IMG/VR virus record: IMGVR_UViG_3300002098_001673 | Span: 1-64,000 of that record | Strand: one strand, 5' to 3' | Origin: a virus | Length of the DNA: 64,000 nt | Shown here: in pieces, positions 1 through 64,000 of the stretch | How positions within the stretch are numbered: the first letter of the stretch is position 1 | How the letters are laid out: every line of letters begins with the position of its first letter | The notes under the pieces: generated by a model | Seen by the model: only the letters and a program-made list of their open reading frames with translations | The model's database searches: none | Told to the model about the DNA's origin: nothing | Translations under genes and position numbers: made by a program

Positions 1-680
1 GAAGAACCAGAACTACCTGAAGTACCATCCGTTCCACTTGAACCAGAGCTGCCTGAAGTACCATCTGTTCCTGAAGAACCAGAGCTACCTGAAGTACCAT
101 CTGTTCCATCAACTCCGCTTATTCCTGACGTTCCTGAACTTCCGCTTGAACCTGACGTACCATCTGCTCCTGAAGAACCAGAACTACCTGAAGTACCATC
201 CGTTCCACTTGAACCAGAACTACCTGAAGTACCATCTGTTCCACTTGAACCAGAGCTACCTGATGTACCATCTGTTCCTGAAGAACCAGAACTACCTGAA
301 GTACCATCCGTTCCTGAAGAACCAGAACTACCTGATGTACCATCTGTTCCACTTGAACCAGAGCTACCTGAAGTACCATCCGTTCCACTTGAACCAGAGC
401 TACCTGAAGTACCATCCGTTCCTGAAGAACCAGAGCTACCTGATGTACCATCTGTTCCACTTGAACCTGAAGTACCATCTGTTCCTGAAGAACCAGAACT
501 ACCTGAGGTACCATCCGTTCCTGAAGAACCAGAACTACCTGAAGTACCATCCGTTCCTGAAGAACCAGAACTACCTGAGGTACCATCCGTTCCATCAACT
601 CCGCTTATTCCTGACGTTCCTGAAGAACCACTTGCCCCTGAAGAACCACTTGTCCCTGAAGAACCAGAAGTTCCTGATGT
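1..680. repeat. Coding tandem repeat of 9-nt units (Gly-X-Y codons)
   Basis: Recurrent gaagaacca/gaactacct/gaagtacca/tccgttcct units; the rarer ccgcttattcctgacgttcctga block occurs twice (about 115 and 601). Confidence 0.95.
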
Positions 681-1409
681 AAATCCTGTAATAGTAATAA
701 CACTATTATCACTATTATTTAAGTATAAAATTTGAGCATTACTATCATAAGTTCCTGCGGTTATAGTACCATTAAATCCTGTAATTGTAATAGTACCTCC
801 CGTATTGTTATATAAATCTAAAATTTGAGTCCCTGAAAAATAAGTTCCTCCAGTAATTTGAATATCCGTCCCACGAACTATTCTCCATCTAGCATCATTT
901 CTTTCAACTCCATTATATCCTTCAATTGTTGAAGCTGTCCAAGCATTAATAAAGTTTTGACCTTGTTGTGAACGATTATTTATTGTTGTAGAATAATCTG
1001 TCATTGTCACTCCAGAATTACCTGTAAGTCCAGATAAATTATCCCATAATGTTTGATAGTTTTGTATAATATATTGATATACTGTATCAGTCTCATGTAC
1101 ATATACTTGCATTCCCAACCTTCTTCTTCCACTTGAAATATTATCTGAATTTAAATTAATAACATCAGGAGAAAAGGCTGAACCAGTTCCTTTTGTAAAA
1201 TTAATCGCTATTGTATTCGCCGATAATTGTATTACCGCTGGATACGTATTAGCTGTTAATGTTAATGAAAGGTCACTTAAATAGTAAACTTCCATATAAC
1301 CTCCAATATCTAATACAGAAAAATTAGTACCAAAAGTACTAGTTCTAGATATACTATTTGGGCCTGAAAGTTGAGATGAGGTTAATGGATTTTTATAAGG
1401 AACTGCCAT
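3..1409 (-). CDS. Gly-X-Y (collagen-like, Ser/Thr-rich) repeat protein, probable tail fibre; runs off the left edge
   Basis: Not in ORF track (no stop in window). ATG at 1409 reads MAVPYKNPLTSSQLSGPNS...RRRLGMQVYVHETDTVYQY...ITITGFTSG, then GTS/GSS/GTD triplets to the edge with no stop seen. Confidence 0.8.
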   Translation of the reverse strand, partial: MAVPYKNPLTSSQLSGPNSISRTSTFGTNFSVLDIGGYMEVYYLSDLSLTLTANTYPAVIQLSANTIAINFTKGTGSAFSPDVINLNSDNISSGRRRLGMQVYVHETDTVYQYIIQNYQTLWDNLSGLTGNSGVTMTDYSTTINNRSQQGQNFINAWTASTIEGYNGVERNDARWRIVRGTDIQITGGTYFSGTQILDLYNNTGGTITITGFNGTITAGTYDSNAQILYLNNSDNSVITITGFTSGTSGSSGTSGSSGASGSSGTSGISGVDGTDGTSGSSGSSGTDGTSGSSGSSGTDGTSGSSGSSGTDGTSGSSGTDGTSGSSGSSGTDGTSGSSGSSGTDGTSGSSGSSGTDGTSGSSGSSGTDGTSGSSGSSGTDGTSGSSGSSGTDGTSGSSGSSGTDGTSGSSGSSGADGTSGSSGSSGTSGISGVDGTDGTSGSSGSSGTDGTSGSSGSSGTDGTSGSSGS

Positions 1410-1433
1410 AGTTAATTTGTTATTTTAATTATT

Positions 1434-2534
1434 TTATGATTTTGTATTTCCCTTTATCCATAAAGTAGAGTTTAATGGTAAATTAGATAATGAAGGAATT
1501 AAATACAACTCAAGCATCCATAATACCCTATAGTTTCCTGAAGGAATTACACTTCCACTTGGAACTAAAACATTAATCCCTGCATTTGTCGTATCCGGTA
1601 TTCCATTATTAATAATTGATGTTGAACAAGCATTTCCACTTCCGACATCAAGTGTCATATTATTAAAAGTTCCCCCAACACCATCAAGTGGAATCCAAAC
1701 AGTATATACATACTGTTGATTAACATTAACATTTGATGTATTTATTGGAATACTTCCAAATGTGTATTGATTTTGAGGACATCCATATGAATCAACTCCA
1801 GTTCCAATAGATTGTTTAATATTTCCTGATAGTGTTGATACATTTGTAATAAAGTTACCATTTGACCCTGTCCATCCAGAATATTGAACATATATCGCCA
1901 AATCAGAACCATAACTTTCCCCTCCTGCAGGACCTCCACTATTAGTATATCCATAGTAATTATTTGAACCATTATCATACATATACTGACCCAAATTATT
2001 TTGAGAGACACTATCTTGCGGTTCAGGAAAAACATAAGCTCGATATAAAGAAGCACTAGGTGTTGGAGTATTAGTTAATGTTGGTGTTTGAGTTGGAGTA
2101 ACAGTTTCAGTAGGTGTTTGAGTATTAGTTACTGTAGGTGTTTGAGTTGGAGTAACCGTTTCAGTAGGTGTTGGAGTTGGTGTAACGGGCTCAGTAGGTG
2201 TTTGAGTTGGAGTAACCGTTTCAGTAGGTGTTGGAGTTGGTGTAACGGGCTCAGTAGGTGTTGGAGTTTGAGTTACTGGTGTTAAAGTAGGCGTTGGAGT
2301 TGGAGTCTGAGTTACACATTGTAAATAAATGATAATACCATCAATCATTTGAGTTCTTGAATACCCAGAACCAAAAATAATATCATCAATGTAAATACTA
2401 AATGGACCTACTGCATTTGATGCTGGGTCAAGGCTAACAATACATGTCGTGCAACAATCAACGTTTATTTGCTGTTCTATAATATTACCACAACCGGGTG
2501 TATTATTTACGACTATGATAGAGTATGTTGTCAT
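1434..2534 (-). CDS. Thr-Pro repeat-linker protein, probable virion fibre/decoration protein
   Basis: ORF 1434..2564; preferred start ATG 2534 (MTTYSII), preceded by TATTTAT. Two domains joined by TPTPTPTETVTPTQTPTEPV repeats. Confidence 0.7.
   Translation of the reverse strand: MTTYSIIVVNNTPGCGNIIEQQINVDCCTTCIVSLDPASNAVGPFSIYIDDIIFGSGYSRTQMIDGIIIYLQCVTQTPTPTPTLTPVTQTPTPTEPVTPTPTPTETVTPTQTPTEPVTPTPTPTETVTPTQTPTVTNTQTPTETVTPTQTPTLTNTPTPSASLYRAYVFPEPQDSVSQNNLGQYMYDNGSNNYYGYTNSGGPAGGESYGSDLAIYVQYSGWTGSNGNFITNVSTLSGNIKQSIGTGVDSYGCPQNQYTFGSIPINTSNVNVNQQYVYTVWIPLDGVGGTFNNMTLDVGSGNACSTSIINNGIPDTTNAGINVLVPSGSVIPSGNYRVLWMLELYLIPSLSNLPLNSTLWIKGNTKS
2058..2313. repeat. Thr-Pro coding repeat including a 60-nt direct duplication
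   Basis: tcagtaggtgttggagttggtgtaacgggctcagtaggtg at 2161 and 2221; encodes a (TP)n linker on the minus strand. Confidence 0.9.
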
Positions 2535-2579
2535 CCACTGAGTTTTATTTAATAAATACCACAATCATTCTGTTTCATT

Positions 2580-2861
2580 CTAAGGACATACGGATAACTC
2601 TATAATAATCTCAAATGAACAAGATAATACACAATCTAAAATTTTAAAAATTTGGCATCCATTATTATCAATTAACAAAAGCATCACTTCTGGTGCTGTT
2701 TCAAAAATAGCGGGAATAGTAATATTATATGCTATTGTTGGTGGTACAGGACCAGATGGTATAATCCCAATCAATGTTTGATTATTACCGTAGATATCTG
2801 CTATATAAACTGATATAGGATATGTACTGCCCGATATTTCTGTTATTCTTATTTGTCTCAT
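2580..2861 (-). CDS. Hypothetical small protein of the fibre cluster
   Basis: ATG at 2861 overlaps the upstream TGA (ATGA coupling); MRQIRITEISGSTYP. Confidence 0.65.
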   Translation of the reverse strand: MRQIRITEISGSTYPISVYIADIYGNNQTLIGIIPSGPVPPTIAYNITIPAIFETAPEVMLLLIDNNGCQIFKILDCVLSCSFEIIIELSVCP

Positions 2862-4993
2862 GTTAAACACATAATATCATATATGATAATTAATTCTATA
2901 ATTATTTCTTGATTGTTAAGAATAGGGTTTATTGTACTTGTTGTTATTGTTATTTGATTATTAAAAGCCTCTATGGTAACTGACCCAATTCCAGGAATTC
3001 CAAGTAATATACTTTGAATCTCGTCATACCATAAATTATCACTTGGAGCTGATGTTAATGTAGTTGCAGTGTAAAAAACTTGGCTTATAACAGTACCTAA
3101 CGGTTTTATTGAAACTTTTGCAGTAAATGTTGCCGAAATTAAATCACAATTTGTATTACCAGATGTTAAATCAAAAAATCCTTCATTTAACATTTGAGTT
3201 AATCCATATTTGGTTGGAGACTCTATTTGAAATACTTCACATCCCATAGCGTATGTTTGATAAGATGCATATAATTGAGAACAATTAATTGAAATTGTTC
3301 TATGTAACGAACATGAATTACTATCAATGATTGTTAAACTATATGTTCCGGCAGTAAGATTTGACACTTGTATTTGTTGCGGATTCGATGGTACATTATC
3401 TGACCAATTAAAAGTAAATGGTGGAACTCCAGAAGAAATGAGCGCACTGATTGTACCATCAGAACCATTACCACAAGAAGTACTATATAATGTAAAATCA
3501 ACTAAGGAACTTCCATTAACAAACACTTGAGATTTTTGAGTACATCCAACAGCGTCCGTTACTGTTACAGTATGTTGACCAGATGATACGTTTGTAAATG
3601 TTACCGTATCAAGATTAGTATCAATAATATTGACTACACCATCCAAAGAAAAATTAAAAGGAGCAGTTCCTCCAGTTGTCCTCATAACTTCAATAGCTCC
3701 ATTATTTTGAGCACAAGTTGTTGGCGTAGTTAATGTTGAAATTGTGAATTTATTTTCGGTAAATAAAGTAGTTTCTTGTATAAATGCACATCCATTTGCA
3801 TCTTGAACTGAAATAGTATAAGTTCCAGATTCTAAATTTGAAAATACTTGTGTTGATTGAAAACTACTAATAACTAACGTATTTCCACCAGGCTCAATTA
3901 ATGTATATGTGTATGGAGTTGTTCCGCCAATGACAGATGCAGTAATAGAACCATCAACACTTGAACATGTGGAATTTTGAGTTGTAATATTAATTGAACT
4001 GATTCCCTGAGGTGTATTTAATGTTGTTCCTACTATAATACTACAAAGACCTGAATCAGTCACTAAAAAATTATATTGTCCGGAAGACAATCCACTTAAA
4101 CTAAATGTTTTACTATATGAAATTTCAAAAAAACCAGTAGACGCAGAATAATAATATGGAGCGGTTCCTCCTGTTATTGTTAAATTAATAACTCCATCAC
4201 TTGCAAAACAACTAGGTGGCGTTACAGTAAAAAGGCCAAAACCTATTGCAGGAACATTTTCAACAAATGCACTTTCAGTTTTAGAACACCCTAAACTATC
4301 GATAACTTGCACCGAATAATTTCCAGACGTTAATCCAGTTATTGTATTTCCTGTTTGACCATTACTCCAATAATACGAATATGGCGCAACACCTGTCTGA
4401 CCTGTCACATATATTTTACCTATTGGTGTTCCTCCACAACTTGAATTAGGTACAACATATAAACCAAAATCAAATGGTTGTGATTCCTCAATAATAAATG
4501 TTTGACTTTGTCCTGAACAACCTCCTAAATCTTGTGCAATTAAATAATATGTTGATGCACTTAAAGTTCCAAATATGATTGTTGAAGTATTTGTAATTCC
4601 TGAATTAATGAATGTATTATTTATATCAAATAAATAAAAATTAGTTGAGGAGTAATTTGATGTAGAAGTTCCTGTAACCGAGCCATTATTTATATTACAA
4701 GAAGTACTCATAGTATCAACTATACTACAACAAACTCCATTAGATACTGGTATATTTACATAAAATTCTTGGTTAGTAGGTAAAGTACTATCATTTAAAC
4801 GAAGTGCGTATGTTCCGCCACTTAATCCTGTCCTGATAGAAGGTAATACGGTAACAGTATCTACTCCCAAATTAGGACTTTGCCAATCTACTGTATATGG
4901 TGGAGTTCCTCCATATGGTAATATTGATATTATTCCCACTAAAGAACTTGTACAATCCCCTGTTGTTGATATTTGATAATTAAATGCTGCCAT
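2858..4993 (-). CDS. SprB-repeat-containing protein (adhesin-like beta-sandwich repeats)
   Basis: Repeated C-x3-DG-x-I-x5-GGT-x-P-Y/F-x-Y/F-x-W and LsaGtYsvtVtDanGC motifs, e.g. SCGNGSDGTISALISSGVPPFTFNWS...LTAGTYSLTIIDSNSC, typical of the Bacteroidota SprB repeat. Confidence 0.8.
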   Translation of the reverse strand: MAAFNYQISTTGDCTSSLVGIISILPYGGTPPYTVDWQSPNLGVDTVTVLPSIRTGLSGGTYALRLNDSTLPTNQEFYVNIPVSNGVCCSIVDTMSTSCNINNGSVTGTSTSNYSSTNFYLFDINNTFINSGITNTSTIIFGTLSASTYYLIAQDLGGCSGQSQTFIIEESQPFDFGLYVVPNSSCGGTPIGKIYVTGQTGVAPYSYYWSNGQTGNTITGLTSGNYSVQVIDSLGCSKTESAFVENVPAIGFGLFTVTPPSCFASDGVINLTITGGTAPYYYSASTGFFEISYSKTFSLSGLSSGQYNFLVTDSGLCSIIVGTTLNTPQGISSINITTQNSTCSSVDGSITASVIGGTTPYTYTLIEPGGNTLVISSFQSTQVFSNLESGTYTISVQDANGCAFIQETTLFTENKFTISTLTTPTTCAQNNGAIEVMRTTGGTAPFNFSLDGVVNIIDTNLDTVTFTNVSSGQHTVTVTDAVGCTQKSQVFVNGSSLVDFTLYSTSCGNGSDGTISALISSGVPPFTFNWSDNVPSNPQQIQVSNLTAGTYSLTIIDSNSCSLHRTISINCSQLYASYQTYAMGCEVFQIESPTKYGLTQMLNEGFFDLTSGNTNCDLISATFTAKVSIKPLGTVISQVFYTATTLTSAPSDNLWYDEIQSILLGIPGIGSVTIEAFNNQITITTSTINPILNNQEIIIELIIIYDIMCLT

Positions 4994-4995
4994 TA

Positions 4996-7974
4996 TTATT
5001 TGTTACAATTTATGTCTATGTTTATACCAACATTCAAACAAAGTGTTTCATTAATATATCTTGGTTGACATGTTAAGCTACTTATAGTTAACATATTACC
5101 ATTAAGGAAATAAGTAAAACCATAATCATACAACATAGGTAAATAATTAATTAAAGCTGTTCTCCATTGTATATTTGTTGGAACATCATTTATTCCGTAT
5201 CCAACATAGAAAAGTTCTTGAATTATAATTTCATTACCAATTCTTAAATCAACATACCAATCAGTGGCAACAGAATTTTGATTACATTGTGTTAATGTTA
5301 ATCCACTAGACGCTAATAAATTATTAACTCTGTTATATAAAATACTACTAAAACTTGAAACAGTAACGTCCCCATTTAACCAAGGATATATATTAAAATC
5401 AACATATTCAGTAGAACATGTATAATCAAAAATATTTGATATTATATAACAAGGATTAACAGGAACTGGAATAAATTGGCACCCTCTTTGTCTTCTATAA
5501 ACAAATTTTTGTTTATGAAAAATTGAATTTTCAAATCTTACTCCTCCATTCCATATTGTTGTCGCTGGTATCATTTGTTCTACCAACTTTAACCAATATG
5601 GCCCGATACCATTCACATAATCAATCAACTTTTGATAAGTATATTTGTTATTTGGCAAACCAACTGTTTCTTGAGATTGGATATATTTCCAAAAAATAGA
5701 TTGTAAAGTTGGGTACCCTCCAGTCTTTCCATCAGTAATGTATTGACGATTTCTAACATTAATCATATTTTCCCAAAAAGTTTGAGTAAATTCAAAAAAT
5801 GTTTTCTTTTTTGGGTCTGGTTTAATATAAGTGGAATCAACTCCTCCCGGAACTGGATAATTAACTGTAAGCCCGCTTTCAGGAATTGGATAATCATATC
5901 TTCTTGATTCATCCCACACGTCATATACAAGACCTTGAGCAGGATTTAAAAATAAATCAATGTTTTTAACATTTAATACTAACTTCTCATTATCCACAAA
6001 ATAATATGCATTATAATCACCTTGTATTGATACTCTAATTTTATCGTCAGTTGCTAACCAAGATTTATTATTATCAACAACTTTTCTTAATTTAAATCCT
6101 TCTGTCATGTATGGAAAATCTCTATATCTATTTAGATAAGTTTGGCCATATGTGAAAGGTGTTAATTGTGTTTGTATACTATAATTTTGTCCTGTATATA
6201 CAAGTCCAGTTAATTGTATTTCATCTGGACTTCTATGTGATGGTGTTGTTTCATACCATCCTGCACCTATTTGGAAAAAATATGTTTCTGTATTTAATGG
6301 AGCCTTTGGATATCCTTCAGCGTCCATAGGATAATCAACCAATCTTATAGATACGGATTCATAAACTGAAGTAGATGTGAATGCAGTAAATAATTGTCCT
6401 TTAACTTTAAAAGTATCATTTTGTAAAAAACTCGGAGATTCATCAACATAAGTTCCACCAGATATTTTTGCGTATTGGGTATAAAATTGGTCTAAATTTA
6501 TTTTTTGGTCCGCTAAGTAAATATGTTCATTATATTCAATCAAAGAATCAGGAGCCCCAATAAGTCTCATAAGAAATTCTATCGACCTTCTCGTTCCTTT
6601 TGATTTAAATAAATAAGCAGCATTTAATATTAGATTTCTATAATATTGATAATTTAATTCTGTTGGAGTTAAAGCTCTAGCATATCCTGGATATGTTGGA
6701 GTCGATGTGTTTCCAAAAACAGAACTTAAAAAGTCTTCATTTGTAATTGGAGAAAAATTAGAACTCCATCCCAAAGTTTGAGATAGATTAGCGAGTAATT
6801 GTGATGGAATATCGTTAGATGGATTATAATTTACAGAATTCATATAAGCCAACCCATCGATGAATTGTTTTATTTGGTCAAAACTTCTTCCATATATTTG
6901 AAATATTTTTTCTACTTTTTGTCCTAACGTATCAAAATCTTTTAACGCTCCAGTAACTAAAAATCTTGAAATTAAATTTGTTTTAAACGAATCTAAGTTT
7001 TCTGCAATATCTTGTAACTGTGTTAAATAATCATCAAACAAAAAAGACCTAATATCTAAATTCCATGTACCATCTTTAGGCCAAGTAACTTGTCTATAAT
7101 CTGTATAAAATTGTCCATATTCATTTTGTTGTGGAACTTGAAAAACTGCAGTATACTCAGGTCTTACTAACCTATTTACTAAAAATTTTTCAACCTCATC
7201 AAAATCTTCTGAAAAAATTCTATCAACTATATAATCATTTGGTCTTACTTTAAAAGTATTATTTGAAGTTGTTGCCGAGGTACCAAATGGAGCTCCCGAA
7301 ACATAAAAAGCAATATACCCACTAGTTAAAGTTTCTGATGGTTGGAATGATAATACTTTATATATATTATCATTAATATCAATACAATAGTCTAAATAAG
7401 TATTATATAAATTTCTATATGGAGACGTTGTAATTTCTCTAATTGATAGATTAGTTGTCGCACTAATAGAATAATCAATATCAAACGGATTAAGAATCCT
7501 ATTAACATTTATTTCAAAATAAGTTTCATCTAAATTGCTATCATAAAATATATTTATTGCAGTATTTCCTGTTGTATAATCAAGAGAATTATAAAGAATA
7601 TCTAACGATGCCGGAAAAAAATTTATTATTTTTGTTACCGACACACTAAATCTTTTAGATAATGAACCATACATTGAAAAGTTAAGAACTTGTGAAACAT
7701 CATAGTTCGGATAAACTCTAAACTGTGTCGCAATTATTCTTCGACTTTCTGTCAAATCTTCAATATTCATTCCATCTAAAGTCATTGGCTCAGAAAAAGC
7801 TCCAACATTAAAATGTCTATTAACTTTTTCAGTAACCGAAGTTGTGAATTCAAAATTACCTTGCGTAAGACCTCCACCTTCAACAGTTTGTAAACCAACT
7901 ATGTTGTCAGAAAATGTTCCAGCGCCATTCCCTGGCCTTGGGGGATAAAAATATTTACTTCTTGATGTTGCCAT
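4996..7974 (-). CDS. Baseplate wedge protein with P2 gpI-like segment
   Basis: DIPSQLLANLSQTLGW...YLFKSKGTRRSIEFLMRLIG resembles the gpI/gp7-type 'L..LA..LG...KGT...I' signature; baseplate context. Confidence 0.65.
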   Translation of the reverse strand: MATSRSKYFYPPRPGNGAGTFSDNIVGLQTVEGGGLTQGNFEFTTSVTEKVNRHFNVGAFSEPMTLDGMNIEDLTESRRIIATQFRVYPNYDVSQVLNFSMYGSLSKRFSVSVTKIINFFPASLDILYNSLDYTTGNTAINIFYDSNLDETYFEINVNRILNPFDIDYSISATTNLSIREITTSPYRNLYNTYLDYCIDINDNIYKVLSFQPSETLTSGYIAFYVSGAPFGTSATTSNNTFKVRPNDYIVDRIFSEDFDEVEKFLVNRLVRPEYTAVFQVPQQNEYGQFYTDYRQVTWPKDGTWNLDIRSFLFDDYLTQLQDIAENLDSFKTNLISRFLVTGALKDFDTLGQKVEKIFQIYGRSFDQIKQFIDGLAYMNSVNYNPSNDIPSQLLANLSQTLGWSSNFSPITNEDFLSSVFGNTSTPTYPGYARALTPTELNYQYYRNLILNAAYLFKSKGTRRSIEFLMRLIGAPDSLIEYNEHIYLADQKINLDQFYTQYAKISGGTYVDESPSFLQNDTFKVKGQLFTAFTSTSVYESVSIRLVDYPMDAEGYPKAPLNTETYFFQIGAGWYETTPSHRSPDEIQLTGLVYTGQNYSIQTQLTPFTYGQTYLNRYRDFPYMTEGFKLRKVVDNNKSWLATDDKIRVSIQGDYNAYYFVDNEKLVLNVKNIDLFLNPAQGLVYDVWDESRRYDYPIPESGLTVNYPVPGGVDSTYIKPDPKKKTFFEFTQTFWENMINVRNRQYITDGKTGGYPTLQSIFWKYIQSQETVGLPNNKYTYQKLIDYVNGIGPYWLKLVEQMIPATTIWNGGVRFENSIFHKQKFVYRRQRGCQFIPVPVNPCYIISNIFDYTCSTEYVDFNIYPWLNGDVTVSSFSSILYNRVNNLLASSGLTLTQCNQNSVATDWYVDLRIGNEIIIQELFYVGYGINDVPTNIQWRTALINYLPMLYDYGFTYFLNGNMLTISSLTCQPRYINETLCLNVGINIDINCNK

Positions 7975-8882
7975 TAACTTGTTATATTTGTAAAGTTCTT
8001 ACTAAAATCTATATTATTTCCTCTGCTTTGCCTAACCTCATATAATAATGCATTAAATTGGTCTCTAATTTCGTACAAATTGTATTGTTTGTAAATGTTA
8101 TCTTGAGCATCATAAATTGTGTATATTCCGTCATCAATAGATTTAGTCTGATTACCGTAAAGAGCAATTGCTAATGTTGAAATATCATTCTCAACCATTT
8201 CAATTTCTAAAGTAATTGGATTAAAATATGTGTTTGTTATTATTATACTTTGACTAGGTTGACCTATATATGGAGTCGCGTTTGGCTTATTGGTTGGTGA
8301 TGATGAAGGTGATAATGTTAGAAACATTAAATTAGAATTTCCATCAACATACCTATATCTTATTGCTTTTTGTGTTGTGTTAACTTCATTAGTAACTACT
8401 GGTTCACAATAAAAACAAGATGTAATAACTCTAAAGAAGTTTGGTATTTTTGAACCATCGGTATTTAAATATTCAATTCTAAATCCAATCAATCCCTGAG
8501 GAACAAATTTATTTTGATATTCAACAGGAACATTAGTTAAATCAATAACAATTCCTTTTACATTTGGTAAAGCACTCAAAACTCCGCAATCCGTAATTAC
8601 CGTTCTTATTTGTGCTGGTCTTAAATATAAAGTATAAATGCCAAGAGCATTAAATTGTTCTGCAGGTAATGTTAAATTATATAATCCACCTAAGACTTCA
8701 ACACCTGCGTTACCTCCTGTTTCAGTATTACTGAAATATGGTTTTAAAATTGTTTGAGAATCAAGTTTAGTTAAAACAAATGCATCAGTCACATCTCTTG
8801 TTGGGGTATAATTCATTATAATCTCAACATCAGCAGGACTAACATCACTACCTCTTATTGTACCATAGCTTCCAATGCTCAT
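7974..8882 (-). CDS. Hypothetical protein, probably structural
   Basis: 302-aa ORF coupled to the downstream gene (TAATG overlap). Confidence 0.7.
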   Translation of the reverse strand: MSIGSYGTIRGSDVSPADVEIIMNYTPTRDVTDAFVLTKLDSQTILKPYFSNTETGGNAGVEVLGGLYNLTLPAEQFNALGIYTLYLRPAQIRTVITDCGVLSALPNVKGIVIDLTNVPVEYQNKFVPQGLIGFRIEYLNTDGSKIPNFFRVITSCFYCEPVVTNEVNTTQKAIRYRYVDGNSNLMFLTLSPSSSPTNKPNATPYIGQPSQSIIITNTYFNPITLEIEMVENDISTLAIALYGNQTKSIDDGIYTIYDAQDNIYKQYNLYEIRDQFNALLYEVRQSRGNNIDFSKNFTNITS

Positions 8883-8887
8883 ATAAT

Positions 8888-9127
8888 TTATTTTTTGATT
8901 AATTCATTTATTGTTATAGAACATTTAGTTCTTTTTTTTACATTTTCTTCCCAAGGAATAAATTTTAAATTTTTAATATCGCCAATAATACTTGGGTCTA
9001 TATTTTGATTAAATCCCTCAACAATTGAAAATTTGTGGTCTAAATGAAAATTCCCATCTAATCTATATTTAGTCGTATAGGATTGAATACTTCCACATTT
9101 TGGACATGCCTTACAACAAACTTTCAT
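8888..9127 (-). pseudogene. Internally deleted HNH homing endonuclease remnant
   Basis: 79 aa: CPKC knuckle joined directly to FHLDHKFS...NLKFIPWEENVKK HNH core; the usual intervening region is missing. Confidence 0.6.
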
Positions 9128-9142
9128 ATTTATAAATACCTT

Positions 9143-10219
9143 TTAATTTTTTTTCTCTACATTAAAAAAACCATACCCATAGTTTATCATATCTCCCAAG
9201 TTGTCAACTTCACCCAACCTCATAATTCTTTCAAGAGCGGAGTTTTTACCTCTTTCAATATAAACATTTGTTTGTATCTGTGGTTGGTCAATAACTTTCA
9301 ATAAAACTTCTTCTTTTGTTATTGGTACCGCAGTTAAATTATTATCGGTTAATCCTGAAGATTGTTGAAAAAATATCGTTACTCCGTCTATATAATCATA
9401 ATAATTAATATCAGTAATTGTATATGCAGTAAAAATTGGTGACATGTCTGTAATAACACCCCATATTTGATTGTTAGCTATTACAGGAGTTCCAACTTGA
9501 TATTTCGGTGTTCCATAAAGAGCCAATTCAGTTATTCTTGATTTTGTAATTCCTGATATAGTATATGGGATTGAAACATAATTTATTGACGTTTGAGGAA
9601 CAACTTCATTAACAGCATCCCCTGAAAAAATATAATCATAAGATATTGGTGTTGTGGACCAACTACCTCCTGCAGGAACAAAAAAAGCTTCACCATTAGG
9701 ATTATATATTATCACATTTTCAAATGGCGTTGGTACTGTTTTTGATACTTTAGTTACACCCCAAGGATTTGTCTGTTCTAATGTTATAACATATTTTGTA
9801 GATGCGTTAGGATATGTATGACTAATTGAATTAGGAGCATACGTAGTAATTGCTTGTTTAGGAGAACCATCTCCCCAATCAATAAAATATGCGGATAAAT
9901 CAAGAAATTTTTGAAAATCACTTGACGTGTTATAAACATAATAGGTATATGGATGTCCTGTTGTCGCTGAAAACATAAAATTAGCAACAACATCTTTTTG
10001 TAATACAGCCCCATCAAAAGGACTATAATATCCTGCATCAATAGCTGTTTGGGTTATTAATATTGGTACGGTCAATCCTGTTAATAATGAACTACCATTT
10101 GGTCCACCTGTCAGTACTTGAGTCATAGCAGAATAAACACCTACTTCAGTTCCTTTGTAATTAACAAGATATAAATCTCCTGCAATATTTTCTGGCGATA
10201 TTATAATATTATAATCCAT
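9143..10219 (-). CDS. Hypothetical virion protein with PKD-like motif
   Basis: YFIDWGDGS...ISHTY resembles the PKD-domain WGDG signature. Confidence 0.6.
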   Translation of the reverse strand: MDYNIIISPENIAGDLYLVNYKGTEVGVYSAMTQVLTGGPNGSSLLTGLTVPILITQTAIDAGYYSPFDGAVLQKDVVANFMFSATTGHPYTYYVYNTSSDFQKFLDLSAYFIDWGDGSPKQAITTYAPNSISHTYPNASTKYVITLEQTNPWGVTKVSKTVPTPFENVIIYNPNGEAFFVPAGGSWSTTPISYDYIFSGDAVNEVVPQTSINYVSIPYTISGITKSRITELALYGTPKYQVGTPVIANNQIWGVITDMSPIFTAYTITDINYYDYIDGVTIFFQQSSGLTDNNLTAVPITKEEVLLKVIDQPQIQTNVYIERGKNSALERIMRLGEVDNLGDMINYGYGFFNVEKKN

Positions 10220-11076
10220 TATCTTGGGGGGTTAACATACTCATACCATTTTATGGGTTCTGGTGTTCCAGCCCTTTCACCAAATTGGTGATATTCCGAA
10301 GTATATGGATTAATATTTAAAACTTGATATTCTCTTTTATCATAATCCAACTCAACTTTATAATAAAAATATGAACTACTATCAAAAGAATATTTATTAG
10401 CAGAAATTGAAGATTGTGGAGTATTCATCATCTTTATGAATGTACCATCTTTTGCATTATAAAACTTAGCCGTCATGTAAAAAGTTTTAATATCCAAAAA
10501 AGTTCTTTTCTTTAACCAATAAATAAAAAACCCTTCTTTATCTCCAACATAATTTAAAGCAAATTTTGGTTTCTTTATTGAAACTGGAGTTCTTTGCATC
10601 ATTGTATCCATCTTTAATCCCTGTTGTGTCGGTATTATGAGTGTTATATAGTTTGTTTGTTTTTTATCGTCAATTGTATCATATAAATCTAATTTAAAAA
10701 AAGAATTAGAAAAATTATTTGTATAGTAAAAAATTTCTTGTGTTGTAAATCCTTCACTTCGATAATCATTTCTCCAATTTGCTCTGTCATCTAATGAACC
10801 TCCAGAATAAAAATAAAACTCATAGTTTAATTCCGTAGATTGTGTAATTCCTGTTGAAGGAGAATTTGCAAATCTATCAATTTCAAAATCTCTCCCAATA
10901 CCAACAACATCTTTTATAACTTCAGTTTCATATTCATCAATACTTTGGTCTATACCAAGATAATCCCAACTCAAATTTATTGGTATATTAACTTGTTTAT
11001 TAACAAAAGAATTTTTCTTTATTATAAAATTATTCACATCCATCGATAAGTGGTTTAATAGGTATTCCAGTTCCAA
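10219..11076 (-). CDS. Hypothetical protein (baseplate region)
   Basis: 285-aa ORF; true start possibly ATG 11043. Confidence 0.7.
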   Translation of the reverse strand: MELEYLLNHLSMDVNNFIIKKNSFVNKQVNIPINLSWDYLGIDQSIDEYETEVIKDVVGIGRDFEIDRFANSPSTGITQSTELNYEFYFYSGGSLDDRANWRNDYRSEGFTTQEIFYYTNNFSNSFFKLDLYDTIDDKKQTNYITLIIPTQQGLKMDTMMQRTPVSIKKPKFALNYVGDKEGFFIYWLKKRTFLDIKTFYMTAKFYNAKDGTFIKMMNTPQSSISANKYSFDSSSYFYYKVELDYDKREYQVLNINPYTSEYHQFGERAGTPEPIKWYEYVNPPR

Positions 11077-12721
11077 GTAAATCGGAATTGTAGTTTATTC
11101 CTTCAGGAATTAATCTAAAAATTACATTTTTAAAAGGATATTGTGCCCCATTTAAAAATGGATAATCAACACCTCTACCTAAATTATCAATAAATCCATA
11201 AGTATATAAATCTCTCCATCTAAATTGTTGGTCTGATGCCGAATAAAAAGACCACGTAGGAATCCCATCAATAATTCCAACATCTCCAGTTTCAATATAA
11301 TCAGAAAAAACTCTTATACTCATAGAATGATGTGGTTGATAATAATATCCTGGTGAATTTGTATCATTCGCAGTAGTTGTCTGAAATACTAATTGATTAT
11401 ATTTTATTTTTTGATAATACGGAGAAATCACTCTTTCAATCTGCTCATAATCGTTCCATTCGCAAAAATCTCCGTCAACAATATCTCCTCTTTTTAAATC
11501 ATTATTATAATAAAAAGTTTTTTTTGTTCCATTTGTTAAAATATATGAAGATACAGGTATATTAGTATTTGAATTGGCATTATTAGAATCCCACCAAGAA
11601 TTCGTTGTACTTCCAAGATTAAATTCCCATCCTTGTTTAATGCCAACATTATTATTCGGATAATTAAAATAACCTGAATATCCTTTATTAATTATTGTAA
11701 TAAATAATTCACTTATTGGTCTTTTTTGATTATCTATAACTCCTTTTAAATCAATATCGTAATTTGTTGTTATATTATAAGCGTTACTACTATTTTTTTG
11801 AGATATTCTAGATATTTTATTTGGTGTTATAGAACTATATTCAAATTTTTTAGTCTCATTAAAAACGTTTTTTTCAAATCCGTCTTTAGTTATTACCATA
11901 TCATCAATATTTGTTAAAATTTTATGTTCTCTAACATAATATTTTGATTTGGTCTCAAGTAAATTATCAGGATTTATAATTCTTTTAAATGTCCCCGTAA
12001 CACCATTTGAAAATGTATTCCCTGTGTATCCAATATTAAAAATATTAAATACATATACTCCACTACCAAAACTATCATTACCTAATGAATTAACTTGAAA
12101 TAAATTAGTCGTGCCATAAAATATAGATAATTCAACATATTCTCCAACACTAAGACCGTGAGGAGAAATACACTCAAACGAAATTAATCCATTCCCATTT
12201 TGAGTTGAATTATTTATTGAAAATGGAATTCCTTCTGATGCTGTCCATTGTCCTATACTATTAATTACTGTAAATAATTTTTTATCGTAATTATTACGAT
12301 AAGCATAACTTAAATAATATGTCCAATTATATGTGTAAGCACTTTTTGCTTTATATGGTATATGTTGGTCGCTAATATCAGGTCTAAAAAAATCAAATTC
12401 ATAATATTGGGGAAATCCCTTCCATAAACCACTTGAAATAGAATTTTCAGGATTAACGTAATATAAATTATATTGAAATGGTATATAATTAGTTGTTCCA
12501 ATATAAGTATTATCGTAAATGTAGGTTATTTTAAATGTTGGCCTAAAAATTGTGGATTCTTGTCTTTCGTCATCAAATACTTGTGCCAAACTAACAGTAG
12601 AACTCCTATCATATTCAATCATTTGCTGACTTTTTTCTTCAAATGAAACTGGAATTTCTTGGTCTACGGAAGGAGCCGCCTTATATTTAAGATTACTTGG
12701 TATGATTGTATAGTTATTCAC
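11030..12721 (-). CDS. Hypothetical protein (baseplate region)
   Basis: 563-aa ORF overlapping both neighbours. Confidence 0.75.
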   Translation of the reverse strand: MNNYTIIPSNLKYKAAPSVDQEIPVSFEEKSQQMIEYDRSSTVSLAQVFDDERQESTIFRPTFKITYIYDNTYIGTTNYIPFQYNLYYVNPENSISSGLWKGFPQYYEFDFFRPDISDQHIPYKAKSAYTYNWTYYLSYAYRNNYDKKLFTVINSIGQWTASEGIPFSINNSTQNGNGLISFECISPHGLSVGEYVELSIFYGTTNLFQVNSLGNDSFGSGVYVFNIFNIGYTGNTFSNGVTGTFKRIINPDNLLETKSKYYVREHKILTNIDDMVITKDGFEKNVFNETKKFEYSSITPNKISRISQKNSSNAYNITTNYDIDLKGVIDNQKRPISELFITIINKGYSGYFNYPNNNVGIKQGWEFNLGSTTNSWWDSNNANSNTNIPVSSYILTNGTKKTFYYNNDLKRGDIVDGDFCEWNDYEQIERVISPYYQKIKYNQLVFQTTTANDTNSPGYYYQPHHSMSIRVFSDYIETGDVGIIDGIPTWSFYSASDQQFRWRDLYTYGFIDNLGRGVDYPFLNGAQYPFKNVIFRLIPEGINYNSDLLGTGIPIKPLIDGCE

Positions 12722-15700
12722 TTATAGAATATTTTGTTTTGAATTTATCTATTGCACTTTCTCCTTGTACTAACCCGAAATAAAAATGATTTGGAGCTCC
12801 AACTAAAAATTTATTGTAAATATTATTCCATGTTGATTCATAATTACCATTACCGTCAATATTAAAAATGTATCCTCTCTCATATATGTCACCTAATTGT
12901 GTATTAAATCCGATAAAATATTCGTTATTTGGATAAATTTTTCTTCTATCTAAAGATTGATAATTTCTTGAAAAGATATCTGATGTTGTTGTTTTCCAAT
13001 TATTATACTGGTCTCCAAATATTGTTCCTGTTGTATTTGTGTCCCAACCCCATCTATAAAAAGGAACCTCTTGAGAATATATTCCATATGGATACGTTAT
13101 CGCATTAACATTATCTGACGGTCTAAAATCAATTACCCCTGGAGTTAAAAAATCTTTGTTTTGTAAATCTTCTGTTGTTGATGAGAAGAAAATACCAATC
13201 GTAGGATTATTTTCCCCGCCATAAACAGATACAGGGTCATTAGCATCTCCATTGGAACTATAAAATTCTTGTGAAAAAGGTATAACCCCAAACTCACTGT
13301 TGATTGACATAGCTTGAGCTAAATCAGCATCAATTCTTTTTTCAGGTCTTGAAAATAATTTATCTAATCCATTATCTCTTAATAATAAAATTTCAGATAG
13401 AAATTTTGCATTTGCTATTCTTGAAATTACAAACAAATTAACAATATCTGAGGTATCTGAATAACTTGTAGAATTTAAACTTTTTACAATATAAGCTCTA
13501 GCTGATGGGTCAAAAATTATTTCTTGATAAAATGAATCTTTTATTCCTAAATTTATTATTGTTGTTGGAAACAATAAGTTTCTCTCATTAACAGAAGTAT
13601 TATCTAATTTTGGTGCTCCAACAAAATAAGATGTAGTTCCTGTTATATATGGAGAACTTCTGTAATAAAAATTATTAGATAATGTATCAAAATATACTAA
13701 TTCTTTTGTGAATGATGGGGGTAATGGTTGATTCTTTTTATCATAATATGTATCTACTTGAATTGGGAACATATAAAGAAATCCATTAATCCAATTATTA
13801 ACGAATGATTGAGCAAGAACTCCTCTACATAAACCATAAAAAAATCTGAACCTATAAGCCCATTCTTCAAATGCTTTAATATCTTTACCCAAATCTTTTA
13901 AAGGTTTATTAACTAAAATATAGCAACCGTTTTGAACTGAATCTACATTTTGACAATTTTCTTTGATGCCAAATGTACCTGAATAACCACTATAACAAGA
14001 AAGCCCAACTAAGTTACTACAAGTACTCAAACTTTCAATAACATTAGTATAATTTATTTGACCCTCAATATCTGCGGTAACTATATCAGCACCTGTACCA
14101 AATCTTTGTGCGGTAAAATCTTCTGTATCTGTGTTTATTACATAGATGGTAAATCCTAAGTTTTGTTGTAAAACAGCGGCATTGTTATCCCAACCACTAC
14201 CATCCATATAATTTGAGTTTGGTAATCTATCGGTTCTCATAACATTTTTAACTTTTGAAACGATATTTAAAGGGGTTGCCGTATATGTTGGCAATAAACT
14301 TGGTGCAACATATACTTCATTAGTGTTTGATGGTTTATTTCCAATATTAGTATATAGATATCCTACGCCAGATAAATCTTCTGAGTTATCATAAAATTTT
14401 GAAGATGGTTCTAAAGAATAAGAACTATTAGATGTTGATGATACAATACCTCTTAATCCATTCCAATAAACATTATTATTTCTTGGCGTAAAACTTTGTA
14501 AAAAATTTGCATCGAATGATGAATAATACCCGACATTTGAAGTTGTAAATGATGAAAATTGATTACTTGCCTCCCAAAAATAAGAAGAATAGAAAATGTT
14601 ATTTTGATTATTATGTTCTTGTATTGCTAATCCTCCAGATGTTATTGGTTGTATTGGTATGTTAACTCTTGTTCTTGCGGTAAGAATGTAATCACTTTCG
14701 TTTGTTAATCCTAATATTTTACCAATCCCATAAGAATTATTATATAACGGAGAATATGGGTCAACTCCTCTTTGTATTATTGTAATATATTGATTATTAA
14801 AATCTGCAAAAATATCTTTTGTACAATATTGTTGATTATGTTCATTTCCCCATCCACGGGTACCATTTTCATTCCATATAATATCGGTACAGCTTGTTAT
14901 CAACCCTGGTAATAAACTATCATTAGATGTATTCCATATTGAACTTATTTCCGAAATTGTAAAAGCCGTAACAACTTGATAATACTCAATGTCTGATGGA
15001 AATTTATAATTACTTTCAGTTGTTCCAGTATTTAAAAAATATTGTTGTGTTAATGATTGTGTTTGGTTAGATGGGTTTGCATAAGTTAATGAGATTGTTC
15101 CATAACCAGTTTGTTTAGATGTTCCACTAATACCTGTTACAATTCCATTTGCCGTTGAAGCCGTATATAAAAAATTAACGTCTGTAGTACTAGATGGATT
15201 TAAGAAAGTTAATAAAGTACCTGAAGGTATTTTTGTATTCATAAGAACAGTTAAACTACTATCAAAATGACTTTGATTAATGTTAGATTGATAATCAAAT
15301 GAGACAGATAATCTATTAATACCGTCAAAATATTTTTTTCTTCCGTTAAATACATTTATTCTTTCTCCAAGTGGTAAATTTGAACTTGCAGAAAATACTT
15401 TTTCTGGTGTTCCGAAGAAATTAGTTGTGTCAGGAAGTCTTAATTCTTGTGATTCTGTTGTTTTATAGATTGTATTGTTAGTCCTTTCATCTATTCTACC
15501 ACCAATAGATTGAGAAAATAATAAGGATAATACTGTAGTATCATCATCACTATGTCCTAAATTTTGTTTAACTAATGGATTTAATTTTTCATAATATAAT
15601 CCAGGGTTTGATAATTGTGTTACTAAACTTGTAGCAACAACAGAACTATCTTGGGTTGTAGTCTCTGCATCACATTCACATGCTTGGCATTCTGGATATG

Positions 15701-17507
15701 TCATCATAGATAATTTTAATCTACCGAATCTATATTTAACAATACTAGCAAATTTTATTGTTAAAAATATACCAGCCGCTAAAAATAATATACCAAAAAT
15801 AATATGCGCAATAATTAATCCTACTGCAGGAAATGGCGGAGAACCCGCAAGACCAGATGCAATGAAATTTTGAACCGATTGTTCAAACATGAACCCTATA
15901 AGAAATATTAAAAAAATGACCGCAAAATTATTCCATAAAAATGATAAAAAATGGTATATTACTAATAACGGGATTCCTATCAATTGAATTATTTGCATCA
16001 AAATTGAAAATAAAAAAAATAAAAAATCAAAATTTCTAAATCCGTCATTTGTTGGAAATTTATTAGTTGTTGACTCGCAATCTTGACTATCAATCTCTTT
16101 GATACCAATAAATCTTCCTTTACCCCCTTTTTTGAATTCAGTAATTAAACTTGAAACAGTATAAACTTTATTGTATTCAAACATGTAGAATGTGTCTTCG
16201 CAGTTTATTGCAGATTCTTGGTTTGTATACCCACTCCAATCGAGACCAAAATAATAAGAACCTTGTAATTGTTCTTTTTGTTGTTCTGTTGCGGATAGAT
16301 TTGTGTAAGGGTCTCCTTGAAAGGGTTTCCATCCATATTCTTTAATATTTGGAATTAAATAATAAGGTCTTCTTGTTTGTTCAGTTAATGTTTTTGGTTG
16401 TTGCCATTTAATTTTAAATCTATATTTTGCTTTGGTGGGAATTCCTATTGTTGGGTCATAGGATATGACCTTTTCTCCAAATTCGTTTGTGGTATAATAA
16501 TCCAAATTCATTGGTAGTTCTGTCATCCAAACACCATTACCATCTATAATATTTCCTGATTGTTCTAATGTATACTCTTCTAAAACAGGATTACCATTTG
16601 AATCTTGGTTTATTGTTTGTCTTATGGTTAATATTTGACCCGGTCCAGACACTAAACTACATAGATTACCCATATCATCTTTAGGTTTAGCATTTTTTTT
16701 AACTCTATATTTATCAGGCGTAGAACCAATAGAACCCATAAAAACTGATGTTGGTCTTATGTCTATATTAGCCTTTTCTCTCAAATCAAAATCTAATCTG
16801 TTAACCGCGATTTGACAAATACTTGAGTCTCCCCATAAAGGCGAAATTTCAATAGTTTGTGATAAATTAATTATTTGAGGTAATGAATTTAAATCAGTTG
16901 ATGATTTAAATCTTCCACCAGCAACTTGAGCTTCGCTTGCTAATCCCATTCTAATTAAATCTTGAGGTGTTAATGAAAATTCACCTATATCAGATAAATC
17001 AACATCCATGAATAACGTTTGAGTACCTAATGGTACCCCCATAATCATATAATCACCACTTTCATTTGTTTTTGCGGTATATCTATAATATTTATCATAA
17101 ATTTCAATTGCCGTTTGTCCTGTTAAAGCATCTAATCTAGATGGTAATGTTCCTGTTGCCGCATGAGCAGAATAAGATTTTTCATATGGTAATAAATTAT
17201 ATCTATAACCATCTTGATTTTTATCTGAAGGAGATTTGTAGGGATAAATACTACTTATGATTGGATTTGATTGGTCTATGACTTCAATAGGGATAAATAC
17301 AGATATTCTAGCATTTGGGATACCAAATCCATTATTTGCTGTAACTCTTCCAACAACAACACCATAATCTGAACAATTTCTTAAATAAATGTCTGATTGT
17401 TGAATTTTTAAAGATAAAATTTCTAAAAATTCAAACTCTTGGTCTATCTGAACCGTAATTGTTTTATTAATTCCTTGTTCCGTTCTTATTCTATACGATT
17501 GCCCCAT
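12714..17507 (-). CDS. Large putative virion protein with N-terminal prealbumin/carboxypeptidase-regulatory-like domain and internal hydrophobic helices
   Basis: 1597 aa. GVVVGRVTANNGFGIPNARISVF...AKTNESGDYMIMGVPLG motif; hydrophobic run FDFLFFLFSILMQIIQLIGIPLLV...GLIIAHIIFGILFLAAGIFLTI. Confidence 0.65.
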   Translation of the reverse strand: MGQSYRIRTEQGINKTITVQIDQEFEFLEILSLKIQQSDIYLRNCSDYGVVVGRVTANNGFGIPNARISVFIPIEVIDQSNPIISSIYPYKSPSDKNQDGYRYNLLPYEKSYSAHAATGTLPSRLDALTGQTAIEIYDKYYRYTAKTNESGDYMIMGVPLGTQTLFMDVDLSDIGEFSLTPQDLIRMGLASEAQVAGGRFKSSTDLNSLPQIINLSQTIEISPLWGDSSICQIAVNRLDFDLREKANIDIRPTSVFMGSIGSTPDKYRVKKNAKPKDDMGNLCSLVSGPGQILTIRQTINQDSNGNPVLEEYTLEQSGNIIDGNGVWMTELPMNLDYYTTNEFGEKVISYDPTIGIPTKAKYRFKIKWQQPKTLTEQTRRPYYLIPNIKEYGWKPFQGDPYTNLSATEQQKEQLQGSYYFGLDWSGYTNQESAINCEDTFYMFEYNKVYTVSSLITEFKKGGKGRFIGIKEIDSQDCESTTNKFPTNDGFRNFDFLFFLFSILMQIIQLIGIPLLVIYHFLSFLWNNFAVIFLIFLIGFMFEQSVQNFIASGLAGSPPFPAVGLIIAHIIFGILFLAAGIFLTIKFASIVKYRFGRLKLSMMTYPECQACECDAETTTQDSSVVATSLVTQLSNPGLYYEKLNPLVKQNLGHSDDDTTVLSLLFSQSIGGRIDERTNNTIYKTTESQELRLPDTTNFFGTPEKVFSASSNLPLGERINVFNGRKKYFDGINRLSVSFDYQSNINQSHFDSSLTVLMNTKIPSGTLLTFLNPSSTTDVNFLYTASTANGIVTGISGTSKQTGYGTISLTYANPSNQTQSLTQQYFLNTGTTESNYKFPSDIEYYQVVTAFTISEISSIWNTSNDSLLPGLITSCTDIIWNENGTRGWGNEHNQQYCTKDIFADFNNQYITIIQRGVDPYSPLYNNSYGIGKILGLTNESDYILTARTRVNIPIQPITSGGLAIQEHNNQNNIFYSSYFWEASNQFSSFTTSNVGYYSSFDANFLQSFTPRNNNVYWNGLRGIVSSTSNSSYSLEPSSKFYDNSEDLSGVGYLYTNIGNKPSNTNEVYVAPSLLPTYTATPLNIVSKVKNVMRTDRLPNSNYMDGSGWDNNAAVLQQNLGFTIYVINTDTEDFTAQRFGTGADIVTADIEGQINYTNVIESLSTCSNLVGLSCYSGYSGTFGIKENCQNVDSVQNGCYILVNKPLKDLGKDIKAFEEWAYRFRFFYGLCRGVLAQSFVNNWINGFLYMFPIQVDTYYDKKNQPLPPSFTKELVYFDTLSNNFYYRSSPYITGTTSYFVGAPKLDNTSVNERNLLFPTTIINLGIKDSFYQEIIFDPSARAYIVKSLNSTSYSDTSDIVNLFVISRIANAKFLSEILLLRDNGLDKLFSRPEKRIDADLAQAMSINSEFGVIPFSQEFYSSNGDANDPVSVYGGENNPTIGIFFSSTTEDLQNKDFLTPGVIDFRPSDNVNAITYPYGIYSQEVPFYRWGWDTNTTGTIFGDQYNNWKTTTSDIFSRNYQSLDRRKIYPNNEYFIGFNTQLGDIYERGYIFNIDGNGNYESTWNNIYNKFLVGAPNHFYFGLVQGESAIDKFKTKYSISE

Positions 17508-17608
17508 TAGACATCTTTAATTTATAAATAGTTTATGTGTAATTTTTCAGGTAAGAATAAATTACTCACATTATAAATTATAGAACAATAAATCTATAAA
17601 TAAACTTG

Positions 17609-19447
17609 TTAAGAAAAAGTAATAGATTGGAAGTTTTTAACAGAAACTCTAATATCTTTATTAGGATATCTTATTTGATATACTTGCGATGGTTGTGCGA
17701 ATATTGTATCATCAATAGGACCAATCAATTTTGTTTCAGGATTAGAATATACCATTGATGTTTCCGCTGAAGAATATTGGCCTCCTACTTCATTATAAAT
17801 ATTTAAACTAGCGACGGTTAAAACACCATTTTGATTTTGTATTAAACTTCTTAACTCAGACAAATAAACATTTTGCCCTAATTGTCTTGTTTGTGGATTA
17901 AAATATGTTGATACTCTATCAATAACTTCAGATATTACTTGTCCAGAGTTTTGTACCGAATCTAAAACAATTGCAACATCAACACTCAAATCAATTACTT
18001 CAGCAGTAAAGATTGATATATAATCATTCATCATTCTGTAGTTAGATAAATAATTCGCAATATTTTGTTTTAAAGTATTCGATACAATATTTGTTAATTT
18101 ACCTGACGTATCATATGATAATATTTGAATTAAAATTTTATTATCATTCTCAGTAATTGATACTTTTGCAGGTGCCCCAAATTGGGATGGCATATTTCTT
18201 ATTAATGATTCATAATCTTGAACTGTAACCGCTCTTTTTTGTGCCGCAAAATTAAATGAAACATAATTTCTAATTTCTTCTAAAGATGGTACTCCGGCTC
18301 CCCCAACTGCTGCAGTTACATTAACACATCTAAGGGAATTAATTACGGCAGAATTCGTAACTTCTGACGGTCCATTAACAAAAAAATTAACCGTACCAAC
18401 TTGATTTATAACATTTGTACCTAAATTTGTTGCTAATCCTCCACCAACTCTATATTGAATAAATAATGTAGAATTTGCGGTTAAAGTAGAACCCAAAGAA
18501 AAATTATTTGAATATTTTTGTAATTCTAAAGTAGTACCTAATGTGGTAAATTCATTTAAAGCATCTTGAGCAGTATTTGTACCTCCACCAAATGTCATTT
18601 TTTTAAATCCTTCTGGTGTATATTCTGTAATAAATCTATTTTGAGTTTGTATATATTTACCAACTTTAATACCTGGTTGGTCTGATACTTTTGTAGGGTC
18701 TTCAATGAATACTCTATCTTCCGCTAAAGCATCAACTTCATACCATCTATTACTTAACCCTAAAAATTCTGCAGTTGTAGGCACATTCGTATATTCAGTT
18801 CCGTTTTTTAATAAAACGCTTGTTACCCCTAAAACATTTTTTTCAGGTAAAAATAATTCAAAAAATGGTTTAACGTCATTTGCACCAATAACTCTTTTAA
18901 ACACTTTAGTAATACCATTAACAACAATTTCTCTTTTAGTTATTGTATAATTTATTAAAACATTATTCGCATTAAAATTAGGAATTTTTAATCTATTTGG
19001 AAATCCCTGAGCATTATATGGTGATGCAAAATCAATATCGTATATATTTTCGAATACAATACCAGCACCGATAACTTGTGAACCTCTAATTAATGTTCCA
19101 AGATATCTTTCATCTTCTTTATCACCATATGCCGGAACAGTAATTGAAAAATCAACTAATGAAACTGATGGTCTTTGTCCAGGTAATTTTAAACCATAGG
19201 TTCTTGCTATGTTATATATTGACGACCTTTGTTGAGCATATTGTAAAACAGTTTCTTGGATACTTCTATCAATATTATAATTTAAATTATCTGCAACCGC
19301 TGCATTCATATCTAAGAATATAGAAAATACAGAAGCGTCATTAAAATCTTGAATTAAATCAGGATAATATGTTTTAGCGTAGTTTAAAAGTTCAGTTCTA
19401 ATTGACTGAAAATCTCTAGTTGTATATGATATTGTACGATTTGCCAT
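17609..19447 (-). CDS. Baseplate wedge subunit, T4 gp6-like / baseplate J-like
   Basis: YTTRDFQSIRTELLNY...DFNDAS...DNLNYNID...ETVLQYAQQRSSIYNIARTYG; AVGGAG..SLEEIR...FAAQKRAVTVQDY. Confidence 0.88.
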   Translation of the reverse strand: MANRTISYTTRDFQSIRTELLNYAKTYYPDLIQDFNDASVFSIFLDMNAAVADNLNYNIDRSIQETVLQYAQQRSSIYNIARTYGLKLPGQRPSVSLVDFSITVPAYGDKEDERYLGTLIRGSQVIGAGIVFENIYDIDFASPYNAQGFPNRLKIPNFNANNVLINYTITKREIVVNGITKVFKRVIGANDVKPFFELFLPEKNVLGVTSVLLKNGTEYTNVPTTAEFLGLSNRWYEVDALAEDRVFIEDPTKVSDQPGIKVGKYIQTQNRFITEYTPEGFKKMTFGGGTNTAQDALNEFTTLGTTLELQKYSNNFSLGSTLTANSTLFIQYRVGGGLATNLGTNVINQVGTVNFFVNGPSEVTNSAVINSLRCVNVTAAVGGAGVPSLEEIRNYVSFNFAAQKRAVTVQDYESLIRNMPSQFGAPAKVSITENDNKILIQILSYDTSGKLTNIVSNTLKQNIANYLSNYRMMNDYISIFTAEVIDLSVDVAIVLDSVQNSGQVISEVIDRVSTYFNPQTRQLGQNVYLSELRSLIQNQNGVLTVASLNIYNEVGGQYSSAETSMVYSNPETKLIGPIDDTIFAQPSQVYQIRYPNKDIRVSVKNFQSITFS

Positions 19448-19452
19448 TTATA

Positions 19453-19923
19453 TTAAATATTAAGAATGATGAAATCACTTTGAGCGAAAGTTGATGCATT
19501 TGTAGCATAATCTATTTTAACTTTAGCAGTATATTCTGCGGTCCCTTTTCCAGGTACTCTGTATATTGACCATAATTGGTCTCCTGCAATATCCCTACTA
19601 TTTGTTGCATTAACTTCACTATTAATATCTGCCGGTTCTATTGTTATTTTATTAACTAACAAGTTTGGCATATATTTTTGAATAGAATCTCTAATGTCAG
19701 ATTCTATCGCATCAAAAGTTAATCCATCATAAGGTTCAAAAATATATTCATATAATCTTGTACCAAAATCTGGTAAAAAATATCTAGAACCTTTTCTAGT
19801 TAATAATAAATGTATTAAATCTGCCTTTACCTCTTGAGATTGTAATTGAGTTAATTCTAAATAATCACCTCTCATAGAATCCCTAAAGGGAAAATTTATG
19901 CCGTATGTAGTTCCATCTGCCAT
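19453..19923 (-). CDS. Baseplate wedge / sheath initiator, T4 gp25-like (GPW/gp25 family)
   Basis: GINFPF...VKADLIHLLLTRKGSRYFLPDFGTRLYEYIFEP...IRDSIQKYMP. Confidence 0.9.
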   Translation of the reverse strand: MADGTTYGINFPFRDSMRGDYLELTQLQSQEVKADLIHLLLTRKGSRYFLPDFGTRLYEYIFEPYDGLTFDAIESDIRDSIQKYMPNLLVNKITIEPADINSEVNATNSRDIAGDQLWSIYRVPGKGTAEYTAKVKIDYATNASTFAQSDFIILNI

Positions 19924-19973
19924 ATAAAAAAATATAGTGTCACGTTATTTCTTATAAATAGAGTAAAAAACAA

Positions 19974-19996
19974 AATCCTGATAATATATCAGGATT
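19974..19996 (-). terminator. Intrinsic terminator after nrdA
   Basis: aatcctgata / tatcaggatt inverted repeat followed by ttgtttttt on the minus strand. Confidence 0.65.
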
Positions 19997-20016
19997 AATG
20001 TTATTAATAATTTATT

Positions 20017-22449
20017 TTATGATGAACATCCGAAACATTCTATATCCATATTTTCAGGTTTTTTGGGTAAATTTAGATAACTATAGTCAATTTTTTGAAC
20101 TTCAGGTAATGGTTTTTGTTTTTCCATTTTTGAAATATCAACAGCTAAATGTTTTGCTCCTGTTGAAATTGCTTTAGTTCTAACATAATAACACAATGTT
20201 TTTAATCCTTTCTCCCATGAATGAAAATGTGAGGAAGATATTTTTGATAAAGTTGGAGCTGACATATATATATTCATTGATTGTGATTGGTCAATAAATG
20301 GTGCTCTATCCGCCGCCATATTAATAAGTTCTTTTTGTGATATCTCCCAAATTGTTTTGTACTTACTAATAAGATGTTCAATTCTTTTAACTTTTTTATT
20401 ATAATTTTTTTCTTCAGTATCAAGATATTTGTTAAAATTAATATTTTGAATTGAACCTTCATTTAAAATAATTTCATTCTTTAAATCTTCACACCATATA
20501 TCAATTTTTTCAAAATCAGCAATTAGATATTTATTTACAATCATAATTTCTCCACCAACAACTCTTCTATTAAATAAAGCAGAATGTGCTGGTTCTGTCA
20601 TTTCAAATGAACCTGTAATCTTTGCGGATGATGCTACGGGCATTTGAGCGGTCATTAAACTATTACATAGTCCATATTTTTTAACATCATCTTTAAGTGA
20701 TTCCCAATTATACATTCCAGATAATTCTGAACTATCTACTCCCCACATATCAAATTGGAATATTCCTTTAGACATTGGAGAACCTTCAAATAATTTATAT
20801 GGTTTTCTAATACCTAATTTACATAATTGATTGCTTTCAAAAATAGCCGAATAGTAAATTGTTTCAAAAATATTCTTATTAAGTTTTTTAGCTTCTTCAG
20901 ATGTGAATATATAATCCATTAAATAAAATACATCAGCAAGTCCCTGAGTTCCAATTGCAATTGCTCTTTGTTCAAGACCTCCTTTTAATCCTTTATCTGT
21001 TGAATAGATATTAATATCAATAACATTATTTAATGCTCTAACCACTTTTTTTGTTTCATTGGATAAAAGATTATAATCAAACTTACCTTCTTTAATAAAG
21101 TTTTTTAAAACCATTGATGATAAGGTACATATTGCCGTTGTTTCTTCATCAGTATATTGGTATATCTCATTACAAAGATTTGATTGTTTAATAACACCAA
21201 TGTTTTGATGGTTAGTTTTTTTATTAGCATTATCCTTAGAACATAAATATGGAACTCCAGTCTCAACTTGAGACTCGATTACTTTAGACCAAATTTCTTG
21301 AGCTTTAACTTTTTTACCGATGCCAAGAGAAACTGCTTTATTATAATTCTCCTCATACTCATCACCATAACATTCTTGTAATGGTTTAATATTGTTTTTA
21401 ATAATATCGTTTGGACAGAACAAATACCAATCAGAATTATTTTTAACCGCTCTCATGAAATTATCAGGAATCCATAGTGCTGTGAACAAATCTCTTGCTC
21501 TCATTTCTTCAGCACCTGTGTTCTTTTTAATCTCTAACAAGTCAATAATATCTTTATGCCAAGGTTCAAGATATATTGCAGCACTACCAGGTCTTCTTCC
21601 TTGTTGATTAAAGAATCTCAAGGATTCATTAACAATTTTCAAATACTTTAATAAACCTCCAGCATATCCTCCAGACGAATTAATTCTACTTTCTTTACTC
21701 CTTATATTAGACATACATAATCCAATACCGGCAGCGTCTGCAGAGTATGTTGAAACATCTTTAACAGTATCGAGTAATCCTTGTCTTGAATCTGAATTGT
21801 TGTAATGTAATACACAAGAAGCTAATTGAGGTATTTTAGTACCTGAATTAATCATAATTGGAGTTGCTGGTGAAATAAGTTGATTTGATAATGAATTATA
21901 ATAATCAACCGCTTCTTCAAATGTATTTGTTAACCATAGAGCAACACGCATATACATATGTTGAGGTCTTTCAACTACTTTACCTTGTGGTGTTTTTAAC
22001 AAATACATTTCCTGTAAAGACCTCCAAGCAAAATAATCAAAATTATAATCACCATCATGGTTGACAATAGAATCAACATTAGATGGTCCATAATCTTCAA
22101 TTATTTTAATTAATTTATCATGAACAATACCTTCTTCATGTAAAGTTTTCATAGTATTATAGAAACTATCATCAGTTTCTTTATGATACATGGATATTGC
22201 AACTGATGATGCTAATCTAGAATAATCATGATGACTTCCAGTATATGCTGCAGCAATCTCACATATAAGTTTATCTAATTCTTTTGTGGTTATCATTCCT
22301 TCTGTTGGTACAGATGTTATAACTTTAATGAATATTTCATCAGAATTGACATTTAATCCTTTTGCAGCCCTTTTAATTCTATTGTATATTTTTTGTGGAT
22401 TAAAGGATGCGTCCTCACCACTTCTTTTTTTAATTTTTAATGACATCAT
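20017..22449 (-). CDS. nrdA: Ribonucleoside-diphosphate reductase alpha subunit, class Ia, with ATP-cone
   Basis: N-terminal IKKRSG...KIYNRI ATP-cone; SPATP, QLASC, SNLCNEI, CTLSS, AQMPVASS, FIDQSQS, GLKTLCYYVR; C-terminal ECFGCSS. Confidence 0.97.
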   Translation of the reverse strand: MMSLKIKKRSGEDASFNPQKIYNRIKRAAKGLNVNSDEIFIKVITSVPTEGMITTKELDKLICEIAAAYTGSHHDYSRLASSVAISMYHKETDDSFYNTMKTLHEEGIVHDKLIKIIEDYGPSNVDSIVNHDGDYNFDYFAWRSLQEMYLLKTPQGKVVERPQHMYMRVALWLTNTFEEAVDYYNSLSNQLISPATPIMINSGTKIPQLASCVLHYNNSDSRQGLLDTVKDVSTYSADAAGIGLCMSNIRSKESRINSSGGYAGGLLKYLKIVNESLRFFNQQGRRPGSAAIYLEPWHKDIIDLLEIKKNTGAEEMRARDLFTALWIPDNFMRAVKNNSDWYLFCPNDIIKNNIKPLQECYGDEYEENYNKAVSLGIGKKVKAQEIWSKVIESQVETGVPYLCSKDNANKKTNHQNIGVIKQSNLCNEIYQYTDEETTAICTLSSMVLKNFIKEGKFDYNLLSNETKKVVRALNNVIDINIYSTDKGLKGGLEQRAIAIGTQGLADVFYLMDYIFTSEEAKKLNKNIFETIYYSAIFESNQLCKLGIRKPYKLFEGSPMSKGIFQFDMWGVDSSELSGMYNWESLKDDVKKYGLCNSLMTAQMPVASSAKITGSFEMTEPAHSALFNRRVVGGEIMIVNKYLIADFEKIDIWCEDLKNEIILNEGSIQNINFNKYLDTEEKNYNKKVKRIEHLISKYKTIWEISQKELINMAADRAPFIDQSQSMNIYMSAPTLSKISSSHFHSWEKGLKTLCYYVRTKAISTGAKHLAVDISKMEKQKPLPEVQKIDYSYLNLPKKPENMDIECFGCSS

Positions 22450-22467
22450 AGTAAATAATATAATAAA

Positions 22468-23424
22468 TTAGAAATCAGAATCAAATGATAATGTCTCATT
22501 TAATTTTGCTTTTTGGTACTCAACAGTTCTTGATTCGAAAAAATTACCTTTTGTTTCAACAGCAATTTGTTCCATAAATTTAAATGGTTGTTCAACATTA
22601 AATTCTTTTTTACATCCAAATTTAATTAAAAGACCATCAACAACAAATTCAAGATATTGTTTCATTAAACTATGATTCATTCCAATGAGAGATACCGGTA
22701 ATGATTCTGTGATAAATTCTTTTTCAATATCTAAAGCAGATAAAAGTATTTCTCTTATTTTTTTCTCACTTGGTTTATTATCTAAATGATTATTAACTAA
22801 ATGTATTGCAAAGTCACAATGAAGATTTTCATCTTTAAAAATAAGAGAATTAGCGTTACATAACCCTTGCATAATTCCTCTAGACTTTAACCAAAAAATA
22901 GAACAAAAAGACCCAGAAAAGAAAATCCCTTCAACCGCAGCAAATGCAATAAGTCTTTCTTGAAAAGACGCAGTTTCAATCCAATCAAGAGCCCATTTAG
23001 CCTTTTTTTGAACAGCTGGTAAATTATCTAAAGCTGTAAAACATTTATGTTTTTCTTCTTCATTTGATATATAAGTGTCAATAAGTAATGAATACATCAA
23101 GCTATGAATGTTTTCCATCATTAATTGAAACCCATAGAAAAACTTTGCTTCAGGATATTGAACTTCTCTATAAAAATTTTCAGCCAAATTTTCATTAACA
23201 ATTCCATCGGACGCTGCAAAAAACGATAATATATTTTTAATAAAATATTGTTCATTTTCAGTTAAATTATTCCAATCTCTAATATCTCCAGTTAAATCAA
23301 TTTCTTCCGCAGTCCATAAAGCAGCTTGATGCATTTTATAATATTCCCAAATATCGTTGTGTTGAATTGGGAATATCACAAATCGATTAGGATTCTCTAC
23401 TAATATTCTTTCTTTTGTTTCCAT
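22468..23424 (-). CDS. nrdB: Ribonucleoside-diphosphate reductase beta subunit
   Basis: WTAEEID, FFAASDGIVNENL, MENIHSLMY, VEGIFFSGSF, KDENLH, NFFE. Confidence 0.97.
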   Translation of the reverse strand: METKERILVENPNRFVIFPIQHNDIWEYYKMHQAALWTAEEIDLTGDIRDWNNLTENEQYFIKNILSFFAASDGIVNENLAENFYREVQYPEAKFFYGFQLMMENIHSLMYSLLIDTYISNEEEKHKCFTALDNLPAVQKKAKWALDWIETASFQERLIAFAAVEGIFFSGSFCSIFWLKSRGIMQGLCNANSLIFKDENLHCDFAIHLVNNHLDNKPSEKKIREILLSALDIEKEFITESLPVSLIGMNHSLMKQYLEFVVDGLLIKFGCKKEFNVEQPFKFMEQIAVETKGNFFESRTVEYQKAKLNETLSFDSDF

Positions 23425-23440
23425 TTTTATTTTTTTAAAT

Positions 23441-24814
23441 TTATAATTTTTGTTCTCTATTTTTTCTTTTCTCTAATAATTCCTTAACTCTATCTTTTTT
23501 TCTTTCTTCTTGCTGTTCTTCAAATCCTAAAAATGTTACAGAACTTTCAGTGTCTATTTCGAGAAGTTCGTTATTAAACTTACAATTCTCAAATACAACA
23601 CCATCTTTACCTATTCTTGATTTAGTTATAGCTATTGTCGCTAAATTCATTTCTTTTTGTTGTAATGATTTTGCAACTGTGATAATAACGTGTCCTACTT
23701 GTGCCTTTTTAATTGAACCCCCCATTTGGTCTGTTGTTACAACATCTGAAGATATTGAAGACCTATTACCTTGGGTAGCCGTCCATCCAACAAGATTTAA
23801 TTCATGACACATAGATTCAAATCCTCTCATTACAGAACCTTCAGCTTTCCACTCATCTTTACTAGAACTTTCAGGTAATACACAATCAATATAATCCAAA
23901 AGAACTAAATCAATTTTTGTACCGTCAGCAATCATCTTTCTAACTTGATTCTTAATTTGGTTCATTGTCATACTATCAGATGCCAATTTCTTCAAAATTA
24001 ATTCATTTTTCATGGTATCATGAATATCATTAATCTTGGACATAACTTCTTCTTTATGAAGAACCAAATCATCTGGAGGTATTCCTGTCCAAAGAGTAAA
24101 ATGTTTCCTTTGTACAATCTTTGGATTGTCTTCAAAAAATATTTGAAGTACATTATATCCAAGATTAAAAGCAGTATTAGCAATCTTTGTTAGGATGGTT
24201 GTTTTACCCACACCTGTAGGTGCAAGTATAACCCCTATTTCACCCTTAGCTAATCCACCCTTAAGTAGTTTATCTATTCCCGGTATACCTATTGGTATTG
24301 GGTGTCTAAAATCCTCATCAAGTACCGTATCTAAATTAGAGAAGATATCTGTTATTCCAGTATCTCTTTCCCCAACTTGCAAAGCTTCTCTAACTAATCC
24401 TTCAACTTTATCATATGATTCAAAATCACCTTCATTTATAATCTTTTGAGCTTTGTCCATGGCTTTTTGTAATTCCTGTTGTTTACAGAATTTCAAAGCC
24501 TTTTCTTGTACAAAAGTTACTCCTTCAAATGGTGCTTCTTTAACTTGTTTTAATGTATCTAAAACAATTTTAGCAACAAGTTCCTGTGTGATTTCAGATT
24601 TTACAATTTGTTCAAGGGTATCGAATGTTGGTGTTGATTCGTATTTTGAATAATATTCTTTTGTCATTTGTAAAATGATTTTGAAATATTTGTTATCAAA
24701 ATAAACGCTCTCAATAACATCCATAATTGTTGAAGAGAATTCTTTATCTACAATTACCTGATTTAATAATTGTATTTGAAATGTGTTTCCTAAATAATCG
24801 AAATTCTTATTCAT
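23441..24814 (-). CDS. dnaB: Replicative helicase, DnaB / T4 gp41-like
   Basis: Walker A APTGVGKT, LLDYID, WTATQGNR, KSRIG. Confidence 0.9.
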   Translation of the reverse strand: MNKNFDYLGNTFQIQLLNQVIVDKEFSSTIMDVIESVYFDNKYFKIILQMTKEYYSKYESTPTFDTLEQIVKSEITQELVAKIVLDTLKQVKEAPFEGVTFVQEKALKFCKQQELQKAMDKAQKIINEGDFESYDKVEGLVREALQVGERDTGITDIFSNLDTVLDEDFRHPIPIGIPGIDKLLKGGLAKGEIGVILAPTGVGKTTILTKIANTAFNLGYNVLQIFFEDNPKIVQRKHFTLWTGIPPDDLVLHKEEVMSKINDIHDTMKNELILKKLASDSMTMNQIKNQVRKMIADGTKIDLVLLDYIDCVLPESSSKDEWKAEGSVMRGFESMCHELNLVGWTATQGNRSSISSDVVTTDQMGGSIKKAQVGHVIITVAKSLQQKEMNLATIAITKSRIGKDGVVFENCKFNNELLEIDTESSVTFLGFEEQQEERKKDRVKELLEKRKNREQKL

Positions 24815-24843
24815 AATATTATTGACCCTTATTAATTAAATAC

Positions 24844-25305
24844 TTAGTTACTCAAATCAAATTCCAAATATTCGTAATTTAATCTATCATCTGAAAAGAT
24901 GTCAGTTAACTCTCTAAGTACGTCTTTTAAAAATGGTCTTACATCAACTGTATAACGAACTTTCGGTGGAAACATTTTACCATCAAAAATTCTATGACAA
25001 ATTGTCTGCTCACCAATCTTAACGAAGATATTAAAAATTTCAGGTCCTTCAGTAAAAGATGTCTCCATTATGTTTGGGTCAGCCATAATTGATTCCATAT
25101 TATCCATCATATAGGATACTGTTTTCATCTTCAAATAATATTGAAGGTCTTCCTTAAGAGATTTGATATACTCATACAAATCCACTGAATTTTTTGCTAT
25201 AGGATTATATCCTCTAACATTAAAAAATCTTTGTACGATAATATTATCGTTTAGCGTTAAAAGAAATTCAATTTTTGTGATTTCTTGTTCTCTCATTGTG
25301 CTCAT
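24844..25305 (-). CDS. Hypothetical protein in replication cluster
   Basis: 153-aa ORF between exonuclease and helicase. Confidence 0.75.
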   Translation of the reverse strand: MSTMREQEITKIEFLLTLNDNIIVQRFFNVRGYNPIAKNSVDLYEYIKSLKEDLQYYLKMKTVSYMMDNMESIMADPNIMETSFTEGPEIFNIFVKIGEQTICHRIFDGKMFPPKVRYTVDVRPFLKDVLRELTDIFSDDRLNYEYLEFDLSN

Positions 25306-25309
25306 TTTT

Positions 25310-26302
25310 TTATTTTTTTCGTTTTTCTTTTCTTATTAATTTCATAAATGGTGTGAGGAAATTTACCCAAGCTTCGTCATTCTTGGGAAGATACTTAAAG
25401 AGACCATCTTCCATCATCATTCTCATTAAGTTCTTGTACCCCCTATCTGTGGGGTCAATTGTGTCGGTAATTATTTGTTCAACTAATTTTTTTGCATTCT
25501 CTGTAATTAAGGGGTTAGATAAATCGACTATTTTTTTGTTTGTTAAGTAAAACTCTTCACCAAGTATACCGCTTTTTGTTTTACCAGTCAAAATATTTTC
25601 TAATACTTTTGATTTTTTTTCTTGCATGATATTTACGGCATTAACTCGTATTTCGTCTACAGTGCATGGTTTAACCAACATGTCAGGGAATAATTTAACT
25701 AAAGTTTTTTCTCCTAACCCTTCAATACCATTAATATTGTCAGAATTATCTCCAGTAAGAATTTTACAAGTTAAGACATTATAGTGGGGGATTTGAACTT
25801 TATTGATAGTAATCATATCACCCTGTTTAAAGTACTGTTTTGAGTTTGGTGAGTAAACGGATACTTTGTCCGAGATAAGTTGTGTGAGGTCTTTATCTGA
25901 TGAAAAAATGGTAATTTCTTCGTTGATTGCTATTTTACAATAGTATGATATAAGGTCGTCACCTTCGTTATGCGGTATTTCAACTTGTCTAACAAATACC
26001 TCTTCAAGATATTCTTTAATACGAGCGTTTTGAGTTAAATATGATTCGAGTTTATACTCATTCATATCTTGTTTTCTATTTCCTTTATATTGTGGATAAA
26101 GTTCTTTGCGAGCGGATGAACTATTTTCGGCATCCCACATGACAACTACTTTATCGTAGTTATGTTCCTCAAGGAATTTCCGAATTGTATTTATAAAGTG
26201 GTAAATAGCACCTAAATGACTTCCATCACTGTAAAGGTCTTTTACCCCATGGAAACCAATCTTCATTAGATTGGCACCATCTATTAATAATGTTTTTTTC
26301 AA
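25310..26302 (-). CDS. 5'-3' exonuclease / flap endonuclease (T4 RNase H, PolI N-terminal-like)
   Basis: LLIDGAN, RKELYPQYKGNR, EGDDLI, SSDKDLTQL, LTGDNSDNINGIEGLGEKT; TTG start. Confidence 0.93.
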   Translation of the reverse strand: MKKTLLIDGANLMKIGFHGVKDLYSDGSHLGAIYHFINTIRKFLEEHNYDKVVVMWDAENSSSARKELYPQYKGNRKQDMNEYKLESYLTQNARIKEYLEEVFVRQVEIPHNEGDDLISYYCKIAINEEITIFSSDKDLTQLISDKVSVYSPNSKQYFKQGDMITINKVQIPHYNVLTCKILTGDNSDNINGIEGLGEKTLVKLFPDMLVKPCTVDEIRVNAVNIMQEKKSKVLENILTGKTKSGILGEEFYLTNKKIVDLSNPLITENAKKLVEQIITDTIDPTDRGYKNLMRMMMEDGLFKYLPKNDEAWVNFLTPFMKLIRKEKRKK

Positions 26303-26318
26303 TTAAACCTATTTAAGG

Positions 26319-26477
26319 TTAAACAATAATTTTGTTACTCTTTTTGATATTATTTTCCGCCCATAATGGTTGGAGATTTGTATAATGACATAATTCATAA
26401 AATTCACCTTCTGTTTTTGCAGATGATAATGGAATGATGTGGTCAATATGCCATTTACCCTGATTATCCAAATTCAT
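26319..26477 (-). pseudogene. N-terminally truncated HNH endonuclease remnant (not in ORF track)
   Basis: Manual translation: MNLDNQGKWHIDHIIPLSSAKTEGEFYELCHYTNLQPLWAENNIKKSNKIIV*, which aligns with the C-terminus of the 60606-61220 HNH. In-frame TGA 13 codons upstream. Confidence 0.8.
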
Positions 26478-26544
26478 ACCTAATATAAATTTTTCTTTTT
26501 CCCATATTAGTAAATGTCATTAAAAAATATAATTATTTATATTT

Positions 26545-27528
26545 TTATTCAGTAATCTCGTCTTCAGTTTCATCAAGTTTAATTTCACCATCACCACTAA
26601 GTATTCCATTCCAATATTGGGAATATTCTTTCTTATATACCTCCAAAGCCTCCTTAGTATCTTCAATATATCCTTGAGGAACAGCAATTAATTTACCATC
26701 AGAATAACCCAAACCATTTACGTGATTTTTTAATATTGAGATTTTAGTTCTAATTGCGTATCTAACAGTTCTTCCTCCTTTGGTTGCTGTGATATGATTA
26801 ATACCAGAGCTTGCTTGATTACCAAAAAGGAATACTAATGAAGACGCCAACCATACCGCTTCACCACCCTTACTCTTAATAGTTGGTTGCCCGAATGGAT
26901 TATCCGGTAAAGCCACCCAAGGCTGATTTACAACAACTAATGTGTTATAATAAGCATAATCTTCTTTTTTTGATTTGGAAATTCTTGAATGAACTCCCAT
27001 ACCTATTTTATCAGCAAGTGCTGCGGCATTGTGCATTTTTCCACCACGACCTTCAAATGTCATCTTACAAGGAACACTGCCTACTGAATCCCAAAGGAAT
27101 AAAATAGATTGTTTAATATCTCCTTTTTCTTGAGCGTCAATAACTTCATTAATAAAATCCGTAACTTGTTCAATATAATCGAATCCGTCATTGAAGATGA
27201 AGTCTCCGTCCCACTCACCATCTGAGTTCTTCTTGGCATCCAATCCTAACTCAACAGCATGTTCCCATGACCATTTCTTTTCTGTAATAATAAAAACAGG
27301 TAGGTGTCCTTTCTTTTGAGCATCTGCAGCTGCTAATATCATAGCAGTTGTTTTAGAACTATTACTATGTCCTAAAAACATATTAATACCGCCCATAACA
27401 GGTCCAGGTATTCCACAAGCATTTAAAAACGCTTCTCCACAATTATAATAATTTGTTTCTTTATACTTTGTTTTAGTTGAAAATTTATCTTTAAATCCTC
27501 CGCTACCTTCTTTTTTCTTGATTGCCAT
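26545..27528 (-). CDS. uvsX: RecA/UvsX-like recombinase
   Basis: P-loop GHSNSSKTT, FIITEKK, LFLWDSVGS, VVVNQ, KGGEAV, KNHV; adjacent to SSB. Confidence 0.85.
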   Translation of the reverse strand: MAIKKKEGSGGFKDKFSTKTKYKETNYYNCGEAFLNACGIPGPVMGGINMFLGHSNSSKTTAMILAAADAQKKGHLPVFIITEKKWSWEHAVELGLDAKKNSDGEWDGDFIFNDGFDYIEQVTDFINEVIDAQEKGDIKQSILFLWDSVGSVPCKMTFEGRGGKMHNAAALADKIGMGVHSRISKSKKEDYAYYNTLVVVNQPWVALPDNPFGQPTIKSKGGEAVWLASSLVFLFGNQASSGINHITATKGGRTVRYAIRTKISILKNHVNGLGYSDGKLIAVPQGYIEDTKEALEVYKKEYSQYWNGILSGDGEIKLDETEDEITE

Positions 27529-27570
27529 TTGTATTTTTTAATGATAGATATTTTTATTACAAATAAAATT

Positions 27571-27606
27571 ATCATGTATGGTACCATATAAGATACCATA
27601 CATGAT
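27571..27606 (-). terminator. Hairpin after SSB gene
   Basis: atcatgtatggta / taccatacatgat, 13-bp perfect stem; weak U-tract. Confidence 0.55.
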
Positions 27607-27616
27607 TTTAATTTTA

Positions 27617-28471
27617 TTAAAACGGTAAGTTTTCATCTGGCTCATCATTAGCCTGTGGGTCAACATACTTGTCTTTGGATTTTCCACCTCCAACAGATAC
27701 TGTTGATTCGATATTATTTTCATAAACATATCCACCCTTATCCATATCCCAACGTGGTGTTTCTCCACGAGCAATTGCTTCAAGATATTCAACAGGTTTT
27801 TTAGAATATACGTCAGTCCAAGTTTCAGTGTTATTAATCCACTCTTTAGCTTGTGCAGGTTCTGGATGAACAGGAGAAGCATCGTCATACATTATTGTCG
27901 ACACACTAGTATATTCTTTACCTTTACCTGTCTTTGATTTGGTTAATTCAATAACAAGGTCTCTACCTTTTTGAGCATCAGTAATATCTCCTTTGTTTCT
28001 CCAAATAGGAATAATCTTATCGAGAATACCCTCGTTCTTATAATTGTGTTTAAAACGCCAAAATTTTGGTCCGTCTTCTTCATGGTCTCTATCGATAACT
28101 TTGACAATATAAAACTTACGAGATTTATATTGTTTAGCCAATTCTTTGTCAGATTCTTTTCCTGTAGACATTAGCTCTTCATAAACTTCATTTAAAGGTG
28201 AACGTTCATTATCATTTTTTGCTGGGTCATAAAACTTTTGCCATTGACCACCAACTTGTATCTCATGATACCAAGCTTCTTTAAATGGTGAAGAACCATC
28301 AGATGTTGGTAGAATCCTAATTTTCCTTTGTCCTGTCCTTTCTTTATCTCCAAGAATAAGAGCAAAATACTTTTTCATTCTTTCATCTTGAGACATTTTG
28401 TTTTGGGCCCCGCCCGATGATTGTTTCGATTTTTCATACTGCGCCAATACGGCATCTAATGCATTACTCAT
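27617..28471 (-). CDS. Single-stranded DNA-binding protein, T4 gp32-like
   Basis: KIRILP...PFKEAWYH...LAKQYKSRKFYIVKVIDR...DITDAQKGRDL; acidic tail DEPDENLPF. Confidence 0.85.
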   Translation of the reverse strand: MSNALDAVLAQYEKSKQSSGGAQNKMSQDERMKKYFALILGDKERTGQRKIRILPTSDGSSPFKEAWYHEIQVGGQWQKFYDPAKNDNERSPLNEVYEELMSTGKESDKELAKQYKSRKFYIVKVIDRDHEEDGPKFWRFKHNYKNEGILDKIIPIWRNKGDITDAQKGRDLVIELTKSKTGKGKEYTSVSTIMYDDASPVHPEPAQAKEWINNTETWTDVYSKKPVEYLEAIARGETPRWDMDKGGYVYENNIESTVSVGGGKSKDKYVDPQANDEPDENLPF

Positions 28472-28505
28472 AATTTTTAAATTAAATTGTTTAGATTATT
28501 TAGTA

Positions 28506-28534
28506 AATATAGTAAATTATTGGTCTTATGTCAA
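28506..28534 (-). promoter_or_regulatory. Host-type promoter for the SSB-RecA-replication block
   Basis: Minus strand TTGACA-17 nt-TATATT; also reads TTTG-20 nt-TATATTTA, near the Bacteroidota TTTG/TAnnTTTG consensus. Directly follows a terminator. Confidence 0.65.
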
Positions 28535-28538
28535 ATAA

Positions 28539-28564
28539 AAAAGGTCACCAAATGGTGACCTTTT
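28539..28564 (-). terminator. Intrinsic terminator (possibly bidirectional)
   Basis: aaaaggtcacca-aa-tggtgacctttt, with A/T tracts on both sides. Confidence 0.75.
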
Positions 28565-28582
28565 AAAATAAATTTATTTTTA

Positions 28583-29263
28583 TTAATGTCCAAAATTACT
28601 TTCGTTATCTGTAGACGGCTGAAAAGAATTTTTAATATCGTTAGTATTAATATCAGTAATTTGGTCTGTAGTTAACACGTAATCATTTTTACCTGTTTTT
28701 TGCATTTCATCTTGTTTATCATCAAAAAAATCAGATAATTTTTGATTGAACGGATAAGAGTCATATGTCCTAAGTTCTAATTTTTCTTGTGGAGTTTTTT
28801 CTCTATACTTTTCAATTTTATTCTCAAGAGTATTAAGTTTATTCATTATTGAATCCATTTCAGATAATTTTTCTTCCATTTTAGAAATTTGTCCAAAAAG
28901 GTTTTCAAAATATTCATCTTGTTTTTTTTCAATACTTTTTTGTGAATCAACTAAATCAGTAACATCAAGTTCTTCAGAACTTGAATCTTTGTTTTCTTCT
29001 GACTCACCTTCGTCATCTATTTTTTCTACATCTTTATCAGCATTAACATCAATAACTTCAGGTTGCGCCGCGGTTTCTGATGAAGGTGTTCCTCCAGGTG
29101 GCGGCGGAGCAATTGCCCCTTCTTCACCAGGTGCTGGTGCTAAAGCCCCTAAATCAGCTCCAGGTTCCTCAGGAGGAGGTGGTGGAGCGTCTTGTTCTGT
29201 AATATAATTATTGATACTTTTGTATCTGGCAATTTCTTTTAATATTTTTTTATCTAAGCTCAT
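28583..29263 (-). CDS. Hypothetical acidic, Pro-rich, coiled-coil protein
   Basis: 226 aa; APPPPPEEPG segment and LFGQISKMEEKLSEMDSIMNKLNTLENKIEKY heptads. Confidence 0.75.
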   Translation of the reverse strand: MSLDKKILKEIARYKSINNYITEQDAPPPPPEEPGADLGALAPAPGEEGAIAPPPPGGTPSSETAAQPEVIDVNADKDVEKIDDEGESEENKDSSSEELDVTDLVDSQKSIEKKQDEYFENLFGQISKMEEKLSEMDSIMNKLNTLENKIEKYREKTPQEKLELRTYDSYPFNQKLSDFFDDKQDEMQKTGKNDYVLTTDQITDINTNDIKNSFQPSTDNESNFGH

Positions 29264-29267
29264 AGTG

Positions 29268-29492
29268 TTATCCGTTTAATAATTGTTTAATTCCTTTTGC
29301 TGTTTCAACTCTAACTTTTCTGTTTGCAGTAGTTTGATGACCTGCTCTTTCAATAAGACCATCTCTTTCTCTTACAGTATAACAATCTCCTGTGTCTAAA
29401 TCACAAACTTGTTTTGTTCCGTTTCCGTTATCTTCTTCAGAATATCTAACAGATTTTCCAAGATAATTATCTAATGACGATTTTAAATTCAT
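29268..29492 (-). CDS. Hypothetical small protein
   Basis: 74-aa ORF preceded by TATTTATA. Confidence 0.7.
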   Translation of the reverse strand: MNLKSSLDNYLGKSVRYSEEDNGNGTKQVCDLDTGDCYTVRERDGLIERAGHQTTANRKVRVETAKGIKQLLNG

Positions 29493-29531
29493 AAAATACT
29501 TTTTATATAAATATACGGTTAATGTATTAAA

Positions 29532-32500
29532 TTATTTTGGAACATATACAAGTTTAGTTGCACTCGTTATTACTACGTTTCTTGAATTACTAATGACAAT
29601 ATTATTTTCTTGAACAATTGTATCGTCCGCTGGTTTAGGTATTGATACCACAATCATTTCACCACTAATAATATTAATCCCTGTTGTAATTAAAATTCCA
29701 TTTATTGTTACTCCTGTAGTAAATTCCAATCCAATACCTTTAATGGTCACAATAGTTCCTGTAGTCCCTGTTGACGGTGAAAAAGATTTAATTGATGGTG
29801 GTGGACAAGTAGGTGTTGGAGCCAGTGTAATATTTAAATTATTTATTGTTTTTTCAGTAGTCGATAATGGAATTGAACCTTCCAATAATTCTTTATTTTT
29901 TGAACTATTTAATCCAACACTTTTAGCAGAATTTAATGCTGACTTAAAACTTGATATTGCTGTCGCATAATCTTTTATAGTTGCGTCATATACAGTTTCA
30001 CTAACAGCTGTTTTTTTAACCCAATAACAAGAATAATATTTTGGTAATCCTATTTGTAATATTCTATTAACATTACTAGATAATCTAGAAATCATAAAAT
30101 TGATAAAGAAGTCTAAACTTGCAAAAGTAGCAATTGGTTGTGCTTGTGGATTAGAATTATTTTGTCCTCCAACATTCACACAAAAATATGATGGTGAAAA
30201 ATAATCACTAGTTGCACCATAATCATCAATTAATTCAATATTGGCAAAATTATAATTAGATGTTTTAAATACTCCGCCCGTTTCTTGAAGTGGGAAAGTT
30301 CTTACATAACAAATGGAATATATTATTGTTTTTAATATTTCATCATTAGTTTTATTATTGATTGCGTCAGCCAATTGTTGTGGTGTTAAAGTAGTTTGTT
30401 GTCCAGGTTCAACGATATATTTTTCATACGCAGGTGCTAATTTAGTGGTACAACTATTTGTAGTATCTTTAGTATTGTCAGATTTTTGAGGTGTATTTGC
30501 GGTTTTATTTTGATTTGTAATTGTAATGTTAATTGTATCATCTTTTCTGGATTTAATCATATCTTCTATTTTTGTTAGTAGATTTTGATTAATACTTTGA
30601 AGGAACTTATCAATTGATGGTAAATCATATATTCCTTGTCTAGTTCCATTAAATTTTGTTTCGAATTGTCCTGGTGTAATTGTGTGTGAAACTTCAGTAA
30701 TAATATATGGTCCATTAAACATAGGTACATGTCTAAGATTAAAATACATCATTGGTTGAATCATTGCATTACCAAAACTTACAACTGCACATTTATAACT
30801 TCTTTGTTTGTATAAATTATATAAACTAACATTTTGTGTTGTAACATTTCTACCTGTAAAATTATTACTTAGTTGTAATTGAGTTTGAATCGATTCAGAA
30901 GTTGCCTTTCCGTTTTCTTGTGAAACAGAAAATGAATAAAAAACATTTTGGCTTCTTATTCCGATATCCACATTAAACCCAACACATTTATTTGAAAGAG
31001 CCCAATCTTTTTTATTTTTTAAATCTTCAATTAACGGATTTTCAGATGCTCTTCTCAATTCAAAAGAATCATCTCTAAATCTAAAATTACCTTTTGGTAA
31101 ATCTAATAAACCAGATGGTTTACTTGCATAAAAACAAACCATTTTTGGACTTGAATTTCTATAATCAACATTTAAAAATGTCCCCCACATATTATTTGCA
31201 AAGGCTAATGAACCTTCAGCCCTTTCTTGAGTAAGTCCATTAACATCTTGTACATTATAAAAATTAACATATGCCGGTAATGGCATTACCACAAAATTAT
31301 TTTTTATTAAAATACCACTTATAAGTGTATAAACACTCATTTCCATATTTAAAGAACTTTTATTTATCGTATCTTTTAACGCAAAAATATCTACTAAAAT
31401 AGTATCCCCAATATTTCTTGACGCTCTATCTAAAAACATAAAATCCTCAAATAATGTTTTTGACTTAAAATCAGAACCAGCAATCCATTTATCATTTAAT
31501 GCTTTAAAAACTTCATAGTTTTCAACTTTACTTATTTGTCCATCAATAGGACTTTGTATTGTACTTTCAGGTAATTGTTGATAGTTTGGTAATGTTGTTC
31601 TTACTTTTGTTAAAGTTGTATTAAAAAAATTATATTGTAAATTTGTCATATCACTCAAATACGAAGATAAATTCGATTTAAATTGAGAACTATTGATATT
31701 ACTATTATTCAATTTTTGTGTTGCATACATTTTAATTAATTGCTTACATAATACAATATTGTCTACACTAAATTCTATATTATTATCAATAAAAAAATCA
31801 GTGATAAAAGAACCTGTATTTTTATATACTAATTCAGGTATTGTGGAAAATCCAACTTCTGTTTCTAATGCAACCCATTCAGATGGATAATTTAATTTAG
31901 AATTTTCTAATGTTGTTCTTCCTGATATTGAAGGTAAACTACCAATAACATATGGGTTAAATTGAATTGGGGTTTCAACTACTGGTGTTGAATATAATGA
32001 AATAAATGAATCAAAAACTCTTCTATTGTAATTAGAAGGATTACCATATCTTAAAATAATATCATATTCCAAAAATGATTTTATAATGTTGGTATATGTT
32101 TCTAATTGATTATTTATCGTATTTTGAAAATATATCTGTTCTGAAACTAATTTATCTTTAGGCGTTATTGTCATTAAATGTCTGAATAGAAGTTGAAAAT
32201 TTTTAAACCCACTATTCATATCCACTTGAGAAGCACCAATTGGTTCAAAAGTAATTAACCCCAAATCAATATCAGTTACTGGTTTACTAAAGTTTAAAAA
32301 TTCTTGTTCAAATTGGTCTAAAACACTTTTTTCAAAAACAGAAAATATTTCTTCTATTTTTGAATACGTATGAAAAGGTAATAAAGACATTGGTGTTTGT
32401 TCTGTTGTTGTAGGGTTAATAAAATTCAAATAAGAATCTGGTTCCGGTTTAACTGTTTGGTCATTATCAAAATATCCATAGTTTGGAGAGCCCCATAATA

Positions 32501-35500
32501 ATCTAACAGAACCATTATACATTGAGGAATTATTAGTTAAATCAACAACAGTTTTATTGCCAATAAAACATTCTGACTTTGTCTGATTAAAAGTCACTCC
32601 AAAAGAAGGAATAACAAAATAATTTTCTTCTTTTGTGTTATCTTTAGGCGCACATTCAGTACCACCTAATAAATCATCAATTCTATCAGGTAATAAAACA
32701 GACCATGTTTTCAAATTTAATGCTTTAAATCCTTGGAAACCATTAATATTAGAATTTTGAAAATTAAATATTTTTAATCCGTTATTAACACTTTGTTGTA
32801 TTTCATAACTCGTATATCCACTATATAAATCATATCCATTATAAAATACATTAAAATCATTAATCACTTTAGGATAAAATCCAGGTTGTAATTTTATTGT
32901 TGCGCGACCTTCATCTATTTGAACTTCTTCTTGTAAAACAATATTTGTTTCATTAACTTCTCCTGTATTTGTAAAAGTATATTCTTTACCTACAAAATTT
33001 GTTATTGGGTCATAATTTTCAGTATAATTAAAATTATTCCAAATACCATCTAAAATATCAACACCTGATTCTTTATATTTTTTATATCTATGCCATATAG
33101 AACCAAATTTTAAAACCCAAGCATACGGCATTTTATGTATTGCTCCAAATTTTTTCAAACAAGATGAAATATAATCTAAATTTTCATTATTGATTGATTG
33201 ATATCTTTCTCTTAAGGACGCTAATGGTAATGAGTTTAAAAAAAGATACGCCGCTTGTGTATATGGATATTTATCTTTTTTTCTTACATTATATACTCCA
33301 TTTTGAATTGCGTTTATAAAATAAGGGGTATTTAATATTGATGTTGTTTTTTTATCTGTATTAAAAATTGTCGGTATTTGATTACCAGTATTTTTACTTG
33401 GAGACACAAAATAACAATATCCCTCACTTGGGATAAAGTCTTTTGGTTTTCTATTAAAATAGAATAAATTTAAATCCTCAGAATTTACTACTGATGGTAT
33501 ACTAACATTTAAATATGAAAAATTAGTAACTGGTCTATTAACCGTATAATCATAAACATTATTAAAATTAGCAATTATATTCCTATCCTGAAAAACAGTT
33601 AAAACTTTATTTGTATTATACACATATTGATTTTGGTTCTTAGAACTCAAATTCATATTTTTGGTAACCCATTCATTATTTGTAAATGGATAAGTATCAA
33701 CAATCAAAAGATTATTAGATGCGTTTTTTAATAATTGAGTCAGTGCTGGTGATTGTGGACTATTTTGTGGCGTTTTACCTAAATCAGTAACATTTAAAAT
33801 ACTAAAAGAATTTTCAGTAATACCTTTAATATATGGTGTTACAAAAAAATCTCTTATAAAATCTTGATACGCTCTTCCTGTTCCTTGGTTTGATATATCT
33901 TTTAAAAAAGATTGATAATCATTAGAATTATAATTAAAGTTTTTTAATTTTAATGCTAAATATGGAGAACTAACTCCTAAACTTGTAACAATATTATTTG
34001 TTTCTGTTTCAATGTTTAAAGTAATTAAATCACTAATTTGATTTTTATTCGCTCTTATCAATCCAGAATAATGTGACGTGAGTAATTGTCTTTCCCAAAT
34101 CTCATAAAAAAATTTAATTTCTTCTTTATTCTGATAAGCAATTCCTGTTTGAGGAAATTCAATAGCATTTATATTAATTAAATTTGTTAATGTATTAGAA
34201 TCTGTTGTAGGTTGTGATGTTGGATTATCAACTTTTTTAATAAGTCCTTTCATAAACTCTTCAACAAATTCAACTTCAGGCCAAACATAAAATAAATTAC
34301 CTTTAGTTATATTTACCACGGATGGGTCCGCAATATATTTTAATTGAAATCTTCCATTTTTATCTTCGGGCGTTTCAACAAAAAATTGAGGCCAAGGGTA
34401 AACAGGTATTTGTGATGTTGATAATCCTTGGTTTTCTTGTTGAGCATTATTAGAAATAGATACTTTATCTCTTGTTTCAGTACTAGGTGCTGAAGAAGGA
34501 TTATCAAGAATTGCCAATCTTCTTATTGGGTCATACTTCATATTCCAAGCATTTGTATGTACGTCATCTAACAAACGTATAAACGCTTCTGCTGATGCCA
34601 TAATAACACCAATTATATTTCTAATTGTTGGTTTAAATCCAATTCCAGTTGCAGAATCTTCAATTTTTTTTGCCAACTGTTCGGTTAATAAATTCTCATA
34701 TTCAGATAGCTTTTTATTTGCTTCAGCATCTATTCTTGAAATAGTTTTATCGAATCTTTGTTCTCCATCAAACACATAAAAACTAGGTGGAACAATTGTT
34801 TTTGGTAATGAAACATTTGAGATTCCAATATTCATAGTTTCAGTATCAAAAGTTAATTTAAATAAATCTTTATATTTTTCTATTACTTTTCTAGTATTTT
34901 CATACGTTGGTGATATAATTCCTGTTTGTTGCTTAGTTGTTTCTTCCCAATTTATTAAATTAAAATTAACATCTTTTTTAATCATTTTATAACTGATATC
35001 ATATTTAATTTCAGTTTTTGATTTATTACCTAATGTTTCATTATTTTTTAGAAGTTCATTATACCTATTAATAATTTCTTCTAATTTTCCTTCAGCAGCA
35101 TTTTTTGCTGCAGCATCAAGATTTTCTTTAAAAGTATATACTAAAGATTTGTCGTTTAAAACAATAGGTCTTGGGTTTAAAAATGTGTTAAACCATGAAT
35201 TTTGAGAACCTCTTACTTCATCAAAATAATTTTTTAAATTTTCTTTATATGTTCTAATATTTGTTAAAGGTTCTAAATCTGCCTTGGTATATGCGTTAGA
35301 AACTGTTTGTTCAAACAAATCTAATTTATTTGATAATTGAATTAATGTTAATTCAGGAAAATTTGGTGCAAGTAATCCTTTCGATTTATACTCACTATAA
35401 ACTTCAACAATTTTTTGATATCCTTTTTCAGTTAATAACTGTTCAACAATATTATTTTTACTATTTGTTAATTCTAATTTGTTTTGTCCTGATTGTCTTG

Positions 35501-36335
35501 TTTGTCCTTCTATGGTTGAATTAGTTGTAGATACGTCAGTCGTTGATTTTATAATGTCAAATCTTTGACTATACATATGTGGTGTAGCAACTAAATTACC
35601 AATTGAAATTTCATTTAAAATGTTAAATTTAAATCCATGAAAATTTAAAGTAACTTGATAGTTTCCACTAAATGAGTTGAATCTAGCATTAAATGTTTCA
35701 AGATTTAATTGATATCTAATAGCTTGTCCATAATACCCCTTTAAAGTTAAATAGAATGGACAAAATGGCATATTAAAAAATGCTGCATACGGTGAATTAT
35801 TTCCAAGTTGGAATAACGCTTTACCTTGTACATCTTCAAGTTCAATGGTTACTGATGGTATAAAAGATGTGTTTGTATTCACAGTTATGCTTTTAATACC
35901 TAATAATCCATTATCAATCACATTTTGTGGGTCTACAACTGTATTTTCTATATATGGTTTACTACCATTTTTAGGATAAATTGTTTGAGATTCAGGTTGA
36001 TTTTGTCCATTTTTATCTACAGTATTTTTTCCAGTTAATTCATCATAATATCCATCATTTAAATACCCATTTTTTGATGGTTTTAAAAAATTTATTTTAG
36101 CAATAGATAATGTTCTTGTCCTATCATCAGGACTACCTCCAATAGCCAATTTAGTTCTTGGAACTATTTCAGCCTCAAGATTAGCATACATTACCAAATT
36201 TTCATGGTCGACTAATCTTTCAGATACTTTTCCAAAAACATCAATTGTTTTATTTGGGTCGACTACAATAATATTATTGTAATCAAATTCGACAAGAATG
36301 TCTCCATTGTTATCCGATGTATATTTACCTGCCAT
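29532..36335 (-). CDS. Very large baseplate hub-like protein with C-terminal IPT/TIG domain
   Basis: 2267 aa. GNAMIQPMMYFNL...FNGPYIITEVSHTITPGQFETKFNGTR resembles the gp27/gpD hub C-terminus; PPPSIKSFSPSTGTTGTIVTIKG is IPT/TIG-like. Confidence 0.65.
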   Translation of the reverse strand: MAGKYTSDNNGDILVEFDYNNIIVVDPNKTIDVFGKVSERLVDHENLVMYANLEAEIVPRTKLAIGGSPDDRTRTLSIAKINFLKPSKNGYLNDGYYDELTGKNTVDKNGQNQPESQTIYPKNGSKPYIENTVVDPQNVIDNGLLGIKSITVNTNTSFIPSVTIELEDVQGKALFQLGNNSPYAAFFNMPFCPFYLTLKGYYGQAIRYQLNLETFNARFNSFSGNYQVTLNFHGFKFNILNEISIGNLVATPHMYSQRFDIIKSTTDVSTTNSTIEGQTRQSGQNKLELTNSKNNIVEQLLTEKGYQKIVEVYSEYKSKGLLAPNFPELTLIQLSNKLDLFEQTVSNAYTKADLEPLTNIRTYKENLKNYFDEVRGSQNSWFNTFLNPRPIVLNDKSLVYTFKENLDAAAKNAAEGKLEEIINRYNELLKNNETLGNKSKTEIKYDISYKMIKKDVNFNLINWEETTKQQTGIISPTYENTRKVIEKYKDLFKLTFDTETMNIGISNVSLPKTIVPPSFYVFDGEQRFDKTISRIDAEANKKLSEYENLLTEQLAKKIEDSATGIGFKPTIRNIIGVIMASAEAFIRLLDDVHTNAWNMKYDPIRRLAILDNPSSAPSTETRDKVSISNNAQQENQGLSTSQIPVYPWPQFFVETPEDKNGRFQLKYIADPSVVNITKGNLFYVWPEVEFVEEFMKGLIKKVDNPTSQPTTDSNTLTNLININAIEFPQTGIAYQNKEEIKFFYEIWERQLLTSHYSGLIRANKNQISDLITLNIETETNNIVTSLGVSSPYLALKLKNFNYNSNDYQSFLKDISNQGTGRAYQDFIRDFFVTPYIKGITENSFSILNVTDLGKTPQNSPQSPALTQLLKNASNNLLIVDTYPFTNNEWVTKNMNLSSKNQNQYVYNTNKVLTVFQDRNIIANFNNVYDYTVNRPVTNFSYLNVSIPSVVNSEDLNLFYFNRKPKDFIPSEGYCYFVSPSKNTGNQIPTIFNTDKKTTSILNTPYFINAIQNGVYNVRKKDKYPYTQAAYLFLNSLPLASLRERYQSINNENLDYISSCLKKFGAIHKMPYAWVLKFGSIWHRYKKYKESGVDILDGIWNNFNYTENYDPITNFVGKEYTFTNTGEVNETNIVLQEEVQIDEGRATIKLQPGFYPKVINDFNVFYNGYDLYSGYTSYEIQQSVNNGLKIFNFQNSNINGFQGFKALNLKTWSVLLPDRIDDLLGGTECAPKDNTKEENYFVIPSFGVTFNQTKSECFIGNKTVVDLTNNSSMYNGSVRLLWGSPNYGYFDNDQTVKPEPDSYLNFINPTTTEQTPMSLLPFHTYSKIEEIFSVFEKSVLDQFEQEFLNFSKPVTDIDLGLITFEPIGASQVDMNSGFKNFQLLFRHLMTITPKDKLVSEQIYFQNTINNQLETYTNIIKSFLEYDIILRYGNPSNYNRRVFDSFISLYSTPVVETPIQFNPYVIGSLPSISGRTTLENSKLNYPSEWVALETEVGFSTIPELVYKNTGSFITDFFIDNNIEFSVDNIVLCKQLIKMYATQKLNNSNINSSQFKSNLSSYLSDMTNLQYNFFNTTLTKVRTTLPNYQQLPESTIQSPIDGQISKVENYEVFKALNDKWIAGSDFKSKTLFEDFMFLDRASRNIGDTILVDIFALKDTINKSSLNMEMSVYTLISGILIKNNFVVMPLPAYVNFYNVQDVNGLTQERAEGSLAFANNMWGTFLNVDYRNSSPKMVCFYASKPSGLLDLPKGNFRFRDDSFELRRASENPLIEDLKNKKDWALSNKCVGFNVDIGIRSQNVFYSFSVSQENGKATSESIQTQLQLSNNFTGRNVTTQNVSLYNLYKQRSYKCAVVSFGNAMIQPMMYFNLRHVPMFNGPYIITEVSHTITPGQFETKFNGTRQGIYDLPSIDKFLQSINQNLLTKIEDMIKSRKDDTINITITNQNKTANTPQKSDNTKDTTNSCTTKLAPAYEKYIVEPGQQTTLTPQQLADAINNKTNDEILKTIIYSICYVRTFPLQETGGVFKTSNYNFANIELIDDYGATSDYFSPSYFCVNVGGQNNSNPQAQPIATFASLDFFINFMISRLSSNVNRILQIGLPKYYSCYWVKKTAVSETVYDATIKDYATAISSFKSALNSAKSVGLNSSKNKELLEGSIPLSTTEKTINNLNITLAPTPTCPPPSIKSFSPSTGTTGTIVTIKGIGLEFTTGVTINGILITTGINIISGEMIVVSIPKPADDTIVQENNIVISNSRNVVITSATKLVYVPK

Positions 36336-36648
36336 AATAATAAAAATGATTTTCTAATGCTGCTTTATAATCTTGTAAAGATGGTATTAAAGGAAAAGGT
36401 ATTATTAATACCGCACCATCATATATATAATTTTCCAATCCCCCAAATTGGGGATTTGCTTGCAAAATTAACCATCCAAAATAAGGTGAGTTATAATATT
36501 CTTGAGAAACTTTATCTAATCTACTTTGAGCAACTTTATATATATAAGCCTTATCTGTCGTTTTTTGAGGCAAATAAACAAAAGGAACTACAGTTTGTTC
36601 TCCATTTATTAAAAATTCTGAATATCTGTTATAATAAGGAAATGCCAT
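36325..36648 (-). CDS. LysM-like baseplate protein (gp53 / P2 gpX-like)
   Basis: SRLDKVSQEYYNSPYFGWLILQANP...GAVLIIP. Confidence 0.75.
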   Translation of the reverse strand: MAFPYYNRYSEFLINGEQTVVPFVYLPQKTTDKAYIYKVAQSRLDKVSQEYYNSPYFGWLILQANPQFGGLENYIYDGAVLIIPFPLIPSLQDYKAALENHFYYYGR

Positions 36649-39600
36649 TAGTTTAATTTTATTTTAGAAATATATACATTCGTATTATTTAAAGTATTCC
36701 ATTTTTTATTATTAGTATTTTGATTTCCAGTTTGTGTTGAATTATTTAAACTAATAATTAATTCTTTTTGTTCACTCTTTGGATTATTCATTACTTTATA
36801 AGTAAACATTCTTTTTTTATTTTTTGGAAACGGTGTATACACAACAAAATCTTTAAAAATTCCTTTTTCAAGACTATTTAAAAATTCTGTAGTAATATTA
36901 TTTTCTTCTTCAAATTTAGGTTTTGCAATACTCATCCAATAAAAAGAAAATTCTTTATCCACATCAACATTTCCATTACCAAGTATAGATGAATTATTTA
37001 CAATATCACCAATAATTGCAGTTTTGAATGTTTGAAAATTTTTATCATCAATAATATCATTTGATAAAATCATATACATTCGTCTAAAAGTTTTATTATT
37101 AAACTCATCTAATTCACTAAATGGATTAAAAACTTCTTTTAGCAAAGTTTTCGAACTTGTTTTATCACTTTCACCATTTGCCCCATATAGTAAATAACCA
37201 ATATAATCTTTTGATTTGTATTTAAATAAAATTTGATTTTGAGCAAACTGATAATACCCAATCAACCCATCACCAATTTTTTTAATGTCTTGGTTTAATT
37301 CATCTAATGTTGTTCCATCACTTCCTTGATAAACATCAGTTGTCCCACTAATGTTATATATTACGGCATTACCATTTAATTGTTGTAATCCATCAGTACC
37401 CTCTGTTGGTGTTGGTGGATATAATAATACGTTCGCTTTACTAAGATATTGGATATAATTTTGTTGTGCAATTGTAAATTCTTGAGTTATTTTTGTTATA
37501 TCAGTTTGGTATCTTGATTTTTTATTTTTAATAAAATTACCATAATTATGTTTTAATTGTCTAATAACTTTTTCAGAAAATCCAAGTTTTTTTTGTGACA
37601 TATATTGTATAAATCTATCTTGTTCTTCTTCATTATTTGTTTTAATATTAGACATTAAATCATCAAATACTTTATCTATTCTATAAACTAATCCATTTTT
37701 TTTACTATCTAAATTTGGTTTTCCAATTAATGGTACATTAACTGTTGTATTTGATAATAAATTTCCATCAACATATAATCTTTCAGCGGTCCAGTTTTGA
37801 AGCAACGCATTATTATATTGTTTAAGAGATTCTTTACTCTTATTAATAAAATTAATAAAATAATTTTGAGATGCTTCTGAAAAACTATCCATAAATGTTT
37901 GATATGATATTGTTCCTATCGTATCACCACTTACATTTTTTACAGTCGATATTATTGTACCAATAGTATCATTATTTGATTGTCCATTATTGTTTTGAAC
38001 TTGATTTGTTGTTGGTGGATTAGTTTTTGTATAATTTAAAAAATCTTTATCTATTATTTTTAAGCTGTCATCAGTTACATCTGCTCTATCATCATACATT
38101 TCAGTATTTGCGTAATAGTTAAACGTTAAAGCGTTTTGAAGTTTATCTACGGCAGTTTTCAATCCACTACCTCCAACAAAACTAAATCCTAATGTAATAT
38201 TAGCAATCATTGGTTGTATCCCAATTCCTTCAGGATTCAAATCTAAATTTTCATAAGTAATACTTAAATTTGATGGAATAATTTTAGTATTATAAAAATC
38301 CCCAATTCTTAATACTAAAACAGGTGGAGCACCAAATGCAGTATTTGTCGCATCATTGTATTGTAATTCTGGTTTACCATCAGGCGAATTTTGTTTTATT
38401 GTTGGTATTGTATCTCCAGGTCTCATACATTGTTGTAAAAAAGTAAGTCTAGAATTTAATCCTTCAGGTGTCGTAGAATGAAAAGCTGGTTGAAAATATT
38501 TTAATTTTTCTTTTAAGTTATCATAAACCATAGGTGTATCTTGTTTTATTGTTTCAAAATAATCACATTCTGACAATAAAGCTCTTAACACTTTTTTTGT
38601 TATATTATCACTAGGTTTAGGATTTTGTTCTAAACTTTGTGGTTTTGTTGTTGATGGAGTTATTGTTCCAACTAAAACATCTGGTGGTTTTTGTTGTGTA
38701 ACATTTACAGGTTGAGCTGGCGGTGGTTGATTTAGGTTTGGAATTATACTTGATATATAAGCCCTTCTACACGCCATAGCATTTGTCGAATAAATCTTCG
38801 TGGTAAGAGTTTGGCTATCTGATGGGTTATCACCATCAGTACAACTAACTTTTTGTCCTGATAATTTACCAGTTTCTTTATTATATATTGATACTTCAGA
38901 ATTTTCTCCCAAAGCCTGCCCTTTTTTAATTAATAATCTTTGTGTCTGAACAAAATTTTGAATACGAGTGTCTGATGTAAAAAATATAATGGCAGAATCA
39001 ATTCTTTTTTCAGATAATTTTAGATTATATGCGTTTGATGCTGGAGCAGAAGTCATTCCGTCAATAATTATTGTTACAGTTCCTGTACTATTAGTTAATT
39101 GTTTTTGTAATTCATTTATTAACTCATTTAAATTATCATAATTAGATGTTACAACACTATTAAAAAATGATGATGTTTGTTCTGCAGTACTTGGTGATTG
39201 TTCTTGATAATATTTTTTATTTGAATCTGAAGTATACCTTGTATATTCAGTGTTATAATTAACTCCAAAAGTTTTCGGATAGTCATTACCAAAATAAAAC
39301 CCTAAATTATTAAAACTTTTTAAGTCTACTTTTGTAGTAGAATTAGCACTATTACTTGAACTAATAGATTGGTTTACTTGATTATCAACTGGTTTATCTC
39401 CAGATTGTGCTGTTTCAATTGAATATTGAATTTGTTCTTTTGTTTCTTTTTTTGAAGAAATCGCTTCTTGTAGTAATTGTAAATCGTTTGGTGGTATTGT
39501 ATAATATTTTTTAGCTAATTCATATAAATCATATTTTAAACATCCAGCAAAGAAAGATTCTAACATTTGGTCTATTCTTGCTTTATTTGTTTCATTTGTT

Positions 39601-41705
39601 AATATTTTATTCACAATAACATTTAAAACTGATGGATGGTCAACAACAACTTTCCATTGTAAACTACCACCTCTACTTGTATTTTTATATGTGTATACAG
39701 GTTCTGGCCTTCCAATAAAATCAGTTGTAACCCAATTTGCCTGAACATTTTCACTAAAAACTAATCCATAGGGAGGAAACCACATTACTCTACCTCCGTT
39801 TGGACCTCTTTCACATATTGCTAAATCAGATACAGTATATCCTGGTGCTCCACCTGTTCTCCACGCTAAATTTTCCAAAGAAAACATATATTTTTTAGCG
39901 TAAGCTTGATTTGTATTTCCAATTAAATTACTTGAATCTTGTCCACCTTCTTGTTTATTTGGAGCAATATTAAGATTATATGTTTTATCTAAAACAGAAT
40001 AACTGAATTTTCTACCTTCAGTTGTCATGCCATCTGTTTTCTGTAAATTATTATATTGAAGATATGGTATATCTTTAGCAAAAACTCTACAATATTCTGT
40101 ACCAACCTCATTCCCTATCGAACCAACGTAACTTAATACTCTTGAACCTTTTGTTAATTCTTTATATCCATCATTAAATACTTTACTAACTTGGTCAATA
40201 GCGTTACCTACGTGTTGTAACCTTCTTCCTCCGCTTGGTTGACTATCAATAATCCTTTGAGTATCGTCAAGTATTGAACCTTCTCTAAATGTTCTGTTTG
40301 TAGATTCTGTCGAATCATACGATGACGTCTTATAATTTAAAGCTTGGTTTGTGACCTCTCCACCAATACCAACTTTTTTACCGGCATTACCTTTATACTT
40401 TGGAGATACCCATGTAAATCCTCCTTCCACTCCACCCCCATCACTATATGTAGGTCCGTTAGCGCCCAATTTTACATCTTGACTTGGTCCTTCATATAAT
40501 TGAGCCAATTCTTGTGGACCATAAACAGGAGACTGTACTTCTTGTCCATATTCATTAACAGGTAAATCACCACCAGGTGAAAATACTCTTGATGGGTCGG
40601 ATGTTTTTGAACCAACATAAAAATCACTATTGTTAGTTGTTGACCCTACAATAACACCTGCAACCCTATCAAATAAAGTTCTATCATAATCAGGTTTAAA
40701 TTTATTATAATCTAAATTACCAAATAATCTTGATTTTTGACCTCCTCCTGTATTATTTAAAAATAATTGTGAACCTGTTTTATCTCCACCTAATAATCTA
40801 TTAAAAAATTTACCAACACCATTATTTGATTGTCTAAAAGCGTTTTGTAATTGTTGTATCGTTGTTGGTTGTCCAGAATTAATACTTGAATCAAAATATG
40901 AACCAGGTATTGTTGATACTGGTAATATACTTCCAGCCAATCTTAAGGCATAAGTAGTTGCAGCTAAAACAGGGTTAGCAGGCATTGTAATTGTATAATC
41001 AGGTTCTATAAGTGGAACCCTACCTGTAATTAAATTTAATACATCAGTACCACTCCTAACATTAAAAATATTAGCTCTTCCTGTAGTATTTTTTACTACT
41101 TCCCTATTAATATTATTTTCAAAAGCTTCTTTTAATTTTACCGCACCTAATCTAGCCAAAAAAGAATCTTGGCTTAATAAACCATTACTACCTAAAGGGT
41201 CTTTACTTAATAAAATAGATACAGGAGAATATGATGAATTAATTAAAGATGCTGGATATGGTTGACTATTTGGTGTTCTATCTTGGTCAGGTCTTACCGT
41301 TTCAAAAGATGCAATAGCATTTGCTGCATCAAAAATTTGTGTCGTATCGGCATAAGCGTTTAATGGTCTCCAATTTCTTGGAGCGTCGTATCCCTCATCA
41401 ATTATATGCGCATCTTGAAATCCATATTCACCTTCGTTAGATTTATTATTTAATAAGGAACTTGGGTCAGGAACTTGTTTATATCCACCCTCATTACCAT
41501 ATTGATTTAATGGGAATAATTTATTTGCAAAGGATGGTACGTCAATAAGTTGGTCTGGACTATCTACAACAGATAAATCTGATTGAATTACTTCGTAATC
41601 AATCGGAGGGTCAGTTTTACTAGGGGATTTAGCATAAGGGACTAAGTTTCTAGTTATTAATTTTTTTCTAAACCCCGCAGAATCTATTAGTAATGGACTT
41701 GGCAT
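36648..41705 (-). CDS. Large tail tube-initiator-like protein with an OmpA-like domain
   Basis: WFPPY...FSENVQANW...FIGRPEPVYTYKNTSR and PPVLVLRIGDFYNTKII...PMIANITLGFSFVGG flank FYFGNDYP...IIIDGMTSAPASNAYNLKLSEKRIDSA...LGE...CRRAYI. Confidence 0.65.
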   Translation of the reverse strand: MPSPLLIDSAGFRKKLITRNLVPYAKSPSKTDPPIDYEVIQSDLSVVDSPDQLIDVPSFANKLFPLNQYGNEGGYKQVPDPSSLLNNKSNEGEYGFQDAHIIDEGYDAPRNWRPLNAYADTTQIFDAANAIASFETVRPDQDRTPNSQPYPASLINSSYSPVSILLSKDPLGSNGLLSQDSFLARLGAVKLKEAFENNINREVVKNTTGRANIFNVRSGTDVLNLITGRVPLIEPDYTITMPANPVLAATTYALRLAGSILPVSTIPGSYFDSSINSGQPTTIQQLQNAFRQSNNGVGKFFNRLLGGDKTGSQLFLNNTGGGQKSRLFGNLDYNKFKPDYDRTLFDRVAGVIVGSTTNNSDFYVGSKTSDPSRVFSPGGDLPVNEYGQEVQSPVYGPQELAQLYEGPSQDVKLGANGPTYSDGGGVEGGFTWVSPKYKGNAGKKVGIGGEVTNQALNYKTSSYDSTESTNRTFREGSILDDTQRIIDSQPSGGRRLQHVGNAIDQVSKVFNDGYKELTKGSRVLSYVGSIGNEVGTEYCRVFAKDIPYLQYNNLQKTDGMTTEGRKFSYSVLDKTYNLNIAPNKQEGGQDSSNLIGNTNQAYAKKYMFSLENLAWRTGGAPGYTVSDLAICERGPNGGRVMWFPPYGLVFSENVQANWVTTDFIGRPEPVYTYKNTSRGGSLQWKVVVDHPSVLNVIVNKILTNETNKARIDQMLESFFAGCLKYDLYELAKKYYTIPPNDLQLLQEAISSKKETKEQIQYSIETAQSGDKPVDNQVNQSISSSNSANSTTKVDLKSFNNLGFYFGNDYPKTFGVNYNTEYTRYTSDSNKKYYQEQSPSTAEQTSSFFNSVVTSNYDNLNELINELQKQLTNSTGTVTIIIDGMTSAPASNAYNLKLSEKRIDSAIIFFTSDTRIQNFVQTQRLLIKKGQALGENSEVSIYNKETGKLSGQKVSCTDGDNPSDSQTLTTKIYSTNAMACRRAYISSIIPNLNQPPPAQPVNVTQQKPPDVLVGTITPSTTKPQSLEQNPKPSDNITKKVLRALLSECDYFETIKQDTPMVYDNLKEKLKYFQPAFHSTTPEGLNSRLTFLQQCMRPGDTIPTIKQNSPDGKPELQYNDATNTAFGAPPVLVLRIGDFYNTKIIPSNLSITYENLDLNPEGIGIQPMIANITLGFSFVGGSGLKTAVDKLQNALTFNYYANTEMYDDRADVTDDSLKIIDKDFLNYTKTNPPTTNQVQNNNGQSNNDTIGTIISTVKNVSGDTIGTISYQTFMDSFSEASQNYFINFINKSKESLKQYNNALLQNWTAERLYVDGNLLSNTTVNVPLIGKPNLDSKKNGLVYRIDKVFDDLMSNIKTNNEEEQDRFIQYMSQKKLGFSEKVIRQLKHNYGNFIKNKKSRYQTDITKITQEFTIAQQNYIQYLSKANVLLYPPTPTEGTDGLQQLNGNAVIYNISGTTDVYQGSDGTTLDELNQDIKKIGDGLIGYYQFAQNQILFKYKSKDYIGYLLYGANGESDKTSSKTLLKEVFNPFSELDEFNNKTFRRMYMILSNDIIDDKNFQTFKTAIIGDIVNNSSILGNGNVDVDKEFSFYWMSIAKPKFEEENNITTEFLNSLEKGIFKDFVVYTPFPKNKKRMFTYKVMNNPKSEQKELIISLNNSTQTGNQNTNNKKWNTLNNTNVYISKIKLN

Positions 41706-41730
41706 CTATAGTTTATTTATGATAAATAGA

Positions 41731-43683
41731 TTATGTATACTTTTTCTTCTCAAGTTCAATAGCTTTACTGTCAACCATTTTATAAACTTTATCTTTAAAT
41801 TCAGAACTATTCAGATAATCGGTTAACCATTGTAAGCTTATACCAGGAGGAGCATCAACTTTAAATGTTACCGTTCCACCAAAATCAACTTGTTGATTTA
41901 TCACACTTGTCAGTGATTCATCTCCTGTTTTTCCTCTTAAATTATTATAATTATCCGATGTAATTGCCTCTACTTGAGTTGATGGTGTTGAATCAACAAT
42001 CGGCATACCAACTTGTTGATTTGCTTCTTGTGGTTTTATTTTTGTTTGTTTTCTATCTGTGTTTGGATTTACAATTTGAGTCGTTTGTTTTTGTTGTGTT
42101 GTTGGTTTTTCTTTATTTAAAAAATTTGATAAAGGTTCAAATATCATACTTTTAGCATAGTTTTCAATATCGCTTCTTTGTGGTTCTATTTTTTTATTAA
42201 TTTCTTTTACTGCATCTTTTAATACATTTAAAGCGTCTCCCTGTACTCCTTTAAATTTAGTCTCTAAACTTTTTTCGGTTTCTTTTATTTTTAATTGAAA
42301 CTCTTTATCACTCATTTTGTCTCTGCCGCTTAACAAACTTTGTATTGATGTCATAGCCGTAGCGAGTTCTTTTGTGATTGGAGTTTTTTCTACAGTTTTA
42401 TTAACAGTTCCAACAACAGCAGTAGTGAGTCTATCAACCCCTGAAATATTTTTTCTAATAACAGATAAATCAGCAACACTATATCCAATTTTATTGGAAG
42501 CTCCTTCAGCAGAATTAGCAATTTTTTCAAGAAAGTCTAATTGAGCCAAACCAATTTGTTCCATAGTTTTTGGAGCTTTTTCTTGAATTTCTTTTAATTT
42601 ACCAAATTGGTCTTTTGTAACATCTCCAAGACCTTCCCATATTTCTTGTCCTTGGTTATCTAACCCAAGTTTAACTTGATATTTCCCATCTCTCATTACT
42701 GCCATATTCGCTAATAACTTTCTATCATCTTCAGGAATATCTAATTTAACATCAGATAATCTTCTATTTAAATCGGCAGAAGCAATTGCAGCTTTTGATA
42801 ATTCAGCAGCAGTTGTACCTAATGGACCAGCCATTTCTTTTAAAGTTAAAATCCCTTGTGGATTTATTTTAAATGTTTTTGTTTTTTCATCAAATTCTGT
42901 AAATTGTTGTGTTGCCTTAATAATACTATCTTGTAATGCTCCAGGGTTTACTAAAGCATCATTCATCATAGTTAATGGGTCACCTAAATCGCCAACAGCA
43001 ACTCCTAATCTTTGGAAAGCTGAAGCAGCTTCTATTGCTCCTTCAGGACTTAATACTTTATCTGCAAAATCTGCAGTTGTTCTCATATCAAATTTTAACA
43101 TAGAAGCTTGAGCAGCCATTTTTGTTAAACCTTCAACTCCATTAGTAAAACTGAATCGATTTAACATTTCTATGTTGTTTAAAACATCTTTCATTACTGT
43201 TTTAGCATTAAGTCCAATACTTTGAACATAATGTACAGAGTCTTCAACATTTTTACCTATATTTTCAGTTTGAATTCCAACATTGATAAATGACTCGGTC
43301 AAATCTTTAAGGTCTACACCCAAAACTTTTGATGTGGCATATATTTTTGTAATAACATCTTCTGTCTCAATAACATTTCTTCTAGACGAATCGGCAATTG
43401 CCTCAATTATATTTTTAACGTCATTTATACTTCCTCCAAGTGTCCTAACAATAGGAACGGTTTTGGCAAAAGCAGATTGCATTTCATCAATCCTTTGTCC
43501 AGACGTTAAAAAACTTCTATCTAATGTTTTTGCGGCAACTATCATTTGTTCTGCAGATGTTGCCATGTTTTTCAATAAATTAGATGAAAACATATCATTA
43601 AAAGACTTTTGTAAAGTTTCTAATTGTTTTTTATACTCTTCAGCTAATTGTTCTGGAGTTTTTATTTGTTCAGAATCCGCCAT
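41731..43683 (-). CDS. Tape measure protein
   Basis: Ala/Gln/Leu-rich helical 650 aa; follows tube and chaperone genes; PEGAIEAASAFQRLG...DPLTMM. Confidence 0.75.
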   Translation of the reverse strand: MADSEQIKTPEQLAEEYKKQLETLQKSFNDMFSSNLLKNMATSAEQMIVAAKTLDRSFLTSGQRIDEMQSAFAKTVPIVRTLGGSINDVKNIIEAIADSSRRNVIETEDVITKIYATSKVLGVDLKDLTESFINVGIQTENIGKNVEDSVHYVQSIGLNAKTVMKDVLNNIEMLNRFSFTNGVEGLTKMAAQASMLKFDMRTTADFADKVLSPEGAIEAASAFQRLGVAVGDLGDPLTMMNDALVNPGALQDSIIKATQQFTEFDEKTKTFKINPQGILTLKEMAGPLGTTAAELSKAAIASADLNRRLSDVKLDIPEDDRKLLANMAVMRDGKYQVKLGLDNQGQEIWEGLGDVTKDQFGKLKEIQEKAPKTMEQIGLAQLDFLEKIANSAEGASNKIGYSVADLSVIRKNISGVDRLTTAVVGTVNKTVEKTPITKELATAMTSIQSLLSGRDKMSDKEFQLKIKETEKSLETKFKGVQGDALNVLKDAVKEINKKIEPQRSDIENYAKSMIFEPLSNFLNKEKPTTQQKQTTQIVNPNTDRKQTKIKPQEANQQVGMPIVDSTPSTQVEAITSDNYNNLRGKTGDESLTSVINQQVDFGGTVTFKVDAPPGISLQWLTDYLNSSEFKDKVYKMVDSKAIELEKKKYT

Positions 43684-43711
43684 AATATTTTTTTTATTAT
43701 ACTATAAATAG

Positions 43712-43739
43712 AAGAAGGACTGATTTTTCAGTCCTTCTT
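43712..43739. terminator. 12-bp perfect hairpin overlapping the stop of the chaperone extension
   Basis: aagaaggactga-tttt-tcagtccttctt. Confidence 0.55.
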
Positions 43740-43883
43740 ATTCTCTTCAATCCATTTATCAAGAAGATATTTTCTAACGAAAATTGGCATCTTTTCAAAA
43801 TCTTGGTATGTTATTTTTAATAATGTATTCAAATAGTAAAACTCATCTATTTGACCTTTCCTATAATCAGAAGAAAGGACGAA
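43728..43883 (-). CDS. Tail assembly chaperone C-terminal extension in +1 frame (G-T type); not in ORF track
   Basis: Manual translation FVLSSDYRKGQIDEFYYLNTLLKITYQDFEKMPIFVRKYLLDKWIEENKKD*; fills the gap between chaperone and tape measure; no ATG near its 5' end. Confidence 0.7.
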   Translation of the reverse strand, partial: FVLSSDYRKGQIDEFYYLNTLLKITYQDFEKMPIFVRKYLLDKWIEENKKD

Positions 43884-44610
43884 AGAAATCAACCCCAAAC
43901 CCAACATTAAACGTTAGTTTTTCTCCTGATGGGGTTGTTACTGTTCTATTCATATCTAATTTTGGTTCGTTTGAATCCATAAATTTTCTAATGTATTTTG
44001 AATCCGCAATAGGCATTTGTTCTACAAACTTCGCAATTTCGGCTCTATCAGTACTTCCGTCAACTTCAATAATTTCTTTTTGTAGTCTCCATGTTACTTT
44101 CGGAGCAACTCTTCCTTGAGGGTACGATTCTGTCATTTTTTGTATTTCCATAACCTCACCATAACTTAATGGTTTTATCTTAACCGTTGATTGTGATTTA
44201 GGTAATGGTGTTACAAACGTACCATCTTCTAATGGGGGTTGTCCATTAATTATTGGTAGTTCATCCAATCTAACAGTTGTTTGGAATGGTTTCCTTGTTT
44301 GGGGGTCAGTTAAAGTCATATTTATTTCAGGACCAAAAGCTGTATTTCTTAAGAAAATTAGAATTGATTCAACATCACCTTCTAATAAATCTTCAACTCT
44401 AATATCTGGTTCATATATCTTCGCTCTAAGAAGATTTAATGTGAGGTCAGAACCTCCAGCCATTAATATATTTTCATCAGAAGCGGTTAAATATCCAACT
44501 TTAATTGACTTTTTTTTATTTTTATAAAAAACTCCTTGCGATGGTAAAGGAACCACATCATGTGGTAATGTGAAATTTTGTTGAGCGTAATCTCTTGTTT
44601 GATTATCCAT
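43867..44610 (-). CDS. Tail assembly chaperone / T4 gp26-like hub assembly protein
   Basis: VPLPSQGVFY...YLTASDENIL...LLEGDVESILIFLRNTAFG...MPIADSKYIRKF...GVDFFRP; between tube and tape measure. Confidence 0.8.
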   Translation of the reverse strand: MDNQTRDYAQQNFTLPHDVVPLPSQGVFYKNKKKSIKVGYLTASDENILMAGGSDLTLNLLRAKIYEPDIRVEDLLEGDVESILIFLRNTAFGPEINMTLTDPQTRKPFQTTVRLDELPIINGQPPLEDGTFVTPLPKSQSTVKIKPLSYGEVMEIQKMTESYPQGRVAPKVTWRLQKEIIEVDGSTDRAEIAKFVEQMPIADSKYIRKFMDSNEPKLDMNRTVTTPSGEKLTFNVGFGVDFFRPFF

Positions 44611-44619
44611 ATAAAAAAA

Positions 44620-44651
44620 TTAACCGTAAAGTTTATGTGCTTTACGGTTAA
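44620..44651 (-). terminator. Intrinsic terminator after tail tube gene
   Basis: ttaaccgtaaag / ctttacggttaa 12-bp stem followed by T7 on the minus strand. Confidence 0.75.
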
Positions 44652-44694
44652 ATATAATTGTTATTATTTTTAAATAAATCTTTTCTTTAAAAAA

Positions 44695-45183
44695 TTAGTA
44701 AACTAATACACATCTGTCCATTCTTAGTGTTGCTGCGATTGTTGCCAAAGCATCTGCATTGTAAGCTAATGTATTAAAGTTAACATCTGTTAAGAATGTA
44801 CCATATAATATCCATTTTTCAACAACAACTCCAGTTGGGTCCAACATTTCCAAGTCAATGTCTTTCTTATACCCTGCAGCGTATCCCATTCTACCTGTAA
44901 CAGACTCAGCGTGTAGACGAACCCATTCCATTAGGGCTTGAGCCGCAGAAGGTCCTATTGGGTCTCTAAATGTAACATTAAGAGTTTGCCATGTAAATCT
45001 ACCAGCAACATATGTTGACGTATTTAAAAAGGGTATTTCTACCGGATTAATCATAATGTGAGGTCTTTGGGCTGTTTCTACAAACCACTCATTTATTCCC
45101 AAACTTGATGGAAATCTTAAAATGAATCGATTCTGACGTTTCGGTTCATACGGTATCGGCATTTTCATTAGTAAATCAGCCAT
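44695..45183 (-). CDS. Tail tube protein, T4 gp19-like
   Basis: EPKRQNRF...YVAGRFTWQTLNVTFRDPI...WVR...YKKDIDLEMLDPTGVVVEKWILYGTF. Confidence 0.9.
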   Translation of the reverse strand: MADLLMKMPIPYEPKRQNRFILRFPSSLGINEWFVETAQRPHIMINPVEIPFLNTSTYVAGRFTWQTLNVTFRDPIGPSAAQALMEWVRLHAESVTGRMGYAAGYKKDIDLEMLDPTGVVVEKWILYGTFLTDVNFNTLAYNADALATIAATLRMDRCVLVY

Positions 45184-45273
45184 ATTATTATAATTTTGTT
45201 TTTTTGTTTATTTATATAAATATATCTTAGTTAAAAATTTTTCTATTTACTTTATTTTTAAATAAATTATTTC

Positions 45274-46101
45274 TTATTTAACTTCCTTTTTAATTCCTCC
45301 AGCAGTAGAATAAGTCCTAACTAGATTATCTGGTTTATCTTTAAAATGTTTCTTCATTACTTCAACATTTCTAATATCATCATCTGAAAATCCAATTAAT
45401 GGTTTTTCTGGTTTAAATTTATTAGCAATATCTTTTTTTAGATATGCTTTTTTATTTAATAGTGCCGCCATTCCTTTAATGTAAGAAACGAAATCATCCA
45501 TTGCCATAACTTTTAATTCTTCAGGATTTGCACTAGAACCACCCCCAAATGTTACAGGGTGATATTTGTTGAGTTCTAAATAAGATTTTATTAATTCATT
45601 ATCTGACATATCATCTTCATCCACAAAAGACCTATATTTTTTTAAGTTTTTAACTAATTGATTTTTATCAATACCATTAAATCCTGTAATAATATAATTA
45701 TAAATCGCTTGTTTTAATGTGTTTGGATTATGTCCCCTAGCAGTAATTATGGAAAAAATTGACCCATTATTTATTGACTCTTTAAAATCATCAAATGCTG
45801 GACCTGGTTTTGCTTTCATTGCATCAATCAAGAAAGTTTTATCACCTTCAGTTCTAAAATTTCTAAAAGGATTTTCCGCAAATCCGACTATTTTTTCTCC
45901 ATGATAATTAAAAGGTTTTGAACCAATCATTGTTCTATATTCGGCAAAATCTTCAGTACTCATTCCAATCTCATCACCATTATCATTTTTTAAAATAATT
46001 TTTGTTGGCATATGAACAATATTATCATCCCAATCGAATGCATAATATTTCATGTCAGGGGTACCTTCTTCTTTGAAACCTTCTTTAAATTCTTTTCTCA
46101 T
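45274..46101 (-). CDS. HAD-superfamily phosphatase-like protein
   Basis: Motif I YAFDWDDNI, motif II IITARGH, Lys (ELKV), motif IV GFSDDD..N. Confidence 0.7.
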   Translation of the reverse strand: MRKEFKEGFKEEGTPDMKYYAFDWDDNIVHMPTKIILKNDNGDEIGMSTEDFAEYRTMIGSKPFNYHGEKIVGFAENPFRNFRTEGDKTFLIDAMKAKPGPAFDDFKESINNGSIFSIITARGHNPNTLKQAIYNYIITGFNGIDKNQLVKNLKKYRSFVDEDDMSDNELIKSYLELNKYHPVTFGGGSSANPEELKVMAMDDFVSYIKGMAALLNKKAYLKKDIANKFKPEKPLIGFSDDDIRNVEVMKKHFKDKPDNLVRTYSTAGGIKKEVK

Positions 46102-46111
46102 GTTAAATTAA

Positions 46112-46138
46112 AACTGGGATACAATATGTACCCCAGTT
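46112..46138 (-). terminator. Hairpin/terminator after sheath gene
   Basis: Minus strand aactggggtaca-tat-tgtatcccagtt (one G-U pair) followed by T-rich sequence. Confidence 0.6.
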
Positions 46139-46148
46139 ATTTTTTTTA

Positions 46149-49100
46149 TTATATGTTTTCAAATGAAGCTCCTGTTGGTGTGATAAAGAATTCAATATCA
46201 ATAAATTCAAGAGCTTTAGTTGGTTTAAGATAAATTTTACCTGTTAAAGTATTTCTATCTAAATCTTCAGGTGATGAAGAAACTGTTACACGGAAATCAT
46301 AAAGACCTCTATCTCTTCTGATAGAATCCAAAATAGGATTAACGCTATCCAAGAATTGTTGTCTAACGATTTGGTCGTTTTGTTCGAACAATAATCTTAC
46401 TGCTACAGCTGATATTAATTTACGAGCTTGTAATAATAATCTTCTTACATTTAACCTGTTCAATGCTGATTCAGTTACTTGTAAAGTTTTATTACCCCAA
46501 ATTACAGTTCCTACATCGGAGAAAGTTGCGATTGGGTTAATTCTACCTTGATAAAGTGTATCTCTATCTTCTTGAGTTAACTTACGTCTAGCTTTAATTG
46601 AATTTACAAGACCTCTTGTGTAACCCGCTGATGCGAACCAAGGGAATGCAATGTTATCTGTTAATGCTAAGTTTCTACAAACTTCACCTGTTGGCGGAAG
46701 ATATATTTGTGTATTATTCACAGTATCTCTCACAAGTATCCAAGGATAGTAAGTTGCTGTATAGTTTGAATCAATTCCTGTATTATCAAGATTATCAACA
46801 GCTTCTTGTGGATAAATCACATCATATTGACTTGTTCCATCAGGAGTATACATGTTATAATCTGGTGTTGTTGCAATATAAACAGAATCCGCTCTTTGAT
46901 ATTGAACCATATTAATAGTCTCTTCCACTAAATTGGAGTTATTAACATAATCGATACCTGCAGTAGCAAAAACATTAATGTTTGTTGCTTCAGGATTTGC
47001 AAAAGTTAAAATACCAAGTAAATAAGCGTAGTAATCAGAATTAGCAAAATCTTGAGTATTGTTTTGAACAACAATCCTTTTGAATAAACCATCTCCTGTA
47101 GCTGTTGGATACCTTGTTGAAGGTGCTGCTCCCGCTAAATAACCTGACGCTCCTAATTGGAATCTATCTTGGTTTGTTCTATATTCTCTATAAATGTCCC
47201 ATCCATCAAATCCACCCGCAAAACATACTGTATATTTTCTTGAGTAAATAAAATAATAAGGATTTTCTTGAGTTTCTGGGTCAAATCTAAAATCCGCAAC
47301 TCCACATTCAAAAGCAGTTTCACCACTTGTTAATAAAGCCGAATTTGAAATTGAAACTACAGTAGCTCCTGAGTCCATGTGAAATCCTTTACTTAAGTAA
47401 TTCCAAGGTGCAGAATCTGTAGCATCTGCCCATCCAACTATTGGATTTTGTTTTCCCTTATATTCTAAGAAAGATTCGTCAATTCCAAATTGACTTGAAA
47501 ATCCTAAATAAGTTCTTCTAACAATATCACCTCCAGATTCAACAGCATTTGAACCTCCTGAACTTGTTCCAAATGGAGGGTCAAATACTACTTCACCAGG
47601 ATAATAGTATTTTGTTTTATATACAGGATATGGTGATGGATTATTAACACTTTCATATTGTCTCTGTGTGTAACCATAGAATCCACAAGGAAGTGCATCT
47701 ATAGGATAATCATTAGCCATTTCCAACATGATGTATTTTGAAATCAGTGCAAATTCACCATTTGAAGAGCCTATTTTTTTAGCAACAAAACTATTTGAAC
47801 CAGGGTCCATAGTACAGTTTGTGAACTTTTCAATAACAACAGGATTTGCGTCTGTATCGTAGAAGTTTCTAACTAATACATCAAATGTCATATTGTTAAA
47901 TGATAAGTTTGCAATTGAAACTTTAATTTCTGTATTTGCAGATGCTCCGTCAGATATCGAAATAAATTTAAATAATCTATAAACTTTATTACCTCTTAAT
48001 TCTGAAACTAAAAAAGGTGTTTCAGGAGATTGATATTTTTCCAAATTCCAAGCTATAGATGAAGGGCTTTCACTTCTTGCGTCTGGAAGAGCAATTAAAT
48101 CACATTTTAAACCACGGATATAACCTTTATTGTATGCGTAATTTAATGTCGCTTGATAATACTCCTCAACAAAAATAGGAACTTGAGTTCTATTTTTTCC
48201 AAAGTTATCAATACCAAGAACTTTTGTAATATATTTTGAAGAAGATGCTAACATCGAAACTTCAAATGAGAAAGTGTTACTATCTTTAGTTATACCTGAA
48301 AGTAAAAATGTTGCGTATGGATTTTGAGTTATACCCGAATACTGACCACTACAAACTAATTGTAAATCAGTTAATCCACTAACTTCATAAACGGGACCAT
48401 GGTCAACACTATCACTACTATTAGAATATAATGATATACCTCTAGAACGAAGAGTTGAAACAACCATATTATTAAAATTAGTATATGCTGTTCCTGTAAA
48501 AGAATATGTTTTACCAGTTATAGTACCTGTAAAAGTGTTTGATGGTCCTGAAACTAAAGATGTAATAACATAATCAAAAGAATATCCTGTATAATTATTA
48601 CCACTTGTAATATCAAAATTCGCATAAAACCAAGGGTCGTTGGAAGATGCTGTTAAATCATTTGTAGCTAAATTATTTGTATCACATCCATATACATTAG
48701 TAACTGCTGAATATTGACCTGTTATTGTATTATAATTTTGTTCAGGTATCGCTCCATACATAACAACAGTTGTTGCCGATGTTTGAGGACTATCATAAAT
48801 AGAATTAATTATATTAGTAAAATCGGATGATAATGTTGATACACTGCCATCAGATAATCTATATTGTTTGTTAAAGTTTACCAAAACATTAGCAGGTAAA
48901 GAACCACTAACAAATGTTAATGTATTAGCTGAAGAAATTCCTGTGAAACTTGCCGTAAAAGTAGTTGCAGATATTCCTGAATTAATACCAATTGTTGTTG
49001 GGTCAACATTAGCAATTAAACTAAGGCTCCATGAAGGACCAGCATCATAACCAGATAATCCTAAAATTCTAGTTACAAATAATTGATTAGATTGTTGTAA

Positions 49101-49361
49101 ATAAGATTTTGCAATATATGCTGCTTCATATTTAGGAATTTGAGTATTCACAAATTTAACGGGTTCTGTTCCCCCAAAATAAGCTTGGAATTCATCATAA
49201 TTAGTGATAAAGATTGGTTCGAATGCAGGACCTTTTATAGTTTCTCCTACTAAACCTAACGTAGTAACACCGACACTTTGAGCTACAAATGATAAATCTG
49301 TCTCAGAAGTGTATACGCCGGGTGATACATATACTTTTTGATTTGCTTGTGCTGTTGCCAT
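46149..49361 (-). CDS. Tail sheath protein, T4 gp18-like
   Basis: VSPGVYTSETDLS, GETIKGPAFEP, YTATYYPW, PWFASAGYTRG, RDTLYQGRINPI, WGNKTLQ, LNVRRLL, LLFEQND, KPTKALEFI. Confidence 0.96.
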   Translation of the reverse strand: MATAQANQKVYVSPGVYTSETDLSFVAQSVGVTTLGLVGETIKGPAFEPIFITNYDEFQAYFGGTEPVKFVNTQIPKYEAAYIAKSYLQQSNQLFVTRILGLSGYDAGPSWSLSLIANVDPTTIGINSGISATTFTASFTGISSANTLTFVSGSLPANVLVNFNKQYRLSDGSVSTLSSDFTNIINSIYDSPQTSATTVVMYGAIPEQNYNTITGQYSAVTNVYGCDTNNLATNDLTASSNDPWFYANFDITSGNNYTGYSFDYVITSLVSGPSNTFTGTITGKTYSFTGTAYTNFNNMVVSTLRSRGISLYSNSSDSVDHGPVYEVSGLTDLQLVCSGQYSGITQNPYATFLLSGITKDSNTFSFEVSMLASSSKYITKVLGIDNFGKNRTQVPIFVEEYYQATLNYAYNKGYIRGLKCDLIALPDARSESPSSIAWNLEKYQSPETPFLVSELRGNKVYRLFKFISISDGASANTEIKVSIANLSFNNMTFDVLVRNFYDTDANPVVIEKFTNCTMDPGSNSFVAKKIGSSNGEFALISKYIMLEMANDYPIDALPCGFYGYTQRQYESVNNPSPYPVYKTKYYYPGEVVFDPPFGTSSGGSNAVESGGDIVRRTYLGFSSQFGIDESFLEYKGKQNPIVGWADATDSAPWNYLSKGFHMDSGATVVSISNSALLTSGETAFECGVADFRFDPETQENPYYFIYSRKYTVCFAGGFDGWDIYREYRTNQDRFQLGASGYLAGAAPSTRYPTATGDGLFKRIVVQNNTQDFANSDYYAYLLGILTFANPEATNINVFATAGIDYVNNSNLVEETINMVQYQRADSVYIATTPDYNMYTPDGTSQYDVIYPQEAVDNLDNTGIDSNYTATYYPWILVRDTVNNTQIYLPPTGEVCRNLALTDNIAFPWFASAGYTRGLVNSIKARRKLTQEDRDTLYQGRINPIATFSDVGTVIWGNKTLQVTESALNRLNVRRLLLQARKLISAVAVRLLFEQNDQIVRQQFLDSVNPILDSIRRDRGLYDFRVTVSSSPEDLDRNTLTGKIYLKPTKALEFIDIEFFITPTGASFENI

Positions 49362-49448
49362 TATTTAATAATTCTATTGTGGATTTATTTTAATGATAAA
49401 TATTAGTTAGAATGTGAAAAAACTTGACTTTTAAATATATATTTGTAA

Positions 49449-49643
49449 ATGGTGAGAATAAATTCTACCTTTTTTCTACCTATGAAAATAAAGAAAGAAA
49501 TAAAAAATATTAAAATATCGCCAGAATCACACGATGTCTTAAAAAAATACTGTGATAAGAGGGGAATTAAAATTTATAAATTTTTAGAAAATTTAATTTT
49601 TGAAAAGTGTAAAGAAAAAAAAGATATTTATGGGGAGAATTAA
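49449..49643 (+). CDS. Small ribbon-helix-helix DNA-binding protein
   Basis: KNIKISPESHDVLKKYCDKRGIKIYKFLENLI fits the RHH pattern; start may be ATG 49482; TATATTTG at 49438-49445 upstream. Confidence 0.65.
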   Translation: MVRINSTFFLPMKIKKEIKNIKISPESHDVLKKYCDKRGIKIYKFLENLIFEKCKEKKDIYGEN

Positions 49644-50680
49644 ACTAATTTACAATTATAAATAATTGTTGAATCTTTTGTATCATCATTTTTGATTACT
49701 TCTATTCTTAGAATATCGTTTGTTGTGATTTGAATTATTTCTACATTACTACCATAATAATTGTTGTTTATATAAACATCAAACGAATCAATATTGTCGG
49801 TCGACACTAAATTCATATTTGCGGTAAAATCCATAACATCACTTAATGTATTATTATCAACAACAAATAAAAAATCTAATTTAAATTCATCAGGATTTTC
49901 AGGGAATCTTAAAGGTTTCTTTTTTAATGTACTTGTATCAATTTCAAACAATTGAACAACTCTTGAAATTGCTGGTTTAACTTGAAATTCTTCTTCGTCA
50001 ATAAGATATCCCAACATTGTAAAATCATAATTCTGTATATAATATTTTCTTTTATCTAAATCCATAACAGATTCATCAGAAATATTATTCATTATTATTG
50101 GAACATATTGTCCTTTAATAAAAGTATATGCTTGTCTTGAAGAAAATTTTTGTAAAACAACTTTATTAAGTTGATTTAATTCTCTCATTCTATTACAAAT
50201 AATTTTCACACTATAATTAATATCAACAGGTACAGGTTGTGGTATTGTGTATATATCCATACCTTGTCTGTTTCCATCCCATGTTGGGACCGATGCATAA
50301 TAAAATTGTTTTCTGTTTGGTATTGTATATTGAAGTGACGGATTTGTTCCGTATTTGACTTCGGGACTTCTAACAACAGTTATAAATGGAAGTTTAACAT
50401 TTAAATCGTTATCTTGAAAAGTCCCTGTTTCTGCAAACTGAGACCAATTCTGTGTTGTAATCATAATATCAATCATAGGTACAACAGCACCTTCACTAAC
50501 AACTTTCAATTCTTCTTTAACAAAATCTAACATACCTCTATCCAAATCTGCATGCAATACTGATTTAGGTAGATACGTCCCATCAGAGTTGATGTACTCC
50601 AATAATTGCTCTCTTCTTGCTGAAAGAATTTTTTTTGGAACTAAAGGTAATGTTTTTTTTATTTGTTTTGGAAATCCCAT
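49640..50680 (-). CDS. Tail terminator / sheath stabiliser, gp15-like
   Basis: KLPFITVVR...IPQPVPVDINYSVKII...LNQLNKVVL...FTMLGYL; position upstream of sheath. Confidence 0.6.
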   Translation of the reverse strand: MGFPKQIKKTLPLVPKKILSARREQLLEYINSDGTYLPKSVLHADLDRGMLDFVKEELKVVSEGAVVPMIDIMITTQNWSQFAETGTFQDNDLNVKLPFITVVRSPEVKYGTNPSLQYTIPNRKQFYYASVPTWDGNRQGMDIYTIPQPVPVDINYSVKIICNRMRELNQLNKVVLQKFSSRQAYTFIKGQYVPIIMNNISDESVMDLDKRKYYIQNYDFTMLGYLIDEEEFQVKPAISRVVQLFEIDTSTLKKKPLRFPENPDEFKLDFLFVVDNNTLSDVMDFTANMNLVSTDNIDSFDVYINNNYYGSNVEIIQITTNDILRIEVIKNDDTKDSTIIYNCKLV

Positions 50681-50682
50681 AA

Positions 50683-51096
50683 TTATTTTTTTGTTACAAA
50701 TATTTTATCTTTAGAATTTATCATATTAACTTTATTGGCATGATAAACTGGTTCTTGATTATCTTTATATACAAAAGTATCAAACATATAAGGATTATAT
50801 GTTACAATTTTTCCAAATGTTTTTACAGGTAAATCATCACAAGGAAATTCACAATAATCCAATAATTTACCTATTACAAAGGCATGAACATTTTTACTTT
50901 TTTCAGTTCTAACTTTTTCTTTACCACCTTGTCTAACTCTAAATTCAACATCACCAAGTTTAACATAATCGGCGTGCATAATAACTTTACCATCATATGT
51001 TACCGAAAAAGTGTGTTTATGTAAATTATAATAAACCATAACTTTTTTACCTACAAATAAAGAATCAAATTGAGATTCGTTAATAATAGTTTTCAT
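50683..51096 (-). CDS. Hypothetical phage protein
   Basis: 137 aa; VYYNLHKHTFSV...KNVHAFVIG...VTYNPY. Confidence 0.75.
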   Translation of the reverse strand: MKTIINESQFDSLFVGKKVMVYYNLHKHTFSVTYDGKVIMHADYVKLGDVEFRVRQGGKEKVRTEKSKNVHAFVIGKLLDYCEFPCDDLPVKTFGKIVTYNPYMFDTFVYKDNQEPVYHANKVNMINSKDKIFVTKK

Positions 51097-51102
51097 AATA
51101 TT

Positions 51103-51615
51103 TTATATACCTTTAAATTCATTTTCATTTACAGGAGTTGCGATAATCGTTCTATAAAAAGGACGAACACCTCCATAAGTGTGGCGGTTGTCTGAAACCA
51201 CCCTACCATCATCAGACACACTATAGTATCTTACTTTTTTCTCCGTTTCATAATATCCAATATAATCTCCAAATTGAATATCAACTTCCATTTCACTAAG
51301 GGTTTGTTGATAAATAGAGAATCTTAAATTTCCTGGCTCATCTTGTTGAACTTTTGAAGTTCCAAGTTTTTGATTTGTTGGTGCCATAATTTGAACATAA
51401 CCCTTAAGTTCAATAGGAGATAAGAATTGAATTCCATCTTTTAAAGACTCCCCATACACATCGTCCGTTTTTGTTTTATATCTATCAATACGATATAAAA
51501 TTATTGTGAAATTCATATCCCCCAATAACCATTCTTCACCCATATTAATATCTAAAGTATAATCTTCATCACCAAAAAACTTACCAAGACGTGTTACCGG
51601 AACTAATTTTTGCAT
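51103..51615 (-). CDS. Head-closure / neck protein, gp14-like
   Basis: ILYRID...DDVYGE...IQFGDYIGY...YYSV; context. Confidence 0.6.
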   Translation of the reverse strand: MQKLVPVTRLGKFFGDEDYTLDINMGEEWLLGDMNFTIILYRIDRYKTKTDDVYGESLKDGIQFLSPIELKGYVQIMAPTNQKLGTSKVQQDEPGNLRFSIYQQTLSEMEVDIQFGDYIGYYETEKKVRYYSVSDDGRVVSDNRHTYGGVRPFYRTIIATPVNENEFKGI

Positions 51616-51675
51616 AATATGTTTATTTTTCCTTATTGATAAATACTCAAAATTTTATTATAATTAATTAACTTA

Positions 51676-54600
51676 ATGAACAAAGAAATAAGTTTAGAAT
51701 CGAAAGCTATGTCCATCCTTGAGACATATGATGGAGGTAATAATTATATATTTGAATTAAAAAGAAAATCTCAAATTAATAAAAAGTTTTATCCGACAAG
51801 AAGTCAATCAGAATATATTATTAATTTTCATGATAAACCACCGAAAATTGCAAAGAAGTGGGTAATATTAGATTCGTATTTTGCACAAAAATTAGCTGAC
51901 GATAAATTATATACAGAAATTCCACAAAAAATTTGGGTTGAAAAACTTTTAGCAGATAAAGAAAAATCTTATCATATTTGGGGAAAAGTATTTGAAACAG
52001 AACAACTTCATGATTTTTGGTTACCAAAGGCATCAATCATTAAAGATAACAGAGTAAAAGATGTTGTTATTAATTATGACAAATATTCAAATCGTCCACC
52101 ACTACCGCATCAAAAAGAAGCGATTCAAAAGCTGGTTGAAAATAAAAAATTTATACTTGCTGACGATATGGGTTTGGGTAAAGGGATTACCAATAACACA
52201 CTGATTTACAATGAATTGGGAGTAAAAAAAATGGGTGAAATTGTGGTTGGAGATAGGGTTATTGGTTCCGATGGTAAAGCATATAATGTGAATGGTGTGT
52301 ATCCTCAAGGAAAAAAAGAAACGTACAAAATCACGTTTAATGATGGATATTCCATAATAACGGATGACGTACATTTATGGTCGGTATCTTCACCCAATTA
52401 TGGTGAAAATAGAAAAAACGAAAGACGAAAAAAATCTTTAACTCTATCTACTAAACAAATGTACGAAGGAGGTAAGATTATAATAAAAGGTGATGGTTAT
52501 AATTCGGAAAAAAAATATGAAGTTGAAACTTTTTATAAATCACCAAACGGAAATAATAAATGGCAAATACCTATTGTTCAACCTATCCATTTCAAAAATA
52601 AATATGATTTACCAATTGACCCCTATTTGTTGGGACTATCGTTGGGTGACGGTTATTTTGATAAGTACAAGAATTGTCGCTTTACCGTTCACAAAAATGA
52701 TTATGATGAATTATTTCAAAATTTTGATTTGAAAAAAATCAAAACAAGAGTCAATCAAAAAGGTGGATATATAAATTTTCAAAATAAATTAAATGACTTA
52801 AAATTAAACAATACTAAAGCCCATAATAAATTTATACCTGATATATACAAATACACATCAATTGAAAATCGTCTTGCGATTTTACAAGGTTTAATGGACA
52901 CTGATGGTCACTGTATGATATCAAAAAACGGTAGTTTTAACGGAACCGAATTTTCAACAATTTCAGAAAAACTTTGTGATGATGTTTGTGAAATTGTACA
53001 AACATTGGGTGGAATAGCACGTAAAAAATCAAGACGTAGTTTCTACAAAAAAGATGGTAAACGAATTGAATGTAACATATCTTATCGAGTTAACATTAAA
53101 TTACCAAAGGGTATGAACCCATTTAAGTTAAAAAGAAAAGCAGATAGATATGTCGAACCAAAAAAATATCCAATCGGAAGATATATAACAAATATTGAAA
53201 AATATGGGGAAGATGAATGTACTTGTATATCTGTGGATTCTCCAGATAAATTATATGTAGCCCAACATTGTATAGTAACACATAATACTACGTCAACCAT
53301 AATTGCCACTTTAGAAACAGGAGCAAAAAAAGTTCTGATTATATGTCCTGCAACACTTAAGATAAATTGGAAAAGAGAAATTGAAAACTATACAGACAGA
53401 AGTATATTCATTGCGGAAGGTAAAAACTTTTCAACCGTTCACGATTTTGTTATAATAAATTATGATATCATAAAAAATTTTCACGAAACCAAAAAGAATG
53501 GTAAATCTTTAATTAACGATACAAATTTTGATTTAGTAATTTTAGATGAATGTTTTACATACGACACTAAAATTATGACCGAATCTGGTGAAAAAAATAT
53601 TGGAGATATTGTAGAGAATGGATTAGATATTAAAATTTTAACATATAACCATAGAAATAAAATTTTGGAATATAAAAAAATAAATAGATGGATTAGAAAA
53701 AATAAAGACACTATTTACAAAATAAAACTCAACAACGGACTATTTTTAGAGTGTACTGATAATCATAAATTCTATGTAAATAATAAAGGATATGTTAGGG
53801 CAAACGAACTCACAACAACCGATGACTTGTATATGTTGTCAGAAATTACTAACGAAGAAACAGATTTGGAAAAAAACAAAATGTTGCTCAAAAAGTTGTG
53901 CATCTATAATAAGGAACAAAACTTCACCACAAAAAACAAAAGAATTGAAGTTTCACAAAAATTGTCCGGAATGTGGAATCCTAATGAGTTTTACAACGGA
54001 CATAAAAATGAAAAAGAAAACATATTGCTCTGTAAAATGTTCAAACAAAGTAAAATCAAAAAATCCAGAGGTAAGAGAAAAACGGAGAAAAACAATAGAA
54101 AAAAATGGGGGGTGGTCAAAAATAATGAAAAATACTCATATGAAAAATCCTCATACGGCAAAATTTTCTTCTCAAAGGATGAAAAAAAACAACCCAATGA
54201 AAAATTTGGAGAGTTTAGAAAAAATGAGAGAAAAATTAAAAGGAAGAACCTTCTTATCAAGAGGAGGGAATGGGAAAATAACACCACAACAAGAAATATT
54301 ATTTCAAATGTTAGGGGAAGGATGGATAATGGAATTACCAATTCTAACAGAAAATGCAAAAATGTTATTCAAAAGTTTGCCACCATCATACAAAGTAGAT
54401 ATTGGAAACCCAAAACTAAAAATATCCATAGAAATAGATGGGAGAACGCACAAACAAAAAAAGTGGAAATTTTTGGACAAGAGAAAAACCAAAATATTAA
54501 ATATGTTAGGGTGGAAAGTATTGAGATTTTGGAACGAGGAAGTTATGACAAATCCACAAAAATGCATTCAACAAATACAAGAGTGTATGATTTAGAAATT

Positions 54601-55632
54601 GAGGATAATCATAACTATTTTGCAAATAATATTTTAGTTAGTAATTGTCACTATATCAAAAATGTTACAGCGCAAAGAACAAAACTAATTAATGATTTTG
54701 TAAAAAATATTGACAGGTTATGGTTATTGTCTGGTACACCAATGACATCAAGACCAATTGATTATTTTAATTTATTAAGTTTAGTTGATTCTCCTACAGC
54801 AAAAAATTGGATGGCTTATGCAATTAGATATTGCCAAGGATATCAATTTAATGTTGGAGGTAGAAAAGTTTGGAATGTTGTCGGAGCCTCAAATTTAGAA
54901 GAATTGAGGGATAGAACCTCCCCAACAATCTTAAGAAGATTAAAAGAAGATGTTCTTGATTTGCCTGAAAAAATAATAACACCAATCTACCTTAGATTAA
55001 AATCTAAAGAATATGAAGAAGTTATGGGTGAATATTATAATTGGTATGATAAAAATCCTGAAGAGTCAAAATCATTAACAGTTCAGTTTACCAAATTAAC
55101 AAAAATACGACAAATCATTGCCAATGAAAAAATAGAACATACAATTGAGCTTGCTGAAAATATTATTGAACAAGGAAAAAAAGTAATCATATTTTGTAAC
55201 TTTACAGAATCTTTAGAAAAGATAACACAACACTTTGGTAAGAGTGCTGTTAAGTTAAATGGAACAATGTCAAAGGTAGAGAAACAAAACAGCGTTGACC
55301 AATTTCAAGAAAATGAAAAAATAAAAGTATTTGTTGGTAACATTAAAGCGGCAGGTGTTGGTATTACATTAACTGCTGCTGAAGCTGTTATAATGAATGA
55401 TTTATCTTTTTTACCTTCAGACCATTCACAAGCAGAAGACCGTAGTTATAGGTATGGTCAAAAAAATAATGTTTTAGTATATTATCCAATATTTGAAAAT
55501 ACAATTGAAGGGATAATATATGATATATTGAATAATAAAAAACAAGTGATTGCAACAGTAATGGGGGATAATCAAAATTCTGCAAATGCTGCTGAAGAAA
55601 TACTACAAAGAATTAATGAATTAAGGCAATAA
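51676..55632 (+). CDS. SNF2-family (HARP/SMARCAL1-like) helicase precursor with two inteins; about 585 aa after splicing
   Basis: PLPHQKEA, LADDMGLGK|T, LIICPATLKINW, ILDE|CH, LLSGTP, LRRLKEDVLDLPEK, AAGVGITLT, QAEDRSYRYGQ. Confidence 0.93.
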   Translation: MNKEISLESKAMSILETYDGGNNYIFELKRKSQINKKFYPTRSQSEYIINFHDKPPKIAKKWVILDSYFAQKLADDKLYTEIPQKIWVEKLLADKEKSYHIWGKVFETEQLHDFWLPKASIIKDNRVKDVVINYDKYSNRPPLPHQKEAIQKLVENKKFILADDMGLGKGITNNTLIYNELGVKKMGEIVVGDRVIGSDGKAYNVNGVYPQGKKETYKITFNDGYSIITDDVHLWSVSSPNYGENRKNERRKKSLTLSTKQMYEGGKIIIKGDGYNSEKKYEVETFYKSPNGNNKWQIPIVQPIHFKNKYDLPIDPYLLGLSLGDGYFDKYKNCRFTVHKNDYDELFQNFDLKKIKTRVNQKGGYINFQNKLNDLKLNNTKAHNKFIPDIYKYTSIENRLAILQGLMDTDGHCMISKNGSFNGTEFSTISEKLCDDVCEIVQTLGGIARKKSRRSFYKKDGKRIECNISYRVNIKLPKGMNPFKLKRKADRYVEPKKYPIGRYITNIEKYGEDECTCISVDSPDKLYVAQHCIVTHNTTSTIIATLETGAKKVLIICPATLKINWKREIENYTDRSIFIAEGKNFSTVHDFVIINYDIIKNFHETKKNGKSLINDTNFDLVILDECFTYDTKIMTESGEKNIGDIVENGLDIKILTYNHRNKILEYKKINRWIRKNKDTIYKIKLNNGLFLECTDNHKFYVNNKGYVRANELTTTDDLYMLSEITNEETDLEKNKMLLKKLCIYNKEQNFTTKNKRIEVSQKLSGMWNPNEFYNGHKNEKENILLCKMFKQSKIKKSRGKRKTEKNNRKKWGVVKNNEKYSYEKSSYGKIFFSKDEKKQPNEKFGEFRKNERKIKRKNLLIKRREWENNTTTRNIISNVRGRMDNGITNSNRKCKNVIQKFATIIQSRYWKPKTKNIHRNRWENAQTKKVEIFGQEKNQNIKYVRVESIEILERGSYDKSTKMHSTNTRVYDLEIEDNHNYFANNILVSNCHYIKNVTAQRTKLINDFVKNIDRLWLLSGTPMTSRPIDYFNLLSLVDSPTAKNWMAYAIRYCQGYQFNVGGRKVWNVVGASNLEELRDRTSPTILRRLKEDVLDLPEKIITPIYLRLKSKEYEEVMGEYYNWYDKNPEESKSLTVQFTKLTKIRQIIANEKIEHTIELAENIIEQGKKVIIFCNFTESLEKITQHFGKSAVKLNGTMSKVEKQNSVDQFQENEKIKVFVGNIKAAGVGITLTAAEAVIMNDLSFLPSDHSQAEDRSYRYGQKNNVLVYYPIFENTIEGIIYDILNNKKQVIATVMGDNQNSANAAEEILQRINELRQ
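52183..53286 (+). mobile_element. Intein 1 (368 aa), class 3-type, LAGLIDADG endonuclease, inserted in Walker A (GK|T)
   Basis: Starts G-ITNNTLIY; block B TDDVHLW; PYLLGLSLGDG and LQGLMDTDG; block F CTCISV; ends IVTHN|T. Confidence 0.9.
53551..54645 (+). mobile_element. Intein 2 (365 aa), class 1, inserted in Walker B (DE|CH); no in-frame endonuclease
   Basis: Starts CFTYDTKI; block B ECTDNHKF; block F VYDLEIEDNHNYFAN; ends LVSN|C. Confidence 0.9.
53792..54595 (+). CDS. Zinc-finger + DUF559/Vsr-like endonuclease overprinted in the +1 frame inside intein 2
   Basis: CICC..CCSKSC and CPEC..YCSVKC fingers, basic helical repeats (THMKNP, NNPMKN), and TPQQEILF...YKVDI...ISIEIDGRTH...DKRKTKILNMLGWKVLRFWNEEV. 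Start 53792 or 53822. Confidence 0.82.
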   Translation: MLGQTNSQQPMTCICCQKLLTKKQIWKKTKCCSKSCASIIRNKTSPQKTKELKFHKNCPECGILMSFTTDIKMKKKTYCSVKCSNKVKSKNPEVREKRRKTIEKNGGWSKIMKNTHMKNPHTAKFSSQRMKKNNPMKNLESLEKMREKLKGRTFLSRGGNGKITPQQEILFQMLGEGWIMELPILTENAKMLFKSLPPSYKVDIGNPKLKISIEIDGRTHKQKKWKFLDKRKTKILNMLGWKVLRFWNEEVMTNPQKCIQQIQECMI

Positions 55633-55696
55633 TATTTATGTTATTATCAATATGTGAAATAGAATATGATTGATGATATTTATTATAAAAAAGGAT

Positions 55697-56815
55697 ATGC
55701 CTGTAATACCAGAACCAGAAAGGTCGAAAATATATACAAGAGTCAAACATTTATTAGGTGCTCCATTAAGAAGTGTTGAAATTGAAGATGAGATGATGGA
55801 TTCTTTAATGGAACTTTCTATTCAAGATTATGAACAATATACTTTAGATTGGCTTATTGAAAGTCAATGGGTTAACTTAGTTAACTTAAATATGTCAGAA
55901 AAATCTGTGGCAAAAGCTTTAATAACAAGAACTATGGATTTTGAACAACAATTTGCTTATTCATATTCAAAAATTGTTGGATTACAAACTATGGGTCCTT
56001 GGGTTTTGAAAAAAGATTATTTTATATTAAGTGCCAATACACAAAATTACGAAATTCCTGCTGGTAGAGAAATAAATGAACTTCTTTGGTTTAGTAACCA
56101 AGCATTTAGTGCTTTTGGATTAGGAGGAATTGGTGGATTTGGTTTTGGTGGTATCGGATTAGGTGCAAGTGAAGCTGGATATGCTCAAATGGGATATCAA
56201 GGTTCTTATTTTATGATGTCAGGTTTTGATTACTTAATAAGAATGCAAGAAGCAAATATTTTGAATAGAATTTTAGGTGGTTCATTAACATATAGAATAA
56301 CAGGATTACCTGATGGTAAGAAAAACATTATGTTATATAATACACCAGGTGGAAAATTCAATTGGGGCAATTATAGTTTATATGAAGGAAAAGTAGTTTG
56401 GTATTGGTATTATGATGTAGGTCCTGATGATAGAGCGGCGTGTTTAAAAGAAAATAAAGATGTAATAAAATTACCTTCAGATGTACCTCTTGAAGAATTA
56501 AATTGGATTGATTTAAATGTTCCGGCACAACAATGGGTAAGAAGATGGTTTACTGCATACGTTAAAGAAACATTGGGTAGAGTACGAGGAAAATATAGCG
56601 GTAATTTAAAAACACCTGATTCTGAAATCACAATGGATTATACAAGTCTTTTAACCGAAGGTAAAGATGAAAAATCAAAATTAGAAGAAGAATTAAAACT
56701 ACGATTAGAAAGATTAAGACCTGAAAAACAAATGGAAAAAGAAGCATCGATTGCTGAAAACTTAAATAAACAAATGAAGTTTAGAGCCTTTCCAAGACAA
56801 ATATATGTAATATAA
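55697..56815 (+). CDS. Neck / head-tail adaptor protein, gp13-like
   Basis: LLGAPLRSVEIEDEM...WVRRWFTAYVKETLGRVRGKYSG...LLTEGKDEKSKLEEEL; preferred start ATG 55697 after TATTTAT. Confidence 0.75.
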   Translation: MPVIPEPERSKIYTRVKHLLGAPLRSVEIEDEMMDSLMELSIQDYEQYTLDWLIESQWVNLVNLNMSEKSVAKALITRTMDFEQQFAYSYSKIVGLQTMGPWVLKKDYFILSANTQNYEIPAGREINELLWFSNQAFSAFGLGGIGGFGFGGIGLGASEAGYAQMGYQGSYFMMSGFDYLIRMQEANILNRILGGSLTYRITGLPDGKKNIMLYNTPGGKFNWGNYSLYEGKVVWYWYYDVGPDDRAACLKENKDVIKLPSDVPLEELNWIDLNVPAQQWVRRWFTAYVKETLGRVRGKYSGNLKTPDSEITMDYTSLLTEGKDEKSKLEEELKLRLERLRPEKQMEKEASIAENLNKQMKFRAFPRQIYVI

Positions 56816-56822
56816 TTATATT

Positions 56823-57158
56823 ATGGCAATAATAAGAACAATACCCTCTCAAAAAATTATTAATGGAGATATTATTAATACTTCAGAAGTATCTTTAATA
56901 TCTGAATTAGAATATAGTACAAATGGTGAAGATTGTATTATAATTATGGGAGTATCAGAATCAATCATTACTTTAAATTCAAAAACAACAGACCATATTG
57001 TTGTTAAATCAATGATTAAAACAACAATAAAACCTGATTTTGGTAAAATTGATGAAGATTATGATGAAATACTATTAGATAGATATGCTTGTGTTGAATT
57101 TAGATTCTGTGGTGGTAATTGGTATATTTTAAGTTCCGACGGGTTGAAGCAATCTTAA
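56823..57158 (+). CDS. Hypothetical protein
   Basis: 111-aa ORF following the neck gene. Confidence 0.65.
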   Translation: MAIIRTIPSQKIINGDIINTSEVSLISELEYSTNGEDCIIIMGVSESIITLNSKTTDHIVVKSMIKTTIKPDFGKIDEDYDEILLDRYACVEFRFCGGNWYILSSDGLKQS

Positions 57159-59921
57159 TTTATCTTCCCACCCTTCTTCGGCTAATTTATACATATAATC
57201 CGATTCGATACCTCTTTTTTCCCAATAAGATACTTCTCCCTCAGATAACATCATAACATCTTCTAATTTATCCTGAGAACCTTCATCTAATGGATGTCCA
57301 TTAATAAGTTCACATTGTGATGTTGTAAATAATCCTCTTTCTGCTGGGTCAGTAACAATTAAACCGTTTCTAACCTCATCTTTAAATACAACCATTAATG
57401 GTTCAATTCTTTTATTGAATGTTGCAACAGCTCTCGGTACATTATAATCCCCTGTTAAATTAGGGTCATTTTCTAAGATATCTTTATCCAACATATAACA
57501 ATTAATCATAACTCCATCAGATATTGGTTTGGATTTAGGATTATTAATTAAATTTACTGAATTTGTATCTTTTATTTGTTTTACGGTCATCTTCTGAACA
57601 TCTCCTTGAGATGCCTTATTTCCATTATTAACATACATAATAACGTCTCCCAAATTAACATTTATATTATTTTGTATTGCAAGTTCCATATGAGCCATTC
57701 TACTCATACTATTACCAGATTTAGTTTTGGTATTCAATCGTTTTTTATAATCTTCAAGAGTTAATTTAACCTTAGCTCTCTGAGCAATTTTACTTAATGG
57801 TATTTTCTTATCAAATATTATTTGTAGATATTCATAATAATATTCCACAAAAGATTTGCCATCGCCTTGTAATAAAAACTTAATTCCAATATCCAAAAAT
57901 TCTTCAATATATAATGGAAGTTTTTTTGATTTAATACTATTACCGGTTAGTTTAATCTTACCCTTAGCATCCATAACTGCATAATTCTTACGAGCTAAAT
58001 TTATACATGATGGCCAAACTCCATCAGTATCAAGAGCCATCTCACCTCTCATAAAAATATCATTATATTCTGCTACATCAGCCTCAGGACCAGTGTATTC
58101 TAAACCCTCTTTAACCTTCCAATTTAGACCTCTACCAATATATTTATGTGTATCTACGTCATCAGGAGATGAGAAGTTTACACCATCCGTATCCATTACC
58201 AGAGGGGTATATCCACGAGACATAAAGAACTTAATCATTTGACGAAGATATTGTCGACCTGTACATGTTATTTGTTCACCCATAAACATATCACCCCAAG
58301 CATAAACTTGTGGGGCTGATAAAGCTCCGAACATTGAGTTAATGAATATTTTAATCGGTAATTGTTTATTTCCGTATGACGCAGATTTTTCAGGGTCAGT
58401 AGTATAATACTTTTCGGCAAGTTCTTTATACTTAATACGAGTATCACGAAAATATTTTAACATTCCTTTCATTGCGCCTGTCACATCACATTCTGGAAAT
58501 ACATCATGAACCAATTGAATTGATGGGTACAGGGAACTAAAGTCAAGTTTTAAAACATTCTTTGAATATCCTACTTTTAATAGTCGAGATAAACCACCGA
58601 CAAAATCAGTTTTACCTTGTTTGGCAGGAATTGCCAAATTATGTTTATATGACCAAGCCAACATTAACATTTTCCATAATGTTGCGGTTCCCATTGTCGA
58701 TACTCTTTCATATGTTGTTGGAATCATTGATGCCAATAAGAATGATGCTTGATTAAATTCATGGTCAACTTTTAGAGTTTCATCCAAGTCATCCTCAAGG
58801 TACATCTCAACCAATTTATCGCCTGTTATTTTTTTATAGATACCAGGAAATCGTATATCCAAATCAGCATATTCTGTAGCCTTTTTATAATTACCATTTT
58901 TTACGTTTAACCAATATTCATCTTTATTCTTATACATTTTACCAATGTTCTCATGTTCAATATAAACTCGGTCAGTAGATTCCGCCTTAATATATTTTGT
59001 AATATATTTTAATCCGGCGCTTTTAATACTTGAATTAATTGCTTGAGCTCTACGAACAGCGTGAATAATATCAATACTATTATAACCCCATATTGATGTT
59101 TGAACAAAACTTTCGACCTCATTTGCAAGTTTTAACATACTATCCTTCCTTGTGAACGAATGTTGGGGGTGCAAGGACTTACAAATCTTTTTAGCGTCAA
59201 TCTTTAAAATTCTACACCTTTCAAATATCCAATGCCAATCAAAATTTGCGGAATTATAACCTGCAATAATACTTGGCTTTAACTCATCAATAACTTTAAA
59301 GAATTCTATAATTGCATTTTTTTCTTGGTCCTCATCAATACACTCAATAACTCTATGATATCCTTTATTAGTTTTTATTCCAATCATGAATATATTACCA
59401 TTTTCAGGTTCTAATGACGTTGTCTCCAAGTCAAATACAAGTCTGGTTATTTGATTGTAATCTTCAAATCCTTTAAATAATCTTTTTTCTCGCGCAATTA
59501 AATATTGTTCTACAGGAGGTAGAATTATAATCTTATCTTTTGACTTATCACCCCAAGGGTCACATCCACCGTCTCTAAAAAATTGAATTAATTCTCTATA
59601 ACCTTTTAATGATTTAACCATAAAAGTCATACCGTTATTAAGCCTTTCATTATTATGGGTATCTAATTTCTCAATCATAATACCATACTTAGTCATGGCT
59701 TCTTTCTGAACTGATTTAGAGTCGTTATAGAATTTTAATCCACGTAAATCACCAACCCAAGCAAATGGGATAAATGTATCTTTTCTAATTTCTTTTCCTT
59801 TACCAGGGATTTCTTTGATTTTGTAAATTGAATTAGATAAGTAGTCAAATTCGATTGCTACTATAAATTCTTCGGGGTCATTACCTAATAGGAATGATTC
59901 AATCTCTTCGTTAGATATCAT
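57129..59921 (-). CDS. polB: Family B DNA polymerase with 3'-5' exonuclease
   Basis: FDLETT, GYNSANFD, YLEDD; DFSSLYPS, KIFINSMFG, MDTDG, KNYA. Confidence 0.96.
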   Translation of the reverse strand: MISNEEIESFLLGNDPEEFIVAIEFDYLSNSIYKIKEIPGKGKEIRKDTFIPFAWVGDLRGLKFYNDSKSVQKEAMTKYGIMIEKLDTHNNERLNNGMTFMVKSLKGYRELIQFFRDGGCDPWGDKSKDKIIILPPVEQYLIAREKRLFKGFEDYNQITRLVFDLETTSLEPENGNIFMIGIKTNKGYHRVIECIDEDQEKNAIIEFFKVIDELKPSIIAGYNSANFDWHWIFERCRILKIDAKKICKSLHPQHSFTRKDSMLKLANEVESFVQTSIWGYNSIDIIHAVRRAQAINSSIKSAGLKYITKYIKAESTDRVYIEHENIGKMYKNKDEYWLNVKNGNYKKATEYADLDIRFPGIYKKITGDKLVEMYLEDDLDETLKVDHEFNQASFLLASMIPTTYERVSTMGTATLWKMLMLAWSYKHNLAIPAKQGKTDFVGGLSRLLKVGYSKNVLKLDFSSLYPSIQLVHDVFPECDVTGAMKGMLKYFRDTRIKYKELAEKYYTTDPEKSASYGNKQLPIKIFINSMFGALSAPQVYAWGDMFMGEQITCTGRQYLRQMIKFFMSRGYTPLVMDTDGVNFSSPDDVDTHKYIGRGLNWKVKEGLEYTGPEADVAEYNDIFMRGEMALDTDGVWPSCINLARKNYAVMDAKGKIKLTGNSIKSKKLPLYIEEFLDIGIKFLLQGDGKSFVEYYYEYLQIIFDKKIPLSKIAQRAKVKLTLEDYKKRLNTKTKSGNSMSRMAHMELAIQNNINVNLGDVIMYVNNGNKASQGDVQKMTVKQIKDTNSVNLINNPKSKPISDGVMINCYMLDKDILENDPNLTGDYNVPRAVATFNKRIEPLMVVFKDEVRNGLIVTDPAERGLFTTSQCELINGHPLDEGSQDKLEDVMMLSEGEVSYWEKRGIESDYMYKLAEEGWEDKLRLLQPVGT

Positions 59922-60012
59922 AATATTTTATTTAAAATGGTTCATTAGCTTTCATATTATAATGAAGTTAACCTTATTAAATAAATATAAAAAATGATTT
60001 TGATTAATCAAA

Positions 60013-60390
60013 TTAACAACAAGCCGTTTCAGAAATAAATGAATCTTGAATGTTAATATATAATTCTTCTCTTAATGGTAAAATAAGATTACCCTCATCA
60101 TTTTTAATTAAAAATTGACCTTGATATCTGCCAGGAGTATTTGTATCTCTACTTGTAAATTTAAAATATATATAATATTCGGTCGTTGAGCCTTCGGGTA
60201 AAATTAATCCAACAATATCTGCAGGGGCTGAAACAATTTTAGGTATTCCGGTTTGAACATCAATCATTGAAAAATAAATTGATGATATTATCAAATCATT
60301 CATAAATTGGTCATATCCACTTCTACCGTCACGAACTATTTGCATCTTAAGAACTGGAAGTGTCGCTCCCTTTTTTATAAAAAATTCCAT
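60013..60390 (-). CDS. BppU-N-like small structural protein
   Basis: FIKKGATLPVL...YFKFTSRDTNTPGRYQGQF pattern resembles the baseplate upper protein N-terminal domain. Confidence 0.5.
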   Translation of the reverse strand: MEFFIKKGATLPVLKMQIVRDGRSGYDQFMNDLIISSIYFSMIDVQTGIPKIVSAPADIVGLILPEGSTTEYYIYFKFTSRDTNTPGRYQGQFLIKNDEGNLILPLREELYINIQDSFISETACC

Positions 60391-60469
60391 ATTTTGTTTA
60401 TTAATAAATATGTTGTATATTTATTTAGATAAAGTGAAACTTTAATTAATTATTAGATATTTATATTAT

Positions 60470-60625
60470 ATGGCAAGACCAAAAAAATTAGAAAAAGACC
60501 GAAAAGTAAAATTTGGTATTAGTTTAGATAGAGAACTATTTGATAGGATGGTTAAAGAAAAAACTAAAAAATCAACATTATTAAACAAACTATTAAAATC
60601 GTATTATGAAAAAAAAGATTTGTAG
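60470..60625 (+). CDS. Small ribbon-helix-helix protein (51 aa, not in ORF track)
   Basis: Manual translation MARPKKLEKDRKVKFGISLDRELFDRMVKEKTKKSTLLNKLLKSYYEKKDL*; overlaps the HNH start. Confidence 0.7.
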   Translation: MARPKKLEKDRKVKFGISLDRELFDRMVKEKTKKSTLLNKLLKSYYEKKDL

Positions 60626-61220
60626 TAAGTGTAAGGTAGAGAAAGATGTTTGTGAGTTTTATAAACACAGTAAAAAACCAAACATTTATAGATGTCAATG
60701 TAAGAAATGTATGAATGAATTTTCTTTTGATTATAAGAAAAAAAATGCAAAAATAATTTCTAAAAAGGGAAAACAATTTAGGTTAGAAAATCCTGAGATT
60801 AACAAAGAAAAATGTCGGATTTATAAAAAAAATAATCCTGACCATTTTAAAAAATGGGTAGATAAAAATAAAGAACGCAGAAAAAAATATATAAATGAGT
60901 ACAATTCAGACCCAAAAAATAAAATTAAAAATTCTTTGAGGTCTAGAATAAATCAATTACTTAATAAAAAATATAAAAATCCGAGAACACTTGAACTTGT
61001 TGGTTGTGATTACGAATTTTTAATAAAATATATTGAAAATAAATTTACCGAAGGTATGTCTTGGGATAATTATGGTTATTATGGATGGCATATTGACCAC
61101 ATAATACCCGTCTCATCTGTTAAAACAGAAGAAGATATTTACAAACTTTACCATTATACAAATCTTCAACCACTATGGGCCAAAGATAATCTTATAAAAA
61201 GTGATAAGATTTTAGTTTAA
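60606..61220 (+). CDS. Free-standing HNH homing endonuclease
   Basis: CSKC...CKKC zinc finger, basic helix, GMSWDNYG..WHIDHIIP...HYTNLQPLWAKDN. Confidence 0.88.
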   Translation: MKKKICSKCKVEKDVCEFYKHSKKPNIYRCQCKKCMNEFSFDYKKKNAKIISKKGKQFRLENPEINKEKCRIYKKNNPDHFKKWVDKNKERRKKYINEYNSDPKNKIKNSLRSRINQLLNKKYKNPRTLELVGCDYEFLIKYIENKFTEGMSWDNYGYYGWHIDHIIPVSSVKTEEDIYKLYHYTNLQPLWAKDNLIKSDKILV

Positions 61221-62902
61221 CATTCTTTTCTTAGAGAGTGGTCATAATGTTCAAATCTATGGTGTTCAGTTGGTGTTAACAATAACAAACCAGGATTAAT
61301 ATTTCCTTTAACTGTTTCTTGATAACAATGAGACATCAAAGTGTTTTCAAAAGGATGAGCCCACTTAGTTTCTAAATAACATTTATAATTACCTTTTTTG
61401 GTTAAAAGAATTGGCCAATTACACAAAAAGATTTCACCATCAACATATGACAAACCTTGATGTGTCTTTATTGATTTAAATTTAGTTCTTGGTGCATTTG
61501 GGTCTAATCCTTGCACAGGTAATGATTGTTTTTCGGGAAATAACTCTCTTCTTTTGTCTTGCGGTAAGTTGTACCAACTCCACTGCGTACCATTATCACC
61601 GTAAAATTCAGTAAAATTCAATTTTAAAAAGTCAAAATTTTCTTGTTTAATTATTGATAGTGTTTTTTGATATAAGTTTGGAACGAATCTATTAAAACCA
61701 TTTCTACATACTTCACCTTTTTTAGGATAAAATGCCATGTCATCTTCAAACCAATAATAAAAATCCAATCCTGTTTCATCAAAATGTTCTGCAACAAATA
61801 CTCTCCCCCCAACAATTCCAATATTATCTTTCTTAATATGTTCAAATCCGTATTCATCACAAAGTTGTTTATATCTTGTAGTTGTTGATAAATCGGTTGA
61901 ATTGTCTAATAAAAATTTTTTAGGTTTAAGAATAAAATCTTTATCATATTCTAACATTGATTGGATTAATCTTTCAAATTGTTTTGGACTATTGAATGTT
62001 ATAACATATAACCCACATTTATTAATATCTAAATTATTTGTTATTTCACTAACGGGATTAGTTTTATTTTCGCTTTTAACTAATAAAGTATCGTTTTTTA
62101 AATCTTCAAAAAACCTACCAATTAACCCATTAGATTCTATTTCGAAATAGTTTATCAAATCAGAGTGTCTATATACCATGATGGAAAATATGCTTTCTTC
62201 GGTCCCCATATAACCCTCATCTAATGTAGATTTTAATATACTATAATATAATCCATTAATATCAGATATCGTATGTTTTGGTCCACCAAAGAATCCTCCA
62301 CGACCAACTTTATTTACTTTATCACCAGCGATTGAATTTAATTTATTATATTCAAATCCATGAATTTCTGTTTCAGCATCATATGGAAAACATATAAAAG
62401 AAAATTTTGAAATATATTTAGATAATTTTTCTAAAACTTTATCATGTGTAAAATAACCTGGATGTACTGTATTTGTTAAACCCCCATCAATCCAAAACAT
62501 ATATTCTGAATTAAATTTATCCATAATTTTGGCATCATTTAATAAGAATACTTTGGACATTACAAGTGGATTGTAATTTTCTAATTTTGCTTGAGTAGAT
62601 TCTCTTAACCAACTTGACCTATTTAACCAATCTTCTTGAGTTCTGATTTTTTGAATTTTATCATAAAATTCATTCTCTTTAAACCAAGATAATGGTCTTA
62701 CAATAAATTGGGTATTTGAATCATTTCTTCTGTCTGAAACAAATTTTTTAAGTTCTTCATCTCCAAAAATTATAAGATTGTTATCAATTTCTAAAAGTTT
62801 TTCAAATTTATCTAAATAATGTTGATAAGTTCTTGACCATCCTTCGGTGAGGTTTCCTCTACCAATATCCCAAATACCTGTTACCAATGTTATATTACTC
62901 AT
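61217..62902 (-). CDS. Two-domain glycosyltransferase-like protein (HtrL/WlaTC-like + GT-A-like)
   Basis: ITLVTGIWDIGR...SKVFLL...FWIDGG...GGFFGG...GTEE, then YVITFNS...LLDNS...WFEDDM. Confidence 0.75.
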   Translation of the reverse strand: MSNITLVTGIWDIGRGNLTEGWSRTYQHYLDKFEKLLEIDNNLIIFGDEELKKFVSDRRNDSNTQFIVRPLSWFKENEFYDKIQKIRTQEDWLNRSSWLRESTQAKLENYNPLVMSKVFLLNDAKIMDKFNSEYMFWIDGGLTNTVHPGYFTHDKVLEKLSKYISKFSFICFPYDAETEIHGFEYNKLNSIAGDKVNKVGRGGFFGGPKHTISDINGLYYSILKSTLDEGYMGTEESIFSIMVYRHSDLINYFEIESNGLIGRFFEDLKNDTLLVKSENKTNPVSEITNNLDINKCGLYVITFNSPKQFERLIQSMLEYDKDFILKPKKFLLDNSTDLSTTTRYKQLCDEYGFEHIKKDNIGIVGGRVFVAEHFDETGLDFYYWFEDDMAFYPKKGEVCRNGFNRFVPNLYQKTLSIIKQENFDFLKLNFTEFYGDNGTQWSWYNLPQDKRRELFPEKQSLPVQGLDPNAPRTKFKSIKTHQGLSYVDGEIFLCNWPILLTKKGNYKCYLETKWAHPFENTLMSHCYQETVKGNINPGLLLLTPTEHHRFEHYDHSLRKEC

Positions 62903-63776
62903 ATATTCTATTAAATTCTTCTAAAATTTTATAAAAACTTTTATTCTTTTCAAGAGTTTCATCTGAAACTCCTTGAGGAGCATTTCCTTTATACCACCAA
63001 ATATCAAAATCTTTTCTTTCAAATAATTCTTTATGATTTACGTTCATTAAACTCATAATAACCTCCTCATGTAAAATTACTTTATCTTCGATTATAATCT
63101 TTTGAAGATAATCTTCAAATATATTTACAACTTCATCCCACTTATCTTTATGACCACCAAATAACCCACCAATAATGTGAATACTTCTATCATATTCTTT
63201 ATACCATTTAGGGTCAACAGTACCTGACCAATAATTTCTGTCATTTTCTTTTCCAAGTAATAAAAATTTATCATTAGTATCTTTTATAAGATTTTTTAAA
63301 AAATTATTATTAAATAAAATACTTTCATAATATCTTGCTTGAGAATGGTTGTTAACCAAATATTTTTCAGGAATTAATCCGCAATGTGATAATCCAGCGT
63401 CAATCCAATAATAATAATCATAAGATTTATCTTCATTCCACCACCAATGAAATTTACTATATTGTATTTCAATACATCTGTCAGATTTTTTTGTTTCATC
63501 AATATTTTTATATTGATTAATTAATTCTTTAAACTTTGTTTCTGATATATCAAATATTTTAAATATTAATTTATCTGAAGAAATATTATTTTCTTTATAA
63601 AAAAAATTAATTAAGTCATCTATTTCCCTATCTGATGTGTAACATAAAAAATCTGCATCAGTCATTTTTAGTAGTGACAATAAACTATATTTATAATGGC
63701 CACCTCTACTTGGTCTTCCACCAAATTTGGTTCCATGTAAATCGCTATAAATTGATGTTATAAATTTAATTTTCAT
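62895..63776 (-). CDS. HtrL/WlaTC-like glycosyltransferase
   Basis: QYSKF...YYWIDAGLSH...IIGGLFGG...HEE; preferred start ATG 63776 (MKIKFITSIY). Confidence 0.7.
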   Translation of the reverse strand: MKIKFITSIYSDLHGTKFGGRPSRGGHYKYSLLSLLKMTDADFLCYTSDREIDDLINFFYKENNISSDKLIFKIFDISETKFKELINQYKNIDETKKSDRCIEIQYSKFHWWWNEDKSYDYYYWIDAGLSHCGLIPEKYLVNNHSQARYYESILFNNNFLKNLIKDTNDKFLLLGKENDRNYWSGTVDPKWYKEYDRSIHIIGGLFGGHKDKWDEVVNIFEDYLQKIIIEDKVILHEEVIMSLMNVNHKELFERKDFDIWWYKGNAPQGVSDETLEKNKSFYKILEEFNRIYE

Positions 63777-63780
63777 AAAA

Positions 63781-63999
63781 TTAATTATTAAATCTTTGTG
63801 AATAATGTTTATTACCCCAATCAGAAAAATGAGGCAAATGAAATGGTGCAAAATTATTTGTTGGTTTGATTGAATGTGTTATATGTGTATAATAAATTCT
63901 ACCCATCATATCTCCATCTTCTCCACCCCATCCTTCATATTTTTCATCAAATCCACCTAACGATAATAATAATTCGGTATCACATAAATAAACACCACC
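63781..63999 (-). CDS. Glycosyltransferase C-terminus (GT2/GT7C-like), partial at right edge
   Basis: Manual translation GGVYLCDTELLLSLGGFDEKYEGWGGEDGDMMGR...FHLPH...RFNN*. Confidence 0.8.
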   Translation of the reverse strand, partial: GGVYLCDTELLLSLGGFDEKYEGWGGEDGDMMGRIYYTHITHSIKPTNNFAPFHLPHFSDWGNKHYSQRFNN

Positions 64000-64000
64000 A

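Follow-up and report, generated by a model that had tools for sequence, protein, structure and literature searches.

A helicase precursor gene in a 64,000-nt stretch of freshwater phage DNA (hereafter the window; positions 1 to 64,000 of IMG/VR record IMGVR_UViG_3300002098_001673) contains an intein, here intein 2, whose own frame has splicing blocks around a long middle region, while the same nucleotides read in the +1 frame encode a complete nuclease-like protein. This raises the question of whether the double coding is real and, if so, what relation the two frames have to each other. We conclude, with a probability of about 0.85, that intein 2 is a mobile Walker B intein (DE/CH; slashes mark junctions) whose homing endonuclease is encoded by a gene of its own, overprinted in the +1 frame.

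Anatomy of the two frames

In silico excision of both inteins from the precursor (Table 1) leaves a predicted spliced helicase of 586 aa in which GLGKT (intein 1) and DE[C]H (intein 2) are restored in register with intein-free relatives, the alleles of which read ...gatgaa/gcacac..., that is DE/AH, at the insertion site of intein 2. Intein 1 was seen in none of the relatives examined; it is context only and lies outside the main finding.

Frame 0 is open throughout intein 2. Cys1 follows directly upon ...ILDE, block B reads TDNH, and the C-terminal end reads ...VYDLEIEDNHNYFANNILVSN/CH with blocks F and G present. C1, T69, H72 and N365 are invariant (T69 and H72 checked in 24 relatives), the C-terminal lobe is kept in all relatives, and the penultimate intein residue is Ser in the window clade versus His in most relatives. 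Pfam matched frame 0 to Intein_splicing alone (52-56 bits; cut-off 35.8), split by a long unmatched middle, and found no endonuclease domain in this frame. The AlphaFold model of frame 0 predicts two confident beta-rich Hint lobes around a disordered middle. With its nucleophile, TxxH, blocks F/G, restored motif and profile match, intein 2 is a Hint-type intein, and the intact blocks together with a site inside an essential ATPase motif suggest that it undergoes protein splicing.

The nested ORF begins 26 nt past block B, and its TAG lies within the VYDL/E codons of block F. Its product matched Pfam DUF559 (E 6.4e-15, 55.4 bits; cut-off 20.6) and REase_MTES_1575 (39.3 bits; cut-off 38.2) and is built from two zinc fingers, helical repeats and a DUF559/Vsr-like core (predicted model md2839e795636, mean pLDDT 85.5). 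The zinc-finger cysteines C13, C16, C32, C36, C58, C61, C79 and C83 vary little or not at all, and the two modules gave weak profile matches to MYM/FCS/YacG-type zinc ribbons. A profile of the nuclease found 3hrl in the PDB (E 5.8e-13) and, marginally, 3r3p (E 0.0075); a Foldseek search with the model returned 3hrl (TMt 0.79) and 3r3p (0.66), at probability 1.0 each, and also Vsr (1vsr, 1cw0) and TnsA. E181, D203, E214, D216, H220, D229 and K232 are invariant among 20 family members and fit the 3hrl pattern, whereas D216 and H220 remain unmatched in the alignment to I-Bth0305I (3r3p), to which similarity is marginal, so that the protein is at most a candidate member of the strictly defined EDxHD family. 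These features point to nuclease activity, the likely target being the DE/AH region of intein-free alleles.

An earlier note on this DNA had described the locus as a dual-coded intein with an endonuclease-free frame-0 middle and a +1 ORF of two Cys fingers, helical repeats and a DUF559/Vsr-like nuclease, starting just past block B and ending in block F. The ORF coordinates, Pfam on each frame, the profile and Foldseek searches and the predicted disorder in frame 0 agree with this description; a lack of any nuclease match for the +1 product, which the note had named as evidence against it, was not what we found.

In the 3' overlap zone, where the nuclease frame and the intein frame each specify folded protein, the last 36 nuclease codons show p-distances of 0.06-0.12 at each of the three codon positions, all of them being conserved, and the same pairing of 3' motifs is found in Vibrio phages.

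Table 1. Features of the helicase precursor gene and of intein 2 (window coordinates).
Feature	Position	Strand	Description
SNF2-type helicase precursor	51676..55632	+	single 1318-codon ORF, 1318 aa; 2 inteins; Pfam SNF2-rel_dom, Helicase_C
Intein 1 (LAGLIDADG type)	52183..53286	+	in helicase P-loop; Pfam LAGLIDADG_3, Hom_end
Walker B / motif II Asp-Glu codons GATGAA	53545..53550	+	N-extein side of intein 2 insertion site
Intein 2	53551..54645	+	365 aa, frame 0, Cys1 to ...VSN; +1 Cys at 54646-54648
Intein N-terminal splicing lobe	53551..53844	+	residues 1-98; pLDDT 75-91, AlphaFold model md83b0c563c09
Nested putative homing-endonuclease gene	53792..54595	+	267 aa, +1 relative to helicase/intein frame; ATG 53792, TAG 54593-54595
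5' overlap zone	53792..53844	+	nuclease ORF over folded intein N-lobe, about 18 codons
Two CxxC...CSxxC zinc-finger modules	53828..54040	+	about residues 13-36 and 58-83
Frame-0 linker	53845..54489	+	residues 99-313, K/N/E/R-rich; pLDDT 31-44, predicted disordered; without Pfam domain
DUF559/Vsr-like nuclease domain	54284..54589	+	about residues 165-266; YKVD, IEIDGxxH, DxRK, GWKVLRFWN; Pfam DUF559
Intein C-terminal splicing lobe	54490..54645	+	residues 314-365, VRVESIEIL..., blocks F/G; pLDDT 65-91 except one loop
3' overlap zone	54490..54595	+	both frames folded: GWKVLRFWN... over intein strand VRVESIEIL...VYDL

Selection on the two frames

By a simple Nei-Gojobori count, in which overlapping frames are not modelled, dN/dS is 0.14 in the nuclease frame versus 1.30 for the same nucleotides read in the intein frame; codon position 3 varies most in the nuclease frame and position 1 in the host frame. 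When the nuclease ORF is shuffled among synonymous codons, 12 frame-0 stops are expected (22 with extein codon usage); none is seen, and not one of 5000 shuffles was stop-free, so that dual openness exceeds chance. Zero stops versus 12-22 expected holds for the window and two Vibrio phages. The third sense frame has 35 stops.

The means by which frame 0 may be kept open can be read from codon choice. A frame-0 stop is possible solely where a nuclease codon ending in T precedes a codon starting with AA, AG or GA, and NNT/NNC exchanges are always synonymous, therefore each potential frame-0 stop can be removed with the nuclease unchanged. Of the alternative sense frames, this is the only one in which openness costs the nuclease protein nothing. 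None of the 99 nuclease codons before AA/AG/GA ends in T, versus 47/167 elsewhere. Two-fold NNY codons at stop-prone positions end in C in 9 of 9 cases, those elsewhere in the nuclease end in T in 34/42, and those of the exteins in 122/146. Frame 0 is held open by selection, and per-frame dN/dS, stop avoidance and the disordered frame-0 model support the note's notion of a stop-free spacer and indicate that this middle is under no constraint at the protein level.

Integrity of the assembly and conservation of the layout

The region is A-rich with homopolymer runs, so that paired compensating indel errors might be thought to have moved an in-frame endonuclease domain out of frame. Yet Logan contigs from four freshwater metagenome runs (depth 6.5-104x; three are possible sources, the fourth belongs to a different sample and study) are identical over the region, with 0 differences and 0 indels; the same frame relation recurs in about 130 independent loci and in the GenBank genomes of four cultured phages, and the codon pattern avoiding stops is specific to the +1 relation. 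Nor did the nuclease turn up in frame within any longer protein, which is weak evidence. We consider the artefact, which the note had itself raised as a possible refutation, to have a negligible chance of being the explanation.

The roughly 130 loci stem from uncultured and cultured phages and from bacterial genomes. They include ten close IMG/VR loci and the cultured phages CP-T1, 1.088.O, phi673 and MR14, with Vibrio, Pseudomonas and Corynebacterium as hosts of the cultured phages. The nuclease is nested in exactly the +1 frame in 82 of 83 viral loci, at nuclease identities down to 30%, and an HMM of the intein N-lobe placed that lobe at the Walker B junction in 85/85 host ORFs. Family loci in bacterial genomes are nested alike in 44 of 49 cases, and ordinary DUF559 genes are not nested. 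The host genes encode SNF2/DEAD helicases, methylase-helicases or clamp loaders and carry the intein at their Walker B sites, some family members residing at DE/CH in phage clamp-loader (DnaX-like) genes. The family also comprises a derivative that has lost most of the nuclease by an in-frame deletion (L011/L012), a fractured version (L089), free-standing members (L186, L194) and nuclease remnant fragments in bacterial inteins (L223, L228). The survey of homologues and the dN/dS per frame, along lines proposed in the note, came out in its favour, and homologues combining broken +1 frames with a conserved frame-0 linker did not turn up. Double coding is confirmed as real, kept by selection and common to hundreds of phage and bacterial genes.

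Predicted translation of the nuclease

The nuclease ATG is kept in all eight close relatives, and in nearly all relatives it lies 0-5 codons past a nuclease-frame stop (2-5 codons in the window clade and in the Vibrio phages CP-T1 and 1.088.O); most other loci likewise have a stop a few codons from an ATG. GAGG precedes the start by 6-9 nt in both Vibrio phages, and relatives of intermediate G+C content have Shine-Dalgarno-like motifs, many at normal spacing. In the window clade the sole purine-rich motif, AAAGGA, ends 1 nt before the ATG and is thus too close for a Shine-Dalgarno role. Shine-Dalgarno use is rare in the window phage (2/35 ORFs), the starts of which have A-rich leaders like that before 53792, and this likeness to the phage's other leaders suggests a separate start at 53792 in the window clade.

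Alternatively, a programmed +1 (or -2) ribosomal frameshift could fuse the N-extein, the intein N-lobe and the nuclease into one chain, an idea to which the overlap of the two frames on one strand, the window clade's lack of a well-spaced Shine-Dalgarno motif before the ATG and a metagenomic protein running from frame 0 into the nuclease frame (P0015) lend some appeal. The nuclease-frame stop only 2-5 codons before the conserved ATG would, however, leave few codons for a shift; these few codons have no slippery motif in common, and many relatives possess the normally spaced motifs mentioned above. P0015, moreover, is one sequence from one 2-kb contig in which the helicase is truncated, as by an indel. 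Frameshifting therefore appears quite improbable, and internal initiation fits the sequences better. Of the two routes to a separate product envisaged in the note, internal initiation at the ATG after the stop is favoured and frameshifting is the less fitting; the separate product itself would be that of an overprinted gene.

Mobility

The closest helicase relatives (84-98% identity) are all intein-free (80/80, DE/AH), and this patchy distribution among close alleles indicates horizontal spread. The intein has a dS of 0.62 versus >2 for the exteins. Identity to the nearest empty alleles falls from 91-96% to 66-83% in the extein adjoining the insertion sites, the divergent tract between the two inteins being one that cannot be assigned to intein 2 alone. 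These patterns of distribution and divergence argue for homing.

Homing elements decay once fixed, and in view of the nuclease deletions and remnants among its relatives (L011/L012; L223, L228) the +1 ORF of the window might be an inherited relic, no longer expressed or active, in an element on its way to a mini-intein. We think this has little to recommend it here: the ORF is full length and retains every family-invariant residue, the clade dN/dS is 0.14, and so few of the very closely related helicase alleles have the intein that a recent gain seems more likely than an old fixation.

For an overprinted homing endonuclease, we propose the following course of events. The helicase mRNA would be read in frame 0 through the entire element, and the two splicing lobes would fold around the disordered linker of ~215 residues and excise the intein, restoring DE-CH. 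The nuclease, translated alone from the conserved ATG at 53792, would most likely cut intein-free DEAH alleles of related phages at co-infection, and repair would copy in the intein with the nuclease gene and some flanking extein.

Relation to known systems

That an intein's endonuclease can lie outside the frame of the intein is rare but on record (Gorbalenya 1998, as cited in 10.1101/2025.01.02.630785 and 10.64898/2026.09.14.751524). The type of layout, known since 1998 and from 2025-2026 preprints, is thus not new in kind, and the note, which knew of no such established class, overstated its novelty. With splicing blocks intact, endonuclease off-frame, a selection contrast between frames and patchy spread, the window element is a non-canonical intein. 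Gosselin, Arsenault and Gogarten (10.1101/2025.01.02.630785) described such inteins in actinobacteriophages, with a complete endonuclease outside the intein frame, and inferred that a free-standing endonuclease gene had invaded a mini-intein and that horizontal spread has continued. As in intein 2, the splicing domain is intact there and the endonuclease occupies the slot between splicing blocks. The endonuclease genes of their set are LAGLIDADG or VSR-like on the antisense strand, or endonuclease VII-like in frame 3, and their hosts are DNA polymerase, minor capsid, terminase and thymidylate synthase, whereas the VSR-like gene here lies in +1 on the sense strand, in Walker B hosts, with a range well beyond actinophages. 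The cyanobacterial DnaX intein of Phillips, DeSimone and Gogarten (10.64898/2026.09.14.751524; Gorbalenya 1998, as cited), for which full, mini and empty alleles exist side by side, shares the same-strand overlap and a dN/dS that is low in the endonuclease frame and raised in the intein frame. That endonuclease is, in contrast, of LAGLIDADG type, in the authors' "+2 ORF" of a bacterial chromosomal gene; the present one is DUF559/Vsr-like with zinc fingers, in +1 and mostly in phages.

In the fractured genes of Dassa et al. (2009, PMC2677866), the halves of a split intein flank a free-standing Vsr-like endonuclease gene, whose 3' end overlaps the C-intein coding region by 6-69 bp (15 loci). A Vsr-related nuclease at the endonuclease slot of inteins in phage DNA-metabolism genes is common to both systems, and L089 has exactly the fractured form. 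The window host gene, unlike these, is an unbroken single ORF; with no stop in its frame, it keeps the intein contiguous and encloses the nuclease completely. I-Bth0305I, an EDxHD homing endonuclease encoded by a group I intron (Taylor et al. 2011, PMC3239194; PDB 3r3p), and DUF559 (3hrl) resemble the nested nuclease in their Vsr-like, PD-(D/E)xK-type catalytic fold and N-terminal DNA-binding extension, but the match to the former is marginal, with D and H of IExDGxxH unmatched, and 3hrl is much the closer of the two. Hidden endonucleases of the ShiLan type in phage methylase genes (PMC11855218) likewise sit out of frame in an insertion open in the host frame and are missed by standard pipelines; they are HNH enzymes in the third frame without a splicing domain. 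A description of a +1 DUF559/Vsr-like intein family was not found in the literature searched.

Implications

We tentatively entertain, at somewhat less than even odds, a wider reading according to which these elements form an old monophyletic Walker-B intein family with a Vsr-like endonuclease nearly always overprinted in +1, representing a stable arrangement and not a transient accident. This layout would then last because +1 is the sole sense frame that can be purged of host-frame stops by synonymous NNT-to-NNC changes. The model of Dassa et al. (PMC2677866) provides for fracture or in-frame insertion as outcomes, an out-of-frame read-through state being absent. If the wider reading is true, the family would supply a contiguous intermediate absent from that model, between the endonuclease-invaded mini-intein and fractured split-intein genes, and L089 would be a natural example of the step to the latter. 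Translation of the nuclease within a helicase message that is itself being actively translated could, furthermore, make the amount of nuclease depend on host-gene expression.

The Nuclease Gene Nested in the Walker B Intein

Reading of the ORFs, combined with Pfam searches, bore out the coordinates, motifs and frame relation given in the earlier note, according to which a separate nuclease is overprinted in the +1 frame on intein 2, the insert at Walker B of the SNF2 helicase. With this intein excised, DE-CH is re-formed and lines up with the DEAH box of relatives that lack the insert. In frame 0, Pfam recognized the splicing domain only, split by a long unmatched middle that holds no endonuclease domain, and the DUF559 match fell to the +1 frame, as the note had predicted.

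Features of the helicase locus in the window and of related loci
Feature	Coordinates	Strand	Remarks
SNF2-type helicase ORF	51676-55632	+	1318 codons; SNF2-rel_dom and Helicase_C; interrupted by two inteins
Intein 1	52183-53286	+	LAGLIDADG type, in the P-loop of the same helicase; excision restores GLGKT
Intein 2	53551-54645	+	Cys after ...ILDE; TDNH is block B; terminus ...VYDLEIEDNHNYFANNILVSN, then Cys-His
Nuclease ORF	53792-54595	+	267 codons, +1 frame; DUF559 match (E 6.4e-15); REase_MTES_1575 match
L019 (related locus)	1229-5335		SNF2 host ORF, also with two inteins: LAGLIDADG type upstream and Walker-B type with nested nuclease
L011 and L012 (IMG/VR relatives)	around 3501-3752		in-frame deletion
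L089 (related locus)	2726-4663		fractured form
L186 (Massilia)	3333-4223		free-standing nuclease
L194 (Pontibacter)	3471-4418		free-standing nuclease

The nuclease, modeled from an alignment of 20 homologues, was predicted with confidence (mean pLDDT 85.5) to have two small zinc-finger modules, then successive helices and, at the C terminus, an alpha/beta domain. With Foldseek, the latter domain matched the DUF559 structure 3hrl (TM 0.79), 3r3p (TM 0.66), which is the catalytic domain of I-Bth0305I, a homing endonuclease from an intron, and also TnsA and Vsr, at E values of 0.003-0.1 and probabilities of 0.9-1.0; the whole 267-aa model returned no PDB match at E <= 0.001. The family profile compared with the PDB likewise retrieved 3hrl (5.8e-13) and 3r3p (0.0075), and the assignment as a nuclease is based on the Foldseek domain matches and the sequence profiles together. 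In the frame-0 intein model (24 relatives), the confident lobes comprise residues 1-98 and 314-365, and residues 99-313 between them have a pLDDT of 31-44. Structure prediction yielded a fold with Vsr-like matches for the +1 product and low confidence for the frame-0 middle, the outcome anticipated in the earlier note. Since the nuclease ORF spans intein residues 81-348, it overlaps the folded N-lobe by about 18 codons and the folded C-lobe by about 35 codons; in the C-lobe overlap, the nuclease core motif GWKVLRFWN sits over the intein strand VRVESIEIL.

Stop Avoidance and Selection in the Two Frames

That both frames are open is not due to chance. Synonymous shuffles of the nuclease ORF led us to expect 12 intein-frame stops (22 under the codon usage of the exteins) versus 0 observed; none of 5000 shuffles was free of stops, and the third sense frame contains 35. 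Shuffling gave the same outcome for the Vibrio phages CP-T1 and 1.088.O. A frame-0 stop requires a T-ending nuclease codon before a codon starting with AA, AG or GA, and T-ending codons occur at 0 of 99 such positions versus 47 of 167 elsewhere in the nuclease ORF. All nine two-fold NNY codons at stop-prone positions end in C, while T is the final base in 34/42 of those elsewhere in the nuclease ORF and in 122/146 of those in the helicase exteins. NNT and NNC are always synonymous, so that, of the two alternative sense frames, only +1 can be freed of stops with the nuclease left unchanged. Paired compensating indel errors, considered in the earlier note as a way in which the nuclease might truly be in frame with the intein, were not found: contigs of four freshwater metagenome runs, three of which may be the window's source and one of which stems from another sample and study, cover the stretch with 0 differences and 0 indels.

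Selection was analyzed by the Nei-Gojobori method on a gap-free alignment of six unique close sequences (the window plus five contigs from IMG/VR, which are 72-84% identical in the nuclease). In the overlap core, dN/dS amounted to 0.14 in the nuclease frame, with the third position being most variable (0.36), versus 1.30 in the intein frame, where codon position 1 changes most; these values are simple counts, with the overlap outside the model, and the contrast between the frames is large. The same pattern of contrast has been reported for the cyanobacterial dnaX intein. Corresponding ratios were 0.08-0.09 for the exteins (dS above 2) and 0.16 for the intein N-lobe (dS 0.62). Over the last 36 overlapping codons, dN/dS was 0.28 in the nuclease frame and 0.77 in the intein frame, with all three positions conserved (0.06-0.12), as two simultaneous constraints would give.

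Translation Start of the Nuclease

The ATG at 53792 is kept in all eight close relatives. In the window clade (the window and its close IMG/VR relatives with intein 2) and in both Vibrio phages, a nuclease-frame stop precedes the start by 2-5 codons, and family-wide an ATG regularly occurs just before the first CxxC, shortly after a nuclease-frame stop. The second ATG (53822) was rejected as the conserved start, as it is ACG in two close relatives. In the Vibrio phages, GAGG is found 6-9 nt before the start, inside the intein Asp-Glu-Val codons, and similar motifs precede the start in many loci of mid G+C content. In the window, GGAG, GAGG or AGGA stands upstream of 2/35 long ORFs (background 6%); leaders are A-rich at -14 to -5, which the sequence before 53792 fits, and the host of this phage probably does not rely on Shine-Dalgarno pairing. 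Given the conserved ATG after a nuclease-frame stop and the upstream motifs or A-rich leader, independent internal initiation would be the best reading of how the separate product arises, for which the earlier note had considered internal initiation or a frameshift. Frameshifting from the intein frame into the nuclease frame would have only few codons available, and a shared slippery site is lacking. A built-in promoter is not supported: a scan of 53300-54800 for sigma-70-type promoters gave 9 matches versus 8.4 expected, that is, chance level, with a consensus that may not be that of the host. Among the matches, a weak one at 53756-53784 (CTGATA-17-AATAAT) stops 8 nt short of the ATG.

Distribution, Mobility and Variant Forms

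As blastn of the region against the phage collection gave 0 matches, close relatives had to come via protein. The nuclease retrieved 40 GenBank phage records by tblastn (hosts Vibrio, Pseudomonas and Corynebacterium); in all of them, the sole annotated feature under the match is a helicase-type CDS, and the nuclease is annotated in none. The match lies in the +1 frame of that CDS in CP-T1 gp10, gene 73 of Vibrio lentus phage 1.088.O, gp43 of Corynebacterium glutamicum phage phi673 and gp44 of Pseudomonas phage MR14, with both frames open in the two of these four records checked in full. A profile scan of IMG/VR identified 267 loci, 83 of which were examined; in 82 of the latter, down to 30% identity, a longer ORF of 655-2591 codons encloses the nuclease ORF in precisely the +1 relation. 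The two comparisons among homologues suggested in the earlier note, frame relation and dN/dS per frame, both agree with an overprinted nuclease. An intein N-lobe is present just upstream in 85/85 host ORFs, with junctions (marked by a slash) of DE/CH in 62, DE/CQ in 8, DE/SH in 1 and just after DExH in about 10; a C-terminal ...[HS]N/C junction follows downstream of the nuclease stop in 81/85. Host proteins are SNF2 and ResIII/DEAD helicases, giant methylase-helicase proteins and clamp-loader ATPases.

Among representative bacterial and archaeal genomes, the best 80 of 117 matches comprised 49 family loci and 31 ordinary DUF559 genes. The same nesting was seen in 44 of the family loci, the hosts including Chloroflexota, Cyanobacteriota, Proteobacteria, Bacteroidota, Firmicutes and Patescibacteria, versus 2 of the ordinary genes nested in an intein-bearing ORF, both short remnants. 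A search for longer proteins with this nuclease in frame found none, which is weak evidence.

The 80 closest helicase relatives in IMG/VR (best 80 of 456; C-extein identity 84-98%) are without exception devoid of intein 2, with DE/AH at its site. Intein 1 is absent from the same 80 and from 8 relatives with intein 2. Along its length, the gene shares 81-98% of its nucleotides (88-96% in most parts) with the four nearest empty alleles. Identity drops to 66-83% in the tract that starts shortly ahead of intein 1 and reaches up to the site of intein 2 (window 52157-53550; spliced nt 481-780), and is back to 96% directly past intein 2. Such a divergent tract resembles the trace expected of co-conversion of the flanking extein in homing; the two inteins being so close, it is attributable to neither one alone. 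Synonymous divergence of the intein is far below that of the surrounding exteins.

An in-frame 184-codon deletion in L011 and L012 has removed most of the nuclease ORF with the intein frame still open, to give a mini-intein derivative. In L089, a stop interrupts the host frame within the linker, the C-intein begins anew at an ATG of its own and both halves are overlapped by the nuclease ORF, the same form as the fractured split-intein arrangement of Dassa et al. (2009). Family members in Massilia and Pontibacter are free-standing; by the look of the translations, one has a recombinase-like gene in its vicinity and the other a ParA-like gene. Judged from sequence comparison, the contiguous, deleted, fractured and free-standing variants trace a life cycle. 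P0015, a called protein of 372 aa on one 2047-nt metagenome contig, opens in the extein/intein frame and finishes in that of the nuclease. One indel in the overlap would have this effect, whether in a real dead allele or through an assembly error. Logan records 2 and 5, short contigs of low depth from the freshwater metagenomes compared above, share window 54604-54647 (intein block G) and run on into a different C-extein (Cys-His-Lys-Leu-Lys...), pointing to a related intein in another gene of the same community.

Discussion

The mechanism proposed in the earlier note, a nuclease overprinted on intein 2, is well supported by comparative evidence, with expression, cleavage and splicing being predicted. 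The observation itself is real. The note's doubt that the architecture is an established class did not hold, as out-of-frame intein endonucleases are already a documented rare class. The DnaX intein of Synechocystis was described as having an endonuclease outside the intein frame (Gorbalenya 1998, as cited in 10.1101/2025.01.02.630785 and 10.64898/2026.09.14.751524), a case re-examined in 2026 as an out-of-frame LAGLIDADG endonuclease (10.64898/2026.09.14.751524). A 2025 survey of actinobacteriophage inteins reported antisense LAGLIDADG, antisense VSR-like and frame-3 endonuclease VII-like genes and proposed that free-standing endonuclease genes invade inteins (10.1101/2025.01.02.630785). Vsr-like endonucleases were first linked to inteins as free-standing genes between split-intein halves (Dassa et al. 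2009, PMC2677866), and an out-of-frame HNH gene hidden in a non-splicing insertion has been described as well (PMC11855218). In the full-text literature covered, with most subscription journals outside this scope, we came across no account of Walker-B inteins with a Vsr-like endonuclease on the sense strand in +1. What is new is the combination of nuclease type, frame and target site, how large and uniform the family is, the rationale for the frame at the level of codons and the natural link to fractured genes.

Standard annotation pipelines overlook such nuclease genes, and intein surveys would class the elements as nuclease-free mini-inteins, so that mobile inteins would be undercounted. The family constitutes a large natural data set of long same-strand overlaps (~800 nt) that follow a clear rule: selection acts on the protein in one frame and only keeps stops out of the other, apart from the two ends, for which both products are folded. 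Models of how overlapping genes evolve, or might be designed, can be tested on it. The nucleases are candidates for site-specific cutting in the DExH motif region of helicase genes. Finally, the contiguous, deleted, fractured and free-standing forms make the proposed entry of endonucleases and origin of split inteins testable by comparison.
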